Positions 1 to 64,000 of a stretch of DNA of 64,000 nt are shown one piece after another. Both the position numbers and the translations under genes were made by a program. The notes under the pieces were generated by a model that did no database searches, was not told where the DNA came from, and saw nothing but the letters and a program-made list of their open reading frames with translations. Source of the stretch: Candidatus Woesebacteria bacterium (GTDB lineage: Bacteria > Patescibacteriota > Microgenomatia > UBA1400 > UBA12108). The stretch spans positions 2,530-66,529 of the forward strand of contig JAGOVG010000005.1 in NCBI GenBank assembly GCA_018060845.1, read 5' to 3'. Positions within the stretch are counted from its first letter, which is position 1; each line of letters opens with the position of its first letter.

Positions 1-502
1 GGTATTTGAGCAGGAGCTCTGTCTGTGTCCCTTTGCCACTACCATCTGTCCCATCTATTACGATTAGCTTGCCCTTGCGTTTGTGCATGACGACAAAGTA
101 ATCTAGGTTTTTCCGTAGAACTGTTCTAATGTTGCCTTTGGTATAGTGGGCCACATACACCTCTGGGTGTCCTTCGATCATCATAGGGAGCGGGCGATCA
201 GCCTCTTTGTAATACAAAACTAGTACTGGTTTATCCTTGGATAGCGCATGCTCCATGAGGAAGGCTGTCCCCCAAGACGGCTTGGTCACGTCAGCAATTA
301 GAGCGTCAGCTTGGTCTATTAGGATAGTCTCACGCTTATAGAGCGCGGCAGCTGACAGGTTGTCGCCTACCGGCATCTCAGGGTCTACCACGTGGCTGTT
401 AATGACTGTGTGTCCCAGTTTTTTGACCTCAGCCACAATCTGTCGATAAACAGGTAGCATTGTGCGATCTAGTGATACTGCTGCTGCAAAATATACTTTC
501 AT
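1..502 (-). CDS. tmk: Partial CDS (start ATG at 502, runs off the window). The N-terminal ~135 aa look like a nucleoside 2-deoxyribosyltransferase/DNPH1(Rcl)-like domain (MKVYFAAAV..., GTAFLMEHA). This continues in-frame with no stop into a thymidylate kinase N-terminus (KGKLIVIDGTDGSGKGTQ P-loop).
   Basis: Manual translation of the minus strand from 502 to 1. Tmk P-loop motif and Rcl-like GTAF(E/L)xG motif. No stop between the two domains. Confidence 0.5.
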   Translation of the reverse strand, partial: MKVYFAAAVSLDRTMLPVYRQIVAEVKKLGHTVINSHVVDPEMPVGDNLSAAALYKRETILIDQADALIADVTKPSWGTAFLMEHALSKDKPVLVLYYKEADRPLPMMIEGHPEVYVAHYTKGNIRTVLRKNLDYFVVMHKRKGKLIVIDGTDGSGKGTQTELLLKY

Positions 503-565
503 GGCTCAACTAGTCTACACAATAAATATCTCCTCAACAAGGCAATCAAACTATGACACTCCCTA

Positions 566-2776
566 CTACCCACACACAGCAAAACCACACCCGTAGCACT
601 TCTTACACCCCTCTTCTCTCACGAGTTTGCCGCCACAGTTCGGACACTCCATTCCCAACTCGTTATCCTTCTTCTGATTTACTGATTTGCCGACTCTCTG
701 AGTATTCTGGTTGTCCGACTTATCTGCTTTACCTACATTTAACACTTGAATGTCGCGTGAACCATCCCTATACACTGTAATCCCCTTACATTTGAGCTCC
801 GAAGCTAGGTAAAAGACGTCAAGGACATCGTCGACTGTGGCACTATTGGGTAGGTTAATAGTTTTACTAACTGCGTTGTCAGTATATTTTTGAAACGCCG
901 CAAGCATGGCTACATGTTCGCCCGCTGTCAGATCCATTGCTGTAATAAAGACGTCGCGAATCTCCTTGGGTATAGCCTCAATGTGCTGGATGCTCCCGAG
1001 GCGCGCGATCTCATCCATGAGCTCAGGCGAATAAAGACCGTTAACATGCTTGATTGCTTTGACCAGATCTGCATTAACCTCAGGCAGCGTGTAACTCCCC
1101 ATGCTTTTTCGGTAATATGCCAGAGCAAAGTGTGGCTCAATGCCACCTGAGGCGTTGGCCATCATACTGATAGTGCCGGTTGGAGCGATCGTTGTGACAG
1201 TGGCATTACGAAAATGTTTATAACCTCGCTTTTGCCAGAGTGATCCCTTAAAGTTAGGGAAGCTCCCCTTCTCTTTGCCCAGTTTAGCCGAGGTCTCCCA
1301 GCCGTTCTTCCTAACAAAGCTCATAACTTTCTCTGCCAAGTCGAGCGCTTCTTTTGAGTTATAGGGGATGTGTAGTTTGACGAGCATGTCTGCCCAGCCC
1401 ATGACACCGAGCCCTATCTTTCTGTTACCCCTCACTACTTCTGCCACTTTTTTGAGAGGGTACTCACAAACAGATACCACGTCATCGAGCATTCGAACAG
1501 AGATCTCGACACTCTCCCGGAGCTTGTCCCAGTCAATATGACTATCACCATTAGTCCCAGCCACATGTACTGCTAGGTTAATACTACCTAGGTTACAGGC
1601 TTCGTATGATAAGAGCGGCTGCTCCCCACACAGGTTAACTGTCTCTAGCACTCCGACGTGAGGGGTTGGATTGTATTTATTGATCTCGTCAACAAAAATA
1701 AGTCCTGGATCTCCGTTCTTCCAGGCCATCCTAGCTGCCTCTTCGAGTATCCCTCTGGCCGAGACTCGCGATGTTACTTGGCCGGTCCTAGGATTAATGA
1801 GCTCCCATTCTGCATTATTCTTGGCTGCCTCCATAAACTTGTGAGTGAGCGCTATCGAGTAGTTAATATGTGGCAGGTTGAGCCCAGATTCTTTGCAGTG
1901 GATAAAGTCGATTATGTCGGGGTGCGAAACTGGGATACTCACCATATTACCGCTTCGTCGTTTACCTGCTTGTAGATATATATCTGAGGCGTCGTTAATC
2001 AGCTGCATGAGTGCAACTGGCCCACAGGCTGCACCTGAGGTAGTGCTCACTGCATCATCTTTGGGTCTAATGTGTCCAAAAGTAAAGCCTACTCCCCCTC
2101 CATATTTTTTTAGTATCGAAGATTCTTTAAGTGATTCAAAGATCCCCTCGATATTGTCGGGCATTGGCATAACAAAACAGTTGGCTAGTTGGTTGTTGGG
2201 CGTACCTGAGTTAGCGAGTGTCCGCCCTCCAGGCATAAATCTAAGCTCCCTCATGACCATCTCAAACTTTTCTTGCCAAACCTTTTTATCTTTCTTTTCA
2301 CTACTGGCGAGGAACTTGGCAGTACGTCTAAACATCTCCCCAACAGTTTCTGCTACTTCGCCACTCTCGTCTTTTAAGATATATTTTTCTTTTGCGACAG
2401 TCAGTGCATTAAGGGTGAGGCCCACTTCATCATGCACACCTAGTGCATGCTTGGCCGATTCGACCTGTCTCTTCTTTTCTCTGTTTAAAATATAGGCTTT
2501 GGCAGTTTTGTAATGCGATTTTTCTAGTAGCACCCTCTCGACCATATCCCCTATCTCTGCACTAGTTACCTGGGTCAGTCTGCCATACTGCTTTTTGAGT
2601 CGCTCTAATACCTCTGCCCCTAGCTGGGCTGCTAGACTTCGATCAGTCCCGCCCGCGTCTTGAGCTGCCAGGAAGATTGAATCAGCGATCTTAGGTAGCT
2701 CCAATGCCTGCTCCCTCTCATTGCGCTTAAGTACTACTAACTTGTTGCCTGCTGCTTTTGTCTTTTTACTTCTCAT
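566..2776 (-). CDS. nrdJ: Adenosylcobalamin-dependent (class II) ribonucleotide reductase with an N-terminal ATP-cone and a C-terminal Cys4 zinc ribbon.
   Basis: 736 aa. NLCGEQPLLSYEACNLGSINLA active-site motif is typical of class II RNR. ATP-cone at the N-terminus. CPNCGG...CKKCYGCG at the C-terminus. Confidence 0.85.
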   Translation of the reverse strand: MRSKKTKAAGNKLVVLKRNEREQALELPKIADSIFLAAQDAGGTDRSLAAQLGAEVLERLKKQYGRLTQVTSAEIGDMVERVLLEKSHYKTAKAYILNREKKRQVESAKHALGVHDEVGLTLNALTVAKEKYILKDESGEVAETVGEMFRRTAKFLASSEKKDKKVWQEKFEMVMRELRFMPGGRTLANSGTPNNQLANCFVMPMPDNIEGIFESLKESSILKKYGGGVGFTFGHIRPKDDAVSTTSGAACGPVALMQLINDASDIYLQAGKRRSGNMVSIPVSHPDIIDFIHCKESGLNLPHINYSIALTHKFMEAAKNNAEWELINPRTGQVTSRVSARGILEEAARMAWKNGDPGLIFVDEINKYNPTPHVGVLETVNLCGEQPLLSYEACNLGSINLAVHVAGTNGDSHIDWDKLRESVEISVRMLDDVVSVCEYPLKKVAEVVRGNRKIGLGVMGWADMLVKLHIPYNSKEALDLAEKVMSFVRKNGWETSAKLGKEKGSFPNFKGSLWQKRGYKHFRNATVTTIAPTGTISMMANASGGIEPHFALAYYRKSMGSYTLPEVNADLVKAIKHVNGLYSPELMDEIARLGSIQHIEAIPKEIRDVFITAMDLTAGEHVAMLAAFQKYTDNAVSKTINLPNSATVDDVLDVFYLASELKCKGITVYRDGSRDIQVLNVGKADKSDNQNTQRVGKSVNQKKDNELGMECPNCGGKLVREEGCKKCYGCGFAVCG

Positions 2777-2956
2777 CGTCCATCCATACTACCCGACAAT
2801 CTCCATCCAGTGCAATAATACAAAGTAGAACAGTAGGGAGCGTAGACGTACTTTTTTTGCGCAGTGTAGTATGAGTAATCAAGCAAAATTGTCTGAGCAA
2901 GCAAAGCGGTCGAAGATAATTTTACCTGAAACGAATGTCACGCCAGCACAAAAATG

Positions 2957-4954
2957 TTAAGTCTCAGCGACTACAGACTTAACCGGCAACTTCCATGCCG
3001 CCCACTTACACTCCGGGTACTTCTCGCACCCATAAAACTTGCCCTTCCTGCTCTTCTTTATCACTACTCTCCCACCACACGTAGGACACAGATTCGCTCC
3101 CGCATACTCTACATACTGCGCCTTATAATCACATTCAGGATATCTATTACATGAGAGGAACTTGCCAAACTTACCTGTTCGGATTATGACCTCGCCCTCC
3201 TTACATTTGGGACATTGCTCACCCGTTGACTCGACCTGGACCTTTACCCTTTCACCTTTTTCCTCAACTAGCTTTACTGTCTCATTCATCGGCGTCCAGA
3301 ACGACCTAACCACATCGACCCACTTCTTTTTCCCATCTGCTACCGCATCTAGGTCTGACTCCATCCTGGCGGTAAACTCATACGCCATCACGTTCTCAAA
3401 GTTAGCAGTCAAAAACTCGACAACTGCAATCCCGACTGCAGTCGGGTGGAACCGCTTTTCTTCTTTGGTCACATAACCCCTGTCCTGGATCGTGCTGATA
3501 ATCGCCGCATAGGTGCTAGGCCGGCCGATCCCTCTCTTCTCTAGTTCTTTGATCAGCCCTGCCTCGCTATAGCGAGCAGGTGGCTGGGTAAACTTTTGAG
3601 TTGATTCGACTTTGATTAGCGGTAATACCTCACCGCTTGTTACTTGTGGTAGGAATACATCGTCTGCACTCTTGCCAAGTTTCATATACCCATCAAAGAT
3701 CATTCGCTTACCATCAGCCTTGAGCTCATACATTGTTGCATTGTTGCTCTGTTGCGTTGTTGCACTTACCAATATTGTCGTTTTATCAAATCGAGCATCC
3801 TGCATTTGGCACTGCATAAATCTAGTTCGGATCAGCTCATACAGCTTTTTGTCCCTACCCTCTAGCTCTGGAGATGCACTCACGTTTGTCGGTCTTATCG
3901 CCTCATGAGCTTCTTGGGCGCTCGCAGCCTTAGTTTTATATACCCTCGGAGCAGGTGGTAAATACTCAGCACCAAATGAGCTTAATATGTAGCTCCTAGC
4001 AGCCTCAACCGCTTCTGTCGCTAGATTATATGAGTCTGTTCGGTGGTAAGTAATTAATCCTCGCTCATAGAGTGACTGTGCTATCTGCATAGTCTGCTTG
4101 GCAGAGTATCCAAACATATTAGATCCAGCTCGCTGCAGTAGCGAGGTAGTAAATGGTGGCTGAGGTGAGCTTTTTTGCTCCTCATTACTAACTCCTAATA
4201 CAGTATAGGTCGCCTCTTCTAGGTCTTTTACGACCTTGCCTGCAGTTTCACTATTATTTATTTTCGCGGTTTTACCATCTATCCTTACTAGTTCGACCCT
4301 TAGTTCTCTTTCACCTTGTCCCTTGTCGCTTGTCCCTCCCACTGATCTAAGATCAGTAAAAATCTCCCAATATTCATCCGCAACAAAAGCGTTAATCTCT
4401 TTTTCTTTATCGACGATTAGTCGGACAGATACCGATTGGACACGCCCAGCCGATAACCCTCTCCTCACCTTTTTCCACAGTACCGGCGAGAGTGTGTAGC
4501 CCACGAGCCTATCTAGCACCCGACGTGCCTGCTGCGCATTCACTAGATCCATATTAACCACACCTGGGTGGTTTAATGCTTCAAGTATCGCGGTCTTGGT
4601 GATTTCATGAAATGTTACTCTCTTGAACCTTGTCCCTTGAACCTTGTCCCTACTATCTGACAGCAAATACTGGACATGGTAAGAGATCGCCTCTCCCTCG
4701 CGGTCTGGGTCAGTTGCCAGATAGATGATGTTGGCTTTTTTTGCTAATGCCTTAAGCTCAGACACTCGCTTCTTTTTTGAAGATAGTACCTGATAGTTAG
4801 GCTCAAAGTCATGGTCTACATCAATAGCTAGTCCGCCACCTTTTTCTGGTAGATCACGGATGTGTCCCATCGACGCTTCGATCGCATACTCACGTCCGAG
4901 GAACCTCGATAGTGTCTTAGCTTTGGTGGGTGACTCAACAATTACTAAATCCAT
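2957..4954 (-). CDS. topA: DNA topoisomerase I
   Basis: 665 aa. Toprim N-terminus (VIVESPTKAKTL...HIRDLP). Catalytic Tyr region. C-terminal Zn-ribbon repeats (CPKC...C..C). Confidence 0.9.
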   Translation of the reverse strand: MDLVIVESPTKAKTLSRFLGREYAIEASMGHIRDLPEKGGGLAIDVDHDFEPNYQVLSSKKKRVSELKALAKKANIIYLATDPDREGEAISYHVQYLLSDSRDKVQGTRFKRVTFHEITKTAILEALNHPGVVNMDLVNAQQARRVLDRLVGYTLSPVLWKKVRRGLSAGRVQSVSVRLIVDKEKEINAFVADEYWEIFTDLRSVGGTSDKGQGERELRVELVRIDGKTAKINNSETAGKVVKDLEEATYTVLGVSNEEQKSSPQPPFTTSLLQRAGSNMFGYSAKQTMQIAQSLYERGLITYHRTDSYNLATEAVEAARSYILSSFGAEYLPPAPRVYKTKAASAQEAHEAIRPTNVSASPELEGRDKKLYELIRTRFMQCQMQDARFDKTTILVSATTQQSNNATMYELKADGKRMIFDGYMKLGKSADDVFLPQVTSGEVLPLIKVESTQKFTQPPARYSEAGLIKELEKRGIGRPSTYAAIISTIQDRGYVTKEEKRFHPTAVGIAVVEFLTANFENVMAYEFTARMESDLDAVADGKKKWVDVVRSFWTPMNETVKLVEEKGERVKVQVESTGEQCPKCKEGEVIIRTGKFGKFLSCNRYPECDYKAQYVEYAGANLCPTCGGRVVIKKSRKGKFYGCEKYPECKWAAWKLPVKSVVAET

Positions 4955-4973
4955 ATGTGATTAAAATACGCGC

Positions 4974-5522
4974 TTATGCCAGGCGTGTCAACAAATCTGC
5001 TACCACTTCCTCAACTATCTTGCCTACTATTTTCCTCTCATCAGGTCCAAAATCTTGCAGACTATAAACTACTCCTGGTACTCCTTTATTCCCCCTAACT
5101 TCCCTATTCTCTACACCGACTCGCACATTCCAATACAGGTTAGTCCCTAGTGTTTGCTCGACCGACAGCAAACCATTGTGTACCTTAGGCGCTTTGCCAT
5201 GCTGGATCTTATAACTGCCGAGTGGTATATCCAGGTCATCATGAATAATAAAGATGTCCTCACTCTTTATCTTGTAAAAGCGTGAAATTGCAGAGACTGC
5301 TTTGCCACTGTCGTTCATAAAAGTGGTTGGTTTTGCGAGCACATAATCTTTTGTCTGAACAATCTCGGCATCAAATTTGGATTTTAACTGAAAGTTTAAT
5401 TCTTCACTTTCATCTTTAACCTTTAACCTTTTTACTAGTTCGTCGACCACCACAAACCCAATATTATGTCGGTTATTCTTATATTTTTCACCTGGATTGC
5501 CCAGTCCTACAACTAACTTCAT
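4974..5522 (-). CDS. pth: Peptidyl-tRNA hydrolase. Start moved to the internal Met (MKLVVGLGNPG); the track ORF extends upstream into the repeat element.
   Basis: GLGNPGxxY...RHNxG Pth signature. Conserved D/H/N residues. Confidence 0.85.
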   Translation of the reverse strand: MKLVVGLGNPGEKYKNNRHNIGFVVVDELVKRLKVKDESEELNFQLKSKFDAEIVQTKDYVLAKPTTFMNDSGKAVSAISRFYKIKSEDIFIIHDDLDIPLGSYKIQHGKAPKVHNGLLSVEQTLGTNLYWNVRVGVENREVRGNKGVPGVVYSLQDFGPDERKIVGKIVEEVVADLLTRLA

Positions 5523-5564
5523 AAAAAGATCATACACTAAGTAACACAGTGAGCTAAGAGTGCA

Positions 5565-5668
5565 GAAGTATTTTGTAGTCGAAAAATTTTGCGCAGGCCG
5601 GGTAGGCCGAGCTCGAGGTCGCCCCGCCAGCTGGCGGGGATAGACCGCTTTTTCGCACAAAGTACTTC
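5565..5668. repeat. Structured ~100-nt repeat element, family R1, copy 1. Terminal inverted repeats gaagtattttg / caaagtacttc enclose a conserved core (aaaaattttgcgcagg.cgggtag.ccgagctcgaggtcgc) and a variable inner hairpin (ccccgccagctggcgggg).
   Basis: Direct comparison with the copies at 11572, 16627 and 55987. Confidence 0.7.
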
Positions 5669-5687
5669 GAACTCTGTATGCGAACTA

Positions 5688-6275
5688 TTAATTACCCTGC
5701 AGTTTCTTTATCAAATCTTCAGGACTCCCGACCGGCACTCCCCCATTCTCTATTATCTCTATCGTCCCCGCAAAACTCGGGTCATCTACTGGACCAGGTA
5801 TCACGTAGACATCTCTTCCCAGCTCTGCTGCGTGCTTAACCGTATTCTTGACTCCACTCTTATGAGGTGAACATGTCACTAGGACTGCATCTGACAGCTT
5901 AACCAGCAACTCATTTCGCACAAAAAACTGCTCCCGTGTCGGCCTATTCCCCTCTGGGTACGCACTCGCTAGTAGTCCACCAGCGTCTAGTATCTCCTGC
6001 TTAAGACTTTTATGCTCTAACGGATAACAATAATCTAACCCATGCGCTAGAACTGCAATAGTCTTACCTCCCATTTTGATAGCTGTTCTATGCGCAATAG
6101 CATCTACCCCGAGCGCCAGTCCCGACACTATGGCATATCCTGCTTTTACCAGCGCAGCCACAAACTGCTCAGTCACCCGGACCCCATATGGGCTCACTGC
6201 CCTAGTTCCCACTACCGCGATCCGTGGCATCGATAGGCATGTCTGGTCTCCCAACAAATATACATCTCGACTCAT
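5688..6275 (-). CDS. dprA: DNA processing protein DprA/Smf (Rossmann-fold DNA-binding domain). The start is probably an internal Met (MSRDVYLLG).
   Basis: VSGLALGVDAIAHRTA... and GTxxT-type motifs typical of DprA. The track ORF starts at GTG. Confidence 0.7.
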   Translation of the reverse strand: MSRDVYLLGDQTCLSMPRIAVVGTRAVSPYGVRVTEQFVAALVKAGYAIVSGLALGVDAIAHRTAIKMGGKTIAVLAHGLDYCYPLEHKSLKQEILDAGGLLASAYPEGNRPTREQFFVRNELLVKLSDAVLVTCSPHKSGVKNTVKHAAELGRDVYVIPGPVDDPSFAGTIEIIENGGVPVGSPEDLIKKLQGN

Positions 6276-6293
6276 AGCGTTATAATAGCAAAA

Positions 6294-6332
6294 CACCCTC
6301 CTCTAGAGTGTCTTTCTCATTAGAGGAGGGTG
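6294..6332. terminator. Perfect 12-bp stem hairpin (caccctcctcta...tagaggagggtg). On the minus-strand transcript it is followed by UUUUGCUAUU, so it is a likely terminator of the small-gene operon upstream of dprA.
   Basis: Inverted repeat seen in the sequence, with a T-run on the minus strand. Confidence 0.5.
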
Positions 6333-6340
6333 TTCTAATC

Positions 6341-6472
6341 CTACTCTTCCACTAACAACATAACTGGAACATTGACAACTACTCCATCATCCAGAACGAC
6401 TTCCTTTAACCAAGTAGTCGGATCGTTAACATCAAAATCTGGATTTGTTTCTTCTAATTGTTCTACTGCCAT
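6341..6472 (-). CDS. Hypothetical 43-aa acidic peptide (MAVEQLEETNPDFDVNDPTTWLKEVVLDDGVVVNVPVMLLVEE). It has a strong RBS (AGGAGGTGAGTATAT-ATG) and lies immediately downstream of the Cys-rich 82-aa gene.
   Basis: Manual translation. Below the ORF-track length cutoff. RBS spacing is good. Confidence 0.3.
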   Translation of the reverse strand: MAVEQLEETNPDFDVNDPTTWLKEVVLDDGVVVNVPVMLLVEE

Positions 6473-6496
6473 ATATACTCACCTCCTTTCTATTAT

Positions 6497-6745
6497 TTAT
6501 TCTTGATAACCACATCTCCCTGTATGATTTTCTGCACTTATCCACCCAGCTGACGGGAAGATTCTAGCCATAATTGGACATTCTGTTGTGACTACTTGTC
6601 CTATGACTCGCAAATTCATACCTGATCTATCATCAGTGTTAGCATCAGTAATTTTCGGATTACAGACCGGAGCATTATCACAACCTCCACGACAAAATTT
6701 TTGAGTTAATCTTGATGTAGTGAATATATCTACTGTATTGGTCAT
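6497..6745 (-). CDS. Hypothetical Cys-rich small protein (82 aa; CRGGCDNAPVCNP...ECP...GRCGY).
   Basis: ORF with a C-x3-C-x5-C cluster plus two additional Cys residues. No recognisable family. Confidence 0.4.
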   Translation of the reverse strand: MTNTVDIFTTSRLTQKFCRGGCDNAPVCNPKITDANTDDRSGMNLRVIGQVVTTECPIMARIFPSAGWISAENHTGRCGYQE

Positions 6746-6755
6746 AAAATTCCAT

Positions 6756-6790
6756 TAAAAAACCCGCCTCTTGGTGCGGGTTTGTGTATT
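6756..6790. terminator. Bidirectional Rho-independent terminator (A-run, cccgc-ctcttggt-gcggg hairpin, T-run).
   Basis: GC hairpin flanked by A7 and T-rich runs. Lies between the convergent polyprenyl synthase and Cys-rich genes. Confidence 0.5.
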
Positions 6791-6941
6791 TTGCTTTTAA
6801 TTAAGCTATATATTTACACAATACCCAAAGCACCCCAGACGAGGAGGTGTTTAAAGTTAATGGTATAAATACGAGACTGGCTGTTCATAACTTTTGTAAG
6901 TATCCCAAAAACAGAATTCTCTTGCAATATATCAAAATATA

Positions 6942-7838
6942 TCAGTTTTGCCTGCTAGCCATCCAGTCCACTATTTCACGTAGCGTCGCATCATCCGTCG
7001 CGTCTTTTGCTAGCTCAGCGTGTCTTAGTATTTCAGCTTCCAGTTTTTCCTTCCCATACATCAGGGCAAAGCTATGCTTCCCCTCCCGAGCATCATTCCC
7101 GACGGGCTTACCAGTTTTACTGCTATCCCCCCACTCAGCCAGGTAATCATCACGGAGCTGAAACACCCATCCTAGCTCCATCCCATACTCAGTTAAGTTC
7201 TTTATTAATCCTGGCTTAGCGCCACCCAGTGTTGCTCCAAATACTAGCGGAAGTATGCAGCTGTACTCACCTGATTTGAGGGCCAGGATCTGCAGTAGAC
7301 TCGCTTCATCTGCTACCTGTAGCACATCTAGCATCTGCCCATATCCAACACGAGAAAAGTACTTCCCCCACACGGCCGTTGCATTTGTAATTTGTAAATT
7401 GGTTATTGGTAATTTAAGCGTAGCGAGCGTCTCCATCCCCCAACCAAATGTTAGATCCCCTGCACAGATGGCGAGAGCTTCGCCAGCGTGTCTATCACCA
7501 TACCTCGCATGCACTGTCGACACACCCCGTCGCAGATCATCCCGATCCATAATGTCGTCATGAATAAGGAGTCCTAGGTGAAATAGCTCCATAATTACTG
7601 CAGCTCGCACCACCTCACTCACACCCTCTTTGCTACCCCCAGCGATCTGGTAACCGAGGATAGTCAGTAGTCCGCGCATCCGCTTGCCACCATGCGAAAG
7701 CTCTCTCATGGCATTAACTGCCTTTACTAGTTCAGGTGAAATCTCTTTAACTTCCTCTAACCTCCTACCAAGCTCTGCCTCAATCTCAGTATCAATCAGT
7801 GGTTTCGATTGCTCAATAAAATTAGTTAACACGTTCAT
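6942..7838 (-). CDS. Polyprenyl diphosphate synthase (FPP/GGPP synthase family).
   Basis: Two Asp-rich motifs: LLIHDDIMDRDDLRRG and FQLRDDYLAEWGD. Confidence 0.85.
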   Translation of the reverse strand: MNVLTNFIEQSKPLIDTEIEAELGRRLEEVKEISPELVKAVNAMRELSHGGKRMRGLLTILGYQIAGGSKEGVSEVVRAAVIMELFHLGLLIHDDIMDRDDLRRGVSTVHARYGDRHAGEALAICAGDLTFGWGMETLATLKLPITNLQITNATAVWGKYFSRVGYGQMLDVLQVADEASLLQILALKSGEYSCILPLVFGATLGGAKPGLIKNLTEYGMELGWVFQLRDDYLAEWGDSSKTGKPVGNDAREGKHSFALMYGKEKLEAEILRHAELAKDATDDATLREIVDWMASRQN

Positions 7839-7875
7839 ATTGAATCATTATATTACTATATGCATATTCGGAATA

Positions 7876-8400
7876 TCACCTCAGAAGTAGGTGGAGGCTA
7901 AACGTTCCGTTATCAGCATCATTGGGATGTAAAAATCTATGCTTGTTTTTACCATCTGCAATATGCAATTCAACGTCAAATAATCCACTTTTATCAAACT
8001 CCTGTTTGAATATTCGACCAATTACCGGCGTTCCTGCATCGTATGTACTTTCTACCACACATAGACCACCACGATTCAAAACACGGACTAATCCTCTTAT
8101 AAAGGGCTTAATTTCGATTAATTCTTTGTCATATGGGGCAAGCAACAAGTTGGACGCAATGATTACATCAAATTTTGGATCCGAGTATCCAGCTGCAAAT
8201 TTTAGAAAACTAATTTCTTGATAGGTTGCTCCAGGAAAATTACCGAGATTAAATTGTAATTTGCGATCATCGACAAAAACGATATTTGCAGATGAAAATT
8301 TACTTAGATAATCATAAGATGGAAGAGGTCCAGGACCGATCTCTAATATCCTATCTGTTGAGCGAGGTTCATAGTCAAACCCCTTCTCTTGTCGAGACAT
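7876..8400 (-). CDS. Class I SAM-dependent methyltransferase-like protein.
   Basis: LEIGPGPLP motif I-like and VLNRGGLCVVE motif. 174 aa. Confidence 0.55.
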   Translation of the reverse strand: MSRQEKGFDYEPRSTDRILEIGPGPLPSYDYLSKFSSANIVFVDDRKLQFNLGNFPGATYQEISFLKFAAGYSDPKFDVIIASNLLLAPYDKELIEIKPFIRGLVRVLNRGGLCVVESTYDAGTPVIGRIFKQEFDKSGLFDVELHIADGKNKHRFLHPNDADNGTFSLHLLLR

Positions 8401-8417
8401 ATCTTTTCATCCTTCCT

Positions 8418-9503
8418 TTATAACCCCAATAATTTACCCTCTTCCAAAACCACCTTATCATCTATAGTCAGTACGCTCCCAGGAGTTCGCATATCCTTGA
8501 CTATATCCCAGTGGATAGCACTCTCGTTCTCTCCCCCACCTCTCTTCTCTTTATACGCCCTGCCTAGTGCCATATGGATCGTGCCGCCAATCTTTTCGTC
8601 AAATAGTGTGTTCAACATCCCTCTGGTAATCTTAAAATTAGCCCCTATTGCAAACTCACCCAGATATCTCGCACCTGGATCTGTCTCTAGCATCTTAAGT
8701 AGCGCCTCCTCTCCCCGCTCTGCCTTGGCATTTATTACCTTCCCGTCTTTAAACTCTAGGTGGATACCAGACACTTCGTGTCCATATGCGAGAGTTGGCA
8801 GTTCAAAATAGACCTCGCCATTTACCCCGTCCGTAACAGGCGCCAGAAAGCATTCACCGTCTGGGATATTCCGCTCCCCAAAACATGCTTGAGCTAGCCT
8901 CCCTTTAATATTCACGTGTAGGTCCGTCATTCGTCCGACGACATGGATCACACTCCCCTCATCCATCACTTTTTCGAGGGATTTTAGGTCTTTTTCCATC
9001 TTCTTGTAGTCAACTAGTACACTGTCAAAGTAAAAGTCACGCAAAGAAGACAAACTCATCCCTGCCTCTTGCGCCATGGCGTCCGTTGGATAATAGGTCA
9101 AGATCCAGCGGTCACTATCGATCATCGGATCCATGAGTGGTCTGATTAGTTTGGATCGCTCAGTCATCTTTTTTGGGTCTATTCGCGACAAAGCTCGTAG
9201 GTTATCGTCCGCGACAATCCGTACGTACGCATCAGCCCAAGCAATCTTGGCTTTGATTACCTCTTTGGGTACATGCAATAGCTGCCAGTCATTTGCTAGG
9301 TTATAAAACTCATAATCCATTCCTGAGGTAGCGACATCGAGCATAGGGTACGCTCCACGCTTTAAAGTCTCTATATACACCGCCTTAGCTAGTAGCAACC
9401 CTAGATCACTGCTGGTAATTAATACCTTCTCTTTGGGCTTAACTGCCACCGAGTGGTCTAACATGATCGCAGCTAATTTAAAATCATTTTCAGTCGGAAA
9501 CAT
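8418..9503 (-). CDS. Aminopeptidase, peptidase family M29 (AmpS/PepS-like).
   Basis: 361 aa. C-terminal FDEKIGGTIHMALG and EFAIGANF motifs are characteristic of M29 aminopeptidases. Confidence 0.65.
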   Translation of the reverse strand: MFPTENDFKLAAIMLDHSVAVKPKEKVLITSSDLGLLLAKAVYIETLKRGAYPMLDVATSGMDYEFYNLANDWQLLHVPKEVIKAKIAWADAYVRIVADDNLRALSRIDPKKMTERSKLIRPLMDPMIDSDRWILTYYPTDAMAQEAGMSLSSLRDFYFDSVLVDYKKMEKDLKSLEKVMDEGSVIHVVGRMTDLHVNIKGRLAQACFGERNIPDGECFLAPVTDGVNGEVYFELPTLAYGHEVSGIHLEFKDGKVINAKAERGEEALLKMLETDPGARYLGEFAIGANFKITRGMLNTLFDEKIGGTIHMALGRAYKEKRGGGENESAIHWDIVKDMRTPGSVLTIDDKVVLEEGKLLGL

Positions 9504-9539
9504 TACTTGATTATACTTGTGCTATTTTTAAATGCAAAG

Positions 9540-10952
9540 CTATTTCTTACTTATTGTTAGTAGCACCGCATCACTATCATTTAAGACGACCTCACGGCTG
9601 TATGCCCCACCCACGACCGTCATCTCAGAGTTAATACTGCGTCCCGATAGGTAAGACTCGACTACTTTGTATACCCCATCCTCCATCCCGATCATATTAA
9701 GCGGTACCACCTCGTCATGTGTCCCCTTTTCGTCGTAGTTAACAGCCAGGATCCTGATCACCTCGCTACTATCTCGCGTTGCAATGGCAGTCACGTAGCC
9801 ACCCTCGCCAGACAGTACTAGCCTGTCACCATTAATTGGTGCTAACATCTCCCATGCCTTAAACCTCGGCTTCTTGGCTACTGCTCCATATTTGGGATTA
9901 GTCAACATACCCCAGCCACCATGGAACTGTCCCTTATCAGCGGGCGCCCCATCCATAATCTCAAAAGCAAATGCTAGGTCGATATTGGTATCCATCAGTG
10001 CGCGGTTAACTGCCAGGTAATGTGCCGCAGCCCAGCGACCGTCATACATAGCCCCACGCTCTGGGTTGATCCCCCATTCGGTGATGAATAGATCTTGTGG
10101 ACGTGTGATCCGCGTACTCATCATGTCCGATGCTGTCTTAGCATCATCAATAAACTTGTCGACCTTGGTGTCGTAGCGGTGCCAGGAGAAAAAGTCGATT
10201 CGCACATTCTCATCTAGTTTGTCATAAAAACCAGTTACCCATGCAGGATAAAATCCAGTAGTTGCTGGTCCACCAATCTTAAATGGCTTGGCACCTCGCA
10301 CACCATTGGCTGCATTAGCAGCTGTTGCATAAAGCGTCACATAGTTCTTACTCCCCCCCATCTTCCAGCCACCAAACAAGTCAGGCTCATTCCAGACTTC
10401 GTATATCACCCCGTCGATGCCACCCTTATAATCACGGCTATAACGGCCAACTGTAGCAGCTACGACAGCTCCCCAATCACCCCAGTTATTAGGGAAGTCG
10501 AGGATATCGCCCTTGCTTATTGCAGACGGCATATAAGACAGCGCAATAAAAGGTTTGGCACCCATCGCTGTAATATCTGAGATCATCGCATCCAGTTTGG
10601 TCCAGTTGTATGCGAGCTGCCCATTGCCGCCACGTGACACCACATCAAAACCATCAAATACATGGTCGATTCGGACGTATCTAACCCCAGTCGATTTGAC
10701 TATTGGTGCAACGCCACTAAGTCTAAAGTCAGCATCGGGTAGTTTTTCATAACCCTGCGCTACCCCATCCCACACCCTCCGCACCCGACCATTGGTCTGG
10801 CTCACGTCCACTGTAATATTTGCAGGAGCAAAGCTCGCACCAGTTAGATATTTCCAGGCTTGCTGGGCCAGCGGGATTGTAACTGGCAGTAGTGCCATTA
10901 AGATTACAACCAACAAAATAGTCTTAAGATTCTTTTGAAAATATTTGCGCAT
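9540..10952 (-). CDS. Membrane-anchored or secreted glycoside hydrolase, clan GH-A-like (GH5/GH39-type (beta/alpha)8 fold).
   Basis: N-terminal TM/signal. WNEPD (acid/base Glu) and ITEWG (nucleophile Glu) motifs in the typical spacing. Confidence 0.5.
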   Translation of the reverse strand: MRKYFQKNLKTILLVVILMALLPVTIPLAQQAWKYLTGASFAPANITVDVSQTNGRVRRVWDGVAQGYEKLPDADFRLSGVAPIVKSTGVRYVRIDHVFDGFDVVSRGGNGQLAYNWTKLDAMISDITAMGAKPFIALSYMPSAISKGDILDFPNNWGDWGAVVAATVGRYSRDYKGGIDGVIYEVWNEPDLFGGWKMGGSKNYVTLYATAANAANGVRGAKPFKIGGPATTGFYPAWVTGFYDKLDENVRIDFFSWHRYDTKVDKFIDDAKTASDMMSTRITRPQDLFITEWGINPERGAMYDGRWAAAHYLAVNRALMDTNIDLAFAFEIMDGAPADKGQFHGGWGMLTNPKYGAVAKKPRFKAWEMLAPINGDRLVLSGEGGYVTAIATRDSSEVIRILAVNYDEKGTHDEVVPLNMIGMEDGVYKVVESYLSGRSINSEMTVVGGAYSREVVLNDSDAVLLTISKK

Positions 10953-10982
10953 TACAGTAACTATGACATATAATCACAATCT

Positions 10983-11546
10983 ATGTCCACCATCAAAGCT
11001 AATCAACTCAAAGGCGGGATGTTTGTCCTCTTTAAAGACGCTCCTCATGAGGTAGTAAAGTGCGAGTTCTACTTCCCCGGCAAAGGCAGCGCTTTTGCTC
11101 GAACTCGCCTTAAGAATGTACGTACTGGCAGTGTCCAAGATTTTACCTACAAAAGTAGCGAAACAGTCGAAGTGGTCGAGGTCGATACACTAGAGCTTCA
11201 GTATCTCTACGCAGATGGTGACACCTTCTACTTTATGAACCCTAGGACTTTTGATCAATTCGAAGTAAAGAAATGGGTCTTTGACGGCAAAGAAAGATAC
11301 CTCCTAGCCGAAGCCAAGATGTTCTTTAATCAATACGAGGGCGAGGTCATTGGTGTCCGTTTTCCCCCCAAAGTTAATCTTAAGATTACCGAGTCCCAAG
11401 ATGCCGTAGCCGGCAACACTGTAAACGCCGCCAAAAAACCCGCCATGACCGAGAATGGTTTTGAGGTTATGGTCCCCCTCTTTGTCAAAACTGGTGAGTC
11501 AGTAATCGTCGATACCGAAACAGGCGAATACGTTAGTCGAGCATAA
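10983..11546 (+). CDS. efp: Elongation factor P
   Basis: 187 aa. KGG motif at the N-terminus and conserved EF-P OB-domains. Confidence 0.9.
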   Translation: MSTIKANQLKGGMFVLFKDAPHEVVKCEFYFPGKGSAFARTRLKNVRTGSVQDFTYKSSETVEVVEVDTLELQYLYADGDTFYFMNPRTFDQFEVKKWVFDGKERYLLAEAKMFFNQYEGEVIGVRFPPKVNLKITESQDAVAGNTVNAAKKPAMTENGFEVMVPLFVKTGESVIVDTETGEYVSRA

Positions 11547-11571
11547 TTCTCATAAAACGGTTACAGACACA

Positions 11572-11665
11572 ACTTTACAGTCAAAAAATTTATCGCAGTT
11601 CGGGTAGAACGAGATCGAGGTCGCTGAGTCAGCTGACTCAGACAGACCGCTTTTTTGCGTAAAGT
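11572..11665. repeat. Family R1 structured repeat, copy 3 (divergent). Inner hairpin ctgagtcagctgactcag and outer stem actttac/gtaaagt both carry compensatory changes relative to copies 1 and 2.
   Basis: Alignment to the other copies. The conserved core cgggtagaacgagatcgaggtcgc...gacagaccgctttttt is retained. Confidence 0.6.
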
Positions 11666-11687
11666 GGGTCGAAAACCAATATTAGAA

Positions 11688-12260
11688 TTATCTCTCGGCC
11701 GTTAGTTTTAGCCAGTTATCGTTATTGCTTGCACAAGTCTTAGATTCTACCCTGACTTTCATATAATCAACGCCTGAGATTGTCTTGATAGTCCCGCTCC
11801 TACCACCATAAGTAGTGTTAGCTAGTAGCTCATTACCATCTTTTTTCCAGATGGTTATACCAAAGCTAGTGTTATCAATTAGTTCGTAGCGCAATGTAAG
11901 TGGTCCAGTAATATCCTTAACCTCAGTTATATAACTGATCGGGCAGATGCTGGTCTTAACTAAAGTAAGGGTTAGGTGAGATGTAGTAGTTGTGGTCGTC
12001 TTAGTGGTGGCTACACCTTTAACTGTCCCGATATTTTTGACTGGTAGCCCACCTTTGGTCGTAGATGGAGCAGATGGCTCTGGTGACATACTAGGTTTAA
12101 CTGATGTCGAGGGAGCAGGAGATGTAGAAGCTATAGGTGTAGGTGACGCACTAGGTGTAGGAAAGAGCTTGCCAAACAGTCCGGTCACCCCGCGAAAAGC
12201 GAGGACACCAGCGACTACTAATACGAGCACAGTAACTAAACCGATCAAAAATTGTTTCAT
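11688..12260 (-). CDS. Hypothetical membrane-anchored or secreted protein with a Ser/Pro/Thr-rich linker. Start moved to MKQFLIG.
   Basis: N-terminal hydrophobic helix. Low-complexity PSxSP linker. Confidence 0.45.
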   Translation of the reverse strand: MKQFLIGLVTVLVLVVAGVLAFRGVTGLFGKLFPTPSASPTPIASTSPAPSTSVKPSMSPEPSAPSTTKGGLPVKNIGTVKGVATTKTTTTTTSHLTLTLVKTSICPISYITEVKDITGPLTLRYELIDNTSFGITIWKKDGNELLANTTYGGRSGTIKTISGVDYMKVRVESKTCASNNDNWLKLTAER

Positions 12261-12310
12261 ATGTCCTATATTATATACCACGCTGTCAAATATTATGATA
12301 AATGCTAGTA

Positions 12311-12547
12311 TCAATCTATATTTTCAGATCCGCTACGCTTATCCTGGGTCATCCATGGCAAGACTGTCGTTTCCCCCAATATCCGCTGTCTAAATGCTGC
12401 TCTTTTTTCTAAATATGATTTGACAGACATCCCAGGTTTGATATCGTCTACTATGTAATCAGCTTCTTCGCTGGGCAACCCCAGCTTTAGTAATTCTGCT
12501 AATATCTTTAATTTCTTATCTTCTCTGCCCACACTATTTTCGGTCAT
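12311..12547 (-). CDS. Hypothetical protein (78 aa)
   Basis: ORF overlaps the 3' end of the upstream EpmA-like gene by 14 nt in an operon-like arrangement. Confidence 0.3.
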   Translation of the reverse strand: MTENSVGREDKKLKILAELLKLGLPSEEADYIVDDIKPGMSVKSYLEKRAAFRQRILGETTVLPWMTQDKRSGSENID

Positions 12548-13580
12548 ATAATTCCTCTACCGGGAAAAAAAGTGTATCAGCAATGCTCGGTGTATCGGCA
12601 AATAGTGCGACCAGCCTGTCCACCCCGACAGCTATTCCCCCAGTTGCTGGAATACCTAGCTTTAGCGCTTCGATAAAATCCTCATCCATTGGATACTCGG
12701 TCTTACCTAGTTTTTTGCGCTCCAAGAGGTCTGCTTTACACCTACTCTCCTGCTCTCTCCAGTCCGTCAGCTCCGAAAAACAGTTCCCTAGCTCGTATCC
12801 TGCCAGATACACTTCCCATCGCTCCGCAAACCTTGGGTCTTTTGCTTTACGCGCGAGCGCAGCCTGGGACACAGGAAAATCGTACAGGATAGTCGGGCCA
12901 GCTACACCCAGCTTAGGTTCTATCTCATTTGCGATGATCTGGTTCCACATCTCTTCCCACGTCGAGTTCTCGTCGACTTGATACCCTTTATTTTTGCTCG
13001 CCACAAACAGCTTATCCCTATCCAGCATCGACTCGGTATCAATCTCTGCATACTTTTCAAAAGCTTGCGCAACAGATATCCTCTCCCACGGTGCCTTTAG
13101 CGAATATTCTTTACCTTGATACTTAAGTGTTGTTGCATTGTTGCTATGTTGCATTCTATTGTTTATCGCAATCATCATTTCCTCAAAATCTGCTGCCACC
13201 GTCATATAGTCACCTGGTGTGTGATACCACTCGAGGATGGTAAACTCTGGGTTGTGCCGACTAGACCGCCCCTCACCGTTACGAAAAGATTTGGCAATGG
13301 TAAAGATGGAGCCTGACCCAGCAGATAAGAGTTTTTTTAGTGCAAACTCAGGTGAGGACGGCAAAAAACCGTCCCACTTATTGCCATGATCATCTACTAG
13401 CTGAGTCTTAAATACCTCTAGGAATGGCTCGGTAGAAGGCGTGGGGAGTAGTAGCGGCACCTCTGCTTCATGAAATCCACGAGTCTTAAAAAATGAGCGA
13501 ATCGCGTCAATTACCTGCTCTCTCACCCAGTACTGGCGCCACAGCGCGGGATTAGCTTTTAGTTTTTGAAATGTTTTCAC
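12534..13580 (-). CDS. epmA: EF-P lysine ligase-like class II aminoacyl-tRNA synthetase paralog (EpmA/GenX/PoxA-like, i.e. LysRS catalytic core without an anticodon-binding domain).
   Basis: 348 aa. Class II aaRS motifs (FTILEWY, GYELGNCFSEL, GGIAVGVDRLVALF). No N-terminal OB domain. Lies ~1 kb from efp. Confidence 0.6.
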   Translation of the reverse strand: MKTFQKLKANPALWRQYWVREQVIDAIRSFFKTRGFHEAEVPLLLPTPSTEPFLEVFKTQLVDDHGNKWDGFLPSSPEFALKKLLSAGSGSIFTIAKSFRNGEGRSSRHNPEFTILEWYHTPGDYMTVAADFEEMMIAINNRMQHSNNATTLKYQGKEYSLKAPWERISVAQAFEKYAEIDTESMLDRDKLFVASKNKGYQVDENSTWEEMWNQIIANEIEPKLGVAGPTILYDFPVSQAALARKAKDPRFAERWEVYLAGYELGNCFSELTDWREQESRCKADLLERKKLGKTEYPMDEDFIEALKLGIPATGGIAVGVDRLVALFADTPSIADTLFFPVEELYDRK

Positions 13581-13882
13581 TCAAGTATCTTAACACTGTC
13601 CGGATTTAACACATATTGATCAGTTGGTCGAAGAGTAATGATCATAGCTTCATCGCCAAAACCTCCATGATCATCAAACCAACCCATCTTCTCCAGATCT
13701 TCTCGAGTAATTCCATGCTGCCAGTTACCTTGCGAAACCACCCAGTCAATAACCGATGCTTCCCACTTTAGCGCATCAAGTCCACACTTTTCCACTACCC
13801 CCTTAGCCACAGGATATCCTTGTCCTTCTTTGAGATTAAGATATTCCCGTACTGATATACCTAGAATTACTACCTCTGTCAT
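13577..13882 (-). CDS. Hypothetical protein (101 aa). Its stop overlaps the start of the EpmA-like gene.
   Basis: ORF with ATGA overlap. Confidence 0.35.
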   Translation of the reverse strand: MTEVVILGISVREYLNLKEGQGYPVAKGVVEKCGLDALKWEASVIDWVVSQGNWQHGITREDLEKMGWFDDHGGFGDEAMIITLRPTDQYVLNPDSVKILE

Positions 13883-13966
13883 ATATTGAACATTTTAATC
13901 GTTTGAATATTGTTTTCCTGACATTTTTTGACAAAAACTACCAGTACATCATGCATACTCTCCAGG

Positions 13967-14302
13967 TTAGCGCGTAATAACTTTGTGTATCTTGCATTGA
14001 GTGTAATCATCACATCGCACATTGCATTTGTTAACTGCCTCAGTTACAGTCGCGATATCTTTGGGGAGCTGCTCATTAATGTCAGCAAGGCTCTTCTCAT
14101 CACCATAGGCTCTAATATTCGTATCATTTATCATCGGATCAAGTCTTAAAAATTTGGGGATAAGTCTTAAAGCAGAGTTAACTACAAAATGTGGAGCAGT
14201 AATTGCAAAAACCCTGAGTGTGTGAGCTATTTTACCCTGTGAACCCTTACATTCAACCTTACTTGCATGTTGTTCCATTTCTACCAAAGCAGCATTACTC
14301 AT
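13967..14302 (-). CDS. Hypothetical protein (111 aa). Divergent partner of wHTH paralog C.
   Basis: ORF. Its leader contains a TATGGGGT motif shared with the leaders at 46764 and 50899. Confidence 0.35.
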   Translation of the reverse strand: MSNAALVEMEQHASKVECKGSQGKIAHTLRVFAITAPHFVVNSALRLIPKFLRLDPMINDTNIRAYGDEKSLADINEQLPKDIATVTEAVNKCNVRCDDYTQCKIHKVITR

Positions 14303-14382
14303 ATAATCCTTTCATATAATTATATATCTACCCCATAGTCTACATAGTAAAAATAATATTTCCTGACAAATTTTGACACCAG

Positions 14383-15417
14383 GTGTATACTATGGGATAT
14401 ATGAAAATAGCTTGGGACTGGTCACTAGAGAGCGAGGCAGAGAGGATACTTGAGATGTCCCTCAAGATCAGTAATGGCTTCTACCACCTCCATCACTTCC
14501 TCCCCCTCCCATTTGACCTAAAAAATACTCGAAAAGATACCTCCCACCATGTCTATCTCCCAGATCTACCCTATACCAAGATCCCTCGGTACTGGGAGTC
14601 TACAAGTCAGGTTGGGGCAACCTACCCCCTCAAACAACTTGGTTCTATCTCCGACCAGTTAGCGCAGCATCTTACCCTCCGCAAACTCCCTTCGCTCGAT
14701 AGCCATATAGTCCAACCAGATGCCGAGATCTATCTCCCCCTAGTGATTACTTGGCTACAATACACGTTCCCTAGACTTCCGCTCCCAGAGACAATCTTGA
14801 TCCACCCCAGCTACTTTGGCACCGGCGGCTCATTCTATTTTAATCAAGAGTCAAAAACAGTCATCCTCTATCTGCGCCATGATCAAGGCCTCTACCCCCT
14901 AGTTGAGATCCTCTTAACTGCACTCCTTAGGCCTCATGCAGGCGAGACCATCTATGCCGACTGGGAAAAGACAGAGTACCTAGTCGACTATCTACTCCTC
15001 GAGAGTAATCTAAAAGATCTCCTGCCCTCTCCTTCTTCTTGGACTCCTACTACCATCCCACCCCACTACTCACTATTCACAGTCAAAGAGTCGACAGACT
15101 TTGTCAAAAAAATAGGACTTAGCAACCATGTCGAATGCCAGTTTAGTCTAGAGGGTGATACTATCTGCTTTAACCATGTCCTCCTGACAGACTTTACAGC
15201 TAGCCAACATGCATTACTTTCTGCCTTGATCTCGCGCTCACCCGCGCCCTTAACCGTAGACGAGATCGCAGACTTAATATTCACCAAAGATGAAAAATTT
15301 AGCCTGAGTGCAATCGGCAAAACTATAGAGAGGCTTCGCAAAAAACTAACGACACTCGGCATCAGTAGTAGCTATATCGCAACAGCGAGCGGTGTCGGGT
15401 ATTATCTCAAGAATTAA
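14383..15417 (+). CDS. Standalone transcriptional regulator with a C-terminal OmpR/PhoB-type winged-helix DNA-binding domain and no receiver domain (paralog C of three).
   Basis: The C-terminal region (LTVDEIADLIF...TIERLRKKL...SGVGYYL) has the trans_reg_C pattern. The N-terminal domain aligns with 50966..52000 (LPxLPYTxIPRxWES, ILLTALLRP/ILAAIFRP). Confidence 0.55.
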   Translation: MYTMGYMKIAWDWSLESEAERILEMSLKISNGFYHLHHFLPLPFDLKNTRKDTSHHVYLPDLPYTKIPRYWESTSQVGATYPLKQLGSISDQLAQHLTLRKLPSLDSHIVQPDAEIYLPLVITWLQYTFPRLPLPETILIHPSYFGTGGSFYFNQESKTVILYLRHDQGLYPLVEILLTALLRPHAGETIYADWEKTEYLVDYLLLESNLKDLLPSPSSWTPTTIPPHYSLFTVKESTDFVKKIGLSNHVECQFSLEGDTICFNHVLLTDFTASQHALLSALISRSPAPLTVDEIADLIFTKDEKFSLSAIGKTIERLRKKLTTLGISSSYIATASGVGYYLKN

Positions 15418-15422
15418 GTAAT

Positions 15423-16478
15423 CTAATACCGTAGCCGTGCCCCTACCTTTACCTTCTTTAGCAGCCTCTCATCAGTCAGTAGTTTGCCGCACCCTCTTAC
15501 TACCGCCGCCATCGGCTCCTCACACACGTAAACAGGCATGCTAGTTGCTTCGGATACCATTTTATCTATGCCTCTAATTAGCGATCCACCCCCAGCCATC
15601 GTGATCCCATGCTGGATAATATCCGATATCAGCTCAGGCGGTGTCTCCTCTATTACGTCCATTACCCCTCGTACTATCTGCTGCAGAGTAGGCGCCATCG
15701 CCTCTCTCACTTCACTCGCATTAAACTTCATCGATTTTGGCAGCCCTGATCCTAGGTCTCGTCCCCTCACCACTGCCTGCAGTCCATCTAGCTTGCTATC
15801 AGCAGTTGCACTACCTACACTCGTTTTTACTTCTTCGGCACTCGCATCGCCCAGTAACAGCCCATACTTTACTCTGGAAAAATGAATAATCGACTCTGTC
15901 AGCTCATCCCCCGCCACCCGTAGTGATTTATTCAAAACAATGCCACCAAGCGACAGCACCGCAATCTCCGTAGTCCCACCACCTATATCTATGATCATCT
16001 GCCCTCTAGGCTCATCAATCGGTAGTCCTGCTCCGATCGCCGCGGCCATCGGCTCTTCAACCAAAAATGCTTCTCTGGCTCCCGCCGAAACCGCCGCCTC
16101 AGACACTGCCCTTCGCTCTACTTCGGTCACCCCCGACGGGATACCAATAATCACCCTTGGCCTTGGCACTTTTGCAATCCATGGCGAATTTTCGTGAACT
16201 TTTTTAATATAGAAATCAAGCATCGCAAGCGCCCCATCGTAGTCAGCAATCACCCCATCGCGTAGTGGTCGCACCGCCTCGATCGCTTGCGGCGTCTTAC
16301 CCGCCATTAACTTGGCTTCGCTCCCAATCGCGAGGACCGCTCCAGTTTTTTTGTGCCGTGCCACGTAGCTAGGCTCCCTTATTAAGATCCCTTTATTCTT
16401 TACAAAAACTAGCGTGTTGGCAGTCCCGAGGTCGATCCCCATATCCATCGAAAAAAGTCCCAAAAGTGCATTAAGCAT
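15423..16478 (-). CDS. mreB: Rod-shape-determining actin homolog MreB (paralog 1).
   Basis: GIDLGTANTLVF... phosphate-1 motif. DIGGGTTE phosphate-2. Overall MreB signature. Confidence 0.9.
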   Translation of the reverse strand: MLNALLGLFSMDMGIDLGTANTLVFVKNKGILIREPSYVARHKKTGAVLAIGSEAKLMAGKTPQAIEAVRPLRDGVIADYDGALAMLDFYIKKVHENSPWIAKVPRPRVIIGIPSGVTEVERRAVSEAAVSAGAREAFLVEEPMAAAIGAGLPIDEPRGQMIIDIGGGTTEIAVLSLGGIVLNKSLRVAGDELTESIIHFSRVKYGLLLGDASAEEVKTSVGSATADSKLDGLQAVVRGRDLGSGLPKSMKFNASEVREAMAPTLQQIVRGVMDVIEETPPELISDIIQHGITMAGGGSLIRGIDKMVSEATSMPVYVCEEPMAAVVRGCGKLLTDERLLKKVKVGARLRY

Positions 16479-16626
16479 AGCGTCCTATATGATAGCACAG
16501 ATCTGGGATCAAGACACAGGGATAGCATCATAAAACATCAGAAAGCATCAAAGTAGACATTAACCACAACCAGTACAGACGTCAATTTTTTGTGCAGGAT
16601 AATTTTCTATCACTAAGCCGATGGAA

Positions 16627-16728
16627 GAGTATTTTGCAGTCAAAAAATTTTGCGCAGGGCGGGTAGCCCGAGCTCGAGGTCGCCCCGCCAGCTGGCGGGG
16701 ATAGACCGCTTTTTTGCGCAAAGTACTC
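16627..16728. repeat. Family R1 structured repeat, copy 2. Nearly identical core and inner hairpin to copy 1. Outer stem gagtattttgc/gcaaagtactc.
   Basis: Alignment. Lies in the divergent intergenic region between mreB and the O-antigen-ligase-like gene. Confidence 0.7.
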
Positions 16729-16764
16729 TGAATCGCAGTGACATAATCCTGTTATACTTTTCCT

Positions 16765-26703: not shown

Positions 26704-26961
26704 CTATACCACTTCAGAACTATCCCCAAGATGGGCACGGTGTGCTCTAATAGGAACAAAAGCCGGACAAGTGCCTGGGCAAATAGGAATTTGTACAGTC
26801 ATAGCTTGACCATGTTCATGCATAGCACCTGGTAACACCATTTCTAGACCGAGATATACTGGCTGACTAGCTGGATTGGCACTTCCACATCTAGTACATT
26901 TCACCCCAGATATAGATGTTTCAGAATGTGCCAAAGCACATTTTTCGAGTGCCGATACCAT
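26704..26961 (-). CDS. Hypothetical Cys/His-rich small protein (85 aa)
   Basis: CTRCGS...CPGTCP motifs. No family recognised. Confidence 0.3.
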   Translation of the reverse strand: MVSALEKCALAHSETSISGVKCTRCGSANPASQPVYLGLEMVLPGAMHEHGQAMTVQIPICPGTCPAFVPIRAHRAHLGDSSEVV

Positions 26962-26968
26962 ACTTAAA

Positions 26969-27583
26969 TTAGTGACTTACACTACCCCTGTTTCTAAATA
27001 TCAGTGAAGCACCAATAGCTAGTCCTACTATCACTAGTACGATAACTAATAGTGAAGTCAGAATCCTGCCTACCACGCTACCTGCTGTACTAGTGGTAGT
27101 ACTTACTTTTGTCGCTGCATCCTGTACCGTCATCCCAGTAGGAGCTGTACTAGCTGCAGGTGTAGTAACAGTGGTCGTAGTAACCTTAGATTTATCAAAG
27201 TCAAAGATGGCGACTTTACCGCTCACAACTACTCTATCGCTCGCTCTGCGTACTAGTCCATCAGATTCAGCTGTAATGACCATACCGTCAAATGGACTCG
27301 CAATATTACCAGAGAAGTAACCTTTATCTACCTCAGCTACACGGATCATCTCGCCACGTGCAGTGGTCTTACCCCAGAGGACATACTTGTTGTAAGTAGT
27401 CTCAAAGGGATAAACCAAGCCATCGCAGCGGCCAGATACACGGTAAGAACCAGATTGATAAAGTGATATACCTTTACAGGAGACACTACTACTAGTGAGG
27501 TCAATCATGCCCTCGTGGGCGACTGCCTTAGGAGCAAATGTAGTAATTAACGCAAAAATAGCGAGCACAAATAGTTTTTTCAT
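26969..27583 (-). CDS. Hypothetical secreted Thr-rich protein with a C-terminal TM anchor
   Basis: Signal peptide MKKLFVLAIFALITTFAPKAVA. TTTVTTP low-complexity region. Hydrophobic C-terminus. Confidence 0.4.
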   Translation of the reverse strand: MKKLFVLAIFALITTFAPKAVAHEGMIDLTSSSVSCKGISLYQSGSYRVSGRCDGLVYPFETTYNKYVLWGKTTARGEMIRVAEVDKGYFSGNIASPFDGMVITAESDGLVRRASDRVVVSGKVAIFDFDKSKVTTTTVTTPAASTAPTGMTVQDAATKVSTTTSTAGSVVGRILTSLLVIVLVIVGLAIGASLIFRNRGSVSH

Positions 27584-27636
27584 ATGTCCCATAATATATC
27601 ATATATTATCCAGATGTCAAGGTTTTAGGTTATACT

Positions 27637-28260
27637 ATGACCATGTTATCCACCCTCTTTACCAACCCCATCATCTTCTTAATCTGGGCAGTCAGCCTGG
27701 TCGTAGCACTGACTATTCACGAATATGCTCACGCCAAGGTTGCAGATACACTGGGTGACCCCACCCCACGCGCTAACGGTCGTGTAACACTGGACCCTCG
27801 TGCACACCTGGATCCACTAGGTACGGTTTTGATCTTAATCGTCGGCTTTGGCTGGGGCAGACCTGTTGAATTTGATCCTTATAACCTGAGGAATCCCAAA
27901 AGAGATACCGCGCTTATAGCACTCGCCGGCCCTGCTAGCAATATTCTACTCGCCATCATTTTATCCATCGTCTCCAACTTTTTCGTCGCTGGCAGCTTGT
28001 TTGCAGGTGTCATCCCCCTCATGATCATGATCAATATCAGCCTCGCTATCTTTAACCTAGTCCCCGTCTTCCCACTTGATGGAGAGAAAATATTAAAGGG
28101 GTTACTACCTCATGATCTCGCAGTCGAATATGAGAACCTGATGCGACAGTACGGCACCTTGATCCTGATTATGCTATTACTCCCTCTCGCTGGTGGCACC
28201 TCCCCCATCTCCGCTCTCATCTCCCCTGCTATCAGTTTTGTAAATAATCTGTTACTCTGA
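27637..28260 (+). CDS. Site-2 protease family (M50) zinc metalloprotease, small membrane form
   Basis: HEYAHAKVADTLGD (HExxH) and the LDG motif within TM helices. Confidence 0.7.
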   Translation: MTMLSTLFTNPIIFLIWAVSLVVALTIHEYAHAKVADTLGDPTPRANGRVTLDPRAHLDPLGTVLILIVGFGWGRPVEFDPYNLRNPKRDTALIALAGPASNILLAIILSIVSNFFVAGSLFAGVIPLMIMINISLAIFNLVPVFPLDGEKILKGLLPHDLAVEYENLMRQYGTLILIMLLLPLAGGTSPISALISPAISFVNNLLL

Positions 28261-28294
28261 GTTTTCTGAGTTTTCTGGTAAAATCCGTACAGAT

Positions 28295-28365
28295 AGGGGT
28301 ATGATGCAATGGTAGCATGAAGCTCTCCAAAAGCTTTCATCTAGGTTCGAGCCCTAGTACCCCTG
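28295..28365 (+). tRNA. tRNA-Trp (anticodon CCA)
   Basis: Perfect 7-bp acceptor stem aggggta/tacccct. Anticodon loop cuCCAaa. T-loop TTCGAGC. Confidence 0.8.
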
Positions 28366-28390
28366 CAGTGATATATTTTGATATACTTAT

Positions 28391-28669
28391 CTAAAGTTTC
28401 TCTATACAAAAAACTAGTATCTGAAGCACGCTACCAATTAGTAGATACAGTCTATCAATTTTGCTTGGATTTGATTTAGTCCCTACCCACAACAAAGTAC
28501 CACTCCATATAAAGTATCTTTTATACCACGGCAACTCATCTAACTTATTTTTCGTAAGTACAGGCAAATTGTAGTACTTAGCACCCCTACCTAGTATATA
28601 AGCTAAAATACCCCACAACCCCCTTACTCCAATAAAAAGTATCAACAAATCATAAATATTTGTATACAT
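28391..28669 (-). CDS. Hypothetical small membrane protein
   Basis: ORF flanked by TGATAT-N3/4-TGATAT repeats. Shares a 17-nt upstream motif with the 28751..29530 gene. Confidence 0.3.
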   Translation of the reverse strand: MYTNIYDLLILFIGVRGLWGILAYILGRGAKYYNLPVLTKNKLDELPWYKRYFIWSGTLLWVGTKSNPSKIDRLYLLIGSVLQILVFCIEKL

Positions 28670-28702
28670 ATATCCACAGTTTATATGAAAAAGTATGTTC
28701 TT

Positions 28703-28719
28703 ACATCCTTCACGAGTCC
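28703..28719 (-). promoter_or_regulatory. Conserved 17-mer acatccttcacgagtcc (sense: GGACTCGTGAAGGATGT) upstream of gene 28391..28669. A second identical copy lies at 29568..29584.
   Basis: Exact 17-nt identity plus a similar downstream -10-like TATAA(T) context in both copies. Confidence 0.4.
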
Positions 28720-28750
28720 CTGCATTGATATATATTGATATAGTAGTAAA

Positions 28751-29530
28751 TTACTTAACCTTAAATGCTTTTTCTGCGAGTTTTAACAATTTAGGCTCAA
28801 GGGCTAGTTTTTTTGCGAAAATCTCAAAGTAGTCTTGTTGATAATCTTTCGTTGAATATAAATGGGGATATAACACCTTTTTTTCACTAAGTGTCATATC
28901 GTATACAACTTTCAATAAACAGATAACCCCCAGCACCCAGATGGGTGCACTAATCTTGCGTCCAATAATACTCATTGCCGTCTGCCCCAATATCAAAAGT
29001 AACCCGAGATAAAATAAAGCTAGTTGAAGAAGATGTGGCTTGTATTTATCAGTAAACATTTGGTAGTAATGTTCTTTAGACTTAGGCACTGGTTGACACG
29101 CATGAGCTAACTCCTCAACGATTACGTTACTTACTAGTTGCGTTAATCTCGTTCTCCTTTGGAGTTTCTTTAGCTTGAGTACATTTGGTAAAAACCCCTC
29201 CGGATAAATAACTACCAACTCCTTATTCGGTTGATAAAATCCGAACCCTATATGCATACTTTTTACTCCACGCCTAAAGGTCTTTTTTATATAAGAATAG
29301 TAGTTAGAAATATCAATAGTTCTAGAACTCCCTTTCACTCTTTGTTTGATAGGTATACCACCACGCCAAATAAATTTCTTTAATCGTAATCGTTCGTGAA
29401 CATCAATTGAGGCTAACAATTGCACGAAATGTTTCTCACTGAATTCGACTCTGACATACTTTAAGGGATAACGAACATCTTCTCGCACCAAAATCTTTTT
29501 TCCTCTATATGAAACATTTGTATTTATCAT
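28751..29530 (-). CDS. Hypothetical membrane protein (259 aa)
   Basis: ORF. Two C-terminal TM helices. Confidence 0.35.
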   Translation of the reverse strand: MINTNVSYRGKKILVREDVRYPLKYVRVEFSEKHFVQLLASIDVHERLRLKKFIWRGGIPIKQRVKGSSRTIDISNYYSYIKKTFRRGVKSMHIGFGFYQPNKELVVIYPEGFLPNVLKLKKLQRRTRLTQLVSNVIVEELAHACQPVPKSKEHYYQMFTDKYKPHLLQLALFYLGLLLILGQTAMSIIGRKISAPIWVLGVICLLKVVYDMTLSEKKVLYPHLYSTKDYQQDYFEIFAKKLALEPKLLKLAEKAFKVK

Positions 29531-29567
29531 CGTGGATAATTATACCCAACATATTATAAAAGTTATC

Positions 29568-29584
29568 ACATCCTTCACGAGTCC
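29568..29584 (-). promoter_or_regulatory. Second copy of the conserved 17-mer GGACTCGTGAAGGATGT, upstream of gene 28751..29530
   Basis: See 28703..28719. Confidence 0.4.
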
Positions 29585-29605
29585 TTCCCATGATATGATT
29601 CAGGC

Positions 29606-29944
29606 ATGATAACCACCCAGGCTACTCCTTTCACAAAAGAACAGATAAAAGTGTTAGGTACACAATTTGAGGTCTATATCAAAACGGTAATAGATGTCGA
29701 GAACAAAGTCTGCTCAGCTGGCATGGATCTACACTATGAAGGTGAGCAGATACTACTCACCCAGGGTTCACTCCATGGCAATATCTGGGGAGGTGGTATA
29801 GATCTAACAACCAAAGACATCGACTACAACTCATTTATTAATATCAGACCTAATGATGGCAATCCCAAGAACGAGATACAAAGTGAAAAAATAAAAGCCA
29901 AATATCTAAAATTAACCAAATACTTCTTTCAAGAGATTTTATGA
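29606..29944 (+). CDS. Hypothetical protein
   Basis: ORF only. Confidence 0.3.
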   Translation: MITTQATPFTKEQIKVLGTQFEVYIKTVIDVENKVCSAGMDLHYEGEQILLTQGSLHGNIWGGGIDLTTKDIDYNSFINIRPNDGNPKNEIQSEKIKAKYLKLTKYFFQEIL

Positions 29945-30210
29945 ACAAAACCAATCTTCTCCTCGGTTCGCTCAGCAATGACCTCCTACGGCTCGCCACC
30001 TTTGTCCACAACGACTCTCCCTCTGCTAGGCGCTTCTTGACCGAAGCCAAGCGCTGGGCCCTGCAGCTCAAAGACCAAGAATTGCCTCCTTATCTATCAA
30101 AGATAGTAATAGATATTCACGAAACACCTAGCACCATGCCCACCCTCGCTCAAGCCGAAAAATATCTAATGTATAGTGTCCTCTTGCAAAACCATACACT
30201 CCACAGTTAA
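29941..30210 (+). CDS. Hypothetical protein
   Basis: ORF. ATGA overlap with the previous ORF. Confidence 0.25.
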   Translation: MNKTNLLLGSLSNDLLRLATFVHNDSPSARRFLTEAKRWALQLKDQELPPYLSKIVIDIHETPSTMPTLAQAEKYLMYSVLLQNHTLHS

Positions 30211-30219
30211 AGTGTATGT

Positions 30220-31545
30220 ATGCCCACTAATTCACACTCCCCTATCCCCGAAGATCTAGAATTTAAACGTACTGCCCATGAAGAACGCCATTTACTCGAG
30301 ACAGTCGACATCCCAATCGTCACAGTCAGCGCTACATTTAAAGAACAGCTCAAAGAGAGGTTTGGCGAAAACCTAGGCTCAGACACACCCGATGTCACCT
30401 TTAGCCGCGCCCACTACAGCATGGCCAATGCGTTAGTTATCGCCGCTACCAAAGCACGTAAGACTTTTTGGATGATCGACCCGACCAACTATGTAAGTAG
30501 CAAAGACTGGCCTAAGATCATGTTCACCCAGAGAATGGGCCGTCTAATTGCCCGCTCTCCCCTCCTCAAAGAACTCAAAGATTTGATGGATACTAGACTA
30601 CGTAACCAGCTCCCGCTAACCGCAGCCATTAGAGGTGGCCTCACATATGTAACAGGCAGAGTGCAGCGTCCTATCATTAGCCTCCACTATGAAGCCGGCA
30701 ATATTCTGCTCGAAAATGGTAAGACTGTCCTACAGGTAATAACAGACCCTCACGTTCGCCCACAGTATCTAACCCATGCTGATAACCCCAAACTTACCTG
30801 GGCTGTTTTTGACGAAGCCACCAAGGCTCGGGTCATAGAGCTCGGCTACATCCTCGGCCACAAGATTGACTATAATCGCGTCCATGTTACCGGCTGCCCT
30901 GTCGACCCCAGGATACCCCTCAAAGATAAAAATACAGCCATACGTGGCTACCGCTACCGCCCCCTCCGCCTAGCTATTACAACTGGTGGTCTCGGTACCA
31001 ACAAAGATGAGATCCAAGATCTGTTAGTCCATCTTGCTCCCGCCATCAAAAAAGGTGAAGTCCATATCGCCGCCTATGCTGGTGTTCACGAAGATTTTCA
31101 AAACATGTTTAGCACATTTGCCCGTACCCACAACATCAAAATTGGTGAGACCAATGACGACCAAGCGCCATTTAGGATCTTTCAGGGTAGCGATATTATC
31201 GATGCCAACGAACTCCTCCTCGATTACATCTTCCCCTGGGCAGATGGATTTATTAGCAAGCCGAGCGGTGACATGGCATACGAGGCGATCGCTGCCGGCT
31301 GCTTCCTACTAACACTTCGTCCGTGGGGCGAGTGGGAAGAAAATATCAGAGCTGTCACCGAGAATTGGGGTGTGTCTTTAAGAGCTGATATCGAGAATAT
31401 CTTGCCTCAACTACGCGCTATCACTACGATGCCAGTAGAGGGTAAATTACCTTGGGTAGAACTAGCGCTCACTCGCGCTCACCGTCTAGCACCACAAATT
31501 GCCAAAGGTGCCGACAACATCCTAAAACTACATAGAAAAATATAA
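30220..31545 (+). CDS. Hypothetical protein, possibly a GT-B-fold glycosyltransferase-like protein (MGDG-synthase/MurG-like C-terminal half)
   Basis: Weak pattern resemblance only (GGLGTN..., SKPSGDMAYEAIAAGCFLL). Confidence 0.3.
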   Translation: MPTNSHSPIPEDLEFKRTAHEERHLLETVDIPIVTVSATFKEQLKERFGENLGSDTPDVTFSRAHYSMANALVIAATKARKTFWMIDPTNYVSSKDWPKIMFTQRMGRLIARSPLLKELKDLMDTRLRNQLPLTAAIRGGLTYVTGRVQRPIISLHYEAGNILLENGKTVLQVITDPHVRPQYLTHADNPKLTWAVFDEATKARVIELGYILGHKIDYNRVHVTGCPVDPRIPLKDKNTAIRGYRYRPLRLAITTGGLGTNKDEIQDLLVHLAPAIKKGEVHIAAYAGVHEDFQNMFSTFARTHNIKIGETNDDQAPFRIFQGSDIIDANELLLDYIFPWADGFISKPSGDMAYEAIAAGCFLLTLRPWGEWEENIRAVTENWGVSLRADIENILPQLRAITTMPVEGKLPWVELALTRAHRLAPQIAKGADNILKLHRKI

Positions 31546-31554
31546 AACTTTAAG

Positions 31555-31734
31555 CTATTTCAGCTTCTTAGACTCTTTGTGCTCTGTGTGCTTGCGACAA
31601 GTTGAGCAGTACTTGTTTGGAGTCATTTTCTCGGGTGTGTTTAGCTTGTTACGAGTGGTGATGTAATTAAACATTTTACACACAGTACATGCGAGACCAA
31701 ATTGTTGTCGTGGACCTTTTTTTGCTTTTGCCAT
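31555..31734 (-). CDS. rpmG: 50S ribosomal protein L33 (59 aa)
   Basis: Manual translation: MAKAKKGPRQQFGLACTVCKMFNYITTRNKLNTPEKMTPNKYCSTCRKHTEHKESKKLK. This has the CxxC...CxxC L33 signature. Below the ORF-track cutoff. Confidence 0.75.
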   Translation of the reverse strand: MAKAKKGPRQQFGLACTVCKMFNYITTRNKLNTPEKMTPNKYCSTCRKHTEHKESKKLK

Positions 31735-31818
31735 GTGGGTATTCTACCACTGCCCCCTACTGCCATACAAGTATGTAGATCAGAGAGCTGTAGTATAGTT
31801 AATTACGGGTAGTTATTT

Positions 31819-34185
31819 ATGTCAATAAAAGCGCTTGCGATCACCATCTCACTTTTACTGCTCACTGTCTTAGGATTTTACAAGTTTAAACCCACCCCAC
31901 TCGGCATCAATCTGGTAGGCTCCGGCTCTAGCTACAGTGTAGTTGTAGCTGGCGCTGGTACGGGCGGCATCTCTGCAGCTATCCAGGCAGCTCGGATGGG
32001 GAGCATGGTACTTTTGACCGAAGAGACAGATCTACTGGGTGGCCAGATCGGTGCCGCAGGAGTTACCTCAACCGATATCGGTGACTGGAAGTGGAACTCT
32101 GGAATATCAGCTGAGTATATAAATCGAGTCAAAGCGTACTATGCTCAAAAAGGCTTAAGCCCAGGCACCTGTTACTTTATGCCCAACACGGTCTGCCCTG
32201 AGCCACATGTAGCACGCAAGATCTTAACTGACATGCTCTCGAGCGAGCCCAACATTACACTCGCTTATAACTCCAAAATAACCAAAGTCATTAAAAATGG
32301 TTCACAAATAATCGGTGTCGAACTAAACAACCAAACCAACATTGAGACCAGGTTGGTGATCGATGCGACCGAGTACGGCGACATCCTCCCCCTCGCTCAA
32401 GCAGAGTATCGCTATGGCAATGCGACTAACTCTAGTCCCGACGCAAATGCCTGCCTCCAGAACATCACCTACCTCGCAGTAGTCAAAAAATATCCATCAG
32501 GAGTGCCAGAAGAGCTTAAAATCAAAACTCCTCCTCCCGGGTACGACACGTCCGTTAAGCAAAAATTTGCAGCGATAGTAACCAGAAATGGTAGTGACAC
32601 GTTTAATGGCCAATACCCTTACTCTGTTGCACTCCATAACTCCTACCGCGGGATGCCAAACTCCAGTTTAGCTAGCAGCGAGATCACCAAGACTGGGGTC
32701 AACTGGGCCAACGACTACGCTATCCCAAATGCGCAGAGCTACCTAGAAGATCCAATCTCGCGCAAAAATGCCAACTGCAATGCAAAGTTGCACACCCTCC
32801 AGTTCATCTATTATCTCCAAACAGAACTAGGCCTTTCAGACTGGTCGGTCGCTACCGAAGAGGGTTACAACTCGCCATACAACCGATCCCAGGCATGTTC
32901 TAACATTCCAGCAGAACTAAAGGCAATCGAATACAACCTACCCATCATCCCTTACGTCAGGGAGGCACGACGCATGATCGGCCTAACCACAATTACAGCC
33001 AAAGATATTTATCGTACCGGTACCCCAAAAAGAGGCAAGACCTTAATGCCTACTAGCATTGCCGTTGGCGACTATCACACCGATCTACACAACTGCAATA
33101 CCAACCAGACCCTCGAATCTAGTTTTGAAAGTAGTAGCGACAACAGTGATATAGGCCCATTCCAGATCCCACTCGGCTCTTTGATCTCTAGCAATATCGA
33201 CGGCCTAATCGCAGCCGAAAAAAATATCTCAGTCTCTCGGCTTGTTAACGGTGCCGCTAGACTACAGCCTATCACTATGGCAACAGGTCAGGCAGCTGGA
33301 GCGCTAGCTGCCATATCTGCAGCCAATCAAGTAAGGCCTAGGGACATCAACCCGCTAGCTGTGCAGAGTGCACTTTTGAGTGCAAAATCAATCCTTTATC
33401 CCTCTTTTGACACGGATCCCAACCACCCTCTCTTTAGACCCATTCAGCTCTCGCTCCTACGTATGCAGATCCTCCCTGTCTCTGAAATCAATTTTGTACC
33501 AGATCAAAAAGCTTCCAAAACAGAAGTTGCAATAGCTCTAATGCGAGCCAAATACGGCCCAGGTTATGTCCCTACCAGTCGAACTGTTGTCTATAGCGAT
33601 GTCCCATCTGCGCTCTGGAGTGCCCCCTGGATCAACCAGTTAAGTATCGATGGTATCTCACTACCTTGTGAGCCCAACAAGTTCTGCCCTGACAAAATAG
33701 TAACTCGAGCAGACCTCGCAATCATGCTAGGTCGAGCCAAATACGGCCCTACTGTCCCGAGCTATAGCAGTAGTGTCTTTAGCGATCTACCTCTCTCTAA
33801 CCCCGCCTCACCCTGGGCGCAAAAACTCTATCAGGACAGTGTTACTAGCGGCTGCTCTGCCCAACCGCTCAATTTTTGCCCAACTAACGAAGTCACGCGT
33901 AGCCAACTAGCAGTCTTTTTGGCCAATGCTTACCCACAACCTGCGACACTTAACCCAGTGACCACCACTCCACCTCCCCAGGCTCCCAGCCCTGCACCCC
34001 CTACCCCGACACCCTCGATCGTTCCATCACCAGTCTCCTCGCCATCTGTTCGTACCCTCATACCAGGTGATCTAAATGAAGATGGGCGTGTCAACTTGCT
34101 CGACTTTAATGCCTTAATAACTGGCTTTGGCAACCCCTATACCATCCTCGATTTTAACAACATCTTAACCAACTTTAACAAGTAG
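31819..34185 (+). CDS. Surface protein: N-terminal FAD-dependent oxidoreductase-like domain, three SLH-like repeats, a Pro-rich linker and a dockerin-like Ca-binding C-terminus.
   Basis: GAGTGG FAD dinucleotide motif. Three ~60-aa repeats with W...GI...FCP..VTRADLA.ML (SLH-like). DLNEDGRVNLLD dockerin-like loop. Confidence 0.5.
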   Translation: MSIKALAITISLLLLTVLGFYKFKPTPLGINLVGSGSSYSVVVAGAGTGGISAAIQAARMGSMVLLTEETDLLGGQIGAAGVTSTDIGDWKWNSGISAEYINRVKAYYAQKGLSPGTCYFMPNTVCPEPHVARKILTDMLSSEPNITLAYNSKITKVIKNGSQIIGVELNNQTNIETRLVIDATEYGDILPLAQAEYRYGNATNSSPDANACLQNITYLAVVKKYPSGVPEELKIKTPPPGYDTSVKQKFAAIVTRNGSDTFNGQYPYSVALHNSYRGMPNSSLASSEITKTGVNWANDYAIPNAQSYLEDPISRKNANCNAKLHTLQFIYYLQTELGLSDWSVATEEGYNSPYNRSQACSNIPAELKAIEYNLPIIPYVREARRMIGLTTITAKDIYRTGTPKRGKTLMPTSIAVGDYHTDLHNCNTNQTLESSFESSSDNSDIGPFQIPLGSLISSNIDGLIAAEKNISVSRLVNGAARLQPITMATGQAAGALAAISAANQVRPRDINPLAVQSALLSAKSILYPSFDTDPNHPLFRPIQLSLLRMQILPVSEINFVPDQKASKTEVAIALMRAKYGPGYVPTSRTVVYSDVPSALWSAPWINQLSIDGISLPCEPNKFCPDKIVTRADLAIMLGRAKYGPTVPSYSSSVFSDLPLSNPASPWAQKLYQDSVTSGCSAQPLNFCPTNEVTRSQLAVFLANAYPQPATLNPVTTTPPPQAPSPAPPTPTPSIVPSPVSSPSVRTLIPGDLNEDGRVNLLDFNALITGFGNPYTILDFNNILTNFNK

Positions 34186-34223
34186 TAATACCCTATTGAC
34201 ATGCTACTAGTTAAAACTATAAA

Positions 34224-34874
34224 GTGTATGTAATGCCCGATACAATAAATAAGCAAACACTTATCAATCTTTTGATTGACTCACCACTCCGTGAGCCGAT
34301 CAAAATCAATCTCATCGATATTATTAATAATACGACTGAGCCTGATCTCCCCAAAGTCTTCCCAACTATTGTCAAAGAACTAGAAATCTTTCAAAAAGCT
34401 ACCGAGCGCAGGATGAAGCTAGCCGACGAAACTATATCTAAGCTAGGCGGTGTCGCACCAGCTTCCACTGATCCTACCCAGCCACTCACCACTAACGAAA
34501 CTCCATCTGCAGCACCTCTAACACCTCCACCATTGGACCTTCCACCATTACCTACCCTCGAATCTCCTGTCCTCGAACCAGTCGCACCCGCTACGGCTCC
34601 AGTTGCTGAGCCAGTTGCACCGCCCGTTGTGCCAACTACTCCCCTTAGCGTCCCACCATTAGATCTACCTCCACTCCCTACTGTCTCAGCTCCTATCGAG
34701 CCCGCCATGCCAGCATCTCCACTCCCTTCCCCTGAGCCACTTGGTGGAGCAGTCGCAACTCCTAGTAGCGACGAAGCCGCACTCGCCGAGATCCAAAAAG
34801 AACTAGAGTCCCTCAAAGCAGGTGTTGCAGCAGATGCTGCCCAAACCACTCCTCCCACTGCCCCACAATCATAA
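34224..34874 (+). CDS. Hypothetical Pro-rich repeat protein (PPLDLPPLPT repeated twice)
   Basis: Internal tandem repeat visible in the translation. Confidence 0.35.
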   Translation: MYVMPDTINKQTLINLLIDSPLREPIKINLIDIINNTTEPDLPKVFPTIVKELEIFQKATERRMKLADETISKLGGVAPASTDPTQPLTTNETPSAAPLTPPPLDLPPLPTLESPVLEPVAPATAPVAEPVAPPVVPTTPLSVPPLDLPPLPTVSAPIEPAMPASPLPSPEPLGGAVATPSSDEAALAEIQKELESLKAGVAADAAQTTPPTAPQS

Positions 34875-34900
34875 GAAATTTATTTTGCTACTTACTTTTC

Positions 34901-34977
34901 TGGAGCCACCTCGGGGAATCGAACCCTGGACCTGCTGTTTACAAAACAGCCGCTCTAACCAACTGAGCTAAGGTGGC
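34901..34977 (-). tRNA. tRNA-Thr (anticodon TGT), CCA encoded
   Basis: Reverse complement gives gccacct / aggtggc acceptor, D-arm tagctcagttggttagagc, anticodon loop uuUGUaa, T-loop TTCGATT. Confidence 0.8.
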
Positions 34978-35003
34978 ACTTTCTCCATTTTATCCTATGA
35001 TTG

Positions 35004-36638
35004 CTATTTCCCCAACCCCTTCCACTCATCCAGTATTTGCTTAGCTATAGGTCCAGCTACCGCCGACCCCTCACCCCCCGACTCGACTAATACTGTTATT
35101 ACTAACTCTGGGTTCTCACCGGGATAAGCTACAGTAATCCATGCATGCGGTAGGTCATCTTCGTCAATTTGCCCTGCATGCTGAGCTGTCCCAGTCTTAC
35201 ATAACACATATGGTTCAAAACTAAAGAATGGATATGCTGTCCCACCAGTTGCACAAGCCGCCCTCATCCCCTCCTTAACCGCCTCAATGTCAGGAGTAGG
35301 TATACCTAGATCAGTACACTCTGCTTCACTCTCAGCTACTATCTTGGACCGACAAACCCTGCCTGTCACGCTAGCCACACTCATCCGAGCCACCTGCAGG
35401 GGAGTTGTTAGTAGGTCGCCCTGCCCGATCGAGAGATGATAAGTATTGCCAAGAAACCATGATTCACCCGTCCGCCGCTCTTTCCATAGTGGGTCAGGCA
35501 CCAGTCCCTCTGCTTCACCTCCTATTTCGATCCCAGTTGAGGACCCGAGTCCAAACTTCCTGGCCATTTTTACCAGATCCGTGACCCCAACCAGCTCGCC
35601 CACTCTATAAAAGTAGATATCATTGCTACGCGATAGCGCTCGAGTCAAGCTAAGATTACCCTCTTTGCGCCCTGCCTGGTCAAAGTTCCAGGTTCCATAC
35701 CTATAATCTCCAATTTTAATTTCCCCTATATCCTCGATTTCTGTATCTGACTCTATTTTGTCACTGGCGAGCCCTGCGTACGCAGTAACCATTTTAAAAA
35801 CACTCCCAGGTGGATACTGTCCTGTTGTCGCTCTATTTAAAAAATAATTTTCGGTAGTGTCACTCAAGTACTTAGGGACCTCCGCTGGGTCATAGGTCGG
35901 ATAAGAGACTAGTGCCAAGATCTCTCCCTGCATACTCATGACAACCACTGCGCCTTTGACTGATTTATCCTCAACTCGAGCAGTGTCCATGGCTCGGTAC
36001 GCGATACTTTGCAGTCTAGAATCCAGTGTTAGCTTAACTATCGCCCCATCCTCACTCTCGTTCCTCCCTCGCTCTCTCACTACATTACCTTTTGCATCTA
36101 TCTCCTGGATTAACCCTCCATCATTGCCACGCAGCCTTCGCTCCTGCGCTTTTTCGATACCTGATCTGCCTGTTAACATCCCAGGTCCATAACACAATCC
36201 CTCAAGACACCCTAACTCATCACTAGTCACCTCAGACATGTATCCGAGTACGATCGAACCAGATGGGCCGAGTGGATAGTTGCGCACCCACGCACTAGGG
36301 CTCGCAGTCGCAATGCCCTCTTTTAACACACTTTCAGCTAGTACCACTCCATTTTTATCGACAATACTCCCCCGTTTTGCCGTAATTCTGACCTGCTCTA
36401 TATGGTTGGTCTCAGATAAAAGTAACTGCTGATTAGCGTCAAAGATATGCAGATAAGTGACACGGGCGGCAACTACCGCAAATGCGAGGATCGCTACCAC
36501 CCATATTAAACGCACTCTAAACCTAGTTGTCCATTCTGCTCTTTCGTTGACCAGTGCTTTAAAGCCTAGCCGCTGCCGCTGCGAGACAGTGACCATCTCT
36601 TCTTGCCACCCTCCTAACAGCTCGTCTTTCTTGCGCAT
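35004..36638 (-). CDS. Penicillin-binding protein 2/FtsI-family peptidoglycan D,D-transpeptidase
   Basis: N-terminal TM. SVFK (SxxK), SxN and KTG motifs of class B PBPs. Confidence 0.85.
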   Translation of the reverse strand: MRKKDELLGGWQEEMVTVSQRQRLGFKALVNERAEWTTRFRVRLIWVVAILAFAVVAARVTYLHIFDANQQLLLSETNHIEQVRITAKRGSIVDKNGVVLAESVLKEGIATASPSAWVRNYPLGPSGSIVLGYMSEVTSDELGCLEGLCYGPGMLTGRSGIEKAQERRLRGNDGGLIQEIDAKGNVVRERGRNESEDGAIVKLTLDSRLQSIAYRAMDTARVEDKSVKGAVVVMSMQGEILALVSYPTYDPAEVPKYLSDTTENYFLNRATTGQYPPGSVFKMVTAYAGLASDKIESDTEIEDIGEIKIGDYRYGTWNFDQAGRKEGNLSLTRALSRSNDIYFYRVGELVGVTDLVKMARKFGLGSSTGIEIGGEAEGLVPDPLWKERRTGESWFLGNTYHLSIGQGDLLTTPLQVARMSVASVTGRVCRSKIVAESEAECTDLGIPTPDIEAVKEGMRAACATGGTAYPFFSFEPYVLCKTGTAQHAGQIDEDDLPHAWITVAYPGENPELVITVLVESGGEGSAVAGPIAKQILDEWKGLGK

Positions 36639-36969
36639 ACTCCGATTATAACTTGATAAGCTTGCAACTTTACAAACTATCCACTACGATGAACTTGCCC
36701 TGCGACCTTAATAAGGGACTGCGAGGAATTTTTTCCTCGACAAAATGTCGCTTTACGGGAGAGTGCGTATCTTTACTCCATTGGGGCAAGGATCAACTCA
36801 CCCACCTTGGATTCATCTCCGGGGAAAGCTTCACCGCAACCCCCTAGGTCGCGGGGCATTTCATTGCAAATTGTCATATTTTCAGAGATAATACAACTCT
36901 CTCACTGTTGCTTGCACTTCAAGTTGCGCTAGCGACATGAGAATAAATCCAGTTAATATAAACTGGCAT

Positions 36970-37052
36970 GCTGAGGTACTCAAGCGGTCAACGAGGGCAG
37001 ACTGTAAATCTGCTGCTTCACGGCTACATAGGTTCGAATCCTATCCTCAGCA
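36970..37052 (+). tRNA. tRNA-Tyr (anticodon GTA), type II with a long variable arm
   Basis: Acceptor gctgagg/cctcagc. Anticodon loop cuGUAaa. 14-nt variable arm. T-loop TTCGAAT. Confidence 0.8.
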
Positions 37053-37192
37053 CAATTTATTTTGGTAATCATGTTGCCAAAATAAATTGTTTTGTAAGAT
37101 GTATGAGAACCGTAGGTGAGGAGATCCTGACGGAAAAACCGAATAACATGAGGTTAAGCCTAACACCCGAAGGGTGTATCCTACTTATTAAA

Positions 37193-37280
37193 GCCGATGT
37201 AGCGAGCACATCAAGTTGCGTAGCAACATGAGAAATGCCTCCAGAAACGCAGTATTCTGGGAGGCCAGTTGGTAGAGCGA
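37193..37280 (+). pseudogene. tRNA-Thr 5'-half fragment (gccgatgtagc ... cagttggtagagcga) interrupted by a ~62-nt insert. The insert carries a 35-nt repeat that also occurs upstream of tRNA-Tyr.
   Basis: 11-nt identity to the 5' end of the downstream tRNA-Thr, plus a D-arm-like segment. No anticodon or T arm. Confidence 0.35.
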
Positions 37281-37310
37281 TAGTTAAAAATTGAATAAGT
37301 ATGTTAAATA

Positions 37311-37383
37311 GCCGATGTAGCTCAGTTGGTAGAGCGCGTTCTTGGTAAGAACGAGGTCTCGGGTTCGATCCCCGACGTTGGCT
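37311..37383 (+). tRNA. tRNA-Thr (anticodon GGT)
   Basis: D-arm tagctcagttggtagagc. Anticodon stem cgttc/gaacg with loop uuGGUaa. T-arm tcggg-TTCGATC-cccga. Confidence 0.8.
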
Positions 37384-37421
37384 CAAGACTATAGTCCTGA
37401 GAGACTATCAGGAACCGAAGG

Positions 37422-38096
37422 ATGAATCTAAAAAATAAAACTATTCTCATAACAGGTGCAACAGGTGGCATTGGCAGTGTTTTAGCTCAAAAACTATCCG
37501 ACCTCGGTGCAAACGTAATCACCATTGGCAGAGACCAGAAAAAAGTAGCATCTTATCACGCAGATCTTGCAGATCGCGCAAGTCGCCAAAAATTAGTAGA
37601 TACCCTACTCTCTAATCATACGAACATAGATTTTGTTATTCACGCAGCAGGTATCGCAATCGACAAGCCATTCTCCGATATATCACAACAAGACTGGGAG
37701 CAGTCTTACATGATCAATGTAGAATCACCATATTTCATTACACAAGGTCTTCTCCCAATATTAAAGAATTCTCGAATTATTGTTATCGGGTCAAAGATGG
37801 GCGTGATACCTACAGCGGGGCGCAGCGCTTACTGTGCCCACAAGTTTGCACTTCGAGGACTAACCTTAGCACTAGCAGAAGAATATCGTGACACCAAAAT
37901 TCTTTTTCAGCACATTACTTTGGGACCAGTGATGACTAACTTTGGAGGTAGAACAATCATGGATCGTCAGCACGAAGCCAAGCAAGGCAAAGCATTCTTT
38001 ACACCAGTTTGGGTCGCCGACAAACTAATCGAAATTATGCAAGACGACGGTCATGAGGACGAAATCACCCTCTTCCCTAAATCTGCAACCCCTTGA
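37422..38096 (+). CDS. SDR-family NAD(P)-dependent oxidoreductase
   Basis: TGATGGIGS Rossmann motif. YxxxK (YCAHK) catalytic motif. Confidence 0.75.
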   Translation: MNLKNKTILITGATGGIGSVLAQKLSDLGANVITIGRDQKKVASYHADLADRASRQKLVDTLLSNHTNIDFVIHAAGIAIDKPFSDISQQDWEQSYMINVESPYFITQGLLPILKNSRIIVIGSKMGVIPTAGRSAYCAHKFALRGLTLALAEEYRDTKILFQHITLGPVMTNFGGRTIMDRQHEAKQGKAFFTPVWVADKLIEIMQDDGHEDEITLFPKSATP

Positions 38097-38973
38097 TAAA
38101 CTCCTTAAGTTCCCCATTCATGGATGGATCCTTAAGTGCAAACTCTATCTGGGTTTTCATGTACTCTAGCTTGTTACCAGTATCATAGTACTTACCATTT
38201 TTAATCTCTGTAGCGAGCACGTGCTTGCCATCTTTAAGCATTAGCTTGAGCGCGTCGTTGTAATAAAACTCATCGCCATCTTTAAGGTTTGCGAGCACTG
38301 TATCTAAGTATTCAAAGATATCGGGGGTAAACAAGAATCCAGATACATTAGCAAGGTCACTCGGCGCATTAGCTTTGCCTGGCTTCTCTATGATAGTGGT
38401 ACAGTCAATCACACCTGGCTCTATCTCGTTCCCTGCTGCAAAACCATATCGGTCATAGTCGGCATCAGATTTGGCGCGCACCGAGGCCATACATGAGTAA
38501 CCATACTTCTGGTATGCCTCAAGTAACTGCTTAAAGCGTGATGGGTCTGCCGCAATAAAATCATCGCTCCATGTATAAATAAATGGCTCGTCCCCTATTA
38601 GGTGTCGTACATTCATGAGGGGGGTACCGTTGCCATAGGGACCTTTTTGGCGAACATACGCAAAGTTGGCCATGGTCGAGATCTTCATAACCGACTCAAG
38701 TAGTGGCTTCTTCTTTTCCCCACCCATTTTTAGGTTCTCTATTAAGTCAGTTGAGGGGTTATCAAAATGGTCTTCAATAGTCCTCTTGTGATAGCCGGTT
38801 ACAATGATAATATCTTCGATCCCAGCATCCACTAGCTCTTCAACTATGTACTGGATTACAGGCTTGTCTACGATAGGTAGCATCTCCTTTGGCATCGCCT
38901 TGGTCTGGGGTAGGAAGCGGGTTCCAAAACCAGCAGCAGGAATAACAGCTTTGCGGACTTTTTGAAATGCCAT
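38077..38973 (-). CDS. galU: UTP--glucose-1-phosphate uridylyltransferase
   Basis: KAVIPAAGFGTRFLPQTKAMPKEMLPIVDKPVIQY N-terminal signature. Confidence 0.85.
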   Translation of the reverse strand: MAFQKVRKAVIPAAGFGTRFLPQTKAMPKEMLPIVDKPVIQYIVEELVDAGIEDIIIVTGYHKRTIEDHFDNPSTDLIENLKMGGEKKKPLLESVMKISTMANFAYVRQKGPYGNGTPLMNVRHLIGDEPFIYTWSDDFIAADPSRFKQLLEAYQKYGYSCMASVRAKSDADYDRYGFAAGNEIEPGVIDCTTIIEKPGKANAPSDLANVSGFLFTPDIFEYLDTVLANLKDGDEFYYNDALKLMLKDGKHVLATEIKNGKYYDTGNKLEYMKTQIEFALKDPSMNGELKEFIKGLQI

Positions 38974-39015
38974 ATAGTCTATACTCCTTATGTATTCTCT
39001 ATATTTATTAAAATT

Positions 39016-39573
39016 TTATAACGTCATCAATTCTTTTTCTTTATCTCGACCCACTTCTTCGATCTTAACTATAGTACCGTCTACGCTTTTCTGCATCGAC
39101 TCTAGCCATGACTTAATACTATCTTCCGAGATCCCCGACTCCCCTTTTTGCGCTTCAATCTCTTCTTTGATCTCAGTTCTAATCTGTCTAATCATGACTT
39201 TACCGCTCTCAATCTTCTGGTGTACCAGCTTAACCAGCTCTTCACGCCTCTCCTGAGTAAGTGCAGGGATCGCGATCTTGATCACATCACTATCTGTAAC
39301 TGCATTTAAGTTGAGTCCTGCTTTGTTAATCGCAGTAGCTACAGCCCCGACTAGCGATTTGTCCCAAGGTGAAATAGTGATCAGAGATGGATCTGGTGCG
39401 CTAATAGTGGCGAGCTCTCTCAAGCTCATATATGTGCCGTATGCTTCTACCTTTACTTCTTCGACAATTGATGGCTTGGCACGGCCAGTCCGCACAGAGC
39501 TTAGATCTTTGCGTACCACATCCACTGCCTGCTCAAGTCGACTCTTTAAATTGGCCAATATGACATCACTCAT
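39016..39573 (-). CDS. frr: Ribosome recycling factor
   Basis: 185 aa with an RRF pattern (…ISPWDKS…, charged C-terminal helices). Confidence 0.9.
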   Translation of the reverse strand: MSDVILANLKSRLEQAVDVVRKDLSSVRTGRAKPSIVEEVKVEAYGTYMSLRELATISAPDPSLITISPWDKSLVGAVATAINKAGLNLNAVTDSDVIKIAIPALTQERREELVKLVHQKIESGKVMIRQIRTEIKEEIEAQKGESGISEDSIKSWLESMQKSVDGTIVKIEEVGRDKEKELMTL

Positions 39574-39612
39574 AATTTGTAGTCTATCACAATCTCCTGC
39601 TACAATAGCAAT

Positions 39613-39792
39613 ATGAACCTAATAACATACTTAAAAGAAGTTAAAGCCGAAATGGTCCACATTACCTGGCCAACCCGTGAAGAAACTCAATTTTTAACTG
39701 GCATTGTCCTAGGTGGCTCTCTCCTCGTCGGACTCTATATCGGTGGTCTCGATTACGGCCTCACCTACCTCCTGGGGATGTTCCTAAAATGA
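39613..39792 (+). CDS. secE: Preprotein translocase subunit SecE (59 aa)
   Basis: Manual translation: MNLITYLKEVKAEMVHITWPTREETQFLTGIVLGGSLLVGLYIGGLDYGLTYLLGMFLK. KxVxWPxR motif plus a single TM. Below the ORF-track cutoff. Confidence 0.75.
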   Translation: MNLITYLKEVKAEMVHITWPTREETQFLTGIVLGGSLLVGLYIGGLDYGLTYLLGMFLK

Positions 39793-40601
39793 AGCAATCG
39801 GGGCTCAACAAATTTCTCGCCCTTTTAATACTGTTGCTATTACTCCCAGACTTATTGCGTTTAGTCCAACAAGTTTTAACCAAAATAGCTCCCAAACCAC
39901 TCTCAACAACCAACTCAAACTACTCACCGACACCCAACCAAACACCAGATTACTCAGTGAGTGAACCACGTCAACATGAGAGCAAAGAACTAAAAATCAC
40001 CTTATCGATACCAAATCCTAGTATGACAGTCTCTTCAGATGATGTCAGAGACTATAAAGACGAAGTAAGCAGCCAGGCCATTGTTCGCACTCTCGGAATC
40101 AGCGCAGTAGATGTCGACATTGTGGTTAGTACTGCAACTTCCATCGACAACTCCCCATTTTCGTGGGAAGGGACACCAAGCTACTTGATTGGAAAAATTG
40201 AGAATGATGCGTCTACAGAAGAAATCTTCCAATTGTTAACAACCTATGATTTGAAACCAATATATATACAAAACATATACCTCGAAAACTTTCATAGAGC
40301 CGCATATATTGTTTTTGGAAGATCTTGCTATGGACCTTGTCGTCTGACTAGAACCTATATAATTCCTTGGGAAAAAACAATCGATAACAAAATATATCAC
40401 AACCTTTCGATCAAAATGGATCTTGGCTCAATAGTTTCCGATCCACTCAACGAGATTGATCCTCACATTCCTGACTTCAGTTCAACAACTCTTAGCGAAT
40501 TGACACAGGGTAAATTTACTACTACTATATTTCCAGAAAATATCCAGCAACGTATAAGATTTCAGGACTACATCGTTCAATCTATCGAAGTTCTTCCATA
40601 G
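39789..40601 (+). CDS. Hypothetical secreted protein inserted between secE and nusG
   Basis: ATGA overlap with the secE stop. N-terminal signal/TM (LALLILLLLL). Confidence 0.4.
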   Translation: MKQSGLNKFLALLILLLLLPDLLRLVQQVLTKIAPKPLSTTNSNYSPTPNQTPDYSVSEPRQHESKELKITLSIPNPSMTVSSDDVRDYKDEVSSQAIVRTLGISAVDVDIVVSTATSIDNSPFSWEGTPSYLIGKIENDASTEEIFQLLTTYDLKPIYIQNIYLENFHRAAYIVFGRSCYGPCRLTRTYIIPWEKTIDNKIYHNLSIKMDLGSIVSDPLNEIDPHIPDFSSTTLSELTQGKFTTTIFPENIQQRIRFQDYIVQSIEVLP

Positions 40602-40720
40602 CCTCTATACTATAGTTTGCATGCATCCAACTGTGCATCTATTCAATGATCACTAGTTATGCTATACTTGACAAGTTCCCCCAAGATATTAGTTTAAAAA
40701 AGATAAAAGGAGAATTCATC

Positions 40721-41383
40721 ATGTCAGATGACACTCAGCTAAAGACCGAAGAAATAGTAGAAAAAGTCGAAGAAGCCAAAACAGGAGACATCCTCTCAGA
40801 GGTCAAAGAACCTAACCCCTACCACGTCGTCTACGAAGAAAACGAAGGTCTAGAAAAAATCGCCAAATGGTACGTCGTCCACACCTACAGTGGTCACGAG
40901 CTCAAAGTAGCCGAACAGCTCAAAGTCCGTATTGCCAGCATGCACGTCGAAGGCAAAATCTTCCAGGCCGTCGTCCCCGCCCAAGACAAGATCCAGGTCA
41001 AAAAAGGCCAAAAGAAAACAATCAAGGAGAAGATCCTCCCTGGCTACATGTTGATCAAAATGATTGTCGACGACCTCTCATGGCTCGCTGTTCGCACCAC
41101 CCCAGGTGTCACCGCCTTTATCGGTAGTGTCGGCAAAAAACCTACCCCTATCCCAGAGCGCGAAGTCGACACCATTATGAAGTTTATGGAGGTCAAAGCT
41201 CCCAAATTCAAGAGCACCTTCTCCTCTGGCGAAGCCGTCAAGATCGTGGAGGGACCATTTGCCGACTTCTTGGGTACAGTTGATCACATTGACGAAACCA
41301 AGGGCAAACTATCAGTCCTTGTTTCTATCTTTGGTCGCGAGACCCCAGTAGAATTAGATTTTGCACAAGTTAGCAAAATCTAA
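40721..41383 (+). CDS. nusG: Transcription termination/antitermination factor NusG, with an acidic N-terminal extension. Start at MSDDTQL, which has an AAGGAG RBS.
   Basis: NGN domain (KWYVVHTYSGHE) and KOW domain (GEAVKIVEGPFADFLGTV). Confidence 0.85.
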   Translation: MSDDTQLKTEEIVEKVEEAKTGDILSEVKEPNPYHVVYEENEGLEKIAKWYVVHTYSGHELKVAEQLKVRIASMHVEGKIFQAVVPAQDKIQVKKGQKKTIKEKILPGYMLIKMIVDDLSWLAVRTTPGVTAFIGSVGKKPTPIPEREVDTIMKFMEVKAPKFKSTFSSGEAVKIVEGPFADFLGTVDHIDETKGKLSVLVSIFGRETPVELDFAQVSKI

Positions 41384-41518
41384 GTGATTTCGCTGCGCCC
41401 CACCGAAGCTCACCAGAGCGAAGGAGGGCTCAGGTGTCAAAAATCTAAATATAGGTTATAATTACGCCCGGTACCACGCTTCTAGGTACTAGGTAATTAG
41501 TACTAGGAACTAACAAAT

Positions 41519-41944
41519 ATGGCTAAAAAAATCAAAACAATCATCAAAGTCTTCCCTATGGGCGGTGCGGCTAATCCAGCCCCTCCCATCGGTCCTGCAC
41601 TCGGTCAACATGGTGTTAACATCATGGAGTTTGTTAATCAATACAACAAAGCTACTGCAGACAAAAAAGGTCAAAAAGTCCCCGCCGAGATCACTATCTA
41701 TGAGGATCGCACCTTTACCTTTGTCATCAAGCTCCCCCCAGTCTCCGAGATGATCAAGCAAGAGCTCAAGTTAAAGAGTGGCTCAGGCGTCCCCAACAAA
41801 ACCAAGGTTGGCAAGCTTAGTAAAGCTCAGCTCGAAAAAATCGCCAAAGAAAAAATGCCAGATCTCTCAGCTAGTACTCTCGAGGCCGCGATGAAGACCG
41901 TCGCCGGTACCGCCAAGAGCATGGGTGTAGACGTCGAAAGTTAA
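41519..41944 (+). CDS. rplK: 50S ribosomal protein L11
   Basis: [22 protein letters not shown] signature. Confidence 0.9.
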
Positions 41945-42660
41945 GAGTCATCTGACTGGTAGGTTTCACGAGTTTCTATCGCCAATAATTTTGACTCTAC
42001 TTCATCAGGCATAATTAAATCTTCCGATGCAGCAATCATACTCTCAATCTCGCTTCTTTCAGAACGTTTACCAATAAAATTACCTAAGAAGTCTAAACTC
42101 TTGCTAAGCTTTCCATCAGCAACAGCATCAGTAATTGACTTACTCGCTAGCACAGACGCCGCGAGGAGTAGTGTACCGAAAAAGTCTCCAGGAATATCAA
42201 TTGTATTATTGAAAATAGTAGTTGTCTCTAGCCATCCAGCCAGGAATACACCCACACCCACTGAGCCGACAAACCTTTTTATTGGATCTATTCCTGAGTG
42301 CCCACTTTCCTTCAGTTTCTTATCAATGCGCCGTGATATTAGTTCTGAAAACATAAAACCTAGTGCTGCAATAGTTCCGTCCCCCGTATTCATATCAAAA
42401 AGTCTCTGTATGCCCTCTTGCAACCTTTGGTTCTGCCACAGATCATCTCCCCATGAGTCTACCGCTCTTGTATTCTCCCAAAACCCATAGAAAAACGCTG
42501 CAAAGTAAGGAACTATATCCCTAGTTTTAACAAACCAAAGAATTTCGTCGCCTAGTTTATTACTATTACTCTCTCTCTCTGGATTATCGATCACTACGTC
42601 GACTCTAGTACTCTGTCCGACTCCTTGATCTATGTCATGTTTAACTGTATCTCCACTCAC
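41941..42660 (-). CDS. Hypothetical membrane protein, inserted antisense between rplK and rplA
   Basis: ORF with hydrophobic segments. Confidence 0.35.
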
Positions 42661-42718
42661 TCAGCTATCTTCTCACATTTATCTTGCCTCCATCAACCAC
42701 TTTTGCTATAACATAAAC

Positions 42719-42937
42719 ATGCTAACCAATTCAGACAAGGATGATATCAGAGATTTAATCCGCGAAGAACTTGATCGCGTCGAAAACAAAATAGATAAAG
42801 TCCTAAGTATAGTAACCAGAACAGATCAAGAACACCAGATCACCCAGGCCAAAGTGAACAAGCTAGAAAAACGTACTACCAATATCGAGAAAAAAGTTGG
42901 GATCAAACCTCCAGCCTCTACCACCGTCTTTGCCTAA
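42719..42937 (+). CDS. Hypothetical small coiled-coil protein. Start moved to MLTNSDKDD.
   Basis: ORF with a heptad-like charged pattern. Confidence 0.3.
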   Translation: MLTNSDKDDIRDLIREELDRVENKIDKVLSIVTRTDQEHQITQAKVNKLEKRTTNIEKKVGIKPPASTTVFA

Positions 42938-43015
42938 ACTCCCCCACCTCTGCTATAATCCCCTTATTCATTATTACTTGAATCCGGCCACGTCCGAGAT
43001 ATTAAGGAGAATTAT

Positions 43016-43939
43016 ATGGGTAAAAGAAAAGAATCAACAACTGTAGCTCCAAAAAAGCAAAAGTCCATGACCAAATGGGAGGAGCTCTACACAGATCTCT
43101 CCGATCATACCGCCATGGCTCTCCGCGAAGCCCGCGTTAAGCCAGAACAGCTCAAGAACATGGCCGATGGTGAACTCACTGCAATCAACGGTATTAGTGA
43201 ATCAGCTCTCGAAGAAATCAGGGCCAAATACTCAGCCGATGTCGCATCCGTTGACTCTTCTGTCGAATCTGAATCTAGCGAATCAACCGAAGCTCCCGTA
43301 GTAGTCGAAGAAGTAGGTATCATCCCTCCCAACAAACGCCATGATTTTCGTGGTGGCAAAGCCATGACTACTGCCAAATCTCAGGTCGACCGCAACAAAA
43401 ACTACGGTATCGAAGAAGCGGTCGCACTCGTCAAAAAGACTAACATCACGAGCTTTAACGCAACAGTAACTCTACATCTCAACCTAACTGCCAAAGATGC
43501 CCCGACCCGTGTCGAGCTCACCTTCCCTCATGCAGCCGGTGCAGCCAAGAAGGTGGCGATTGTTAGCGACGAACTCTTAGCCAAGCTCGATAAAAATATT
43601 ATCGACTTTGATATCCTCATTACTACTCCAGCTTTCATGCCTAAGCTCGCTAAATACGCGAAGTTTCTAGGTCCCAAAGGACTAATGCCTAACCCCAAAG
43701 CTGGAACCGTTACCCCCAATCCCGAGGCCAAAGCTAAAGAGTTTGAGGGTGGTAAGACCCAGGTCAAAGCAGAACCCAAATATCCTCTCATGCACGTGAC
43801 AGTCGGTAAGACCAGTCAGCCAGAGGCTGAGCTAGTCGCCAACATCCGCGCCATGATAGAGGCAGTCAGACCTAAGTTCATCGTCAAAGCAACTCTTGCT
43901 GCGACAATGAGTCCAGGTATCAAGCTATCTCTAAACTAG
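43016..43939 (+). CDS. rplA: 50S ribosomal protein L1, with an unusual ~115-aa N-terminal extension. The extension contains a helix-hairpin-helix-like motif and an acidic Ser/Glu linker. The canonical L1 core begins near 43364.
   Basis: L1 core motifs (NYGIEEAVALVKK, TVTLHLNL, GPKGLMPNPKAGTV). The extension is in-frame with no stop. Confidence 0.8.
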   Translation: MGKRKESTTVAPKKQKSMTKWEELYTDLSDHTAMALREARVKPEQLKNMADGELTAINGISESALEEIRAKYSADVASVDSSVESESSESTEAPVVVEEVGIIPPNKRHDFRGGKAMTTAKSQVDRNKNYGIEEAVALVKKTNITSFNATVTLHLNLTAKDAPTRVELTFPHAAGAAKKVAIVSDELLAKLDKNIIDFDILITTPAFMPKLAKYAKFLGPKGLMPNPKAGTVTPNPEAKAKEFEGGKTQVKAEPKYPLMHVTVGKTSQPEAELVANIRAMIEAVRPKFIVKATLAATMSPGIKLSLN

Positions 43940-44092
43940 TCCTATAACTTGACATTTATCCCGTATCACTGCGGTCATTTTCATCAGGGTGTCCGAGTTT
44001 CTCGGACTGAAGATTAAACTACATTTAATATCAACGACTAGCGCGGACGCAAACAATATATTAATAACCAAAGTGTAATATACTGATCATAT

Positions 44093-44959
44093 ATGACAGA
44101 AACACTACCAATAGCCCAAGAATGGAATCAATATAACGGAGAACTCCGCAACACAATTGTTAGCGCGCTCGCTACTAAAGGCTCGCCTCTCTCTGCAGGC
44201 GACGTAGTCGATGGACCTCCCACATTACCTCTTATTGGACTATTAGCCGAATCTCAGGGTGAGGCGGCAAGATACCACAAATTATATCCCGACAAAAAAT
44301 TATCAGTTGTCGAAGTTATGGCTAGTATTCGTAACTTTTCAGATCAAGTAAGAGCCGCCGAACTCGCGGGAAAAAACGCCTTAGATTTTCACTATGTCGA
44401 CGGTAGTAGCGAAAAACTAACACCCCGAGCCGCCAATGCTAGGCTACTCGGATTTACAATCTATGCACTCGATCGTCATCTAATCGACCGAGAAATGATA
44501 GAGGATATCCTTAAAAACGAGGATCCCTTAGAATTCTGGAAGAAACAGGTAAAAGATCACTCAGTTGATGGGAACGAAATGCTAAATGAACTCATTATTA
44601 AACATCCGTACCACCCTTTTAACATCCAAGCCAGACAACTGATACCTAGCGCTGAAAGCCCTGATATTATTTTTGAAGATAATCCTGTTATGCAAACTGT
44701 CCTTGATGCACACAAAATGCATCTACGTTTACAACAAGCTCGCCCCCATGGAACAACTTTGCAAGATCTACTCGTGACACAGCAAGCTACCCTTGAGCTT
44801 GTCAGCATGTACCACCCACTCCCTGATGAAGCTCTACAAATCAATACTCTCGCTTTTTTGGGCAAAAAGACTGTTGATGATAATGAATTTAGTGCGCTCA
44901 GCACAGCTATCACAAAATACATGTACGAAACCAAGTATCCTGCCCTCATCTCGCCCTAA
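44093..44959 (+). CDS. Hypothetical protein inserted between rplA and rplJ
   Basis: ORF only. Confidence 0.35.
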   Translation: MTETLPIAQEWNQYNGELRNTIVSALATKGSPLSAGDVVDGPPTLPLIGLLAESQGEAARYHKLYPDKKLSVVEVMASIRNFSDQVRAAELAGKNALDFHYVDGSSEKLTPRAANARLLGFTIYALDRHLIDREMIEDILKNEDPLEFWKKQVKDHSVDGNEMLNELIIKHPYHPFNIQARQLIPSAESPDIIFEDNPVMQTVLDAHKMHLRLQQARPHGTTLQDLLVTQQATLELVSMYHPLPDEALQINTLAFLGKKTVDDNEFSALSTAITKYMYETKYPALISP

Positions 44960-45101
44960 TCTATATAGTGTTATACCCTAGTACAAACACTTATTCACTT
45001 GTAATTCAACACTACCCCTGCTACAATACTCCTAATCCTCAAGACAACAGGCAATTACCTAAGTCCTGTCTAAGGCAAGTCACCACAAGTTGTGGTAATT
45101 A

Positions 45102-45135
45102 GCTGTCTATCTGGAGGACAGCTATTTTTGTTTTT
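45102..45135 (+). terminator. Hairpin gctgtc-tatctggag-gacagc followed by TATTTTTGTTTTT, ~80 nt upstream of rplJ. This is a candidate rplJ-leader attenuator/terminator.
   Basis: Inverted repeat plus T-run. An L10 leader with an attenuator is known in E. coli (established knowledge), but homology is not demonstrable here. Confidence 0.4.
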
Positions 45136-45211
45136 AGACACTTAGTGTATAAAAACAACCCCTAACGTAGCCTTAAGGCGAAGTGGGGTCAATACCGAAG
45201 GAGAGCACACA

Positions 45212-45733
45212 ATGCCAAATCTAAAAAACCAAGGCCAAGTCAAAGAACTAGAGGCAAAACTAGACTCAGTCTCAGCCATCTTCCTCGCTGACTACCAAGG
45301 CATGAACACCAAAGATCAGAGGAACCTCCGTGCAGCTGTCCGTGCAGCTGGTGGCGAACTCCTTGTCGCCAAGAATACTCTCCTCAAGATTGCCCTCACC
45401 AACAAAGGCTACGATGCCGAGTCCATCTCCTCTTTTCTCAAAGGCAGCACCGTTACCCTCTTTGCAGGCGCCGATGCCGTAGCTCCTCTTAAGGCTCTAG
45501 TCGAATTTGCCAAAAAGCAAGACAAAGAGCTCCCCGCCGTCAAAACTGGATTCTTAGGAAAAGAGACCCTCTCAGTCGAGAAAATCCAGCAGTTAGCCGC
45601 TCTACCAAGCAAGACCGAGCTCATCGCCAAACTCTTGGGTACCCTCTCTAATCCAGCCCGCAACATGGTCAACGTCCTGGTCGCCCCTATGCGCAACCTA
45701 GTTTATGCATTAAACGCTATTAGTAAAAAATAA
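45212..45733 (+). CDS. rplJ: 50S ribosomal protein L10
   Basis: 173 aa with an L10 pattern. Confidence 0.9.
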
Positions 45734-45744
45734 AGGAGACAAAT

Positions 45745-46122
45745 ATGTCAGATCTTAATGCTCTAGTAGAGCAAATCGAAAAATTATCCGTTCTCGAAGT
45801 CGCCGACCTCGTCAAAGCACTCGAAGAAAAATTTGGTGTTAGTGCAGCCGCTCCTATGATGGCCGCTCCAGCAGCAGGTGCAGCAGCCGCCGCTCCTGTC
45901 GAAGAGAAAGACAGTTTTGATGTCGTACTCACTGCAGGTGGTGCCAACAAAATCGGTGTCATCAAGGTAGTTCGCGAACTCAACCAGACCCTCGGCCTCA
46001 AAGAAGCCAAGGATCTAGTCGAAGCAGCTCCAAAAGTACTCCTAGAGGGTGCTAAAAAAGAAGATGCCGAAGCAGCCAAGAAAAAGCTCGAAGAAGCTGG
46101 TGCAACAGTCGAACTCAAATAA
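45745..46122 (+). CDS. rplL: 50S ribosomal protein L7/L12
   Basis: Ala-rich hinge. C-terminal domain [28 protein letters not shown]. Confidence 0.9.
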
Positions 46123-46145
46123 GAACTTTAGTTACTTATTAAATC

Positions 46146-46174
46146 AAAAACCCCGTCATAAGGCGGGGTTTTTA
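46146..46174 (+). terminator. Rho-independent terminator after rplL (ccccg-tcataagg-cgggg + TTTTT)
   Basis: GC hairpin followed by a T-run. Confidence 0.6.
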
Positions 46175-46196
46175 GTAGTGTTTTAGCAAGAATTTA

Positions 46197-46763
46197 TTAC
46201 CATGATCTAGTTGATAGCTTTGGCGCAAAATGACCTTGAAGATCAAAATTCAAGTCTCCATGTATCTTCGGGTCGTACTCCTGCCATTTTCCTTTCACCA
46301 TTACCCTATACTCATACCACTCTGCCCCATCTGGCTCTGTATGCAGCGTTACTCTTTTATCTGTATGCTGAATTATCGCACCCCTCCTTCGACTACCCTT
46401 AAATCCATTTCTCATATATCCATCAACAATCGGGAAATAATCGCGCTCATCATCTGGATTATCTAATCGTTTCCCTTGAGACACAGTAAGAAATTCCAAA
46501 GCATCCTTGGCTCCATGATAATATTCTTCGATTTCACGATTAGTCAAGTCACATGGCTCTTTTCCTAACTCACCAATCATATATATGCCTACAATAGTGC
46601 TTAATGTATGCGCTGTTCTCGCCGCCATGAGTTCAATCAACTGACCAGGATTAGAGTTTCTATCGACAACTTTAATAATTTTCCCCAGTAAATCTAGATT
46701 TGCGTATCCACGACTATCTAGTATTCTATAAAGCTGAAGTTCAGTTTGTGTACCCATACACAC
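46197..46763 (-). CDS. Hypothetical protein (188 aa). Divergent partner of wHTH paralog A. RBS AGGAGG.
   Basis: ORF. Its ~45-nt leader is nearly identical to that of gene 50269..50898. Confidence 0.4.
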   Translation of the reverse strand: MCMGTQTELQLYRILDSRGYANLDLLGKIIKVVDRNSNPGQLIELMAARTAHTLSTIVGIYMIGELGKEPCDLTNREIEEYYHGAKDALEFLTVSQGKRLDNPDDERDYFPIVDGYMRNGFKGSRRRGAIIQHTDKRVTLHTEPDGAEWYEYRVMVKGKWQEYDPKIHGDLNFDLQGHFAPKLSTRSW

Positions 46764-46861
46764 CTCCTATGTTTTGTTTAACCCCATAATATTGACAGAT
46801 CCTGGTATAATTGCTTGATTAGTTAGTTGACACTAATATGTCAACTTGACAGAGTATCGTT
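46764..46861. promoter_or_regulatory. Divergent intergenic control region. It holds the conserved leader (CATACACACCTCCTATGTTTTGTTTAACCCCATAATATTGACAGATC), TTGACA-type repeats, and the 7-bp inverted repeat GTTGACA-ctaata-TGTCAAC.
   Basis: Near-identical ~45-nt block also at 50896..50940. The palindrome was read directly from the sequence. Confidence 0.5.
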
Positions 46862-47947
46862 ATGAACAGTTATAGTCAAATGCCAATCAACTACCTCGAA
46901 CCTCAGTATTCAACCTGGGGCAGATATCTCTCATCGCATCAAACATGTAACATATTTTTTCTTAAGAACACAGGTATCATCCCGCGTATACTCCAGTTTG
47001 TTGACTATTACCATGGTGTTGAAAAAATAAAACCAGTTGTCCTCGATCTAGAAGCACTCAATGCTACTGACCCTCATAATCTCCTGACTGTATTATCCGA
47101 GGCTGGAAGCAAACCAACCATAATAATAGCCAGAGACCTATTCCTTCAGCCAGGTGCTAGCCGACTCGAGAAGGTTCTGGAACAATACTATGTCTCATCA
47201 ACTAGTGGTCTATTAATCGTTCATGAATGCGCACCACACGAACTTTATAACAACTATGAGCGAGCATCATGTCTCTATGTACACCCTCAATTATTCAAGC
47301 TACCCTCAGAAAAGTCAGTGTTAACAGAATACATTAAGAGTACATCTAGATTATGGAAACTGACCTTAACTCCGGCAATAATAGATGAAATTATTGCCTA
47401 CTCAGGCAATATCCCTTGGTTACTCAACGAAAGCATAAGACTCTGCAGCGAAAACCCAAACCTCAAATTTATTGAAATATGCAAACTCCCGAGTCTGAGC
47501 AGCAGAGTAATGTCGTTCTATTCGACCCTCCCCAAGATCTACAAAATACAGCTAAATAGTAAAATGGATCAAGTGGCAAAAGACGAATTAATCGGTTTTG
47601 GACTCATGCAAAGCGACCATCTAATTGGTGAACATTTAAACGAATCTACACATAACTACAAAAAAGAAAAGTTAACAACCACTCCAACCCAGATCCTTCT
47701 TAACTCTATCGACATCTCTGCCTTTTTCTCAAACAGTGAATTGCGACTCATCAACTTACTAAATACTACATCTAAAGAAACTCTAACACGTGATGAAGTG
47801 GCAAATACATTTTATAATACAGACGAGTCATACAGCGACTGGGCCCTATCTCAGATGATCACTAGACTTAGGGCTAAAATAAACAAGCACGAGATACCCT
47901 TAACTATCACGACCAAAAGAGGTATAGGATATGGGATCTCCCGCTGA
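46862..47947 (+). CDS. Standalone regulator with a C-terminal OmpR/PhoB-type winged-helix domain (paralog A; its N-terminal domain diverges from B and C)
   Basis: C-terminal ETLTRDEVANTFY...SQMITRLRAKINK...TKRGIGYGI matches the trans_reg_C pattern. Confidence 0.5.
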   Translation: MNSYSQMPINYLEPQYSTWGRYLSSHQTCNIFFLKNTGIIPRILQFVDYYHGVEKIKPVVLDLEALNATDPHNLLTVLSEAGSKPTIIIARDLFLQPGASRLEKVLEQYYVSSTSGLLIVHECAPHELYNNYERASCLYVHPQLFKLPSEKSVLTEYIKSTSRLWKLTLTPAIIDEIIAYSGNIPWLLNESIRLCSENPNLKFIEICKLPSLSSRVMSFYSTLPKIYKIQLNSKMDQVAKDELIGFGLMQSDHLIGEHLNESTHNYKKEKLTTTPTQILLNSIDISAFFSNSELRLINLLNTTSKETLTRDEVANTFYNTDESYSDWALSQMITRLRAKINKHEIPLTITTKRGIGYGISR

Positions 47948-49319
47948 GCAGTTTTTACCATTATCAGTAGTCGCGAGTATTACTGGAATCTGGCCACAAC
48001 CACTCCATGAACCAGGTGTAGTATCGATTCTAAAAGAATATCCAAAAGGTGCTGTTGGCATCGGCTTGAATGCTACGAGAAGTACTCTCATCGAAAGCAC
48101 TTCAGTATCAGGTAGTTGCGCTGTTCCCGATGGGCATTATCAGGGAGAACAATCAGGATTAACACGGGCACTCTCTCCGGTTTTTACCAACCGCCAAGTT
48201 AACGTTAGAGCTGGAAAATCCGATGACGCTGCCCTACTCCCACCCGAGGCAACTAATACTTTTTCCCATGCCTCAAATCTAGATTTGATTGAAGATGATA
48301 GTCCCGACGCCACAGCCTGGAAACAAACTCTTAACTTTCAGTCTGGACCTAACATAGATATTGTCGAAAAATCTAAATTTCGTAATCTGGAATCAGTCAA
48401 TGCAATCCTCTTTGCTATCTACCCAGCCTACACCTACCTTAACTCACTAGACAGAGATGGATATTACAGTCTTTTTCGCCACGAAGGACGTATCACAATT
48501 TTAAGGTATCACAATTTTAATAATAGAACTCATGGAGGAACCAACTTTATAGCTATTCCTAATGGCAGAGACGAGTATAACGAGCGTAGTATCGGCCGCG
48601 TACACCAAACGCGAGCATTAGCCCACAACTCAAATGGTGAACCAGGTTTTTTCACAGATCCTCGATTTTATGATGAACCTAGCCGGCTACTCATAGACTC
48701 ACAAGACCCTAGCATTCGCCTCAAATGGCTTGCTCAAGAACTACGTACCCAAACACGAAAACCCTCTCATCATGTCGACTTTGGTAGTCACCACCTCGAA
48801 ACACTGAGGTATTCAACAGATAAAATTAACCCTAACGACGCTTCTCGCATTACAGCAGAAGTTTTTAACGCACTGTTTGAGAATTACGACTTCACAGCGG
48901 GTCAACTCAAGTCTCTCGGTCTTTGGGGAACAGTATTTGCTCAAAATAATGCTAGAGAGGTCAAGCAAAGCCTAGAACGTGCTGAAGCGACTTACTTTAG
49001 AGACAACGCTTCTCACGGAGGAGTATTTAGTAAGCTCAGCAGCCATCTATTTGCCGAGCTTATGGCTATCGCCCTGCCAATCCCTCTAAGTCAATTTATC
49101 ACCCGCCCAACCAAAAGCGATCGAGTTATCGCAACTTCGTACATTGGTCATCATAGTCCACGTTCTCTCTGGGCAGATCGACAGCTTACCATGGCAAAAA
49201 ACGCATTAGAAAAAACCAAACGTATCGCTAAATCACGTGGAGACGAAAACACAGTTAAGATGTTGGAGCACGATATTCACTACTTCAGCAATGAAATCTC
49301 AAAATCTAGCTGGGATTAA
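47931..49319 (+). CDS. Hypothetical protein (462 aa), likely co-transcribed with wHTH paralog A (17-nt overlap)
   Basis: ORF only. Confidence 0.4.
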   Translation: MGSPAEQFLPLSVVASITGIWPQPLHEPGVVSILKEYPKGAVGIGLNATRSTLIESTSVSGSCAVPDGHYQGEQSGLTRALSPVFTNRQVNVRAGKSDDAALLPPEATNTFSHASNLDLIEDDSPDATAWKQTLNFQSGPNIDIVEKSKFRNLESVNAILFAIYPAYTYLNSLDRDGYYSLFRHEGRITILRYHNFNNRTHGGTNFIAIPNGRDEYNERSIGRVHQTRALAHNSNGEPGFFTDPRFYDEPSRLLIDSQDPSIRLKWLAQELRTQTRKPSHHVDFGSHHLETLRYSTDKINPNDASRITAEVFNALFENYDFTAGQLKSLGLWGTVFAQNNAREVKQSLERAEATYFRDNASHGGVFSKLSSHLFAELMAIALPIPLSQFITRPTKSDRVIATSYIGHHSPRSLWADRQLTMAKNALEKTKRIAKSRGDENTVKMLEHDIHYFSNEISKSSWD

Positions 49320-49540
49320 CCTTCTTTTTGCGTACTTCTCTGCATAGCTTCAGCCTCTCCTGCACCCTGATAAAACTTTTCAAATAAGTCTTTCCAATCT
49401 TTAAATCTTGTTTTTTGATACGAAGAGCCATCTAGAGTGCCTGGGGGAAAGTTGTATTTCTTTTCCCACAACCTCTTGGCTTCTTCACTCATTCCCTCAA
49501 CCTCTTGTAAAGCATCAGTAGCAGCACTCATTCTACTCAT
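49316..49540 (-). CDS. Hypothetical small protein
   Basis: ORF only. Confidence 0.25.
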   Translation of the reverse strand: MSRMSAATDALQEVEGMSEEAKRLWEKKYNFPPGTLDGSSYQKTRFKDWKDLFEKFYQGAGEAEAMQRSTQKEG

Positions 49541-49635
49541 ATCTATATATTATCAAATTATCGCTCGTCAACTTGACACCCATAGTCAGCTAAGAGGTCA
49601 AGCGAAGTTTGTGAAGCAGGTTTAATATACAGAAC

Positions 49636-49893
49636 ATGGCCATAGGTGAAAAAGATGTCTTATACGATCCACAAGACTTAAAGGAGCAGATCATTGCTGC
49701 ACTAACCCCTGCTCAACTGGCACGTATCGAAGAGTACAGTAACATGGCTGAAGTCGCAGGAGTTACAGTCAAAGCAGAATATGGCCCACCCGCACAAATC
49801 TATATAACAAATAGTCTCCGTCAAGGAGCCACAACACCATTACCCAAGGGTAGCGAGCTAGCCCAAATCTTACAGAATAGAACAAGAACCTAG
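49636..49893 (+). CDS. Hypothetical protein (85 aa)
   Basis: ORF only. Confidence 0.3.
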   Translation: MAIGEKDVLYDPQDLKEQIIAALTPAQLARIEEYSNMAEVAGVTVKAEYGPPAQIYITNSLRQGATTPLPKGSELAQILQNRTRT

Positions 49894-49898
49894 GAATA

Positions 49899-50243
49899 AT
49901 GATAAATATCGCTCACTTTGACAATGATCCACTTGTGTTCAGAAACACCGAAAAATTTCTTAAGCCTGCTGGTATAAATATTGTTAGAAAGGTGGAGTCT
50001 CTCAAGGATGCTCGAGTAATTATCCCTACTTTATTTGATCTTGGGGTCATCCTAGCTCTAATCGATGGCGATATCGGTGGAGAAGAGATTGCCAGACTCC
50101 TCGCTCAGGTTTGCCCATCAATCATCCGCGTAGGTTACACAGCTGAAGCTCGTTTTGATAACTTGCATGAGTACATTTTCAAAACCACTCCACCAGATGA
50201 GTTTGTTAGGTTAGTTAAATTGTATACAGCTCAAACAACATAA
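49899..50243 (+). CDS. Single-domain CheY-like receiver protein (orphan response-regulator receiver domain)
   Basis: Acidic pair FDND near the N-terminus. Candidate phospho-acceptor Asp in LALIDGDIGG. Conserved T (VGYTAE) and K (IFKTTPP) in the expected order and spacing. Confidence 0.45.
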   Translation: MINIAHFDNDPLVFRNTEKFLKPAGINIVRKVESLKDARVIIPTLFDLGVILALIDGDIGGEEIARLLAQVCPSIIRVGYTAEARFDNLHEYIFKTTPPDEFVRLVKLYTAQTT

Positions 50244-50268
50244 TACACGGCTGTACTACATAATCGAT

Positions 50269-50898
50269 CTAATATCTAAAAGCGTCCCAAAGATGAGGTG
50301 CTTCACCGTTAGCAAATGAGGTAATCCCATTCTGTATATAACGTTTACTAACTTCATCTATGTCATCAAAGGAAACACCAACTGGTCTTACATCGCTAAG
50401 TATTGAATTAATAGAGCGCAGCAATGTGTGTGGAAACCAATATATCTTATTATCTAATCCGCCGTAGACAAATTCTATTTCATTTCGATATTCGATACAG
50501 TCAAATATAGGACTAGGCCACTCAGAAATATCTATGGGCACACGATATGGCCCACCCCAGAGTGTTCCACTCCCGTGCTTCTTGATATATACCCCCCTAT
50601 CCTTCGCACTGCCATTACAGGTTTTTGAGACCACGCTCACTGCTCGCTGCAGATCCCCTCGGTATTGCAGTATATGCTCACCGTACATGGCTCTGTTTGC
50701 ATCTGGTATTAGTGAAGCCTGATCAAACGCGAGTTGATACAACGCAATCGAAGTCCACCAAGATCTATATCCATCATCGCCATTTGCAGCATTATGCCAT
50801 TCTACTAGTTCTGGGCGTACTAACCTGCCACTACCATCAAGCATGTGCTTACTAATCAATTTAAACGCATCCTTCCAAGTTTCTCTTTGGCCTATCAT
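50269..50898 (-). CDS. Hypothetical protein (209 aa). Divergent partner of wHTH paralog B. RBS AGGAG.
   Basis: ORF. The leader is conserved with that of 46197..46763. Confidence 0.4.
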   Translation of the reverse strand: MIGQRETWKDAFKLISKHMLDGSGRLVRPELVEWHNAANGDDGYRSWWTSIALYQLAFDQASLIPDANRAMYGEHILQYRGDLQRAVSVVSKTCNGSAKDRGVYIKKHGSGTLWGGPYRVPIDISEWPSPIFDCIEYRNEIEFVYGGLDNKIYWFPHTLLRSINSILSDVRPVGVSFDDIDEVSKRYIQNGITSFANGEAPHLWDAFRY

Positions 50899-50965
50899 AC
50901 ATATCTCCTAAGTTCATTTAACCCCATAATCTTGACACATCTGAGATAATTATCTTGACACTTTT
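50899..50965. promoter_or_regulatory. Divergent intergenic control region, paralogous to 46764..46861 (TTTAACCCCATAATCTTGACACATC). It has two CTTGACAC repeats 24 bp apart and a TGACGTCA palindrome at the start of the + gene.
   Basis: Direct alignment of the two intergenic regions. Confidence 0.5.
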
Positions 50966-52000
50966 ATGACGTCAAAGAACTGGACTATACCAACTATTAA
51001 CTTTACCCACTCTCCAGAGCTGGAGGCTCGGCGTATCCTCTTTGTCGCCGGTAGCCTCGCCCGTGGCTGGTACCAAAAACACAACTTCCTCATCCTCCCC
51101 GAGCTTGCTGCGCGTGCTCCATCCAGCCAGGTCATCCTCCCCAACCTACCCTATACCACAATCCCTCGCTTTTGGGAGAGTGTGGCCAAACTCAAACTCG
51201 TGACTCCACAGCTCGCGCCTGCCCCGCTCATTGCCGCTACCGAGGCATTGTGTAAGCCATTCTACAAACCAGCGCTATATGTTAGTCATTTATCAGAGCT
51301 AGAAAAATCATATAATCAAGTCAAAGATAACTTTTGGAATACTTTATTTACTCTATTTCCCAGCTACTCCTCCAGAGTAAAAGTTATTACTATCATCAGT
51401 TCTCAGTACGGATCGAGCTCCAGCTTTAACTTGGCTACCACAGAATATAGTTCGATCACAATATATCTACGATCTGATACCAAAATCGATAAACTACTCT
51501 GGTCTATCCTTGCCGCAATCTTTCGACCAAAAATGCAAGATGAGCAAAAATATAGCTGGGAAGAGGTCGAGGCCGTAATAGACTGGCTCATGTCCGAGTC
51601 CAGCCTGGCAGCTAAGCTATCACACCCCCACCCAACTCTCACCAATCTGCGAGCCAACCAACTGTCTAAGTATCGCCAGGATAGCGAGGCATATCTCTCT
51701 AGTCTTGGTATCTCTGGCGTGCTACGCCTAGAAAAGCTTAGTAGTAGCTACTCATATGGTGACACCAAGATCTCTGATTTGACTACCAAACAGCAGATCC
51801 TACTCGATCTACTCCTCGTGAGACGCGGTTTAACCGTAAGTTACGACGAAATCGCCGCATCACTTTGGCCCGACGACGAAGATTGGTCTCTGTATGCCAT
51901 AACCAAAGAAGTTCAAAGACTGCGAGACAAAATAAAAAGTTGTGGGATCAACTCTCCACTCATCCACGCACACCGCAAACTCGGCTACTCGATCGCCTAG
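50966..52000 (+). CDS. Standalone regulator with a C-terminal OmpR/PhoB-type winged-helix domain (paralog B)
   Basis: C-terminal LTTKQQILLDLLLVRRGLTVSYDEIAASLW...RLRDKIK...HRKLGYSI. The N-terminal domain aligns with 14383..15417. Confidence 0.55.
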   Translation: MTSKNWTIPTINFTHSPELEARRILFVAGSLARGWYQKHNFLILPELAARAPSSQVILPNLPYTTIPRFWESVAKLKLVTPQLAPAPLIAATEALCKPFYKPALYVSHLSELEKSYNQVKDNFWNTLFTLFPSYSSRVKVITIISSQYGSSSSFNLATTEYSSITIYLRSDTKIDKLLWSILAAIFRPKMQDEQKYSWEEVEAVIDWLMSESSLAAKLSHPHPTLTNLRANQLSKYRQDSEAYLSSLGISGVLRLEKLSSSYSYGDTKISDLTTKQQILLDLLLVRRGLTVSYDEIAASLWPDDEDWSLYAITKEVQRLRDKIKSCGINSPLIHAHRKLGYSIA

Positions 52001-52022
52001 AACAACCTATTACTTATCCACA

Positions 52023-52060
52023 CCTGCCCGCAGTGCTATAGCACAGCTATTGCAGGCGGG
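52023..52060. repeat. Family R2 small hairpin repeat, copy C (cctgcccgcagtgctatagcacagctattgcaggcggg). The inner stem carries a compensatory G-C pair where copies A and B have A-T.
   Basis: Alignment with the copies at 21714 and 62528. Confidence 0.5.
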
Positions 52061-52290
52061 TTCCCCCATTTATCCATACCACTACTGGTAGTGCCGCGCC
52101 CCTAACGAAGCCATAGGCGGAGTGGGGTCCTAGGTCGCACAATACATCTATATCAATCTATTCATTTATAACTACTAGAACATCTTCATAGATCTATACA
52201 TATCATATACATAGTCAAATGATATCCTATTGACACTCACCCATACAATTGCTAATATCAACACATAACCTGTAATGAGCTCGCCGAATT

Positions 52291-52497
52291 ATGAACAACT
52301 CAGTCGATCTAAAAAATCTCCCCGACCTACTCACAGTTAGAGAAGTAGCTGACCTCCTCCGTGTCTCTCCCCTCACCCTCAAACGCTGGGGCAAACGCGG
52401 CAAGCTCCCTGCTATTCGCATCAACTCGCGCGGTGACCGCAGGTACAAAAAAGAACAGGTTCAATGGCTACTTGGAATTAATCCAGATCAAGCTTAA
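52291..52497 (+). CDS. Small excisionase/MerR-type HTH (HTH_17-like) DNA-binding protein
   Basis: LLTVREVADLLRVSPLTLKRWGKRGKLPAIRINSRGDRRYKKEQV pattern. The 4-nt stop overlaps the convergent dus gene. Confidence 0.5.
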   Translation: MNNSVDLKNLPDLLTVREVADLLRVSPLTLKRWGKRGKLPAIRINSRGDRRYKKEQVQWLLGINPDQA

Positions 52498-53585
52498 TTA
52501 CTTAAAGATTTCTCAACTAGCTCCCTCACTTCATCTGCATTTTTAGTCTTCATCAAAGACATTCGTAGTTCTACTGCCCCAGGGAATCCGTGTGCATACC
52601 ACGCTAGGTGCTTGCGTAGTGGCAGGAACCAGCGAATATCATCGTCACTAGCGGTCTCTGGTTTAAACACTTGCTCATACACATAAGCATGCTCGACCGC
52701 CCACGCTAAACGCTGTTTATAGTCTGGCTCATCTATTCCCTGAAAAATTTGTGGATTACCCTCCGCTGCTCTCCCAATCAATACTCCATCCACTCCATAT
52801 CTTTCAACTTTTAACTTGGCACTTTCAACTGACTCTACATCACCATTGCCTAGGAGTCTTAGCCCAGCTTTATGTACTATCTCGGCTGCTCTCCCTATCG
52901 TCTCCCAGTCTGCACTACCTTGATATAGCTGCTTGAGAGTCCGTCCATGCAAGCTAATATTGGCAGGTCGTACCTCACATATCGCCGCCATCCACTCATC
53001 CATCTCGCTCGCGCTACTAACCCCTATCCTAGTCTTCAAGGAGACTGGTAGCTTGGTCGCTGCCTTAGTAGCCAGGACTATCTCTTGCGCGAGCTTGGGT
53101 GTCTTAATCAGTGCTGCGCCACACCCATTCTCTGACACATTCTTAGCTGGGCAGCCCATATTGATATCTACTCCATCAAATCCTAGGCTCTCAATAAGCC
53201 GTGCCGCCTCTACAAAAAAATCAGGTTTATTGCCAAAGACTTGAGCAACTTCGTATGGATATGTTTCGTTAATCCGTAAACCTGCCTGCGCAGGCAGGTC
53301 CGTAAATCCGTTTTCCCGTTCTATTTTATTCCGGCTATACGGGTCTACGGCTATACGGCTAGACGACAGTAGGTCTCTAGCCTTAATAAACTCCTTAAGC
53401 ATCCTCTCCCTCTTAACCCCCTCGGCAAAATGGAGACCGTCCACACTTACAAACTCAGTAAAGATTACACCAGGCCGCCCGTACTTGGCGACCATATAGC
53501 GAAACGGGCCGTCAGTCACCCCATCCATGGGACTCATCCCAATGACTGACTGTTCGCGACCGTATAAAACATCCCAAAATGACAT
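52494..53585 (-). CDS. dus: tRNA-dihydrouridine synthase (DusB family)
   Basis: MSPMDGVTDGPFR N-terminal FMN-binding TIM-barrel signature. Catalytic Cys region. Confidence 0.85.
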   Translation of the reverse strand: MSFWDVLYGREQSVIGMSPMDGVTDGPFRYMVAKYGRPGVIFTEFVSVDGLHFAEGVKRERMLKEFIKARDLLSSSRIAVDPYSRNKIERENGFTDLPAQAGLRINETYPYEVAQVFGNKPDFFVEAARLIESLGFDGVDINMGCPAKNVSENGCGAALIKTPKLAQEIVLATKAATKLPVSLKTRIGVSSASEMDEWMAAICEVRPANISLHGRTLKQLYQGSADWETIGRAAEIVHKAGLRLLGNGDVESVESAKLKVERYGVDGVLIGRAAEGNPQIFQGIDEPDYKQRLAWAVEHAYVYEQVFKPETASDDDIRWFLPLRKHLAWYAHGFPGAVELRMSLMKTKNADEVRELVEKSLSN

Positions 53586-53608
53586 ATACTTTATTATAAA
53601 CTAGTATA

Positions 53609-54412
53609 TCAAAATATTCTCTTTAACCTCACTAAAAGAACGATAAATCCAAAATGTGCTACCCGTATTATCCTAGGCAAGCGCATGGGCTGCGCAACCA
53701 GTCGCCATAACCACTTAAACCCCAAGTTATCAATCCATTCTGGGCACTGCCTAACTAGACCTGCCCACTCGTCAAACACTCCCCCTACCCCCATCGCAAC
53801 ACGAGCTCGCAGGTACGGTCGGTTGTCTTCTATCCAGATATCTTGCCAGGGTGAACCGTAGGCCACGAGTAGATAATCTGGCTCAAATGCATTAATCCGG
53901 GCTATTGTCATGCTCGCTTCTTCATTTTTCTCTACTTTTACTGTCTGGGCGCCGCTATACCAAGCGATCTGGAGTTGAGGGTAAATTTTGCTCAAATTGG
54001 CAGCTGCTTGCTCAGCCACTCCCATCCCTCCCCCCAACAAAAAGACTTTTTCACCTTTTTCTGCCGCATGAGCAACTATTTGCTCCGATAACCAGGTCCC
54101 ACTGATCCGATCCACTTGTAACTTGCTACTTTCACATTGCAACTTACTGGCCCACACTATCCCCCATCCATCTGCGACAGTTAGGCACTGTTTTAGGCTC
54201 TGACTAAAGCGTTTATTGGTTCTTGCCTCCATTACAAACTCAGGGTTAACAGTTGCAATATGCAGCATTTCCTTCCTCTGGAGCCATATTTTCTTTAGCA
54301 CTCCACTTTTTTGAGTGCCAGATATAACCACATTCATTATTTCTACGGGTATATCAATCTTTTTTGGTACTTTATTGCTAGATATTTTTGCTTTTTTAAT
54401 CACTTTTTTCAT
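53609..54412 (-). CDS. WecB/TagA/CpsF-family (GT26) glycosyltransferase
   Basis: IATVNPEFVMEA...KVFLLGG...AWYSG pattern of GT26. Confidence 0.7.
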   Translation of the reverse strand: MKKVIKKAKISSNKVPKKIDIPVEIMNVVISGTQKSGVLKKIWLQRKEMLHIATVNPEFVMEARTNKRFSQSLKQCLTVADGWGIVWASKLQCESSKLQVDRISGTWLSEQIVAHAAEKGEKVFLLGGGMGVAEQAAANLSKIYPQLQIAWYSGAQTVKVEKNEEASMTIARINAFEPDYLLVAYGSPWQDIWIEDNRPYLRARVAMGVGGVFDEWAGLVRQCPEWIDNLGFKWLWRLVAQPMRLPRIIRVAHFGFIVLLVRLKRIF

Positions 54413-54762
54413 ATCTATCTACTTTCTAGGCTCACTACTCTGATGTTCATCATACTCAAATGAGCATAATTATGCAAAAATCAGGTATTTTCTTGTTTCC
54501 GATATAGCCCTATATTAAATAGAGAGGTAGTTAACTTACTAGCTAAACATCATGACCATAATAGATATACTACAAGACTAAATAATACTATTTCATACTA
54601 GTCAAAAAGACTTATTTGATCACATATTATAAACATTTATTGACCTGAAATATGTAAATTATACTAATAATTAATGATTTGATTGCTTAACAACTATGAC
54701 ACATCCCCCACTACTCTATATATTAATATAAAAAGAAAATATTATTACTAATTTATGGATGA

Positions 54763-55905
54763 CTATTGACCTGTAGTAATGAACTTAAGAGTCTTCTCTG
54801 CGACACTCTTCCAGCTAAATTGTCGCACCCGGCTTAACCCGCTCTTAATTAATGTATTCTGCTGTTTTGAATCACCGATTAGGTTAATGATCGCTTGCGA
54901 GAGAAGACTAGCGAATTTAGTAGCAGATGACCCCAGAGGGACCACAACCCCAGCCTCCCCCACCACCTCTGGTAGTGCTCCACCACTACTGACTATCACG
55001 GGCACCCGATTAGCCATCGCTTCAAGCACTGGCAAGCCAAAACCCTCAGTCCAGCTAGGTTGTACATAGATGCTCGCTCCCAGATATAACACCCGTAGTA
55101 TTTCTGAGCTCACTCGACCAGTAAAGATAACCGAGTCGGGGATCCCGAGGGTCTGAGGGAGAGCTAGATCACTCTCCGCATCCCAGCCTATCCCGCCTGC
55201 TATTACTAGCTGGTAATCTGGATAAGCCTGTCTAACTTTGGCAAATGCAGTAATTAATGCACCGATATTCTTCCTCGGCTGCACTGTCCCCACAAACAAA
55301 ATATACTTTTTCTGAGTGATACCCAACTTCTGATAGATCTGAATCTCTGGTTTTCTGTCATTCCGAGTTTTCTGATTGTCCGAAAAACTCGCCCCTTCGT
55401 ATATCACACTAATCTTTTCTGTATCAATACCAGTCTCAGCAACCAAATCTCGCTTTGTACTCTCCGACACGCAAATCAGTCGATCAGCCGCTCGGGCTGC
55501 ATAAAATGTCGAAAGAGGCAGATACCATCGCTGCAACATGTTGTTGTACTCACGTAGATATTTGTACTCCAATCCATGGATAGTCACCACAGTTTTTAAC
55601 TTATTGTTCCGCAATACTGGTAGTGTATGTGCAGGTATCCAGAGGACATCAAGTTTTGACCCCCATGTTGCTAGAGCTAACCCTACTTGGGTCCAGAGAA
55701 CGGGCCATTTGATAGTTTTGACGATTACATTGCTATATCCATCCAATTCTATTGGTAATTTTGCATTTGGACGGATAAAGAGCACAAAAGTATGCTTTTT
55801 TGAAGTTATCAGTCTAAGCATGTGAGTGATAATCTCGTACGAATAGTTCTCGGTCCCTGTCCGATCGGCTACAAACGCTCTCGAGGCATCAATTCCAATA
55901 ACCAT
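54763..55905 (-). CDS. Glycosyltransferase family 4 (GT-B)
   Basis: EGFGLPVLEAMANRVPVIVS C-terminal GT4 motif. Confidence 0.75.
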   Translation of the reverse strand: MVIGIDASRAFVADRTGTENYSYEIITHMLRLITSKKHTFVLFIRPNAKLPIELDGYSNVIVKTIKWPVLWTQVGLALATWGSKLDVLWIPAHTLPVLRNNKLKTVVTIHGLEYKYLREYNNMLQRWYLPLSTFYAARAADRLICVSESTKRDLVAETGIDTEKISVIYEGASFSDNQKTRNDRKPEIQIYQKLGITQKKYILFVGTVQPRKNIGALITAFAKVRQAYPDYQLVIAGGIGWDAESDLALPQTLGIPDSVIFTGRVSSEILRVLYLGASIYVQPSWTEGFGLPVLEAMANRVPVIVSSGGALPEVVGEAGVVVPLGSSATKFASLLSQAIINLIGDSKQQNTLIKSGLSRVRQFSWKSVAEKTLKFITTGQ

Positions 55906-55986
55906 ATCAGAATATTACCATATATGATCAAAATAACGTCCAAAAAGATGTGTCTCATGCAACATACTTGCGAACTAAAGGGTGCA

Positions 55987-56089
55987 GGAGTATTTTGTAA
56001 AGAAAAATTTTGCGCAGGTCGGGTAGACCGAGCTAGAGGTCGCTACGCCATCAGGCGGAGACAGACCGCTTTTTCTGACAAAATACTCC
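55987..56089. repeat. Family R1 structured repeat, copy 4. Outer stem ggagtattttgt/acaaaatactcc (12 bp). Inner hairpin ctacgcc-atca-ggcggag.
   Basis: Alignment. Lies immediately downstream of the mreB paralog-2 stop. Confidence 0.7.
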
Positions 56090-56108
56090 GAACCACCGAG
56101 TGAGCTGA

Positions 56109-57107
56109 TTACTTAAGTGCCCGCCGATACATCTCAATATTCTCAACCGCCCTCCCCGTCCCCTTGACCACACAGAGCATTGGCTCCTCGGCCACATACG
56201 CTGGTACTCCTACTTCGCGAGTCAGGAGTGTATCCAGATTTCTCAAGGTTGAGGTCCCACCACTCATCACAATCCCTCGGTCAATGATGTCACTCGAGAG
56301 CTCGGGTGGAGTCTCCTCAAGGACCGCCTTAACTACTCCTACGATTTGTGACAATGGTCTCGCTAGAGCTGTAGTCACATCACTCGAAGTGATAGTAATC
56401 GTCTGTGGGAGACCTGACACCGAGTCACGCCCCTTAACTTCCATACTCTCTTCTTTGGGGAGCTTGGTAGCTGAGCCTATCTTGAGCTTGATCATCTCTG
56501 CAGTTTGGTCGCCAATTATCAAAGAATGGCTCCTTCGAATATAATCCGCAATCGCCTCATCAAGTTTGTTCCCGCCGACTCGCGCACTTTTGTGCACTAC
56601 TACTCCGCCCAGTGCTATGACCGCCGCCTCTGCCGCTCCACCACCAATATCTAGGATCATATGTCCCGCTGCCTCGGCGATCGGCATGCCGGCACCTATG
56701 GCTGCTGCTAGAGGTTCGTCAATCAGATAAGCTTCTTTAGCCCCTGCCGAGAGTGTGGCATCCAATGCGGCTCTCCTCTCTACCTGAGTACAGCCTGCCG
56801 GGACACAAATCATTACCTCTGGTTTAAACCACGAGCGCGCGCCTAAGGAGCGAGATATAAAGAAACGCAGCATCGCCTCAGTGACCGCATAATCAGCGAT
56901 CACACCGTCCTTCATTGGGCGGCTGGCTATGATATTGCCAGGTGTACGACCTAGCATTATCTTTGCTTCGTTCCCGACTGCAACTACCTTTTGATCCATC
57001 ACCGAGACCGCAACAACTGTGGGCTCATTTAGCACTATCCCCTCACCCGCTACCCAGACTAATGAGTTAGCTGTCCCTAGATCTATGCCGAGTCGTTTTG
57101 CAAACAT
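56109..57107 (-). CDS. mreB: Rod-shape-determining protein MreB (paralog 2)
   Basis: GIDLGTANSLVWV, DIGGGAAE. 332 aa. Confidence 0.85.
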   Translation of the reverse strand: MFAKRLGIDLGTANSLVWVAGEGIVLNEPTVVAVSVMDQKVVAVGNEAKIMLGRTPGNIIASRPMKDGVIADYAVTEAMLRFFISRSLGARSWFKPEVMICVPAGCTQVERRAALDATLSAGAKEAYLIDEPLAAAIGAGMPIAEAAGHMILDIGGGAAEAAVIALGGVVVHKSARVGGNKLDEAIADYIRRSHSLIIGDQTAEMIKLKIGSATKLPKEESMEVKGRDSVSGLPQTITITSSDVTTALARPLSQIVGVVKAVLEETPPELSSDIIDRGIVMSGGTSTLRNLDTLLTREVGVPAYVAEEPMLCVVKGTGRAVENIEMYRRALK

Positions 57108-57309
57108 GGCTCTATTCTAGCATGTTGGTGACCATGCCTGATAATTAATATTTTTCACGGCCTAATGCCTGTCTATTGCTTATTTACCGCAGCATGTGTT
57201 ATTTACCGCGTTACAGGTATTATAACTGCGGTAATAATTCGTCCTTGACACCTCTAATAGTAGTATCTACACTACATATATCACTTAATAAACTTGGACA
57301 TCCCAGATC

Positions 57310-58221
57310 ATGACCAACTTTGAGACAACATCCTACACTATCTCCGAAACCGCCGAAAAGCTAGACCTCTCCGAAAAAACTCTGCGAAGGTGGGAAGAAG
57401 CCGGGCGCTTTGCCCCATCACGCACGGTTGGTAATCAGCGTCGTTATACTGTCGAAGACCTCCAAATACTGGACGCTATCAAACACAACATCATCCCCCA
57501 TCAAAAAGATTTATTAAATATAACAGCGGCCGCCCAGTTTTTGGATGTGACCGAACCCACGATAGAGCGCTTAGTTAGCGAGGGCTCTCTCCACCCCTTT
57601 ATCACTGTCACTGGCAGATACTACCCACGCCATCGCCTACTCCCATTCCTCGGAAACCTCAAAGGTGAGTCCCCTATCCCACCCACTATCCCCAGCCTAA
57701 CTCCAACCACAGACCCAGTTCCCGAGCCAGTTAAACAGTTCGTAACTCCACCACTTCCCCCTCAGTCAACTGTAGTCCCACTTTCAAAGAATAATACTCA
57801 ATCCCACCCTTCTTACACTATATATAGTATGCAGGTGGTCATTACTGTCGCCCTCCTCACCGTCTACCATCTCCTCTTCCGTGCTCCCATTACCCCAACT
57901 AGCCCCACTCCAGTTCCTGGCAGTGTCCAGGGTGCGGCAACCAATCCCAGTCTCCTCCTACTCGACGACATGCTAGATAGCACAACTGGTGGTCTAACTG
58001 CCACAACCATTACCTCCAAGCTAGGTACCATCACCCCAAACCTCACCCTGCTGCCCGGGATCTCCCCCACCTCGCCGTTCCCAGGTAGTCTCTACTATGA
58101 TGCGAGTGAAAATGTCCTAAAAATCTACACCACTAACGGCTGGCAAGCAATCACAACTTCTGCCGAACTAAACGCACTTAAATTTGATCTGGAATCAAAG
58201 GTTGCAACTACAAGTAACTAG
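57310..58221 (+). CDS. Membrane protein with two tandem N-terminal MerR/excisionase-type HTH domains, a Pro-rich linker, one TM helix and an extracytoplasmic C-terminal domain
   Basis: Two LxxKTLRRWEExG / LDVTEPTIERLVSEG HTH repeats. TM VVITVALLTVYHLLF. Confidence 0.45.
   Translation: MTNFETTSYTISETAEKLDLSEKTLRRWEEAGRFAPSRTVGNQRRYTVEDLQILDAIKHNIIPHQKDLLNITAAAQFLDVTEPTIERLVSEGSLHPFITVTGRYYPRHRLLPFLGNLKGESPIPPTIPSLTPTTDPVPEPVKQFVTPPLPPQSTVVPLSKNNTQSHPSYTIYSMQVVITVALLTVYHLLFRAPITPTSPTPVPGSVQGAATNPSLLLLDDMLDSTTGGLTATTITSKLGTITPNLTLLPGISPTSPFPGSLYYDASENVLKIYTTNGWQAITTSAELNALKFDLESKVATTSN
58160..58221 (+). repeat. 3'-terminal coding segment of gene 57310..58221 (…AELNALKFDLESKVATTSN*). A diverged copy is duplicated at 59580..59641.
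   Basis: ~60-nt similarity. The differences are mostly synonymous. Confidence 0.6.
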
Positions 58222-58261
58222 CCCATTGACACCCTATAGCATAAGTGTAGAATACACATCT

Positions 58262-59566
58262 GTTATGTCTCAAGTAGCAGAAACAGGGGTAAGCAAAGCC
58301 ATTAGAAGCGCAGGCGACCTGTTTTGGAGCGTACCATCCTCGATCGCCACTTACTATGCGCTAGGTGTCAGCATGCTGACCGAAATTACCCAGGTAGCTA
58401 CCACACAAAGAACATCACAGCTCAGCCCTGCTTCTGATTTTTATACGACAGAGTATATAGAGGTCCTCCAAGATAGCTATGAGCCTTACAGGATACTAGA
58501 GAATGTTATTCCACAATCAGACAACTATTTCACACCAGGCGAACTAGGATTCATCCTCGCTGGCATGCACCTATTCTCTCGCAATCTAAATTTTGACGAC
58601 CCAAGTGGATTTACTAATCCATTATCAAGACTCTCTGCAAATCTAGAGGAAAAACAGGCTAAGCTCTCTAGCATTTTTGACAATGCACTAGAAAATCACC
58701 CGTTTATCAGAGCTACCCTACACCAGCTCTCGCGGTCACTAGAATACTCTACGGTCATACTAGACCCACTACTCCCATCAGCTGCCAAGTTATTAGTGCT
58801 GGGTATCGCAACGGAGGCATATATCGACAACCCAGCTATCTACAGCGCACTGCTACTAGTGTCTACTGTCGGAACCATTATCACTATCAACGATATTATC
58901 AGGATTACAGGCAAATCATTAGATGCTCTCCAAAAATTCGGTTTCCAAATAACCGCTGATGAGCCAATTACAAATAGTAGCACATCTACCATAAATATGG
59001 CCAAGAGTTCCTCAAAACCGGGATCTAATAGAACAAAATCCGCTCAATCGGCGAGCCATTATGCGCCAATTATGAGTGCTCACCCTGACGCAAGTTCACT
59101 GGGCGGACTAGGTATTGATCCAAATCAGGCCTTATTACACCAGATGTCTCCAAAAGGCAACAGAAAATCAGTCGATGTGGGTTCCTTTAGTATTGTTGTG
59201 GAATCTGAGGTCGATACTCATTTGGGGTTGGTTGGACCACAATCAGAATCTGCGGCACGCAATCTAGCCGCTGAGCTCAGAAGTAAAGGTGTAAAAGTTG
59301 CCGTAGTAGATACAGATAATTCCATTGGCAGATTAGGATCTAAGACTGAAGGTGGCGCTGTAGTTATTGCTTTCACTAGAAATCCTAGTCCAGTCGAACC
59401 TAGCAATGAACACTATGATCGAGAAAAACCTCAATTAGGTGCTACTGTTATTACTTTCAAAGCCGTAGACGATACAACCATTGTAGCGAACGATATCCTA
59501 ACAGGTAAACCGTTCACTGGAATTATTGGCAAGAAGAAACCTCCATCGCCAAAACTTCTAAAATAG
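58262..59566 (+). CDS. Hypothetical protein (start at MSQVAETG), flanked by the duplicated 3' tail of the upstream gene
   Basis: ORF in a different frame from the upstream gene. Confidence 0.4.
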   Translation, partial: VMSQVAETGVSKAIRSAGDLFWSVPSSIATYYALGVSMLTEITQVATTQRTSQLSPASDFYTTEYIEVLQDSYEPYRILENVIPQSDNYFTPGELGFILAGMHLFSRNLNFDDPSGFTNPLSRLSANLEEKQAKLSSIFDNALENHPFIRATLHQLSRSLEYSTVILDPLLPSAAKLLVLGIATEAYIDNPAIYSALLLVSTVGTIITINDIIRITGKSLDALQKFGFQITADEPITNSSTSTINMAKSSSKPGSNRTKSAQSASHYAPIMSAHPDASSLGGLGIDPNQALLHQMSPKGNRKSVDVGSFSIVVESEVDTHLGLVGPQSESAARNLAAELRSKGVKVAVVDTDNSIGRLGSKTEGGAVVIAFTRNPSPVEPSNEHYDREKPQLGATVITFKAVDDTTIVANDILTGKPFTGIIGKKKPPSPKLLK

Positions 59567-59579
59567 CCAAATATAGCCA

Positions 59580-59641
59580 CTAGAACTAAATGCACTCAAA
59601 TTTGATCTGGAATCAAAGGTTGCTACAAATACTAGCAACTA
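59580..59641 (+). repeat. Orphan second copy of the upstream gene's C-terminal tail (encodes ELNALKFDLESKVATNTSN*)
   Basis: Alignment to 58160..58221. Confidence 0.6.
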
Positions 59642-59931
59642 ACTAATTACCCTCTTTTGTGTGTCCCGGGCCATACTTAATCTCTCCGCCATTCGCAATA
59701 AGAGTCCTAGACCCTATCGTTCCTTCGGGACTAATTTTAGGCGCGAATATTTCACAAAGAAAATTCGGTAATCCCAAAAACACTAAAGTTTTGTAAATCC
59801 ACATACTTTCTGGTTCAACTGCATTTGTCATGATTATCCTTTAGCAAAAGAATTATATATTTGTGCGTACCATTTACACACAAAAAGCTATTTTACACCT
59901 CTCTCACAACTTGTCAACAACATTGCAAAAT

Positions 59932-60387
59932 CTATTTAAACAACTCAGCCTTACCCTTTACTGCCTTATCAATCGCATCTAACATACTCCCCGAGTCTCT
60001 GGGAGATTGCCAGATCACATTGCTAATGGCTCCAGCCAATTCTTGAATATTTCCTGCACGCACATGGCGGTAATTTTTCAATACTATCTTACTAGCGAGA
60101 GTGTCAGCGTCTTTCTTAACAGTTTCAAATACCTTTTTGTACTCACCCTCAGATCTTACTAAGAGATGTACCGCGTTAGCACTAGACAGATATAATAATA
60201 AGAGAGCATTTTCATCATGGTTCAGATTAAAACCATCTGTATCAGCCACCATCATTAAGATTGTTGAGATGTTGCCAACCCAACCAAACGCGTCTACTTC
60301 ATCTGTAGGTATACTCCTAACCGAATCAACGTATGCCTGCCCTAAGACAGTTGCTAGCGCCAACACACCCTCAATATTTATGCTCAT
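59932..60387 (-). CDS. Hypothetical protein (151 aa)
   Basis: ORF only. Confidence 0.3.
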   Translation of the reverse strand: MSINIEGVLALATVLGQAYVDSVRSIPTDEVDAFGWVGNISTILMMVADTDGFNLNHDENALLLLYLSSANAVHLLVRSEGEYKKVFETVKKDADTLASKIVLKNYRHVRAGNIQELAGAISNVIWQSPRDSGSMLDAIDKAVKGKAELFK

Positions 60388-60479
60388 TTTGTATCATTCT
60401 CCATATTGACATAGTATAAGAGAGGTGTATTATATCCTATATTATTAGTAAATACACATTAAATATATAAGGATAAAAT

Positions 60480-61052
60480 ATGTACTTCGCACCCGCTGTA
60501 AAAGAACAAGCAAGCTATCACGAAATAAATACATCAGATCAGAGCGTAGATTCATTCGCTAGTGTTGCACTACTGCTTCCCTTGTTTAACGAGAGGCTCA
60601 AAAATTTTGATCTAAATGATGTTTTAACATGGGCTGCAGGTATTACAACAGGATTAATAGTTATTTATCTAGCATCAGCGGTCAAAGAAAATAACGAAGA
60701 ACCTAGGCGTAAAGGCCAAAGTCTAGATGAATTTTCCTTAGATACAATGGAGCCAGGAAAAAGAAGGCATAGCATGGAAACCAAACTTAACACAAAACTT
60801 AAAAATAATGCAGATCAATTAACGGACAGTGAAAAAGAATACATAGCTAACTTAAGACCTGATCAAATATCAAAACATCTGAAACATCTCATATCCCACG
60901 CAGTCGAACTCGAAAGCATAATGAGGTCTAATGATATTCACAATGGATTCAACCCAAATATGGACTCACGCAGAAATCAAGCATTCAATAATTATAGAGG
61001 CACAACGACCCAAATCAAAAAGGCTATCCAGCCATCACGCTTTAAGAAATAA
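60480..61052 (+). CDS. Hypothetical protein with one TM helix
   Basis: ORF only. Confidence 0.3.
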   Translation: MYFAPAVKEQASYHEINTSDQSVDSFASVALLLPLFNERLKNFDLNDVLTWAAGITTGLIVIYLASAVKENNEEPRRKGQSLDEFSLDTMEPGKRRHSMETKLNTKLKNNADQLTDSEKEYIANLRPDQISKHLKHLISHAVELESIMRSNDIHNGFNPNMDSRRNQAFNNYRGTTTQIKKAIQPSRFKK

Positions 61053-61107
61053 TAGACAGAGTACTATTATGTTACTTTAGTTCTCTACTTAAGCTATAAT
61101 TGTAAGG

Positions 61108-62520
61108 ATGAAAAAGCACGACCACATCTACCGCCCCCTCGTCTTCTTTGCGACCATCCTCTTTGTCCTCGTCGGCACCTACTTTGTCATCCGCTACGCC
61201 AAGGGTGATCGCCTAGGCCAGACTGGCGTCGTCAAAGGGACCGGCCTCCTCTCTGCCAACAGCTTCCCGACCAGTGCTCAGGTCTATATCGACGGCAGGT
61301 TAACCACAGCTACCGACAATACCCTCAACCTCGATCCAGGTACCTACAAAATCGAGATCAAAAAAGACGGCTACCACACCTGGTCAAAGAGTGTCGCTAT
61401 AGCTGCTGAGTTAGTAACCCCCACTAACGCCCAGCTCTTTCCCACTAGCCCGACCTTGGAGCCACTGACTTATACTGGCGCCGAGAACCCGACCCCCAGC
61501 GCCGATGGTAACGCTCTAGCTTTTACTGTTGCCTCCGCTTCTGCTAGCACCAAAAACGGACTATATGTCCAGGATCTCAGTAGCAGCCCAATCAGCCTCA
61601 ACAAAAATGCGCGTCAGATCGCCCAGAATACGAGCGAGCACAACTATAGCCGCTCAAAGTTTGTCTTCTCGCCCAACAGCAGCGAGATCTTGGTCTCCTT
61701 TGATTCTGGTGCACACCTCCTCCTTGATGCTAGTCGCTTTAACAACCCTCAGGATCTCCAGGATGTGACCTGGAACCTCAGCTCTATCCTCAATGATTGG
61801 GAACTAGAGATGGCGCGCACCGAGCGAGTGAGGCTACTCGAGCTCCCTATCTTCTTTCAGGAGATCGCAACCGAGAGCGGCAAGCTAACTAACCTCTACT
61901 TCTCCCCCGACGGCAAAAAGCTCCTCTACCAGGCGCTCCAAGAGATCGAGATCCCAATCGGGTTGATCCCTCCACTACCTGCCACAAGTAGTCAGGTAGA
62001 GTCCAGGAAAATCTCTCCCGGTAACTGGTATATTTATGACATTGTCGAAGACAAAAACTTTGCCATTGCCAGTGGAACTATTGCAACACCGAGTCCAACC
62101 CCAACCCCCAAAAATAACAAAAAAATAACTACTCCTCAGACACCTGTCGCCGCGATCTCCAAACTCATGTTGCTAGACAATCTCTCCCCAATCCCCGCCG
62201 AGACTACTAGTAGTCCCAGTGCCTACCGCAAGCTCCAGGACAATGTATCTCGCGAAACTACACTCGCCCTCATCTCCGCCCAATACTCCTCGATCTACAT
62301 CGACTCTGTCCAGTGGTATCCTGACTCCGCTCACCTCATCCTCCACTCAGATAACAAAATCGAGATCGTCGAATATGACGCCACCAACAAAGTAACACTC
62401 TACGATGGACCCTTTGATAGTAGTATCGTCTACCCTTGGCCAGACGGAAGTAAAATAATTACAAGAATTGGTTTTTCAGAAGGGACCGTGCCTAATTTAT
62501 ATACAATTAAACTAAAATAG
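61108..62520 (+). CDS. Membrane-anchored PEGA-domain protein with a probable beta-propeller (TolB-like) C-terminal region
   Basis: N-terminal TM. PEGA-like segment (VYIDGRLTTATDNTLNLDPGTYKIEIKKDGYHTW). Confidence 0.5.
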   Translation: MKKHDHIYRPLVFFATILFVLVGTYFVIRYAKGDRLGQTGVVKGTGLLSANSFPTSAQVYIDGRLTTATDNTLNLDPGTYKIEIKKDGYHTWSKSVAIAAELVTPTNAQLFPTSPTLEPLTYTGAENPTPSADGNALAFTVASASASTKNGLYVQDLSSSPISLNKNARQIAQNTSEHNYSRSKFVFSPNSSEILVSFDSGAHLLLDASRFNNPQDLQDVTWNLSSILNDWELEMARTERVRLLELPIFFQEIATESGKLTNLYFSPDGKKLLYQALQEIEIPIGLIPPLPATSSQVESRKISPGNWYIYDIVEDKNFAIASGTIATPSPTPTPKNNKKITTPQTPVAAISKLMLLDNLSPIPAETTSSPSAYRKLQDNVSRETTLALISAQYSSIYIDSVQWYPDSAHLILHSDNKIEIVEYDATNKVTLYDGPFDSSIVYPWPDGSKIITRIGFSEGTVPNLYTIKLK

Positions 62521-62527
62521 TATCACC

Positions 62528-62562
62528 CCTGCCCGCAATGCTACGCATAGCGTTGCAGGCGG
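62528..62562. repeat. Family R2 small hairpin repeat, copy B (cctgcccgcaatgctacgcatagcgttgcaggcgg). It sits between two copies of the PEGA gene's 3' tail.
   Basis: Alignment. Confidence 0.5.
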
Positions 62563-62570
62563 ACGCATCC

Positions 62571-62620
62571 AGTTCTCCGAAGGCACCATTCCTAATCTGT
62601 ATACTATCAAGTTAAAATAA
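62571..62620 (+). repeat. Diverged duplicate of the PEGA gene's last 16 codons (QFSEGTIPNLYTIKLK*, versus GFSEGTVPNLYTIKLK* at 62472..62520)
   Basis: Peptide near-identity with ~9 synonymous DNA differences. Confidence 0.55.
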
Positions 62621-62642
62621 CCTAACGTCCCGGTAGTTCAAC

Positions 62643-62677
62643 GGATAGCCCAGCTGCTCGCGAGCGGCTGGGTCCTA
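62643..62677. repeat. 35-bp direct repeat DR-left (ggatagcccagctgctcgcgagcggctgggtccta). It contains the near-perfect 22-bp palindrome CCAGCTGCTCGCGAGCGGCTGG and is preceded by a tRNA D-arm-like segment.
   Basis: Identical 35-mer at 63024..63058. Confidence 0.6.
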
Positions 62678-62684
62678 AACCTAT

Positions 62685-62930
62685 ATGTATTACGTCTATA
62701 TCATTCAAGATGAAAAGAACAAGCTATATGTCGGCTACTCATCAAACTTGCGTCAAAGATTCAAAGCACATCTTCTAGGCAGCACGCATACCACTGCAAA
62801 TTTTTTAAAGCCCAGACTAATATACTACGAAGCATACGAATCTGAGCAGCTTGCTAGGGATAGGGAAACAAAACTAAAACAGTATGGCTCAAGTTATACA
62901 GGACTTCTCAAGCGACTTGGGTTAAAATAG
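62685..62930 (+). CDS. Small GIY-YIG nuclease-domain protein (81 aa)
   Basis: YVYIIQDEKNKLYVGYSSNLRQRFKAH is a GIY-YIG motif with the conserved Arg. Confidence 0.6.
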   Translation: MYYVYIIQDEKNKLYVGYSSNLRQRFKAHLLGSTHTTANFLKPRLIYYEAYESEQLARDRETKLKQYGSSYTGLLKRLGLK

Positions 62931-62938
62931 ACTCAATA

Positions 62939-63010
62939 GCTCCCATAGTTTAACGGATAGAACAGAGGTTTCCTAAACCTCTAATCCAAGTTCAATTCTT
63001 GGTGGGGGCA
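62939..63010 (+). tRNA. tRNA-Arg (anticodon CCT)
   Basis: Acceptor gctccca/tgggggc (one G-U). Anticodon stem gaggt/acctc with loop uuCCUaa. T-arm ccaag-TTCAATT-cttgg. Confidence 0.75.
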
Positions 63011-63023
63011 CAATATTTTCAAT

Positions 63024-63058
63024 GGATAGCCCAGCTGCTCGCGAGCGGCTGGGTCCTA
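63024..63058. repeat. 35-bp direct repeat DR-right, identical to 62643..62677. It is followed by a second, related palindromic hairpin (ccagctcttcgcgaagggctgg).
   Basis: Exact repeat. The second hairpin has compensatory C-G to T-A changes. Confidence 0.6.
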
Positions 63059-63103
63059 TCCAGCTCTTCGCGAAGGGCTGGACAATTCCCGGTCGGGACA
63101 CCA

Positions 63104-63361
63104 TTACGCTTTATCTTCTTTGAATTTCAATGCTGTAAATATTGAGACTATGTCAGGAACGTATTCTGGGTTAGCGATAACCTGCTGATTTTCACGACTT
63201 AGATCAAATTCATGACAAAAAACCTTAATAGAGTCAGAAATAGAACCTGCGGTCTCACCATCTAGTCTTTGAATCTCTTTAACCTCTTCAGTAGTCATTG
63301 TAAATCGACCAATATGCCCAGGCTCATCACGAAAGAGCGTTCGACGATCAATTATATTCAT
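63104..63361 (-). CDS. Hypothetical protein (85 aa)
   Basis: ORF only. Confidence 0.3.
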   Translation of the reverse strand: MNIIDRRTLFRDEPGHIGRFTMTTEEVKEIQRLDGETAGSISDSIKVFCHEFDLSRENQQVIANPEYVPDIVSIFTALKFKEDKA

Positions 63362-63363
63362 AT

Positions 63364-63837
63364 TTACTTCCCTCGCTCAAAATCGGAGTAGATCAAGCAC
63401 TCTTCGGCATTTTCGTACTCAAATAGCTCTTTGTCTGTAAAGATTAAGCTGATTTCTTTTTTGGCATTATCTGGCTCGTCAGAAGCGTGGATCAAGTTTT
63501 GGCTCCCGCTCATAGCGTAGTCACCGCGGATACTACCGGCTTCGGCATCATACCCTTTGGTTACGCCCACGATCTTACGTACGGCAGAAACTGCCTCCTG
63601 CCCTTCCCAGACCATAGCTACGATTGGGGTCCAGGTCATAAAGGCTTTTAGATCTTTAAAGAATGATTTGTCTTTGTGGTGAACATACCAGGTATCTAGT
63701 AGCTCGTCAGTCAGCCTCATCATCTTAAGACCAATAAGCTTGAGACCTTTGCGCTCAAACCTCTGCATTATTGCTCCAATGAGCCCACGTTGTAATCCAT
63801 CTGGCTTAACTAGTACGACTGTTCTCTGCATTGACAT
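63364..63837 (-). CDS. ndk: Nucleoside diphosphate kinase
   Basis: RTVVLVKPDG...NLIHASD (NxxHxSD active-site His motif). Confidence 0.85.
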   Translation of the reverse strand: MSMQRTVVLVKPDGLQRGLIGAIMQRFERKGLKLIGLKMMRLTDELLDTWYVHHKDKSFFKDLKAFMTWTPIVAMVWEGQEAVSAVRKIVGVTKGYDAEAGSIRGDYAMSGSQNLIHASDEPDNAKKEISLIFTDKELFEYENAEECLIYSDFERGK

Positions 63838-64000
63838 AAAATATCTCCTTAAAGTTCTAACATAACTATTCTATCATGGCTACTCACCTATTATTAAGTC
63901 CCCATCTGAGGCATCGCCAAAAAGAAAATTTTATAAAACTCTTCTTGGTTGAGATCGCCCTCTCTTACTGAGTTTCTCATTTCAAGGATCAGTTTCTTTC

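Follow-up and report, generated by a model that had tools for sequence, protein, structure and literature searches.

A single-gene cassette between two copies of a conserved gene end at a strain-variable locus of Woesebacteria

The locus described here raises the question of how the end of a conserved chromosomal gene came to be present twice, once in its place and once again beyond the next gene. In the window, by which we mean the whole 64-kb stretch of DNA (64,000 nucleotides) that was analyzed, the terminal 19 codons of the host gene (57310..58221, plus strand) occur at 58165-58221 and again at 59583-59642, and the repeat was confirmed by a sequence check. The first copy (58165..58221, plus strand, GAACTA...AACTAG) is the genuine 3' end of ORF 57310..58221 and encodes ELNALKFDLESKVATTSN before its stop; the second (59583..59642, plus strand) has 20 codons, encodes ELNALKFDLESKVATNTSN, and ends with TAA. 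The duplication of the tail past the downstream gene had been recognized in the first-pass annotation, which placed the second copy (59580-59641) at the right site, with a start three bases early and an end one base early.

The ungapped repeat spans 44 nt at 93% identity, and the full repeat covers 57 versus 60 nt with a single in-frame 3-nt indel. It includes a 26-nt core, AAATTTGATCTGGAATCAAAGGTTGC, which is identical in both copies (58180..58205 and 59598..59623, plus strand) and has exactly two matches in the 64 kb when up to three mismatches are permitted, against 0.00 expected from 100 shuffles. Outside the repeat, the flanks showed no homology in either direction (34-36 of 300 shuffles equalled their local alignment score), nor was any similarity found between the host and insert proteins, and the repeat was thus not regarded as the remnant of a larger gene duplication. 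A transposon with a target-site duplication was also rejected because the repeats of 57 and 60 nt have diverged and neither terminal inverted repeats nor a transposase accompany them; the earlier statement that this is no fresh target-site duplication holds.

Over the initial 45 nt (15 codons), the two copies differ at four sites (C/T, T/C, A/T, and T/A), all of which are third-position and synonymous. Since synonymous changes make up 24% of the possible single changes in these 45 nt (P ~0.004), each copy is considered to have once been a working tail in some lineage, in agreement with the earlier proposals that the copies differ mainly at synonymous sites plus one codon and that both evolved under protein-coding constraint. 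The 15 residues up to ...KVAT are the same in both tails, and variation is found in the last three to five residues (TTSN versus TNTSN; ANN versus TTSNLGRIND). Copy 2 lies outside any current ORF: an in-frame TAG stands three codons before it (59574), it is not in the frame of the intervening ORF, and it belongs to no other coding frame.

The core is the likely crossover zone, and 26 nt is close to the shortest length at which RecA-dependent exchange proceeds in E. coli. It holds a 6-bp inverted repeat, TTTGAT-N5-ATCAAA, the folding energy of which was not significant. Five of six tail folds had z values between +0.2 and -1.5, and the sixth, the plus strand of copy 2 in the window, reached z -2.8 at -11 kcal/mol. 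An attC-like or terminator structure in the tail was not accepted, as there were two weak hairpins only, with significance limited to that one strand, and an integron gene cassette was discarded on the grounds of these weak hairpins and the lack of a detected integrase. The 18-mer TTTGATCTGGAATCAAAG is unchanged in L070 and in almost every close relative, and varies in L068, L069, L071, L072, and L075; adjacent conserved codons are about equally invariant, and constraint on the core DNA beyond coding gave no clear signal. The core is, to our knowledge, unlike known dif sites, and the GC skew is uniformly negative across the entire window; a dif/Xer-type site at a replication terminus was rejected on both counts.

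The host gene encodes a conserved Woesebacteria/Microgenomates protein of 303 aa. Its N-terminal region carries a MerR/HTH_17 helix-turn-helix of the excisionase type (Pfam MerR_1, 6e-17; TIGR01764 'excise', 4e-8), with HTH_17 matching in two stretches, and is followed by a proline-rich linker, one transmembrane helix predicted from hydropathy (residues 176-194), and a conserved C-terminal domain that terminates in the tail ELNALKFDLESKVAT.SN. The earlier description of a membrane protein with an excisionase-type HTH was thus borne out. The tail is kept in the 32 closest of 120 homologues, and its variable end residues are equally variable among ordinary orthologues. In all loci examined, the gene adjoins mreB. 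A profile search of genome contigs with an alignment of the whole protein found mostly generic MerR HTH patterns and no close relatives, and a metagenome profile search with a C-terminal alignment returned three loci only.

The insert is 1.36 kb in size and holds a single gene (58265..59566, plus strand) between the tail copies. The intervening gene had previously been read as 460 aa from a TTG at 58184; two independent gene calls gave 433 aa from the ATG at 58265, and, since the -10 hexamer (58248-58253) of a promoter-like site would fall inside the longer reading, 433 aa is the likelier length. This promoter-like site, TTGACA-16-TAGAAT (58226..58253, plus strand, 11 of 12 matches), belongs to the insert, beginning 5 nt past the host stop and ending 11 nt before the ATG. 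The 433-aa protein has a helical N-terminal half with two hydrophobic helices (about residues 164-208 by hydropathy), a low-complexity linker, and a small C-terminal alpha/beta region; a single-sequence AF2 model (pLDDT 33) was uninformative. Its sole homologue is P0121 in the related locus L002 (90% identity), and neither a word-indexed search nor a full HMMER search of 1.84e9 representative proteins returned another. No family was matched in Pfam, PHROG, or PADLOC, and NCBIfam gave one sub-threshold match only (16 bits, the cut-off being 110). The gene has kept its ORF length between the window and L002, with a dN/dS of 0.275. Its GC content is 0.40-0.47, and most of the flanking core genes have about 0.50-0.55.

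Sixteen related loci were fetched for comparison, those of related strains being referred to as L002-L007 and L068-L075. Only the window and L002 carry the cassette and a second tail, both of which are missing in 11 other related strains. The arrangement thus varies between relatives, and the earlier suggestion that the segment between the tails is an inserted, strain-variable module was upheld. In L002 (ENA ERZ3602260), which carries two tails, the host protein is 97% identical to that of the window, and the strain was given as 92% identical. By host-protein identity, the cassette is absent from L003 and L074 (93%), L004 (91%), L075 (89%), L005-L007 (84%), and L068-L073 (about 70-73%). Precise empty sites, in which the host stop is directly followed by a small convergent ORF or the PEGA gene, were found in L003, L004, L005-L007, L068-L073, and L075. 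The insert sequence that opens directly after copy 1 (CCCATTGACACCC...) is common to the window and L002 and missing in the empty-site relatives; L002 matches the window at each of the 24 nt past the host stop (58222-58245), TTGACA among them, before a single mismatch at 58246. Since L002 was assembled independently with the same structure, the arrangement is not an assembly artefact. With two cassette-bearing strains, crossover positions cannot be mapped.

These comparisons also identify which tail is native. Copy 2 is the original end of the host gene, now displaced and non-coding: in the window, it retains the TAA and flank of type-A empty sites (TAA|C.AA.TAC, as in L071 and L073), positions 59582-59657 align with 4016-4087 of L005 in a colinear manner with the empty-site tail and its downstream flank, and copy 2 abuts the small convergent ORF exactly as the intact genes of empty-site relatives do. 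The second copy in L002 has a longer tail, ATTSNLGRIND and a stop, which by its coordinates overlaps a type-B small ORF by 11 nt, and the intact gene of L072 (ending ATTSPTTIN) is placed in the same way relative to its type-B ORF. After copy 1, the window and L002 continue with the same cassette sequence, which opens with the 11/12 promoter; copy 1 to the right of the core, including the distal end and stop codon, was brought by the insert.

The cassette lies in a wider variable interval. The gap between the MerR-like gene and the PEGA-domain gene (61108..62520, plus strand; Pfam PEGA 3.7e-10), a conserved right flank present in every relative, ranges from 18 bp to 2889 bp and is filled by different, non-homologous orphan genes across strains. 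The small convergent ORF of the window (59643..59831, minus strand, 62 aa), a 'type A' allele that natively abuts the host stop codon, occupies a slot with non-homologous alleles: it resembles those of L071 (E 4e-5) and L073, L002 has a type B allele similar to that of L072 (42% identity, E 8e-15), and the slot differs again in L003, L004, and L075. Its right-hand boundary is a conserved piece of approximately 60 bp (59862..59922, minus strand), kept in L002, L003, L004, and L005, in which a promoter scan located a leftward promoter, TTGACA-16-TAAAAT (59917-59890). Two strain-specific orphan genes follow in the same hotspot, of 151 aa (59932..60387, minus strand) and 190 aa (60480..61052, plus strand), which are low in GC (0.34-0.40), have no family matches, and are missing from L002-L005. 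None of eight hotspot proteins matched PADLOC, and a defence island was rejected.

Divergence between the window and L002 is mosaic, ranging from 0-4 to 15-25 mismatches per 100 nt, and their homology breaks off exactly where the copy-2 core ends, at 59626/7. The distribution of small-ORF alleles A and B does not follow that of the flanking genes. Copy 2 of the window equals copy 1 of L002 over 45/45 nt, copy 1 of the window matches copy 2 of L002 over 46/47 nt, and three linked tail polymorphisms are placed reciprocally in the two strains. Judging from this indirect evidence, homologous recombination has evidently been active at the locus. A gene for DprA, a mediator of recombination in transformation, is located at 5688..6296. 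The reciprocal tail haplotypes may be explained by two recombination imports, and, therefore, recent mobility is not claimed. The dS between the two strains is 0.18 for the cassette and 0.29 and 0.47 for the flanks; this difference is not dramatic enough to demonstrate recent independent mobility, and recent independent acquisition was set aside because 0.18 falls within the range of low-divergence flank blocks. A single ancestral gain with later recombination imports fits equally well.

We lean, with some reserve, towards the explanation that homologous recombination, with the conserved tail as an anchor, inserted an accessory single-gene cassette and mediates its exchange. The cassette would consist of its own promoter, the gene for an orphan, probably membrane-associated protein of 433 aa, and a copy of the host tail, and would have recombined into the terminal 19 codons of the conserved chromosomal gene. 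As the incoming DNA would carry a homologous tail, the host reading frame would be completed by copy 1, and the original tail would be shifted 1418 bp downstream as a non-coding relic joined to its native neighbour. Recombination would be homologous (RecA-type) rather than dependent on a dedicated site-specific recombinase, and may have proceeded by a Campbell-type insertion of a circular copy or, after the uptake of DNA, by importing a linear 'tail-cassette-tail' fragment. The 57-bp tail would then act as a portable homology arm that allows gain, precise loss, and transfer of the cassette, including between strains with otherwise unrelated downstream sequence, and the same tail may be the left anchor of the wider MerR-like/PEGA hypervariable hotspot. 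Among the points against this explanation are that 57 bp is short for efficient homologous recombination and that the origin of the first tail-cassette-tail arrangement is left unaccounted for. It is a further and quite unlikely step that tail-cassette-tail represents a distinct integrase-free mobile gene cassette of CPR bacteria with a portable homology arm; if so, the recombination machinery of the host would install the cassette in any strain after DNA uptake, irrespective of the downstream sequence and with the target gene undamaged.

Campbell-type insertion-duplication, in which circular DNA with a short homologous segment enters by a single crossover and comes to lie between direct repeats, has a geometry that fits the locus, in that the incoming right flank follows the upstream copy and the native one follows the downstream copy. 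It is mainly known as a laboratory tool and from plasmid and ICE integration, and we know of no observation of a natural 1.4-kb circle with only this gene. In minimal mobile elements (MMEs), a site between conserved genes holds different whole-gene cassettes in each strain and mobility genes are lacking; exchange has been proposed to proceed via transformation, with homologous recombination taking place in the conserved flanks. The MerR-like/PEGA gap with its unrelated orphan genes resembles such a site; however, we know of no MME description in which the end of a flanking gene is duplicated, whereas the present cassette is bracketed by two copies of the last 57 bp of its left flank. The MME concept was developed for Neisseria, and is attributed in the citing text of PMC1538595 to Saunders & Snyder 2002.

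The principal alternative, which we consider unlikely, is an att-flanked element without an integrase of its own, lost or never present, that was moved by a tyrosine or serine recombinase acting in trans, the two tails being attL and attR. Such an element would be CIME-like or satellite-like; the cargo of CIMEs lies between direct repeats resembling attL and attR, with no recombination genes in the element itself, and CIMEs derive from and depend on integrase-bearing elements at the same att site. The cargo between direct repeats is shared with the present locus, but neither the 16 related loci nor the 46 scanned ORFs of the window nor IMG/VR yielded an integrase-bearing element at the tail. 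The architecture itself is the classic one for this alternative, with a 3' end completed by the element and a displaced, synonymously differing fragment at the far end, and the sharply bounded repeat, its identical 26-nt core with a 6-bp inverted repeat, and the precise empty sites in relatives are also in its favour. The same type of system is known from e14 and phage 21 at icd: e14 completes the 3' end of icd, and the displaced C-terminal pseudogene, icdC, differs mainly at synonymous sites (PMC13626634), and recombination between the two icd end copies restores a chimeric gene (PMC13626634). The likeness lies in an insert inside the 3' end of a conserved gene that supplies a replacement end and displaces the original; however, e14 is about 15 kb with its own integrase and excisionase, whereas the insert described here has a length of 1.36 kb, a single orphan gene, and no recognizable recombinase.

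Other searches weigh against a site-specific origin. No integrase, resolvase, or transposase was found in the insert or among the 46 scanned window ORFs. In IMG/VR, the exact 18-mer core gave four chance matches in unrelated contexts, a degenerate 27-mer gave none, and a protein search gave none; as no phage contig carried the tail or the 433-aa gene, a phage or attP origin was rejected. The core hairpin was not energetically significant, and the variants flanking the core to its left and right have been shuffled between the copies, which is unexpected from strict single-site exchange alone. A trans-acting site-specific recombinase may be encoded elsewhere in the genome of roughly 1 Mb, or the orphan protein could conceivably itself represent a novel recombinase fold.

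A local duplication of the host 3' end by slippage, unequal exchange, or staggered-break fill-in, with the orphan gene captured or arising between the copies, appears decidedly improbable. The synonymous-only differences would then be due to later overwriting by functional tails of other strains, and recombination imports clearly overwrite the region; the lack of a known donor context for the cassette, with an orphan gene without homologues, is also compatible with this. However, we know of no mechanism that would generate a 57-bp target duplication around a 1.36-kb insert, terminal inverted repeats and homology past the repeat are both lacking, the cassette has its own promoter and a GC content below that of the flanking genes, and the stop codons and distal tails differ by allele type rather than by random decay.

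A functional exchange of C-termini with copy 2 as a silent cassette, in the manner of polymorphic toxins, pilS-type systems, shufflons, or diversity-generating retroelements, was suggested by the displaced in-frame tail copy downstream of an expressed gene and by the three to five differing end residues, and is largely refuted and scarcely credible: the conserved part of the tail is identical and its end residues are no more variable than in ordinary orthologues, the repeats are direct, so that an exchange between them would lead to loss of the cassette and not to a switch of tails, and the 11 related strains have no second tail. The likeness to a toxin or adhesin cassette drawn in the first-pass annotation failed in that copy 2 offers the same peptide and an immediate stop, with no alternative C-terminal domain or new module and immunity gene, and no toxin or immunity domains were detected. 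A shufflon or invertible tail-fibre segment was rejected because the repeats are not inverted and no recombinase or invertase was found; a diversity-generating retroelement was rejected because the mismatches are not adenine-specific and no reverse transcriptase was present among the scanned ORFs, with six ORFs longer than 500 aa lying outside the scan. What stands of the proposed cassette exchange is the exchange of the gene downstream of the tail, not of the host C-terminus.

The locus reveals no new molecular machine, and its footprint matches classical integrations into gene 3' ends. Its value is as a clean comparative example of the entry and exit of an orphan gene in the small, recombinase-poor genomes of uncultivated CPR bacteria, in which the end of a conserved gene may serve as a recombination anchor and the replacement tail keeps the target gene intact. 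The MerR-like/PEGA interval by mreB is a strain-variable hotspot of Woesebacteria that will be useful for strain typing and as a source of lineage-specific genes, possibly including some for host interaction. Three kilobases away, an insert (62626-63107) with a GIY-YIG gene and a new tRNA-Arg splits an old tRNA-Arg, with a 41-nt flanking repeat, and here too the insert brings a replacement; the tRNA-Arg allele of L005 and L071 is uninterrupted. By analogy, this parallel hints that replace-and-displace insertion may be a general route of gene gain in such reduced genomes.

The feature is real and well bounded, and its explanation is mostly ordinary: the insertion of an orphan gene in a conserved gene end, with the tail replaced and displaced, where a CPR genome has a hotspot of recombination. 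The host gene, ORF 57310..58221 (+), ends in copy 1 of the tail, its last 19 codons and stop (58165-58221, encoding ELNALKFDLESKVATTSN and a stop), and copy 2 lies at 59583-59642 (encoding ELNALKFDLESKVATNTSN and a stop). The first-pass annotation had noticed this pair, although its coordinates for the limits of each copy were off by a few bases. The copies are 93% identical over 44 nt without gaps and are alignable to their stop codons (57 vs 60 nt) when one 3-nt in-frame indel is allowed; similarity stops sharply on both sides, with none found past either end of the repeat. Their common 26-nt core had no further match in the 64 kb at up to three mismatches (0 expected), and only weak hairpins were found in the tail. 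In the first 45 nt, all four differences are at third positions and synonymous, and since only 24% of the possible changes there are synonymous (P ~0.004), the earlier claim that both tails evolved under coding constraint was borne out. Copy 2 is outside any current ORF: three codons before it there is a TAG in frame, and the preceding gene is read in another frame.

The product of the host gene is a conserved protein of 303 aa. Its HTH region is of the MerR/excisionase type (Pfam MerR_1, 6e-17; HTH_17, two stretches; TIGR01764, 4e-8); besides this, the protein has a proline-rich linker, a single TM helix, and a C-terminal domain that is conserved. A search returned 120 homologues, and the tail peptide is within the conserved C-terminus in the 32 closest. 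In loci with the flanks covered, mreB is the divergent neighbour and a PEGA-domain gene (61108..62520, + in the window) is downstream. The C-terminal 45 residues of the host protein weakly resemble a segment of the PEGA protein (61456-61557; 41% over 34 aa, tblastn E 0.002), at the same position in L002-L004, three related loci, and this similarity is probably compositional. The window also contains two MreB paralogues (15423-16478, - and 56109-57107, -) and three paralogues of about 344-361 aa having only a C-terminal Trans_reg_C domain (OmpR-type winged helix; 14383-15417, 46862-47947, and 50966-52000, +).

Regarding the intervening gene, which had been given as 460 aa, the preferred reading starts at ATG 58265 and yields 433 aa (58265..59566, +). 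A sigma-70-like promoter with 11/12 matches (58226-58253) begins 5 nt past the host stop codon. The protein has two adjacent hydrophobic helices, is unrelated to the host protein, and showed no meaningful match in Pfam, PHROG, PADLOC, or NCBIfam; its AF2 model was unusable (pLDDT 33). Among 5.8e9 clustered proteins and 1.84e9 representatives, the latter read exhaustively with HMMER, a single homologue was found (P0121, from L002, 90% identity), and the ORF is thus an orphan. Its equal length in two strains that differ by 8% in DNA, together with a dN/dS of 0.275, indicates a real gene.

Sixteen related loci from 13 distinct relatives were fetched by exact-protein look-ups and one metagenome scan; of these, L001 is the locus of the window itself, and L005-7 represent one strain three times. 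In this comparison across strains, which the first-pass annotation had proposed, the 433-aa gene and second tail were present only in L002 (ENA ERZ3602260; host protein 97% identical) and absent from 11 other strains. The independent assembly of L002, with the same structure, excludes an assembly artefact. Host-protein identity in the empty-site strains is 93% (L003, L074), 91% (L004), 89% (L075), 84% (L005-7), or about 70-73% (L068-L073), and what comes after the host stop is a small convergent ORF, at a distance of 0-10 nt, except in L068 and L069, where it is the PEGA gene, 18 bp away. The host-to-PEGA distance across strains is 18 bp, about 310-360, 944, 1164, 2616, or 2889 bp, and the orphan proteins encoded in the additional DNA show no relationship to one another, which marks the locus as a strain-variable hotspot, the largest version being that of the window. 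Taken as a whole, this hotspot resembles a Neisseria minimal mobile element in its behaviour (references in PMC1538595), with the duplicated flank end as an unusual addition.

The small convergent ORF (62-104 aa) occupies, in every strain having it, a slot of about 220-280 bp, running from the host stop to a conserved ~60-bp leftward promoter piece (window 59643-59922; L002 2535-2868; L003 2071-2353; L004 1441-1775; L005 4074-4392). The ORF types are unrelated, namely, A in the window, L071, and L073, B in L002 and L072, and others in L003, L004, and L075, and the distribution of A and B is discordant with the flanking genes. Nearby, a 29-nt inverted repeat (59889-59917 / 60406-60434, 76% complementary) surrounds a strain-specific 151-aa gene; its arms are 11/12 promoter-like sites facing outward, toward the 62-aa and 190-aa ORFs, which suggests that a divergent promoter region received this gene and that the promoter piece was duplicated in the process.

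The context of copy 2 matches empty sites. Window 59582-59657, comprising copy 2 and its flank, aligns with L005 4016-4087, colinear with the empty-site tail and flank, and copy 2 carries the TAA stop and C.AA.TAC flank of L071 and L073 and adjoins a type-A ORF (62 aa; 59643..59831, -) similar to theirs. In L002, copy 2 extends to a longer tail (ATTSNLGRIND and a stop) with, as computed from coordinates, an 11-nt overlap with a type-B ORF, and the intact gene of L072 (ATTSPTTIN and a stop) overlaps a homologous type-B ORF likewise. In each of the two strains, copy 2 is therefore the gene's former working end, still in native surroundings. Since the two share the cassette sequence that comes after copy 1 (TAG CCCATTGACACCC...), the present distal end of the host gene was imported with the cassette, and the label of tail displacement was accurate.

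The locus bears clear marks of homologous recombination. Stretches with 0-4 mismatches per 100 nt between the window and L002 alternate with stretches with 15-25, one of the divergent ones spanning the host-tail/cassette junction, and homology between the two breaks off precisely where the copy-2 core ends, with different slot alleles beyond. The discordance of slot alleles A and B with the flanking genes is another such mark. Three linked tail polymorphisms are reciprocal: window copy 2 equals L002 copy 1 at 45/45 nt, and 46/47 nt agree between window copy 1 and L002 copy 2. No integrase, resolvase, transposase, or reverse transcriptase was found in the cassette, among 46 ORFs of the window checked against Pfam, or beside the tail in any of the related loci. 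A DprA gene (DNA_processg_A, 1.4e-54; 5688-6296, -) fits a capacity for DNA uptake and recombination in this CPR organism. On these grounds, RecA-type recombination is favoured, with the conserved tail serving as a short homology arm. A circular copy may have been inserted at the tail in the Campbell manner, insertion-duplication of this type giving the same product geometry, or a linear tail-cassette-tail fragment may have been imported, its right-hand tail providing homology where downstream DNA is unrelated; precise loss of the cassette would be possible through the tail repeat. A single ancestral gain with later imports, or repeated mobility, may account for the two cassette-bearing strains, and dS (cassette 0.18 vs flanking genes 0.29 and 0.47) is not decisive. 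The GC skew is flat, which rules out a terminus/dif site.

The main alternative is a site-specific recombinase acting in trans on a CIME-like cassette with att sites like those of e14 at icd. In Escherichia coli, e14 and phage 21 supply the 3' end of icd, and the displaced icdC differs at synonymous sites (PMC13626634); the same footprint of a supplied 3' end and displaced tail fragment is found here and the architecture fits, but the cassette has no recognisable integrase, the defining component, neither a recombinase nor a cognate element was found in the window ORFs and related loci covered, and no phage contigs with the tail site or 433-aa gene were detected, and we regard this as unlikely. 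An integrase-free class of cassettes carrying a portable homology arm is distinctly doubtful. Duplication of local origin has no known mechanism and is improbable. C-terminal switching, which the first-pass annotation had likened to polymorphic toxin loci and shufflons and which also occurs in DGRs, is rejected because the two tail peptides agree as far as ...KVAT, the repeats run in direct orientation, mismatches between copies are not adenine-specific, and alternative domains, toxin/immunity genes, and an invertase or RT are lacking among the ORFs scanned.

Window 62626-63107 resembles a second event in which an insert brings a replacement and the old gene is displaced. Past the PEGA gene, L005 and L071 have a single tRNA-Arg(CCT), GTCCCGG...CCGGGACA, which in the window and L002 appears split into a 5' piece (62627-62684) and 3' piece (63018-63107), between which lie an ORF for a GIY-YIG endonuclease (62685..62930) and another tRNA-Arg(CCT), distinct and intact (62939-63011). 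This event, 3 kb away, possibly echoes the reading of a cassette with a portable homology arm. On either side of the insert is a copy of a 41-nt direct repeat (62637-62677 / 63018-63058, 98% identical), each tRNA piece contains the GC-rich hairpin CCCAGCTGCTCGCGAGCGGCTGGG, and the 3' piece has a stable fold (z -3.6).

Follow-up and report, generated by a model that had tools for sequence, protein, structure and literature searches.

The PEGA-domain gene at 61108-62520 of the window (the whole 64,000-nt stretch of Candidatus Woesebacteria DNA analyzed here) ends in a tail that looks foreign, and its former tail, split by a 36-nt hairpin unit (R2), lies immediately downstream. We consider it probable, with moderate confidence, that this arrangement is a two-step scar, in which R2 was inserted in frame and a hairpin-free tail was borrowed later. 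The identity and polarity of the two tail copies, the in-frame hairpin, and the recurrence of such arrangements in other genomes are shown in the sections that follow.

Layout of the duplicated gene end

The locus comprises the following features.

61108-62520, + strand: PEGA-domain gene (470 aa) in its current frame, ending in the putative replacement tail (open reading frame list; Pfam PF08308).
62456-62520, + strand: F1, the putative replacement tail, (K)IITRIGFSEGTVPNLYTIKLK plus TAG, whose left boundary is approximate (62452-62458) (GC3, orthologue identity, and three-genome comparison).
62521, + strand: one base, T, at the abrupt junction of F1 and the old tail (read from the sequence; also in genomes L131 and L135).
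62522-62527, + strand: proximal 6 nt of the old tail (ATC ACC, Ile-Thr), on the left side of the hairpin.
62528-62563, + strand: R2, the 36-nt hairpin unit, which interrupts the old tail in frame, PARNATHSVAGG.
62564-62620, + strand: copy 2, the old tail RIQFSEGTIPNLYTIKLK plus TAA, now an untranslated remnant.

The open reading frame (ORF) 61108-62520 has the C terminus RIGFSEGTVPNLYTIKLK*, and codon alignment extends the tail homology over 18 codons plus the stop (62464-62520 versus 62564-62620), with 16 of 18 residues and 39 of 57 bases identical. At the nucleotide level, this homology includes a 47-nt direct repeat (62473-62519 and 62573-62619) with 77% identity and 100 nt from start to start. 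Eleven synonymous codon pairs (the stop counted) hold 13 base differences, and two replacement pairs (G/Q and V/I) hold 5. Because the best matches to the 18-residue peptide in 20 shuffled windows were 7 to 9 of 18, compared with the 16 observed, the tail duplication is confirmed as far above chance.

The preliminary description correctly reported that the tail recurs downstream, but the gap of 58 nt that it gave needs correcting: counted from the first stop, the Q codon of copy 2 lies 49 nt away and the R codon 43 nt. It also treated the hairpin as a spacer between equal copies, whereas R2 sits inside the displaced old tail (62522-62620 when the part split off by R2 is included), as an in-frame insertion of 12 codons between the Thr and Arg codons. 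The ATC ACC to the left of R2 is the same as that at the homologous codons of L001, L125, and L128 and shares its frame with R2 and copy 2. That frame differs from that of the PEGA ORF; copy 2 has no start codon, and a TAA in the same frame precedes it at 62513, so that no ORF exists there today.

Independent assemblies support the layout. A short-read contig (L124, SRR11088367) reads F1-TAG-TATCACC-R2 and ends within R2, and the full order of F1, R2, and copy 2 is present in L131 (ERZ3602260) and L135 (SRR25018341), in both of which the junction reads TAG T GTCACC.

Origin of the two tails

Copy 2 agrees at 55 of 57 positions with the tail in use in L001, the nearest relative, and carries the residues of all closest relatives among the homologues listed, and the 3' gene body adjoining the tail is 95% identical to L001; these comparisons show copy 2 to be the former tail of the PEGA gene. 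The gene body as a whole is a mosaic with tracts that resemble L003 or L001. The protein has 487 homologues, and nearly all of the 120 listed end in PNLYTIKLK.

F1 has a GC3 of 0.18 to 0.21, compared with 0.60 to 0.63 for the gene body (window median, 0.46), which ranks it among the lowest 1.3% of 22-codon windows, and identity to each orthologue falls to 0.62 to 0.68 across it. By composition and orthologue identity, F1 is a foreign-looking replacement, not the product of an in situ duplication. As to its donor, the exact 30-mer of the last 9 codons and stop had no match in metagenome contigs, and a RIGFSEGTV tail occurred nowhere outside the window's own cluster among the homologues listed. 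No further contig in the metagenome collection joins R2 to a PEGA tail, and an R2-bearing allele without F1 (predicted protein of 482 aa) is absent from the 120 listed homologues and the cluster members.

The R2 hairpin unit

R2 is present twice in the window, compared with zero copies expected, and the second copy also lies within a gene.

21714-21749, + strand: other R2 copy, PARNASHSDAGG, in frame in the formyltransferase ORF 21606-22589 (Pfam PF00551).

Its RNA fold has an energy of -21.7 kcal/mol (z = -3.4, + strand). Across 126 copies, the ends are sharp at 36 nt, the flanks are unrelated, and an inner pair covaries; these copies extend the unit at the PEGA tail to 62563, one base beyond the end first assigned to it (62562). 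The sharp 36-nt ends and unrelated flanks mark R2 as an inserted unit; none of the 126 copies is accompanied by a target duplication. Of the 126, 55 are situated within long ORFs, on the sense strand and in the reading frame of the ORF.

The hosts (more than 120 genomes) belong to the Patescibacteria, Verrucomicrobiota, Lentisphaerae, Kiritimatiellia, and Gammaproteobacteria. Of the 11 loci with a small GIY-YIG ORF, 8 have it at most 40 nt from R2; R2-adjacent examples are the 78-aa ORFs at 6921-7157 of L064 and 5454-5690 of L080. In the window, no nuclease gene adjoins R2. R2 matched one of 2.9 million viral contigs, which makes phages no obvious vector. The tRNA was the only Rfam match, with no known RNA family over R2 or over the palindromes h1 and h2 described below. 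The idea that R2 is an intrinsic terminator was dropped, since no T-run follows it.

Order of events in three genomes

The order of events was drawn from the window, L131, and L135. Across these genomes, the changes accumulated by copy 2 are all synonymous (6, against 0 replacements; p = 1.4e-4 to 3e-3); at its third positions, L135 differs from the window and L131 by 26 to 32%, and the silent-site difference of the PEGA gene among the three is about 24 to 25%. F1 has 0 to 1 differences in 66 nt. R2 occupies an identical site in all three, its copies having diverged by 7 to 9%, and in L135, copy 2 has diverged by 9% and F1 has not. Because the changes in copy 2 are purely synonymous and near the silent rate while F1 is nearly invariant, the comparison suggests that R2 is older than F1 and supports, at the level of sequence, a hairpin that was tolerated, with the F1 patch arriving later and then spreading. 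The preliminary view that both copies were once read as protein is borne out by the same changes: copy 2 might have been a decaying remnant, and the three genomes show no decay and synonymous changes only.

Between the window and L131, only 8 of 229 positions differ across 62456-62684, compared with 23 to 24% of third positions in the flanking ORFs (p = 5e-18). The near-invariance of F1 and of this module could reflect selection on the DNA instead of recent spread. The PEGA body itself contains 90-nt tracts at 98.9% identity, and short recent recombination tracts are thus common here.

Proposed two-step explanation

In the older step, the 36-nt R2 would have entered the PEGA gene 18 codons before the stop, separating the Thr and Arg codons without a change of frame, and translation would have continued through it, as in dozens of other R2-bearing genes. 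In the recent step, a 66-nt piece consisting of a hairpin-free tail and its stop codon, probably from a lower-GC relative, would have been joined 7 nt 5' of the hairpin. Translation of the patched gene would stop ahead of R2, leaving the old tail as an untranslated fossil, and the patched allele would have spread by homologous recombination through at least three lineages.

We infer the recombination mechanism that joined the patch, and its most likely starting point would be a DNA break close to the hairpin or an obstruction of strand exchange there. Toward the gene body, pairing with incoming homeologous DNA would allow the tail of that DNA to be copied, and the hairpin side, with only 6 to 11 nt before the 36-nt heterology, would fail to pair and be closed by a homology-free join. 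A hairpin-directed single-strand nuclease of the Ssn type (see below) could, by analogy, supply the break.

The neighboring tRNA-Arg and GIY-YIG block

Directly beyond copy 2 lies a second disturbed region.

62627-62682, + strand: 5' part of a tRNA-Arg(CCT) gene (comparison with the intact tRNA of L001 and with L135).
62685-62930, + strand: GIY-YIG gene (81 aa), part of a neighboring element and outside the tail duplication (Pfam PF01541).
62939-63011, + strand: intact tRNA-Arg(CCT) of a second sequence type, directly 3' of the GIY-YIG gene (ARAGORN; Rfam, 62.5 bits).
63018-63100, + strand: second remnant of the first tRNA-Arg type (41-nt repeat, folds, and comparison with the L001 tRNA).

The first-type tRNA-Arg(CCT) is intact in L001 and L003. 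In 62627-62682, which ARAGORN does not call as a tRNA, the 24-nt palindrome h1 (62649-62672) replaces the 5' strand of the anticodon stem. The second remnant consists, in order, of a D-loop piece, an h1 copy (63030-63053), TCCTA, the palindrome h2 (63059-63082), and the 3' end, and the two remnants share a 41-nt direct repeat (62637-62677 and 63018-63058; 98% identity). The GIY-YIG gene has h1 12 nt 5' of its ATG and both h1 and h2 beyond the adjacent tRNA, whose sequence type is that of the resident tRNA in L125 and L126. The tRNA fragment and h1 leader are nearly invariant in L127 also.

The GIY-YIG protein matches PF01541 over residues 1 to 67 (E = 2e-15) and contains no other domain. Its 123 homologues are mostly 79 to 90 aa long with a conserved KRLGLK end, and although an exact look-up of the product matched no record, an identical protein exists (P0121); NCBIfam matches are below threshold, and the best PDB match is the UPF0213 protein 1zg2 (E = 0.03). 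We rejected the notion that the GLK* end of this gene is a captured PEGA tail, as KRLGLK is conserved family-wide, including at other loci. The interval between the PEGA gene and ndk is variable between genomes, and the presence of the GIY-YIG gene varies even beside identical PEGA proteins (L125 and L126 versus L127). In L128, a Y1_Tnp gene, unlinked to R2, lies near ndk.

In L135, F1, R2, and copy 2 are followed by a tRNA-Arg that lacks h1 and is undisrupted up to the contig end in the anticodon arm. Because this genome has the duplication beside a tRNA-Arg undisrupted as far as the contig reaches, the tail event appears to be independent of the neighboring GIY-YIG insertion, and L135 likewise contradicts that insertion as the cause of the tail duplication.

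Similar scars elsewhere

R2-bearing remnants adjoin intact copies at the start of a dnaK-like gene (L030), at the start of a gene beginning MLDINFIREN (L033), and at tRNA genes (L103 and L117); the window's own tRNA-Arg is counted among the cases of a hairpin-bearing remnant beside a tRNA. In L030, L033, L103, and L117, R2 is 6 to 11 nt from the junction and the intact copy differs at silent sites, and 5 of 48 non-ORF R2 copies lie within gene-end remnants. The phenomenon extends to 5' ends and tRNA genes, so that the preliminary description linked gene ends with small palindromes rightly but confined the process wrongly to 3' ends. The other tail that it placed beside a hairpin, the MerR-like case at 58160/59580, falls away as an example: inspection of 59400-59900 by eye shows no R-type hairpin, the hairpin scan of the window gives none there, and there is no R2 copy. 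That case brackets a 433-codon ORF and is a related kind of scar, a cargo insertion at a gene tail, but does not count as evidence for hairpin involvement.

The scars are not uniform. In the window, the junction is on the 5' side of R2 (+), but in L030, L033, and L117 it is on the 3' side, and since the side varies, a strand-specific cut upstream of the hairpin cannot fit every case. In L030, R2 is out of frame in the dnaK-like start; such an allele is hardly viable alone, and hairpin-first is therefore not the whole story everywhere. Even so read, the scars in other bacteria suggest that hairpin elements may reshape gene ends by a route not previously described.

Alternative explanations

The redundancy may instead have come first, one-sided homologous plus illegitimate integration having made the new tail and R2 having then hit the dispensable old one, a sequence of events that we consider unlikely. 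It would accommodate the hairpin-free tail remnant of the MerR-like gene (58165-58221 and 59583-59642), and an out-of-frame R2 as in L030 would arise more easily in a fragment that was already dispensable. It fits poorly, however, with a copy 2 that evolved as coding sequence while F1 hardly changed, and with R2 copies that share one site in three genomes after 7 to 9% divergence. Nor would it place R2 6 to 11 nt from the junction in five independent cases (approximately p = 0.003 under random placement within remnants, a rough calculation from remnant lengths) or lead one to expect 5 of the 48 non-ORF copies in such remnants, a tiny target.

It is decidedly unlikely that the arrangement is old and functional. 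On that account, copy 2 would still be translated (e.g., through a +1 shift at AAA TAG T, with peptides spanning SITPARNATHSVAGGR), or selection would maintain the block at the nucleic-acid level, e.g., because it provides the neighboring mobile cassette with a homology arm. The 8 differences in 229 positions between the window and L131, the purely synonymous changes in copy 2, and the nearly invariant tRNA fragment and h1 leader in L127 speak for it. Yet copy 2 has no start codon and follows the in-frame TAA at 62513, a reading of the sequence revealed neither a Shine-Dalgarno-like stimulator nor any known type of slippery site, and the product would repeat its C-terminal motif; the PEGA body also has its 98.9%-identity tracts of 90 nt, and copy 2 of L135 has diverged by 9% where F1 has not. 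Ribosomal bypass or a +1 frameshift into copy 2 was dropped for the lack of known signals and the odd product.

An attachment-site duplication left by a since-lost integrase-type element with a substitute gene end has a precedent, in that integrative elements targeting gene 3' ends, classically phage 21 and e14 at icd, supply a new end that differs silently from the old one, but it is very improbable here: the first stop and copy 2 are only 43 nt apart, R2 accounting for 36 of them, a domain scan of the nine neighboring ORFs found no integrase, the longest run identical between the copies is 9 nt, and the same short arrangement occurs in three genomes. Plain tandem duplication with divergence, or an assembly artifact merging strain variants, would account for a direct repeat at 100-nt spacing and for the one short-read contig that breaks within R2, but is scarcely credible when copy 2 is closer to the L001 tail (96%) than to F1 (68%), F1 requires 18 changes to copy 2's 2, and the same junctions recur in three assemblies from different samples. 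A diversity-generating retroelement was rejected as well, the differences being of all kinds, mostly at third codon positions and not adenine specific, and the neighbors having no reverse transcriptase (RT) domain.

Wider reading and significance

The two-step explanation admits a wider form, which we offer tentatively as a possibility: R2 units may be mobile, coding-compatible cognate sites of Ssn-like nucleases, at which one-sided repair makes "bypass patches" that sweep across species. In the Patescibacteria and several other phyla, cuts or strand exchange blocked by the hairpin would force repair from the homeologous DNA of relatives at conserved gene ends and tRNA genes. Each bypass patch would consist of a fresh gene end and a hairpin-tagged fossil, and F1 appears to have swept in this manner.

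The pairing of small hairpin repeats with tiny GIY-YIG nucleases came to light only in 2025. The present locus offers a dated, three-genome example, in which a hairpin in frame would have been long translated before a borrowed tail of 66 nt bypassed it and spread between lineages. Together with the scars at a dnaK-like start, another gene start, and tRNA genes of unrelated genomes, it suggests a general route for remodeling conserved gene ends in which hairpin elements and DNA uptake would act jointly, in ultra-small bacteria. R2 and its flanks also provide concrete substrates for studying nuclease specificity. For annotation, 12-residue PARNAxHSxAGG segments and short "pseudo-tails" should be viewed as probable element footprints, not gene features.

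Comparison with known systems

Several known systems resemble parts of this locus, as follows.

(i) Integrating elements such as phage 21 and e14 in Escherichia coli icd, and islands in tRNA genes, carry substitute gene ends. There, as here, the gene end is present twice, the used copy comes from incoming DNA, and the differences are mostly silent; they involve an integrase, an identical core, and kilobases between the copies, whereas in the PEGA case no integrase or identical core was found and the copies are 43 nt apart.

(ii) Rickettsia palindromic elements (RPEs), which Ogata and colleagues are said to have described in 2000, are reportedly dispersed, lie in frame in protein genes, and are translated as an extra peptide. 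Like R2 (in the formyltransferase ORF and in 55 of 126 copies), they are palindromic and in frame in coding genes, but RPE families are about 100 to 150 bp long and confined to Rickettsia, whereas R2 measures 36 nt and spans several phyla, which places it outside the RPEs. We know of no replacement-tail scars described for RPEs.

(iii) The dRS3 repeats and "minimal mobile elements" of Neisseria involve short hairpins at which cassettes lying between conserved genes are swapped by transformation and homologous recombination. Genes beside these repeats are more diverse in Neisseria, and the PEGA-ndk locus varies likewise; in Neisseria, the repeats are intergenic and the swaps are described as clean, without duplicated gene ends, whereas the PEGA gene has a duplicated end. 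The dRS3 repeats are summarized in PMC11893778.

(iv) REP/RAYT systems, in which extragenic palindromes go with a Y1 (IS200/IS605-like) transposase gene, find little counterpart, as none of the nine neighboring ORFs has a Y1_Tnp domain and R2 is often intragenic.

(v) T4 SegB is reported to be a free-standing GIY-YIG homing endonuclease in a tRNA gene cluster (PMC2330249). This comparison bears on the neighboring GIY-YIG element and not on the tail duplication. SegB and the window's gene share a position amid tRNA genes, presence/absence polymorphism, and cotransferred flanks, but the Seg proteins are multidomain, of about 200 aa or more, and cut double-stranded DNA, whereas the window's protein has 81 aa and the catalytic domain alone.

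(vi) Ssn nucleases recognize hairpin repeats in single-stranded DNA, cleave the strand several nucleotides upstream of them, and change how transforming DNA is integrated (Chenal et al. 2025, PMC11893778). Their SRM sequence, HGTCWYN(0-2)YYVSBRHN(0-5)WNVSBRGN(0-2)RNCYNB, has 0 matches on either strand of the whole window, R2, h1, h2, and their flanks included, and Patescibacteria, tRNA genes, and remnants of gene ends go unmentioned in the main text of PMC11893778. As a point of likeness, the Neisseria enzyme cuts within a few nucleotides of its hairpin, and the foreign-DNA junctions described here lie 6 to 15 nt from hairpins, although on a side that varies. The architecture is also alike: the nuclease is a small, single-domain GIY-YIG protein (94 aa in Neisseria and 81 aa here, within the range of about 80 to 100 aa), and its gene is flanked by hairpin repeats of 20 to 50 nt (NTS/SRM) that are also dispersed in the genome, as are the hairpins at the window's h1/h2 and R2 loci. 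In both settings, the hairpins have a defined orientation and a proposed role in recombination with incoming DNA (PMC11893778).

A duplicated gene tail with an inserted hairpin

The junction at the end of the PEGA gene is made up of the following features.

61108..62520, + strand: gene for a PEGA-domain protein of 470 aa (ORF list, Pfam)
62456-62520: F1, the upstream copy of the gene tail
62522-62620: the downstream copy of the tail
62528-62563: R2, a dispersed hairpin unit

The last 18 codons and stop of the PEGA ORF (62464-62520, RIGFSEGTVPNLYTIKLK plus stop) are repeated at 62564-62620 (RIQFSEGTIPNLYTIKLK plus stop), the two copies sharing 16 of 18 residues and 39 of 57 bases, and 13 base differences between them fall in synonymous codon pairs. 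Because the best match to this 18-residue peptide in 20 shuffles of the window reached at most 9 of 18, the duplication noted in the preliminary description is real; the copies are spaced 100 nt from start to start, not the 58 nt reported there.

The closest homologues (among those listed) all have RIQFSEGTIPNLYTIKLK as their C-terminus, as the downstream copy does. At 55 of 57 bases this copy is identical to the functional tail in L001, the nearest relative, to which the 3' portion of the gene body is 95% identical. F1 (about 62456-62520) has only 62-68% identity to any orthologue. Its third-position GC, 0.18-0.21, lies within the lowest 1.3% of 22-codon windows; the gene body stands at 0.60-0.63, and the median over genes in the window is 0.46. 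The hairpin had been placed merely between the two copies, but the downstream copy begins to its left: the adjoining 6 bases, ATC ACC, encode the Ile-Thr that stands before Arg in orthologues, and 62522-62620 reads in its original frame as I T PARNATHSVAGG RIQFSEGTIPNLYTIKLK and stop, PARNATHSVAGG being the hairpin-encoded part. The hairpin is therefore a 12-codon in-frame insertion inside this tail. F1 and its stop codon sit 7 nt upstream of the hairpin, and the downstream copy today is in a different frame, preceded by TAA and without a start codon. The polarity of the copies is shown at the level of sequence: the downstream copy is the old tail and F1 a later patch.

Order of events in three genomes

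All evidence comes from metagenome assemblies. The arrangement F1-TAG-T-(A/G)TCACC-R2-old tail is also present in two further assemblies from other samples, L131 (ERZ3602260) and L135 (SRR25018341), and a fourth, the short-read contig L124, which carries the window's PEGA gene, confirms the F1-R2 junction and stops mid-R2 at its end (4447). Among the window, L131 and L135, pairwise divergence at third codon positions in the PEGA body is 24-25%, and the old tail carries 6 changes, each of them synonymous when read in the former frame (p = 1.4e-4; p = 3e-3 counting only transitions), which sustains the earlier view that both copies have been read as protein. Third positions of the old tail are 26-32% different between L135 and the window or L131, the R2 within it has diverged by 7-9% among the three genomes, and F1 shows 0-1 differences per 66 nt (p = 0.002-0.017).

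The simplest reading is that the R2-bearing tail would have been the translated tail through most of the divergence of the three lineages, and that F1 is young and would have moved between lineages via homologous recombination. The order shown, on that simplest reading, is hairpin before patch, with the patch then spreading. Homologous recombination is frequent in this gene, since its body (61108-62455) is a mosaic of tracts near L001 or another relative, L003: the first 40 codons have 97-98% identity to L003 and 63-85% to L001, and codons 400-440 have 95% identity to L001 and 77-88% to L003. The window and L131 differ at only 8 of 229 positions across 62456-62684, a near-invariance that could reflect selection instead of recent exchange. 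We found no R2-bearing PEGA allele without F1 among the homologues listed or cluster members, no donor of F1 among the homologues listed or, by exact-match search, among metagenome contigs, and no further contigs with R2 joined to the PEGA tail in the metagenome collection searched.

The R2 hairpin family

R2 occurs twice in the window, compared with 0 copies expected.

21714-21749: second window copy of R2, in frame in a formyltransferase (Fmt-like) ORF (21606..22589), adding PARNASHSDAGG after codon 36

We take this insertion point to be the loop that bears PAGRGKK in E. coli Fmt. A scan with the 30-nt core, using one genome per species, matched at least 120 stretches; among the matches listed (L004-L123), R2 spans at least five phyla, its hosts including many Patescibacteria classes, Verrucomicrobiota, Lentisphaerae, Kiritimatiellia, Gammaproteobacteria and Bdellovibrionales. 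Comparison of 126 copies sets the unit length at exactly 36 nt (CCT + core + GGG); the flanks are unrelated, there is no target-site duplication, and one inner base pair covaries (T-A, A-T, G-C). Long ORFs contain 55 of the 126 in sense orientation, in the single frame PARNAxHSxAGG, even though R2 is open in 4 of 6 frames. Among 2.9 million viral contigs, R2 was present in 1; no R2 family exists in Rfam, and our literature searches turned up no account of R2, in-frame hairpins of Patescibacteria, or gene-end remnants tagged by a hairpin.

In L005 (~1072-1107, - strand) and L032 (~3721-3756, + strand), one of them from a Saccharibacteria genome and the other from a Nomurabacteria genome, R2 copies with different inner-pair variants occupy an identical position close to the start of a gene read as ribosomal protein S9, directly preceding ...(Y)WEAVGRRKTST. 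The shared position suggests either that R2 has spread among orthologous sites or that its site preference is strong.

R2 remnants at other gene ends

Both flanks of every R2 copy were compared at the DNA and protein levels. In L030, R2 lies within MSKVLGIDLGTTNS, a piece of a dnaK-like start; the intact gene follows 28 nt downstream, and its own start has many silent-site differences from the fragment; in L033, MLDINFIR-[R2]-EN stands 20 nt upstream of an intact MLDINFIREN gene; and in L103 and L117, R2 lies within 5' tRNA fragments adjoining an intact tRNA. Of the 48 R2 copies that are not in long ORFs, 5 are in such gene-end remnants. In all five (the window and these four loci), the short side of the remnant, from R2 to the junction with the intact copy, measures 6-11 nt, for which we estimate from the lengths a chance of about 0.003 under random placement within remnants. 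By these comparisons, the signature of a duplicated end with R2 is shown to recur in unrelated genomes. The proposal of a recurrent, hairpin-linked process at gene 3' ends thus stands as to recurrence, but the additional cases are gene starts and tRNA genes.

The preliminary description had also likened the PEGA junction to a second duplication in the window.

58165-58221 and 59583-59642: MerR-like gene tail and its duplicate, bracketing a 433-codon ORF

No R-type hairpin was seen by eye near this duplicate (59400-59900), a hairpin scan of the window and the R2 search returned nothing there, and the 433-codon ORF has no Pfam match. A hairpin link is not found in the MerR-like case, which should not be counted as evidence of hairpin involvement; gene-tail remnants therefore arise without hairpins too. 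The interval between the MerR-like and PEGA genes varies among relatives (the two are adjacent or nearly so in L003, L125 and L127), and the window has a low-GC island there (58222-61100, GC 0.35-0.45, versus about 0.5 in the flanks).

GIY-YIG genes and broken tRNA genes

Small GIY-YIG ORFs are present in 11 of the 120 R2 loci listed, and 8 of the 11 have R2 no more than 40 nt from the ORF, typically 16-20 nt ahead of its ATG. R2 precedes 78-aa GIY-YIG ORFs by 16-17 nt in L080 (~5392-5454), where it appears to divide an apparent tRNA 5' fragment (GCGCGGTTA-[R2]-GGCTCAGTTG), and in L064 (~6860-6921, 7157-7218), where the hairpin-ORF unit is in tandem duplicate.

62627-63100: tRNA-Arg 5' part with h1, 81-aa GIY-YIG gene, intact tRNA-Arg(CCT) and second remnant, in this order
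62649-62672 and 63030-63053: h1, a 24-nt palindrome
63059-63082: h2, a related palindrome
L132 2466-2489, L133 2457-2480 and 2849-2872: palindromes upstream of GIY-YIG genes elsewhere
L125 3274-3283 and L126 4437-4446: GIY-YIG cassette site, cassette absent
L127 3795-4115: the same site, cassette present

The type of tRNA-Arg(CCT) found directly downstream of the PEGA gene is intact in L001, L003 and L135 and broken up in the window. There h1 replaces the 5' anticodon-stem strand in the tRNA-Arg 5' part, the intact tRNA-Arg(CCT) after the GIY-YIG gene is of another sequence type than the broken one, the second remnant holds h1 and h2, and a 41-nt direct repeat covering both h1 copies flanks the GIY-YIG insert. 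In the old tRNA-Arg pieces, 24-nt palindromes replace anticodon-stem and T-arm sequence. The palindromes of the window, L132 and L133 have TCGCGA at the centre (TCACGA once), around which their differences are paired and preserve the stem, and h1 and h2 share a T-G mismatch at an identical stem position. In L135 the tail duplication is followed by a tRNA-Arg without h1, undisrupted up to the contig end in the anticodon arm; the tail event is therefore independent of the adjoining GIY-YIG insertion in the window and L131.

The architecture is repeated at a tRNA-Arg in L132 (2430-2830) and a tRNA-Trp in L133 (2446-3100), and an identical PEGA protein is encoded with the GIY-YIG insertion in L127 and without it in L125 and L126. 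It seems that these small GIY-YIG nuclease genes reside in tRNA genes and either carry in or preserve a functional copy of the tRNA. In both L132 and L133 the layout runs from tRNA 5' fragment through 24-nt palindrome, anticodon-loop piece, GIY-YIG gene and intact tRNA to further hairpin-bearing remnants; the L132 insertion has a 40-nt identical flanking repeat; and the L127 insert is bounded by a 9-nt repeat, GTTAAAATA, common to the PEGA and GIY-YIG gene ends. In L003 the tRNA-Arg(CCT) directly past the PEGA stop (4793-4865) is on the opposite strand, a further sign of a rearrangement-prone PEGA/tRNA junction. A more distant relative, L128, has a Y1 transposase gene (PF01797, IS200/IS605-type; 5639-6343) just past ndk, with no link to R2 seen. 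Many contigs bearing GIY-YIG homologues are shorter than 3 kb; these repeats evidently break assemblies, and metagenome bins therefore probably under-represent such loci.

Proposed route of patch joining

The manner of joining we infer from the junctions. That between F1 and the old tail is abrupt and next to the hairpin, and the patch junction is on the gene-body side in every case, consistent with DNA breakage or stalled strand exchange next to the hairpin. On the gene-body side, the end would pair with homeologous DNA of a relative and copy its gene end, and the hairpin-side end, with only 6-11 nt before a 36-nt heterology, would be joined without homology. At mid-gene insertions, two-sided homologous repair would leave no trace, and this would account for the occurrence of scars at gene ends. 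The out-of-frame R2 in the dnaK-like start of L030 argues that a hairpin-first order cannot hold everywhere.

Hairpin repeats in single-stranded DNA are bound by Ssn nucleases, which cleave a few nucleotides upstream of them and alter the outcome of transformation in Neisseria (PMC11893778). An enzyme of this kind could introduce the break, or shorten incoming DNA close to gene ends. Against a simple Ssn-type version, the side of the junction relative to R2 differs among cases, and the published SRM motif has no match among the window's hairpins.

Comparison with known systems

The R2/GIY-YIG system is like the Ssn/SRM pairing in architecture, but R2-type hairpins fall outside the SRM at the sequence level, and the main text of the Ssn paper (PMC11893778) mentions neither tRNA genes nor Patescibacteria. 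Attachment-site duplications have an integrase and a core, whereas the PEGA tail case is without either. Rickettsia palindromic elements (RPE), although different from R2 in size and host range, are like it in being translated in frame.

Follow-up and report, generated by a model that had tools for sequence, protein, structure and literature searches.

The 64,000-nt stretch of a Candidatus Woesebacteria contig analyzed here (the window) contains what is probably a selfish, homing-type replacement cassette, made up of a GIY-YIG nuclease gene and a replacement tRNA-Arg and seated in the resident tRNA-Arg(CCU) gene. The cassette extends from approximately 62649 to 63017 and comprises a 24-bp palindrome, a short leader derived from an anticodon arm, an 81-aa UPF0213-like GIY-YIG gene and a complete tRNA-Arg(CCU) gene that starts 8 nt past the nuclease stop codon. 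The resident tRNA gene is split around it, with its 5' 22 nt on the left and the part from the D-loop to the 3' end on the right. An independent assembly (L001) has the same layout, which is therefore no assembly artefact.

The cassette and the split tRNA-Arg gene

On the left, the resident tRNA-Arg(CCT) is represented by nt 1-22 of its 5' end (GTCCCGGTAGTTCAACGGATAG, 62627-62648, plus strand). This remnant agrees at 21 of 22 positions with the intact tRNA found in the closest relatives (L175/L176, L177/L178), and its acceptor strand is unlike that of the cassette tRNA (GCTCCCA). It is followed by the first copy of palindrome hp1 (24 bp, CCCAGCTGCTCGCGAGCGGCTGGG, 62649-62672), which bridges position 22 of the tRNA, in the D-loop/D-stem, and position 33, in the anticodon loop, with a loss of 10 tRNA nucleotides (AACAGAGGTT). 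Junctions of the same class occur in L001-L005, L007, L008, L023, L068, L107 and L071. The adjacent remnant of the anticodon loop and 3' anticodon stem (TCCTAAACCT, 62673-62684, plus strand) matches tRNA positions 33-42 and abuts the nuclease start codon directly, an arrangement common to L001-L003 and L008. The nuclease gene (62685-62930, plus strand) and the intact cassette-borne tRNA-Arg(CCT) allele (GCTCCCA...GGGGGCA, 62939-63011, plus strand; detected by ARAGORN, Rfam score 62.5 bits) come next.

The right junction (63012-63029, plus strand) consists of AATATT and a D-loop piece of the resident tRNA (TTCAATGGATAG, nt 11-22). In L179 the flank past the same tRNA reads ...cactcAATATTCAATca, which suggests that this junction may have been joined through the microhomology TTCAAT. 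The second copy of hp1, identical to the first, occupies 63030-63053, with TCCTA at 63054-63058. It is followed by palindrome hp2 (24 bp, TCCAGCTCTTCGCGAAGGGCTGGA, 63059-63082), which joins the anticodon loop of the resident tRNA to its T-loop, in a manner resembling the joins between these loops in L020, L022, L059, L068, L109, L112, L134 and L148. Right of hp2 the tRNA sequence resumes at position 55, and the resident 3' end (T-loop, 3' T-stem, 3' acceptor strand and discriminator; CAATTCCCGGTCGGGACA, 63083-63100, plus strand) is identical to that of L175/L177 (18/18) and complementary to 62627-62633.

The initial annotation drew attention to an exact 35-nt direct repeat, GGATAGCCCAGCTGCTCGCGAGCGGCTGGGTCCTA, at 62643-62677 and 63024-63058, flanking the 81-aa GIY-YIG gene and the tRNA-Arg. 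Both the repeat and the genes between its copies were confirmed. No further copy of the 35-mer was detected at up to three mismatches, and 100 shuffles gave no match. In full, the direct repeat is 41 nt long (62637-62677 and 63018-63058, 40/41 identical), its left copy being composed of a D-loop piece, hp1 and TCCTA; repeats also bracket the nuclease gene and the tRNA in L001 and in the distant L008. The near-perfect 22-nt palindrome noted within each copy has one T.G mismatch and measures 24 nt in full (62649-62672 and 63030-63053); as single-stranded DNA it forms a 10-bp stem with a CGCG loop. The D-arm-like sequence seen before each repeat proved to be the D-loop of the second tRNA-Arg allele, and the related palindrome reported after the right copy is T-CCAGCTCTTCGCGAAGGGCTGG-A at 63059-63082. 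In each repeat, a piece of broken tRNA gene is combined with a 24-bp palindromic element that is independent of it. The repeats are neither the terminal repeats of the cassette nor a target-site duplication; they are composed of a D-loop piece, the palindrome and the anticodon-loop piece TCCTA. The two broader proposals, a mobile or homing-type cassette and a scar at a tRNA gene, both fit the empty sites, the flanks formed by a split allele and the younger nuclease gene.

Direct repeats derived from a tRNA, surrounding DNA inserted at a tRNA gene, are also typical of many genomic islands and might represent the attL/attR scars of an integrase-mediated element targeting this gene. This is very improbable, given that the insert is only ~380 bp, that the cassette and the neighbouring ORFs lack an integrase/recombinase domain, and that the tRNA is restored at neither junction. 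Moreover, the repeat corresponds to the part between D-loop and anticodon, with 10 nt swapped for the palindrome, and not to the 3' part of the tRNA. Still harder to credit is an interrupted or split tRNA, in which 62627-63103 would be one tRNA-like gene and the 381-nt insert (nuclease and tRNA) an intron removed at the RNA level. The joined flanks do fold into a 7-bp acceptor-like stem followed by a long rod that is closed by a UCCUA loop (-47.4 kcal/mol, z -4), but the rod arises solely because any two such palindromes are mutually complementary, and the joined molecule has none of the D, anticodon and T stems that the intact resident tRNA forms in relatives. The insert lies at the position of the anticodon loop, and bacterial tRNA-Arg(CCU) genes are known to harbour group I introns; yet no intron model matched the plus strand at E values up to 10 (Rfam cmscan returned the tRNA alone). 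A minus-strand match to Intron_gpI at 63123-63391 reached 13 bits against a gathering score of 50 and is attributed to chance. The encoded CCA end of the joined molecule hangs on one base that is different in L001 and L175.

Empty sites were found in the closest relatives, L175/L176 and L177/L178, in which the PEGA protein encoded upstream is 90% and 73% identical, respectively, to that of the window. Their locus consists of PEGA, a spacer and an intact tRNA-Arg(CCT), GTCCCGG...CCGGTCGGGACA, and contains neither a GIY-YIG gene nor a palindrome. Overall, this one locus is occupied in the window, L001, L002 and L003, empty in L175-L179 and represented by a relic in L180/L181. The locus exists in both an empty and an occupied form, the presence/absence pattern of a homing gene. 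The cassette tRNA is identical to that of L002, L003 and L179 and agrees with the resident allele at 59 of 72 positions; on this comparison, it is a foreign allele, native to other Woesebacteria. Since the same tRNA is present in the empty L179, the nuclease would leave its own cassette unprotected if the tRNA gene itself were the target, which speaks against homing. At the 3' end of PEGA, the displaced resident end is kept as a diverged direct repeat.

The nuclease and its inheritance

The 81-aa ORF matches Pfam PF01541 with 57.2 bits (curated cut-off 22.6; E 2e-15), and residues Y5, Y15, G17, R25, H29 and E61 are invariant among 40 homologues. Its AlphaFold2 model (mean pLDDT 94; elements E2-8, E14-19, H22-31, E44-51, H54-66 and H68-77) has the beta-beta-alpha-beta-alpha arrangement of the GIY-YIG fold. 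The best solved relatives are 1zg2 (BH0048, E 2.8e-11) and 1ywl (EF2693, E 4.4e-8), followed by Slx1, and the same two structures occupy ranks 1 and 2 in Foldseek. By both sequence and fold the protein is therefore closest to UPF0213/YhbQ (COG2827), with which it also shares its size (81 aa) and single-domain architecture. However, its identity to these structures is just 21-28%, and a C-terminal helix (GSSYxGLLKRLGLK) is conserved within the family of the Candidate Phyla Radiation (CPR) and peculiar to it. The CPR family also occurs without exception together with a tRNA gene and a palindrome, which to our knowledge is not a described property of YhbQ-type genes. Neither Pfam nor the AlphaFold2 model revealed a second domain or a DNA-binding module within the 81 aa, the catalytic domain filling the whole protein. 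Site-specific homing enzymes such as I-TevI carry a DNA-binding module; that the present protein is a catalytic domain alone counts against the homing reading, which does not account for target recognition. A viral relative of the protein was not found, and PHROGs and PADLOC returned marginal matches only.

With a dN/dS of ~0.1 and invariant catalytic residues, the nuclease gene is under purifying selection and probably encodes a working protein. To date its arrival, we used the proportion of synonymous differences (pS), which for the GIY-YIG gene is based on 53 synonymous sites. Between the window and L003, pS is 0.44 for the GIY-YIG gene versus 0.75 for both PEGA and NDK; between the window and the empty L175, it is 0.56 for PEGA and 0.42 for NDK. 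By the low GIY-YIG value relative to L003, a signal of 53 synonymous sites, the nuclease gene is younger than its flanking genes, which points to horizontal entry. The foreign tRNA allele inside the split resident allele likewise argues for horizontal spread. Between the window and L001, in contrast, the nuclease gene is as diverged at synonymous sites as PEGA (0.42 vs 0.47), and therefore its inheritance has long been vertical and subject to purifying selection; this could also mean a role beneficial to the host.

Other copies have decayed. The ORF is internally deleted in L109 and truncated in L025, L031, L032 and L160, and L180/L181 retain a 17/18-nt relic of the end of the ORF immediately in front of tRNA-Arg. 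We count these forms as decay stages of a homing cycle and thus in favour of a homing-type cassette, which we hold to be the probable reading as a whole. Purifying selection and vertical inheritance since the split between the window and L001, together with synteny of the gene across L001-L003, might instead indicate a conserved UPF0213 protein that is co-transcribed with the tRNA. The tRNA fragments would then stem from local tandem duplication or from hairpin-induced replication slippage, the palindrome would be a regulatory RNA or DNA hairpin (insulator, terminator, 5' stabiliser or operator), and nothing would now be mobile. The constant position of the palindrome end, 12-35 nt before the start codon, the terminator-like setting of many lone palindromes (from A-run to T-run) and the lack of a DNA-binding domain in the protein agree with such a housekeeping function. 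Nevertheless, we consider it quite unlikely. The closest relatives are empty and have a different intact tRNA allele, the ends of which flank the cassette of the window; the cassette is younger than its flanks, and pseudogenised copies exist. A housekeeping function also sits poorly with the switching of loci from tRNA-Trp to Arg, Cys and Thr and with hairpin mismatches that are free of sense-strand G.U bias, and a scan of 62300-63400 found no terminator-like or plus-strand promoter-like site.

Palindromes and tRNA genes across CPR genomes

A same-strand tRNA gene adjoins the nuclease-family gene in all 29 further CPR genomes (26 Trp, 1 Arg, 1 Cys and 1 Thr), the nuclease ORF normally lying a few to ~100 nt upstream of it. 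At most of these loci a 5' fragment of the same tRNA, interrupted by a palindrome, is present upstream, and the palindrome always ends 12-35 nt upstream of the nuclease start codon. The Arg-associated nuclease genes cluster as a single clade within the Trp-associated ones, and therefore the cassette has switched its tRNA locus. Partial tRNA duplicates bearing a palindrome but no ORF occur in L071, L148 and L159, an observation that weakens the homing reading. The initial annotation had named, as evidence against itself, a conserved YhbQ/UPF0213-type protein found next to this tRNA in all relatives, with the repeats absent or unrelated there. The protein is indeed of this type and adjoins a tRNA in every relative that has it; the palindromes, however, are there too. 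A literature description of GIY-YIG, tRNA and palindrome together in CPR was not found.

The 24-bp palindrome, mostly in perfect form, is dispersed at hundreds of other places, among them at least 120 metagenome loci. Its association with the nuclease is visible around tRNA genes: palindromes are near 29 of the 35 GIY-adjacent tRNAs versus 1 of 16 other tRNAs (Fisher 2e-7), and GIY-YIG is the sole gene family clearly enriched beside palindromes (11/120 loci). About 87% of the metagenome palindromes have no GIY-YIG gene within 2 kb, which likewise counts against homing. Flanking duplications were tested with the element fixed at 24 nt, since the T...A of T-N-N-A pairs with itself. An exact 4-nt flanking direct repeat was present in 27 of 174 palindrome copies (2.6 expected) and never exceeded 4 nt; the duplicated words are TCCA, TCAA and TTGA, as in the fixed-length target duplications of MITE-like elements.

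The arms of the palindromes co-vary, with 95.5% of cells paired and changes on both sides in 55 cells as opposed to 26 +/- 3 in shuffles, and these are dispersed, hairpin-forming repeats, as in REP (repetitive extragenic palindrome)/RAYT systems. The compensatory changes noticed early on in the second hairpin reflect a palindrome family with always co-varying arms. Such co-variation fits a hairpin or cruciform, or copying from arm to arm, better than a plain dimeric-protein site. Mismatches at pair 7-18 are equally divided between T.G (7) and C.A (7), with no strand bias, which leaves a hairpin acting in sense-strand RNA unsupported, and no known RNA family matched the hairpin. Many stand-alone palindromes have an A-run on one side and a T-run on the other, as bidirectional terminators do. 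A phage origin was rejected, as the 22 pattern matches in IMG/VR, which served as a negative control, all looked like chance (non-complementary variable arms, GC-rich coding context). The palindromes may be REP-like colonists or the nuclease's site.

There is a real, if lesser, possibility that the palindrome itself is the mobile unit. As in REP/RAYT systems, the GIY-YIG protein would mobilise 24-bp palindromes, the block of nuclease and tRNA would be moved or duplicated when palindromes are cut and rejoined or undergo a site-specific-like exchange, the two repeats would be recombination sites, and tRNA loops would be preferred T-N-N-A targets. Identical palindromes bracketing the cassette in the window, L001 and the distant L008, the sharp 4-bp direct duplications and the unique enrichment of GIY-YIG genes beside palindromes (11/120 loci) would all follow. 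So would the recurrence of the two junction classes (D-loop to anticodon loop and anticodon loop to T-loop) in Trp, Arg, Cys and Ile genes. Arms that co-vary without strand bias fit a DNA hairpin or cruciform substrate; the structure-specific nuclease Slx1 is among the nearest structural relatives, and some GIY-YIG restriction enzymes, of which Eco29kI is an example, cut GC-rich palindromes. Yet the majority of palindromes have no nuclease gene nearby, and the 64-kb window contains none outside the cassette. In addition, the repeat overshoots the palindrome by 12 nt on the left and 5 nt on the right, neither of which is needed for exchange between palindromes only. The duplication implies 4 nt, whereas the GIY-YIG enzymes characterised so far leave 2-nt overhangs, and we know of no GIY-YIG transposase of this kind. 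An HUH (Y1) transposase domain was not found; the gene flanked by palindromes is the GIY-YIG gene.

A proposed homing mechanism and its relation to known systems

Under the homing-type reading, the nuclease would break DNA within or close to a tRNA gene that has no cassette, or at a palindrome, and repair would copy the cassette from incoming DNA, with tRNA sequence serving as homology arms. Because the cassette supplies a working tRNA, the broken resident copy would be redundant. Palindromes could then colonise it by insertion into T-N-N-A sites of its D, anticodon and T loops, and recombination between palindromes would delete the intervening stems. Clean homing alone does not yield the 41-nt duplication, and an extra step is needed: an illegitimate right junction, gene conversion or recombination of palindrome with palindrome. 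Here, such recombination, or gene conversion between neighbouring copies, may have produced the duplicated block of D-loop, palindrome and anticodon loop. With the ORF directly upstream of an indispensable tRNA, the host is probably forced to transcribe it.

Several known systems share parts of this arrangement. Genes of the Seg family are free-standing GIY-YIG homing endonuclease genes of T-even phages, SegB being located in the T4 tRNA gene cluster. Like them, the present gene is intergenic, lies outside introns and beside a tRNA gene, varies in presence among relatives and has a neighbouring marker, in this case the tRNA allele, replaced together with it. However, Seg proteins have 200 or more aa and DNA-binding modules, in contrast to 81 catalytic-only aa, and their hosts are phages rather than a CPR bacterial chromosome. 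Also unlike Seg genes, the cassette brings a whole tRNA as a substitute, leaves the resident copy broken and is tied to a dispersed palindrome. In REP elements and RAYT (REPtrons), short GC-rich palindromes, often terminator-like, are dispersed between genes and flank a small nuclease gene. The CPR palindromes similarly flank a small nuclease gene and preserve the hairpin by arm co-variation, but the REPtron enzyme is an HUH/Y1 transposase and not a GIY-YIG protein. They also differ from REP elements in being perfect 24-mers with a 4-bp flanking duplication, most of the copies at nuclease loci residing inside tRNA-derived sequence.

GC-rich palindromes of fungal mitochondria include the yeast GC clusters and the Neurospora PstI palindromes, the latter flanking tRNA genes. 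Both these and the CPR palindromes are very short GC-rich mobile palindromes in an AT-richer genome, with short target duplications and a location near tRNA genes, and the fungal mitochondrial genomes concerned are rich in GIY-YIG and LAGLIDADG homing genes. The fungal clusters are nevertheless unrelated in sequence, organellar and without a fixed nuclease-tRNA cassette. In tRNA-targeting islands and in prophage e14 in icd, the insert supplies a substitute for the displaced part of its target gene. As there, the displaced end of the resident gene survives as a direct repeat that has diverged, which in our case is found at the 3' end of PEGA; unlike there, no integrase is present, the whole tRNA and not its 3' end alone is replaced, and the insert is a few hundred bases long. 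Closest in terms of host are GIY-YIG ORFs in non-intron insertions of CPR 16S/23S rRNA genes, which were judged sparse and outside a homing context (PMC11270868). These share with our case CPR hosts and GIY-YIG ORFs placed in structural RNA genes outside group I/II introns; they differ in their location, which is in 16S/23S rRNA genes, and in that paper tRNA and palindromes both go unmentioned (0 occurrences each).

It is conceivable, if doubtful, that the minimal UPF0213-type GIY-YIG protein and the 24-bp palindrome constitute an unrecognised mobile system of CPR. The nuclease would act on DNA in hairpin or cruciform form and spread these palindromes, smaller than any other mobile ones known, to T-N-N-A sites within DNA loops. 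The nuclease gene itself would be carried in a cassette; this would wreck an indispensable tRNA gene and put in its place a copy brought along directly behind the ORF, leaving the host unable either to silence the cassette or to get rid of it (addiction by tRNA replacement). Genomes in CPR bacteria are tiny and as a rule contain a single gene for each tRNA, and the group is otherwise regarded as poor in classical mobile elements.

The finding joins three topics that have been treated separately, namely uncharacterised UPF0213/YhbQ nucleases, tRNA fragments that confuse annotation and short GC-rich palindromes. It also offers a directly testable pair, the 81-aa protein with either the 24-bp palindrome or the 72-bp tRNA gene, and so small a nuclease, specific for a structure or a site and paired with a short, defined stretch of DNA, could be of practical interest. 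If the homing-type reading is true, a selfish element that writes its own copy over single tRNA genes would represent a distinct survival strategy of mobile DNA and a route for horizontal exchange of tRNA alleles in CPR. If the nuclease and the palindrome do form a mobile system, this would be the first concrete biological role for the large UPF0213/YhbQ family.

The cassette and the interrupted tRNA-Arg gene

The 64-kb window indeed contains exactly two copies of the direct repeat that the initial annotation reported as a 35-mer (62643-62677 and 63024-63058); a search allowing ≤3 mismatches gave no extra copies there, and 100 shuffles yielded none. In fact, the repeat is 41 nt long (62637-62677 and 63018-63058, 40/41 identity). 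As had been described, it encloses an 81-aa GIY-YIG ORF (62685-62930; Pfam GIY-YIG, E 2e-15) and a tRNA-Arg(CCT) gene (62939-63011). Both copies of the repeat contain a 24-bp palindrome (hp1; 62649-62672 in the left and 63030-63053 in the right one), and the related hairpin pointed out after the right repeat was confirmed as a third palindrome (hp2; 63059-63082). As single-stranded DNA, these palindromes are predicted to fold into a 10-bp stem with a CGCG loop. The window holds three palindrome copies, all at the cassette, and a single GIY-YIG gene. The layout is identical in an independent assembly (locus L001). The window comes from Candidatus Woesebacteria, which belongs to the Candidate Phyla Radiation (CPR); under that name a protein matching the ORF product at 100% identity is on record.

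The sequence left of the first repeat (GTCCCGGTAG...) is complementary to that right of the third palindrome (...CAATTCCCGGTCGGGACA) in the fashion of a tRNA acceptor strand. The empty site was located through orthologues of the upstream PEGA-domain gene and, as the initial annotation had envisaged, occupied and empty sites could be compared among relatives. In the related loci L175/L176 (PEGA 90% identical to that of the window) and L177/L178 (73%), a spacer separates the PEGA gene from a single intact tRNA-Arg(CCT) gene downstream (GTCCCGGTAGTTCAATGGATAGAACAGAGGTTTCCTAAACCTCCGATCCAGGTTCAATTCCCGGTCGGGACA), and neither the nuclease gene nor the palindrome is present at this PEGA/tRNA-Arg locus. 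Since window positions 62627-62648 match the first 22 nt of this intact gene (21/22) and positions 63083-63100 its last 18 nt (18/18), the resident tRNA-Arg gene of this lineage supplies both flanks of the cassette, one from each of its ends. In the remnant, hp1 takes the place of the stretch from the D-loop to the anticodon loop (AACAGAGGTT), and hp2 that of the stretch from the anticodon loop to the T-loop. The cassette tRNA is a different allele (GCTCCCA...GGGGGCA; 59/72 identity to the resident one), identical to the tRNA at the same locus in the more distant L002, L003 and L179. An intron or split tRNA, contradicted by specific results, is extremely improbable.

We also considered the ACCA of the remnant (63100-63103) as the encoded CCA of a tRNA made of the joined flanks; as L001 and L175 differ by one base (ACAA), it is a coincidence.

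The 3' end of the PEGA gene in the window (62431-62620) is likewise replaced. Over its final ~90 nt (62431-62520) the ORF shows 64-73% identity to L175, compared with 84-96% immediately upstream, and the displaced resident end lies 3' of the stop codon (62522-62528 and 62566-62620, ~97% identity to L175), broken up by an imperfect 37-nt hairpin, X (62529-62565). Between the two copies of the final 15 codons, nearly all differences are synonymous. The PEGA-end and tRNA replacements share one logic: the insert supplies a substitute for what gets displaced. The distant L179, which has no GIY-YIG gene, carries the same composite of two PEGA end copies around an X-like hairpin (3930-4015). In L004, a further locus, an X-like hairpin (CAATGCTTGAGCATAGCGATGCAGGCGGG, about 2829-2870) lies immediately 3' of tRNA-Trp and overlaps that tRNA at its 3' end. 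In the window, X has a left edge (CACCCCTGCC) similar to a tRNA-Trp 3' end. X may represent a second family of small mobile or terminator-like hairpins. Window and L001 DNA are ~90% identical over PEGA, cassette and the downstream NDK gene, and unalignable (~50%) upstream of PEGA (59685-61100) and in the ORF between cassette and NDK (63104-63377). This small ORF (85 aa in the window, 124 aa in L001, 95 aa in L175) has no Pfam match in any of the three. Both stretches appear to be hypervariable small-gene slots beside conserved genes.

Nuclease genes and their tRNA partners

The AlphaFold2 model of the 81-aa protein (mean pLDDT 94) is a bare GIY-YIG domain which, as modelled, leaves no space for an additional, DNA-binding module. 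By both sequence and fold, the best solved relatives are the UPF0213 proteins BH0048 (1zg2) and EF2693 (1ywl); the Slx1 nuclease domain comes next and UvrC lower in the fold list. The nuclease belongs with the UPF0213/YhbQ proteins. NCBIfam, PHROGs and PADLOC gave only marginal matches.

A scan of one genome per species added 29 loci to those already known, distributed over Microgenomates/Woesebacteria, Parcubacteria, Saccharibacteria and Doudna-, Uhr-, Buchanan- and Curtissbacteria. In all 29 the nuclease gene adjoins a same-strand tRNA gene (26 Trp(CCA), and one each of Arg(CCT), Cys(GCA) and Thr(UGU)), normally with the ORF upstream and its stop a few to ~100 nt from the tRNA. Most loci have, within 100 nt upstream of the start codon, a 5' fragment of the same tRNA broken by a palindrome of the pattern CC[AC]GC-NNN-TCGCGA-NNN-GC[GT]GG; L008, L018, L024 and L031 also carry a palindrome-bearing 3' fragment downstream of the intact tRNA. 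The window layout recurs in full in L008 (nuclease 60% identical), with three different tRNA-Arg alleles in the order remnant, palindrome, anticodon piece, ORF, tRNA, D-loop piece, palindrome and 3' remnant. In a neighbour-joining tree, Arg-associated nuclease genes form one clade nested among Trp-associated ones, and the Cys and Thr cases fall in a different clade of Trp-associated genes, so that several changes of tRNA locus have taken place in the history of the cassette. A purely housekeeping arrangement is contradicted by specific results, and we consider it unlikely.

Several loci represent stages of decay. The ORF of L109 is internally deleted, its upstream tRNA copy being intact and the downstream one carrying the palindrome; the related L112 has the opposite arrangement. 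The gene is truncated in L025, L031, L032 and L160, and L180/L181 retain an ORF-end relic (17/18 nt, cgacttgggataaaatag) immediately upstream of tRNA-Arg. Such gain, decay and loss would be expected of homing genes.

Divergent GIY-YIG paralogues, forming separate deep tree branches, were also observed 3' of tRNA-Trp (L010 2928-3185, L017 2899-3165, L028 3003-3278), 18 nt upstream of tRNA-Tyr (L018 920-1159) and in the same kind of tRNA neighbourhood in L011 (4115-4357). Many cassette-bearing MAGs (L009, L010, L012, L013, L015, L016, L019, L021, L026, L027 and L029-L031) are titled 'uncultured Gammaproteobacteria' or 'Pseudomonadales', which by content look like taxonomic mislabelling.

PEGA identity places L001 closest to the window and L175 next to that pair, followed by L003 and then L177; L002 and L179 are more remote still, and empty and occupied loci are intermixed in this grouping. 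Between the window and L003, synonymous sites of the flanking genes are saturated (proportion of synonymous differences, pS, 0.75 for both PEGA and NDK), whereas those of the GIY-YIG gene are not (pS 0.44 over 53 sites, dS 0.65); the two nuclease genes thus split far later than their hosts. Given pS values of 0.56 (PEGA) and 0.42 (NDK) between the window and empty L175, that split would fall at about, or after, the divergence from this relative. The pattern points to an outside source for the cassette. Since the window/L001 split the gene has been inherited vertically (dS 0.42 versus 0.47 for PEGA), and it is not in decay, with dN/dS of ~0.1 and invariant catalytic residues. The right junction (GGGGGCAC-AATATT-TTCAATGG) is similar to the natural flank 3' of the identical tRNA in L179 (cactcAATATTCAATca), which suggests a join to the resident D-loop via the microhomology TTCAAT. 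An integrase scar, too, is contradicted by specific results and is very improbable.

In L002 (2925-2965/3228-3268) and L003 (1633-1675/1935-1975), a direct repeat around the ORF begins in a stop region (GTTAAAATA[AG]) common to the PEGA (...KLK*) and GIY-YIG (...GLK*) genes and extends across the spacer to tRNA nt 1-22. Nuclease genes of this family natively end in GLK*, and the PEGA genes of empty relatives in KLK*; the coinciding 9-10 nt may have provided microhomology for a cassette move from a tRNA-Trp to the tRNA-Arg locus.

The palindrome as an element of its own

Searching metagenomes with one subset of palindrome variants yielded at least 120 loci. Among the matches listed, these are mostly on low-GC, CPR-like contigs, about three quarters of the copies are perfect palindromes, and a family GIY-YIG gene lies nearby in about 12-16 of 120 loci, at 12-200 nt where present; of the gene families beside the palindrome, GIY-YIG alone is clearly enriched (11 loci). 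In viral contigs, a looser pattern gave only chance-like matches with non-complementary arms. Within nuclease loci, palindromes track the cassette rather than tRNA genes at large, occurring near 29/35 GIY-adjacent tRNAs versus 1/16 others (Fisher 2e-7).

With the element fixed at 24 nt, 27 of 174 copies have an exact 4-nt flanking direct repeat (2.6 expected) and none a longer one. The duplicated words TCCA (10), TCAA (7) and TTGA (3) define the target as T-N-N-A. Both-side changes occur at 5 of 10 stem pairs (55 cells versus 26 ± 3 in shuffles, 0/500), 95.5% of stem cells being paired. Because T.G and C.A mismatches are equally frequent (7 each) at the most variable pair, the symmetry is a property of DNA, not of a one-strand RNA. 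On tRNA coordinates, junctions fall into four recurrent classes: simple anticodon-loop insertion with TCCA duplicated (at least 10 loci), D-loop insertion, a D-loop/anticodon-loop join as in window hp1 (seen also in Trp and Ile genes) and an anticodon-loop/T-loop join similar to hp2 (also in Trp and Cys genes). Recombination between two inserted palindromes would be expected to leave junctions of the two joined kinds.

Among the metagenome matches listed (e.g. L066, L080, L087, L114, L133, L143), many stand-alone palindromes are part of longer perfect palindromes or lie between an A-run and a T-run, resembling bidirectional intrinsic terminators, and others have a TTGAC...TTGAC or TCAAC...TCAAC duplication on their flanks. 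In L071 (3380-3760, minus strand), an intact tRNA-Ile(TAT) has partial self-copies on either side, each with a palindrome at its D-loop-to-anticodon-loop junction, and no ORF; palindrome-bearing tRNA duplicates are therefore possible without the nuclease gene. The D-loop of the upstream fragment contains two copies of another mini-palindrome, TCAGCC-NNN-GGCTGA.

Origin of the arrangement

The best explanation, and in our estimate a probable one, is a homing-type replacement cassette at a tRNA gene. The nuclease would promote breakage within or close to a tRNA gene that lacks the cassette, repair would copy the palindrome, leader, ORF and tRNA using tRNA sequence as homology, and the cassette-borne tRNA would take over, leaving the redundant resident copy to be colonised and eroded by palindromes. 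The 41-nt duplication would need an extra step: either an illegitimate join on the right and then gene conversion between neighbouring copies, or exchange at palindromes. The main rival, possible though distinctly less likely, takes the palindrome as the true substrate of the nuclease and as a recombination site, the two forming a REP/RAYT-like pair with a GIY-YIG enzyme. This rival agrees at least equally well with the Slx1-like fold, the 4-bp flanking repeats, the junction classes that keep recurring and the identical palindromes that bracket the cassette in both the window and L008. The two readings are compatible, not mutually exclusive.

Functionally, the nearest counterparts of the cassette are free-standing GIY-YIG homing genes, for instance segB in the tRNA cluster of phage T4, and its palindromes behave like REP elements or, alternatively, mitochondrial GC clusters. 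GIY-YIG ORFs have been reported in non-intron insertions of CPR rRNA genes (PMC11270868), a study that mentions neither tRNAs nor palindromes, and we found no description of a GIY-YIG, tRNA and palindrome arrangement in CPR in the literature. Judging by the loci compared, the arrangement is systematic across a major bacterial radiation, and the mechanism proposed for it would be directly testable.
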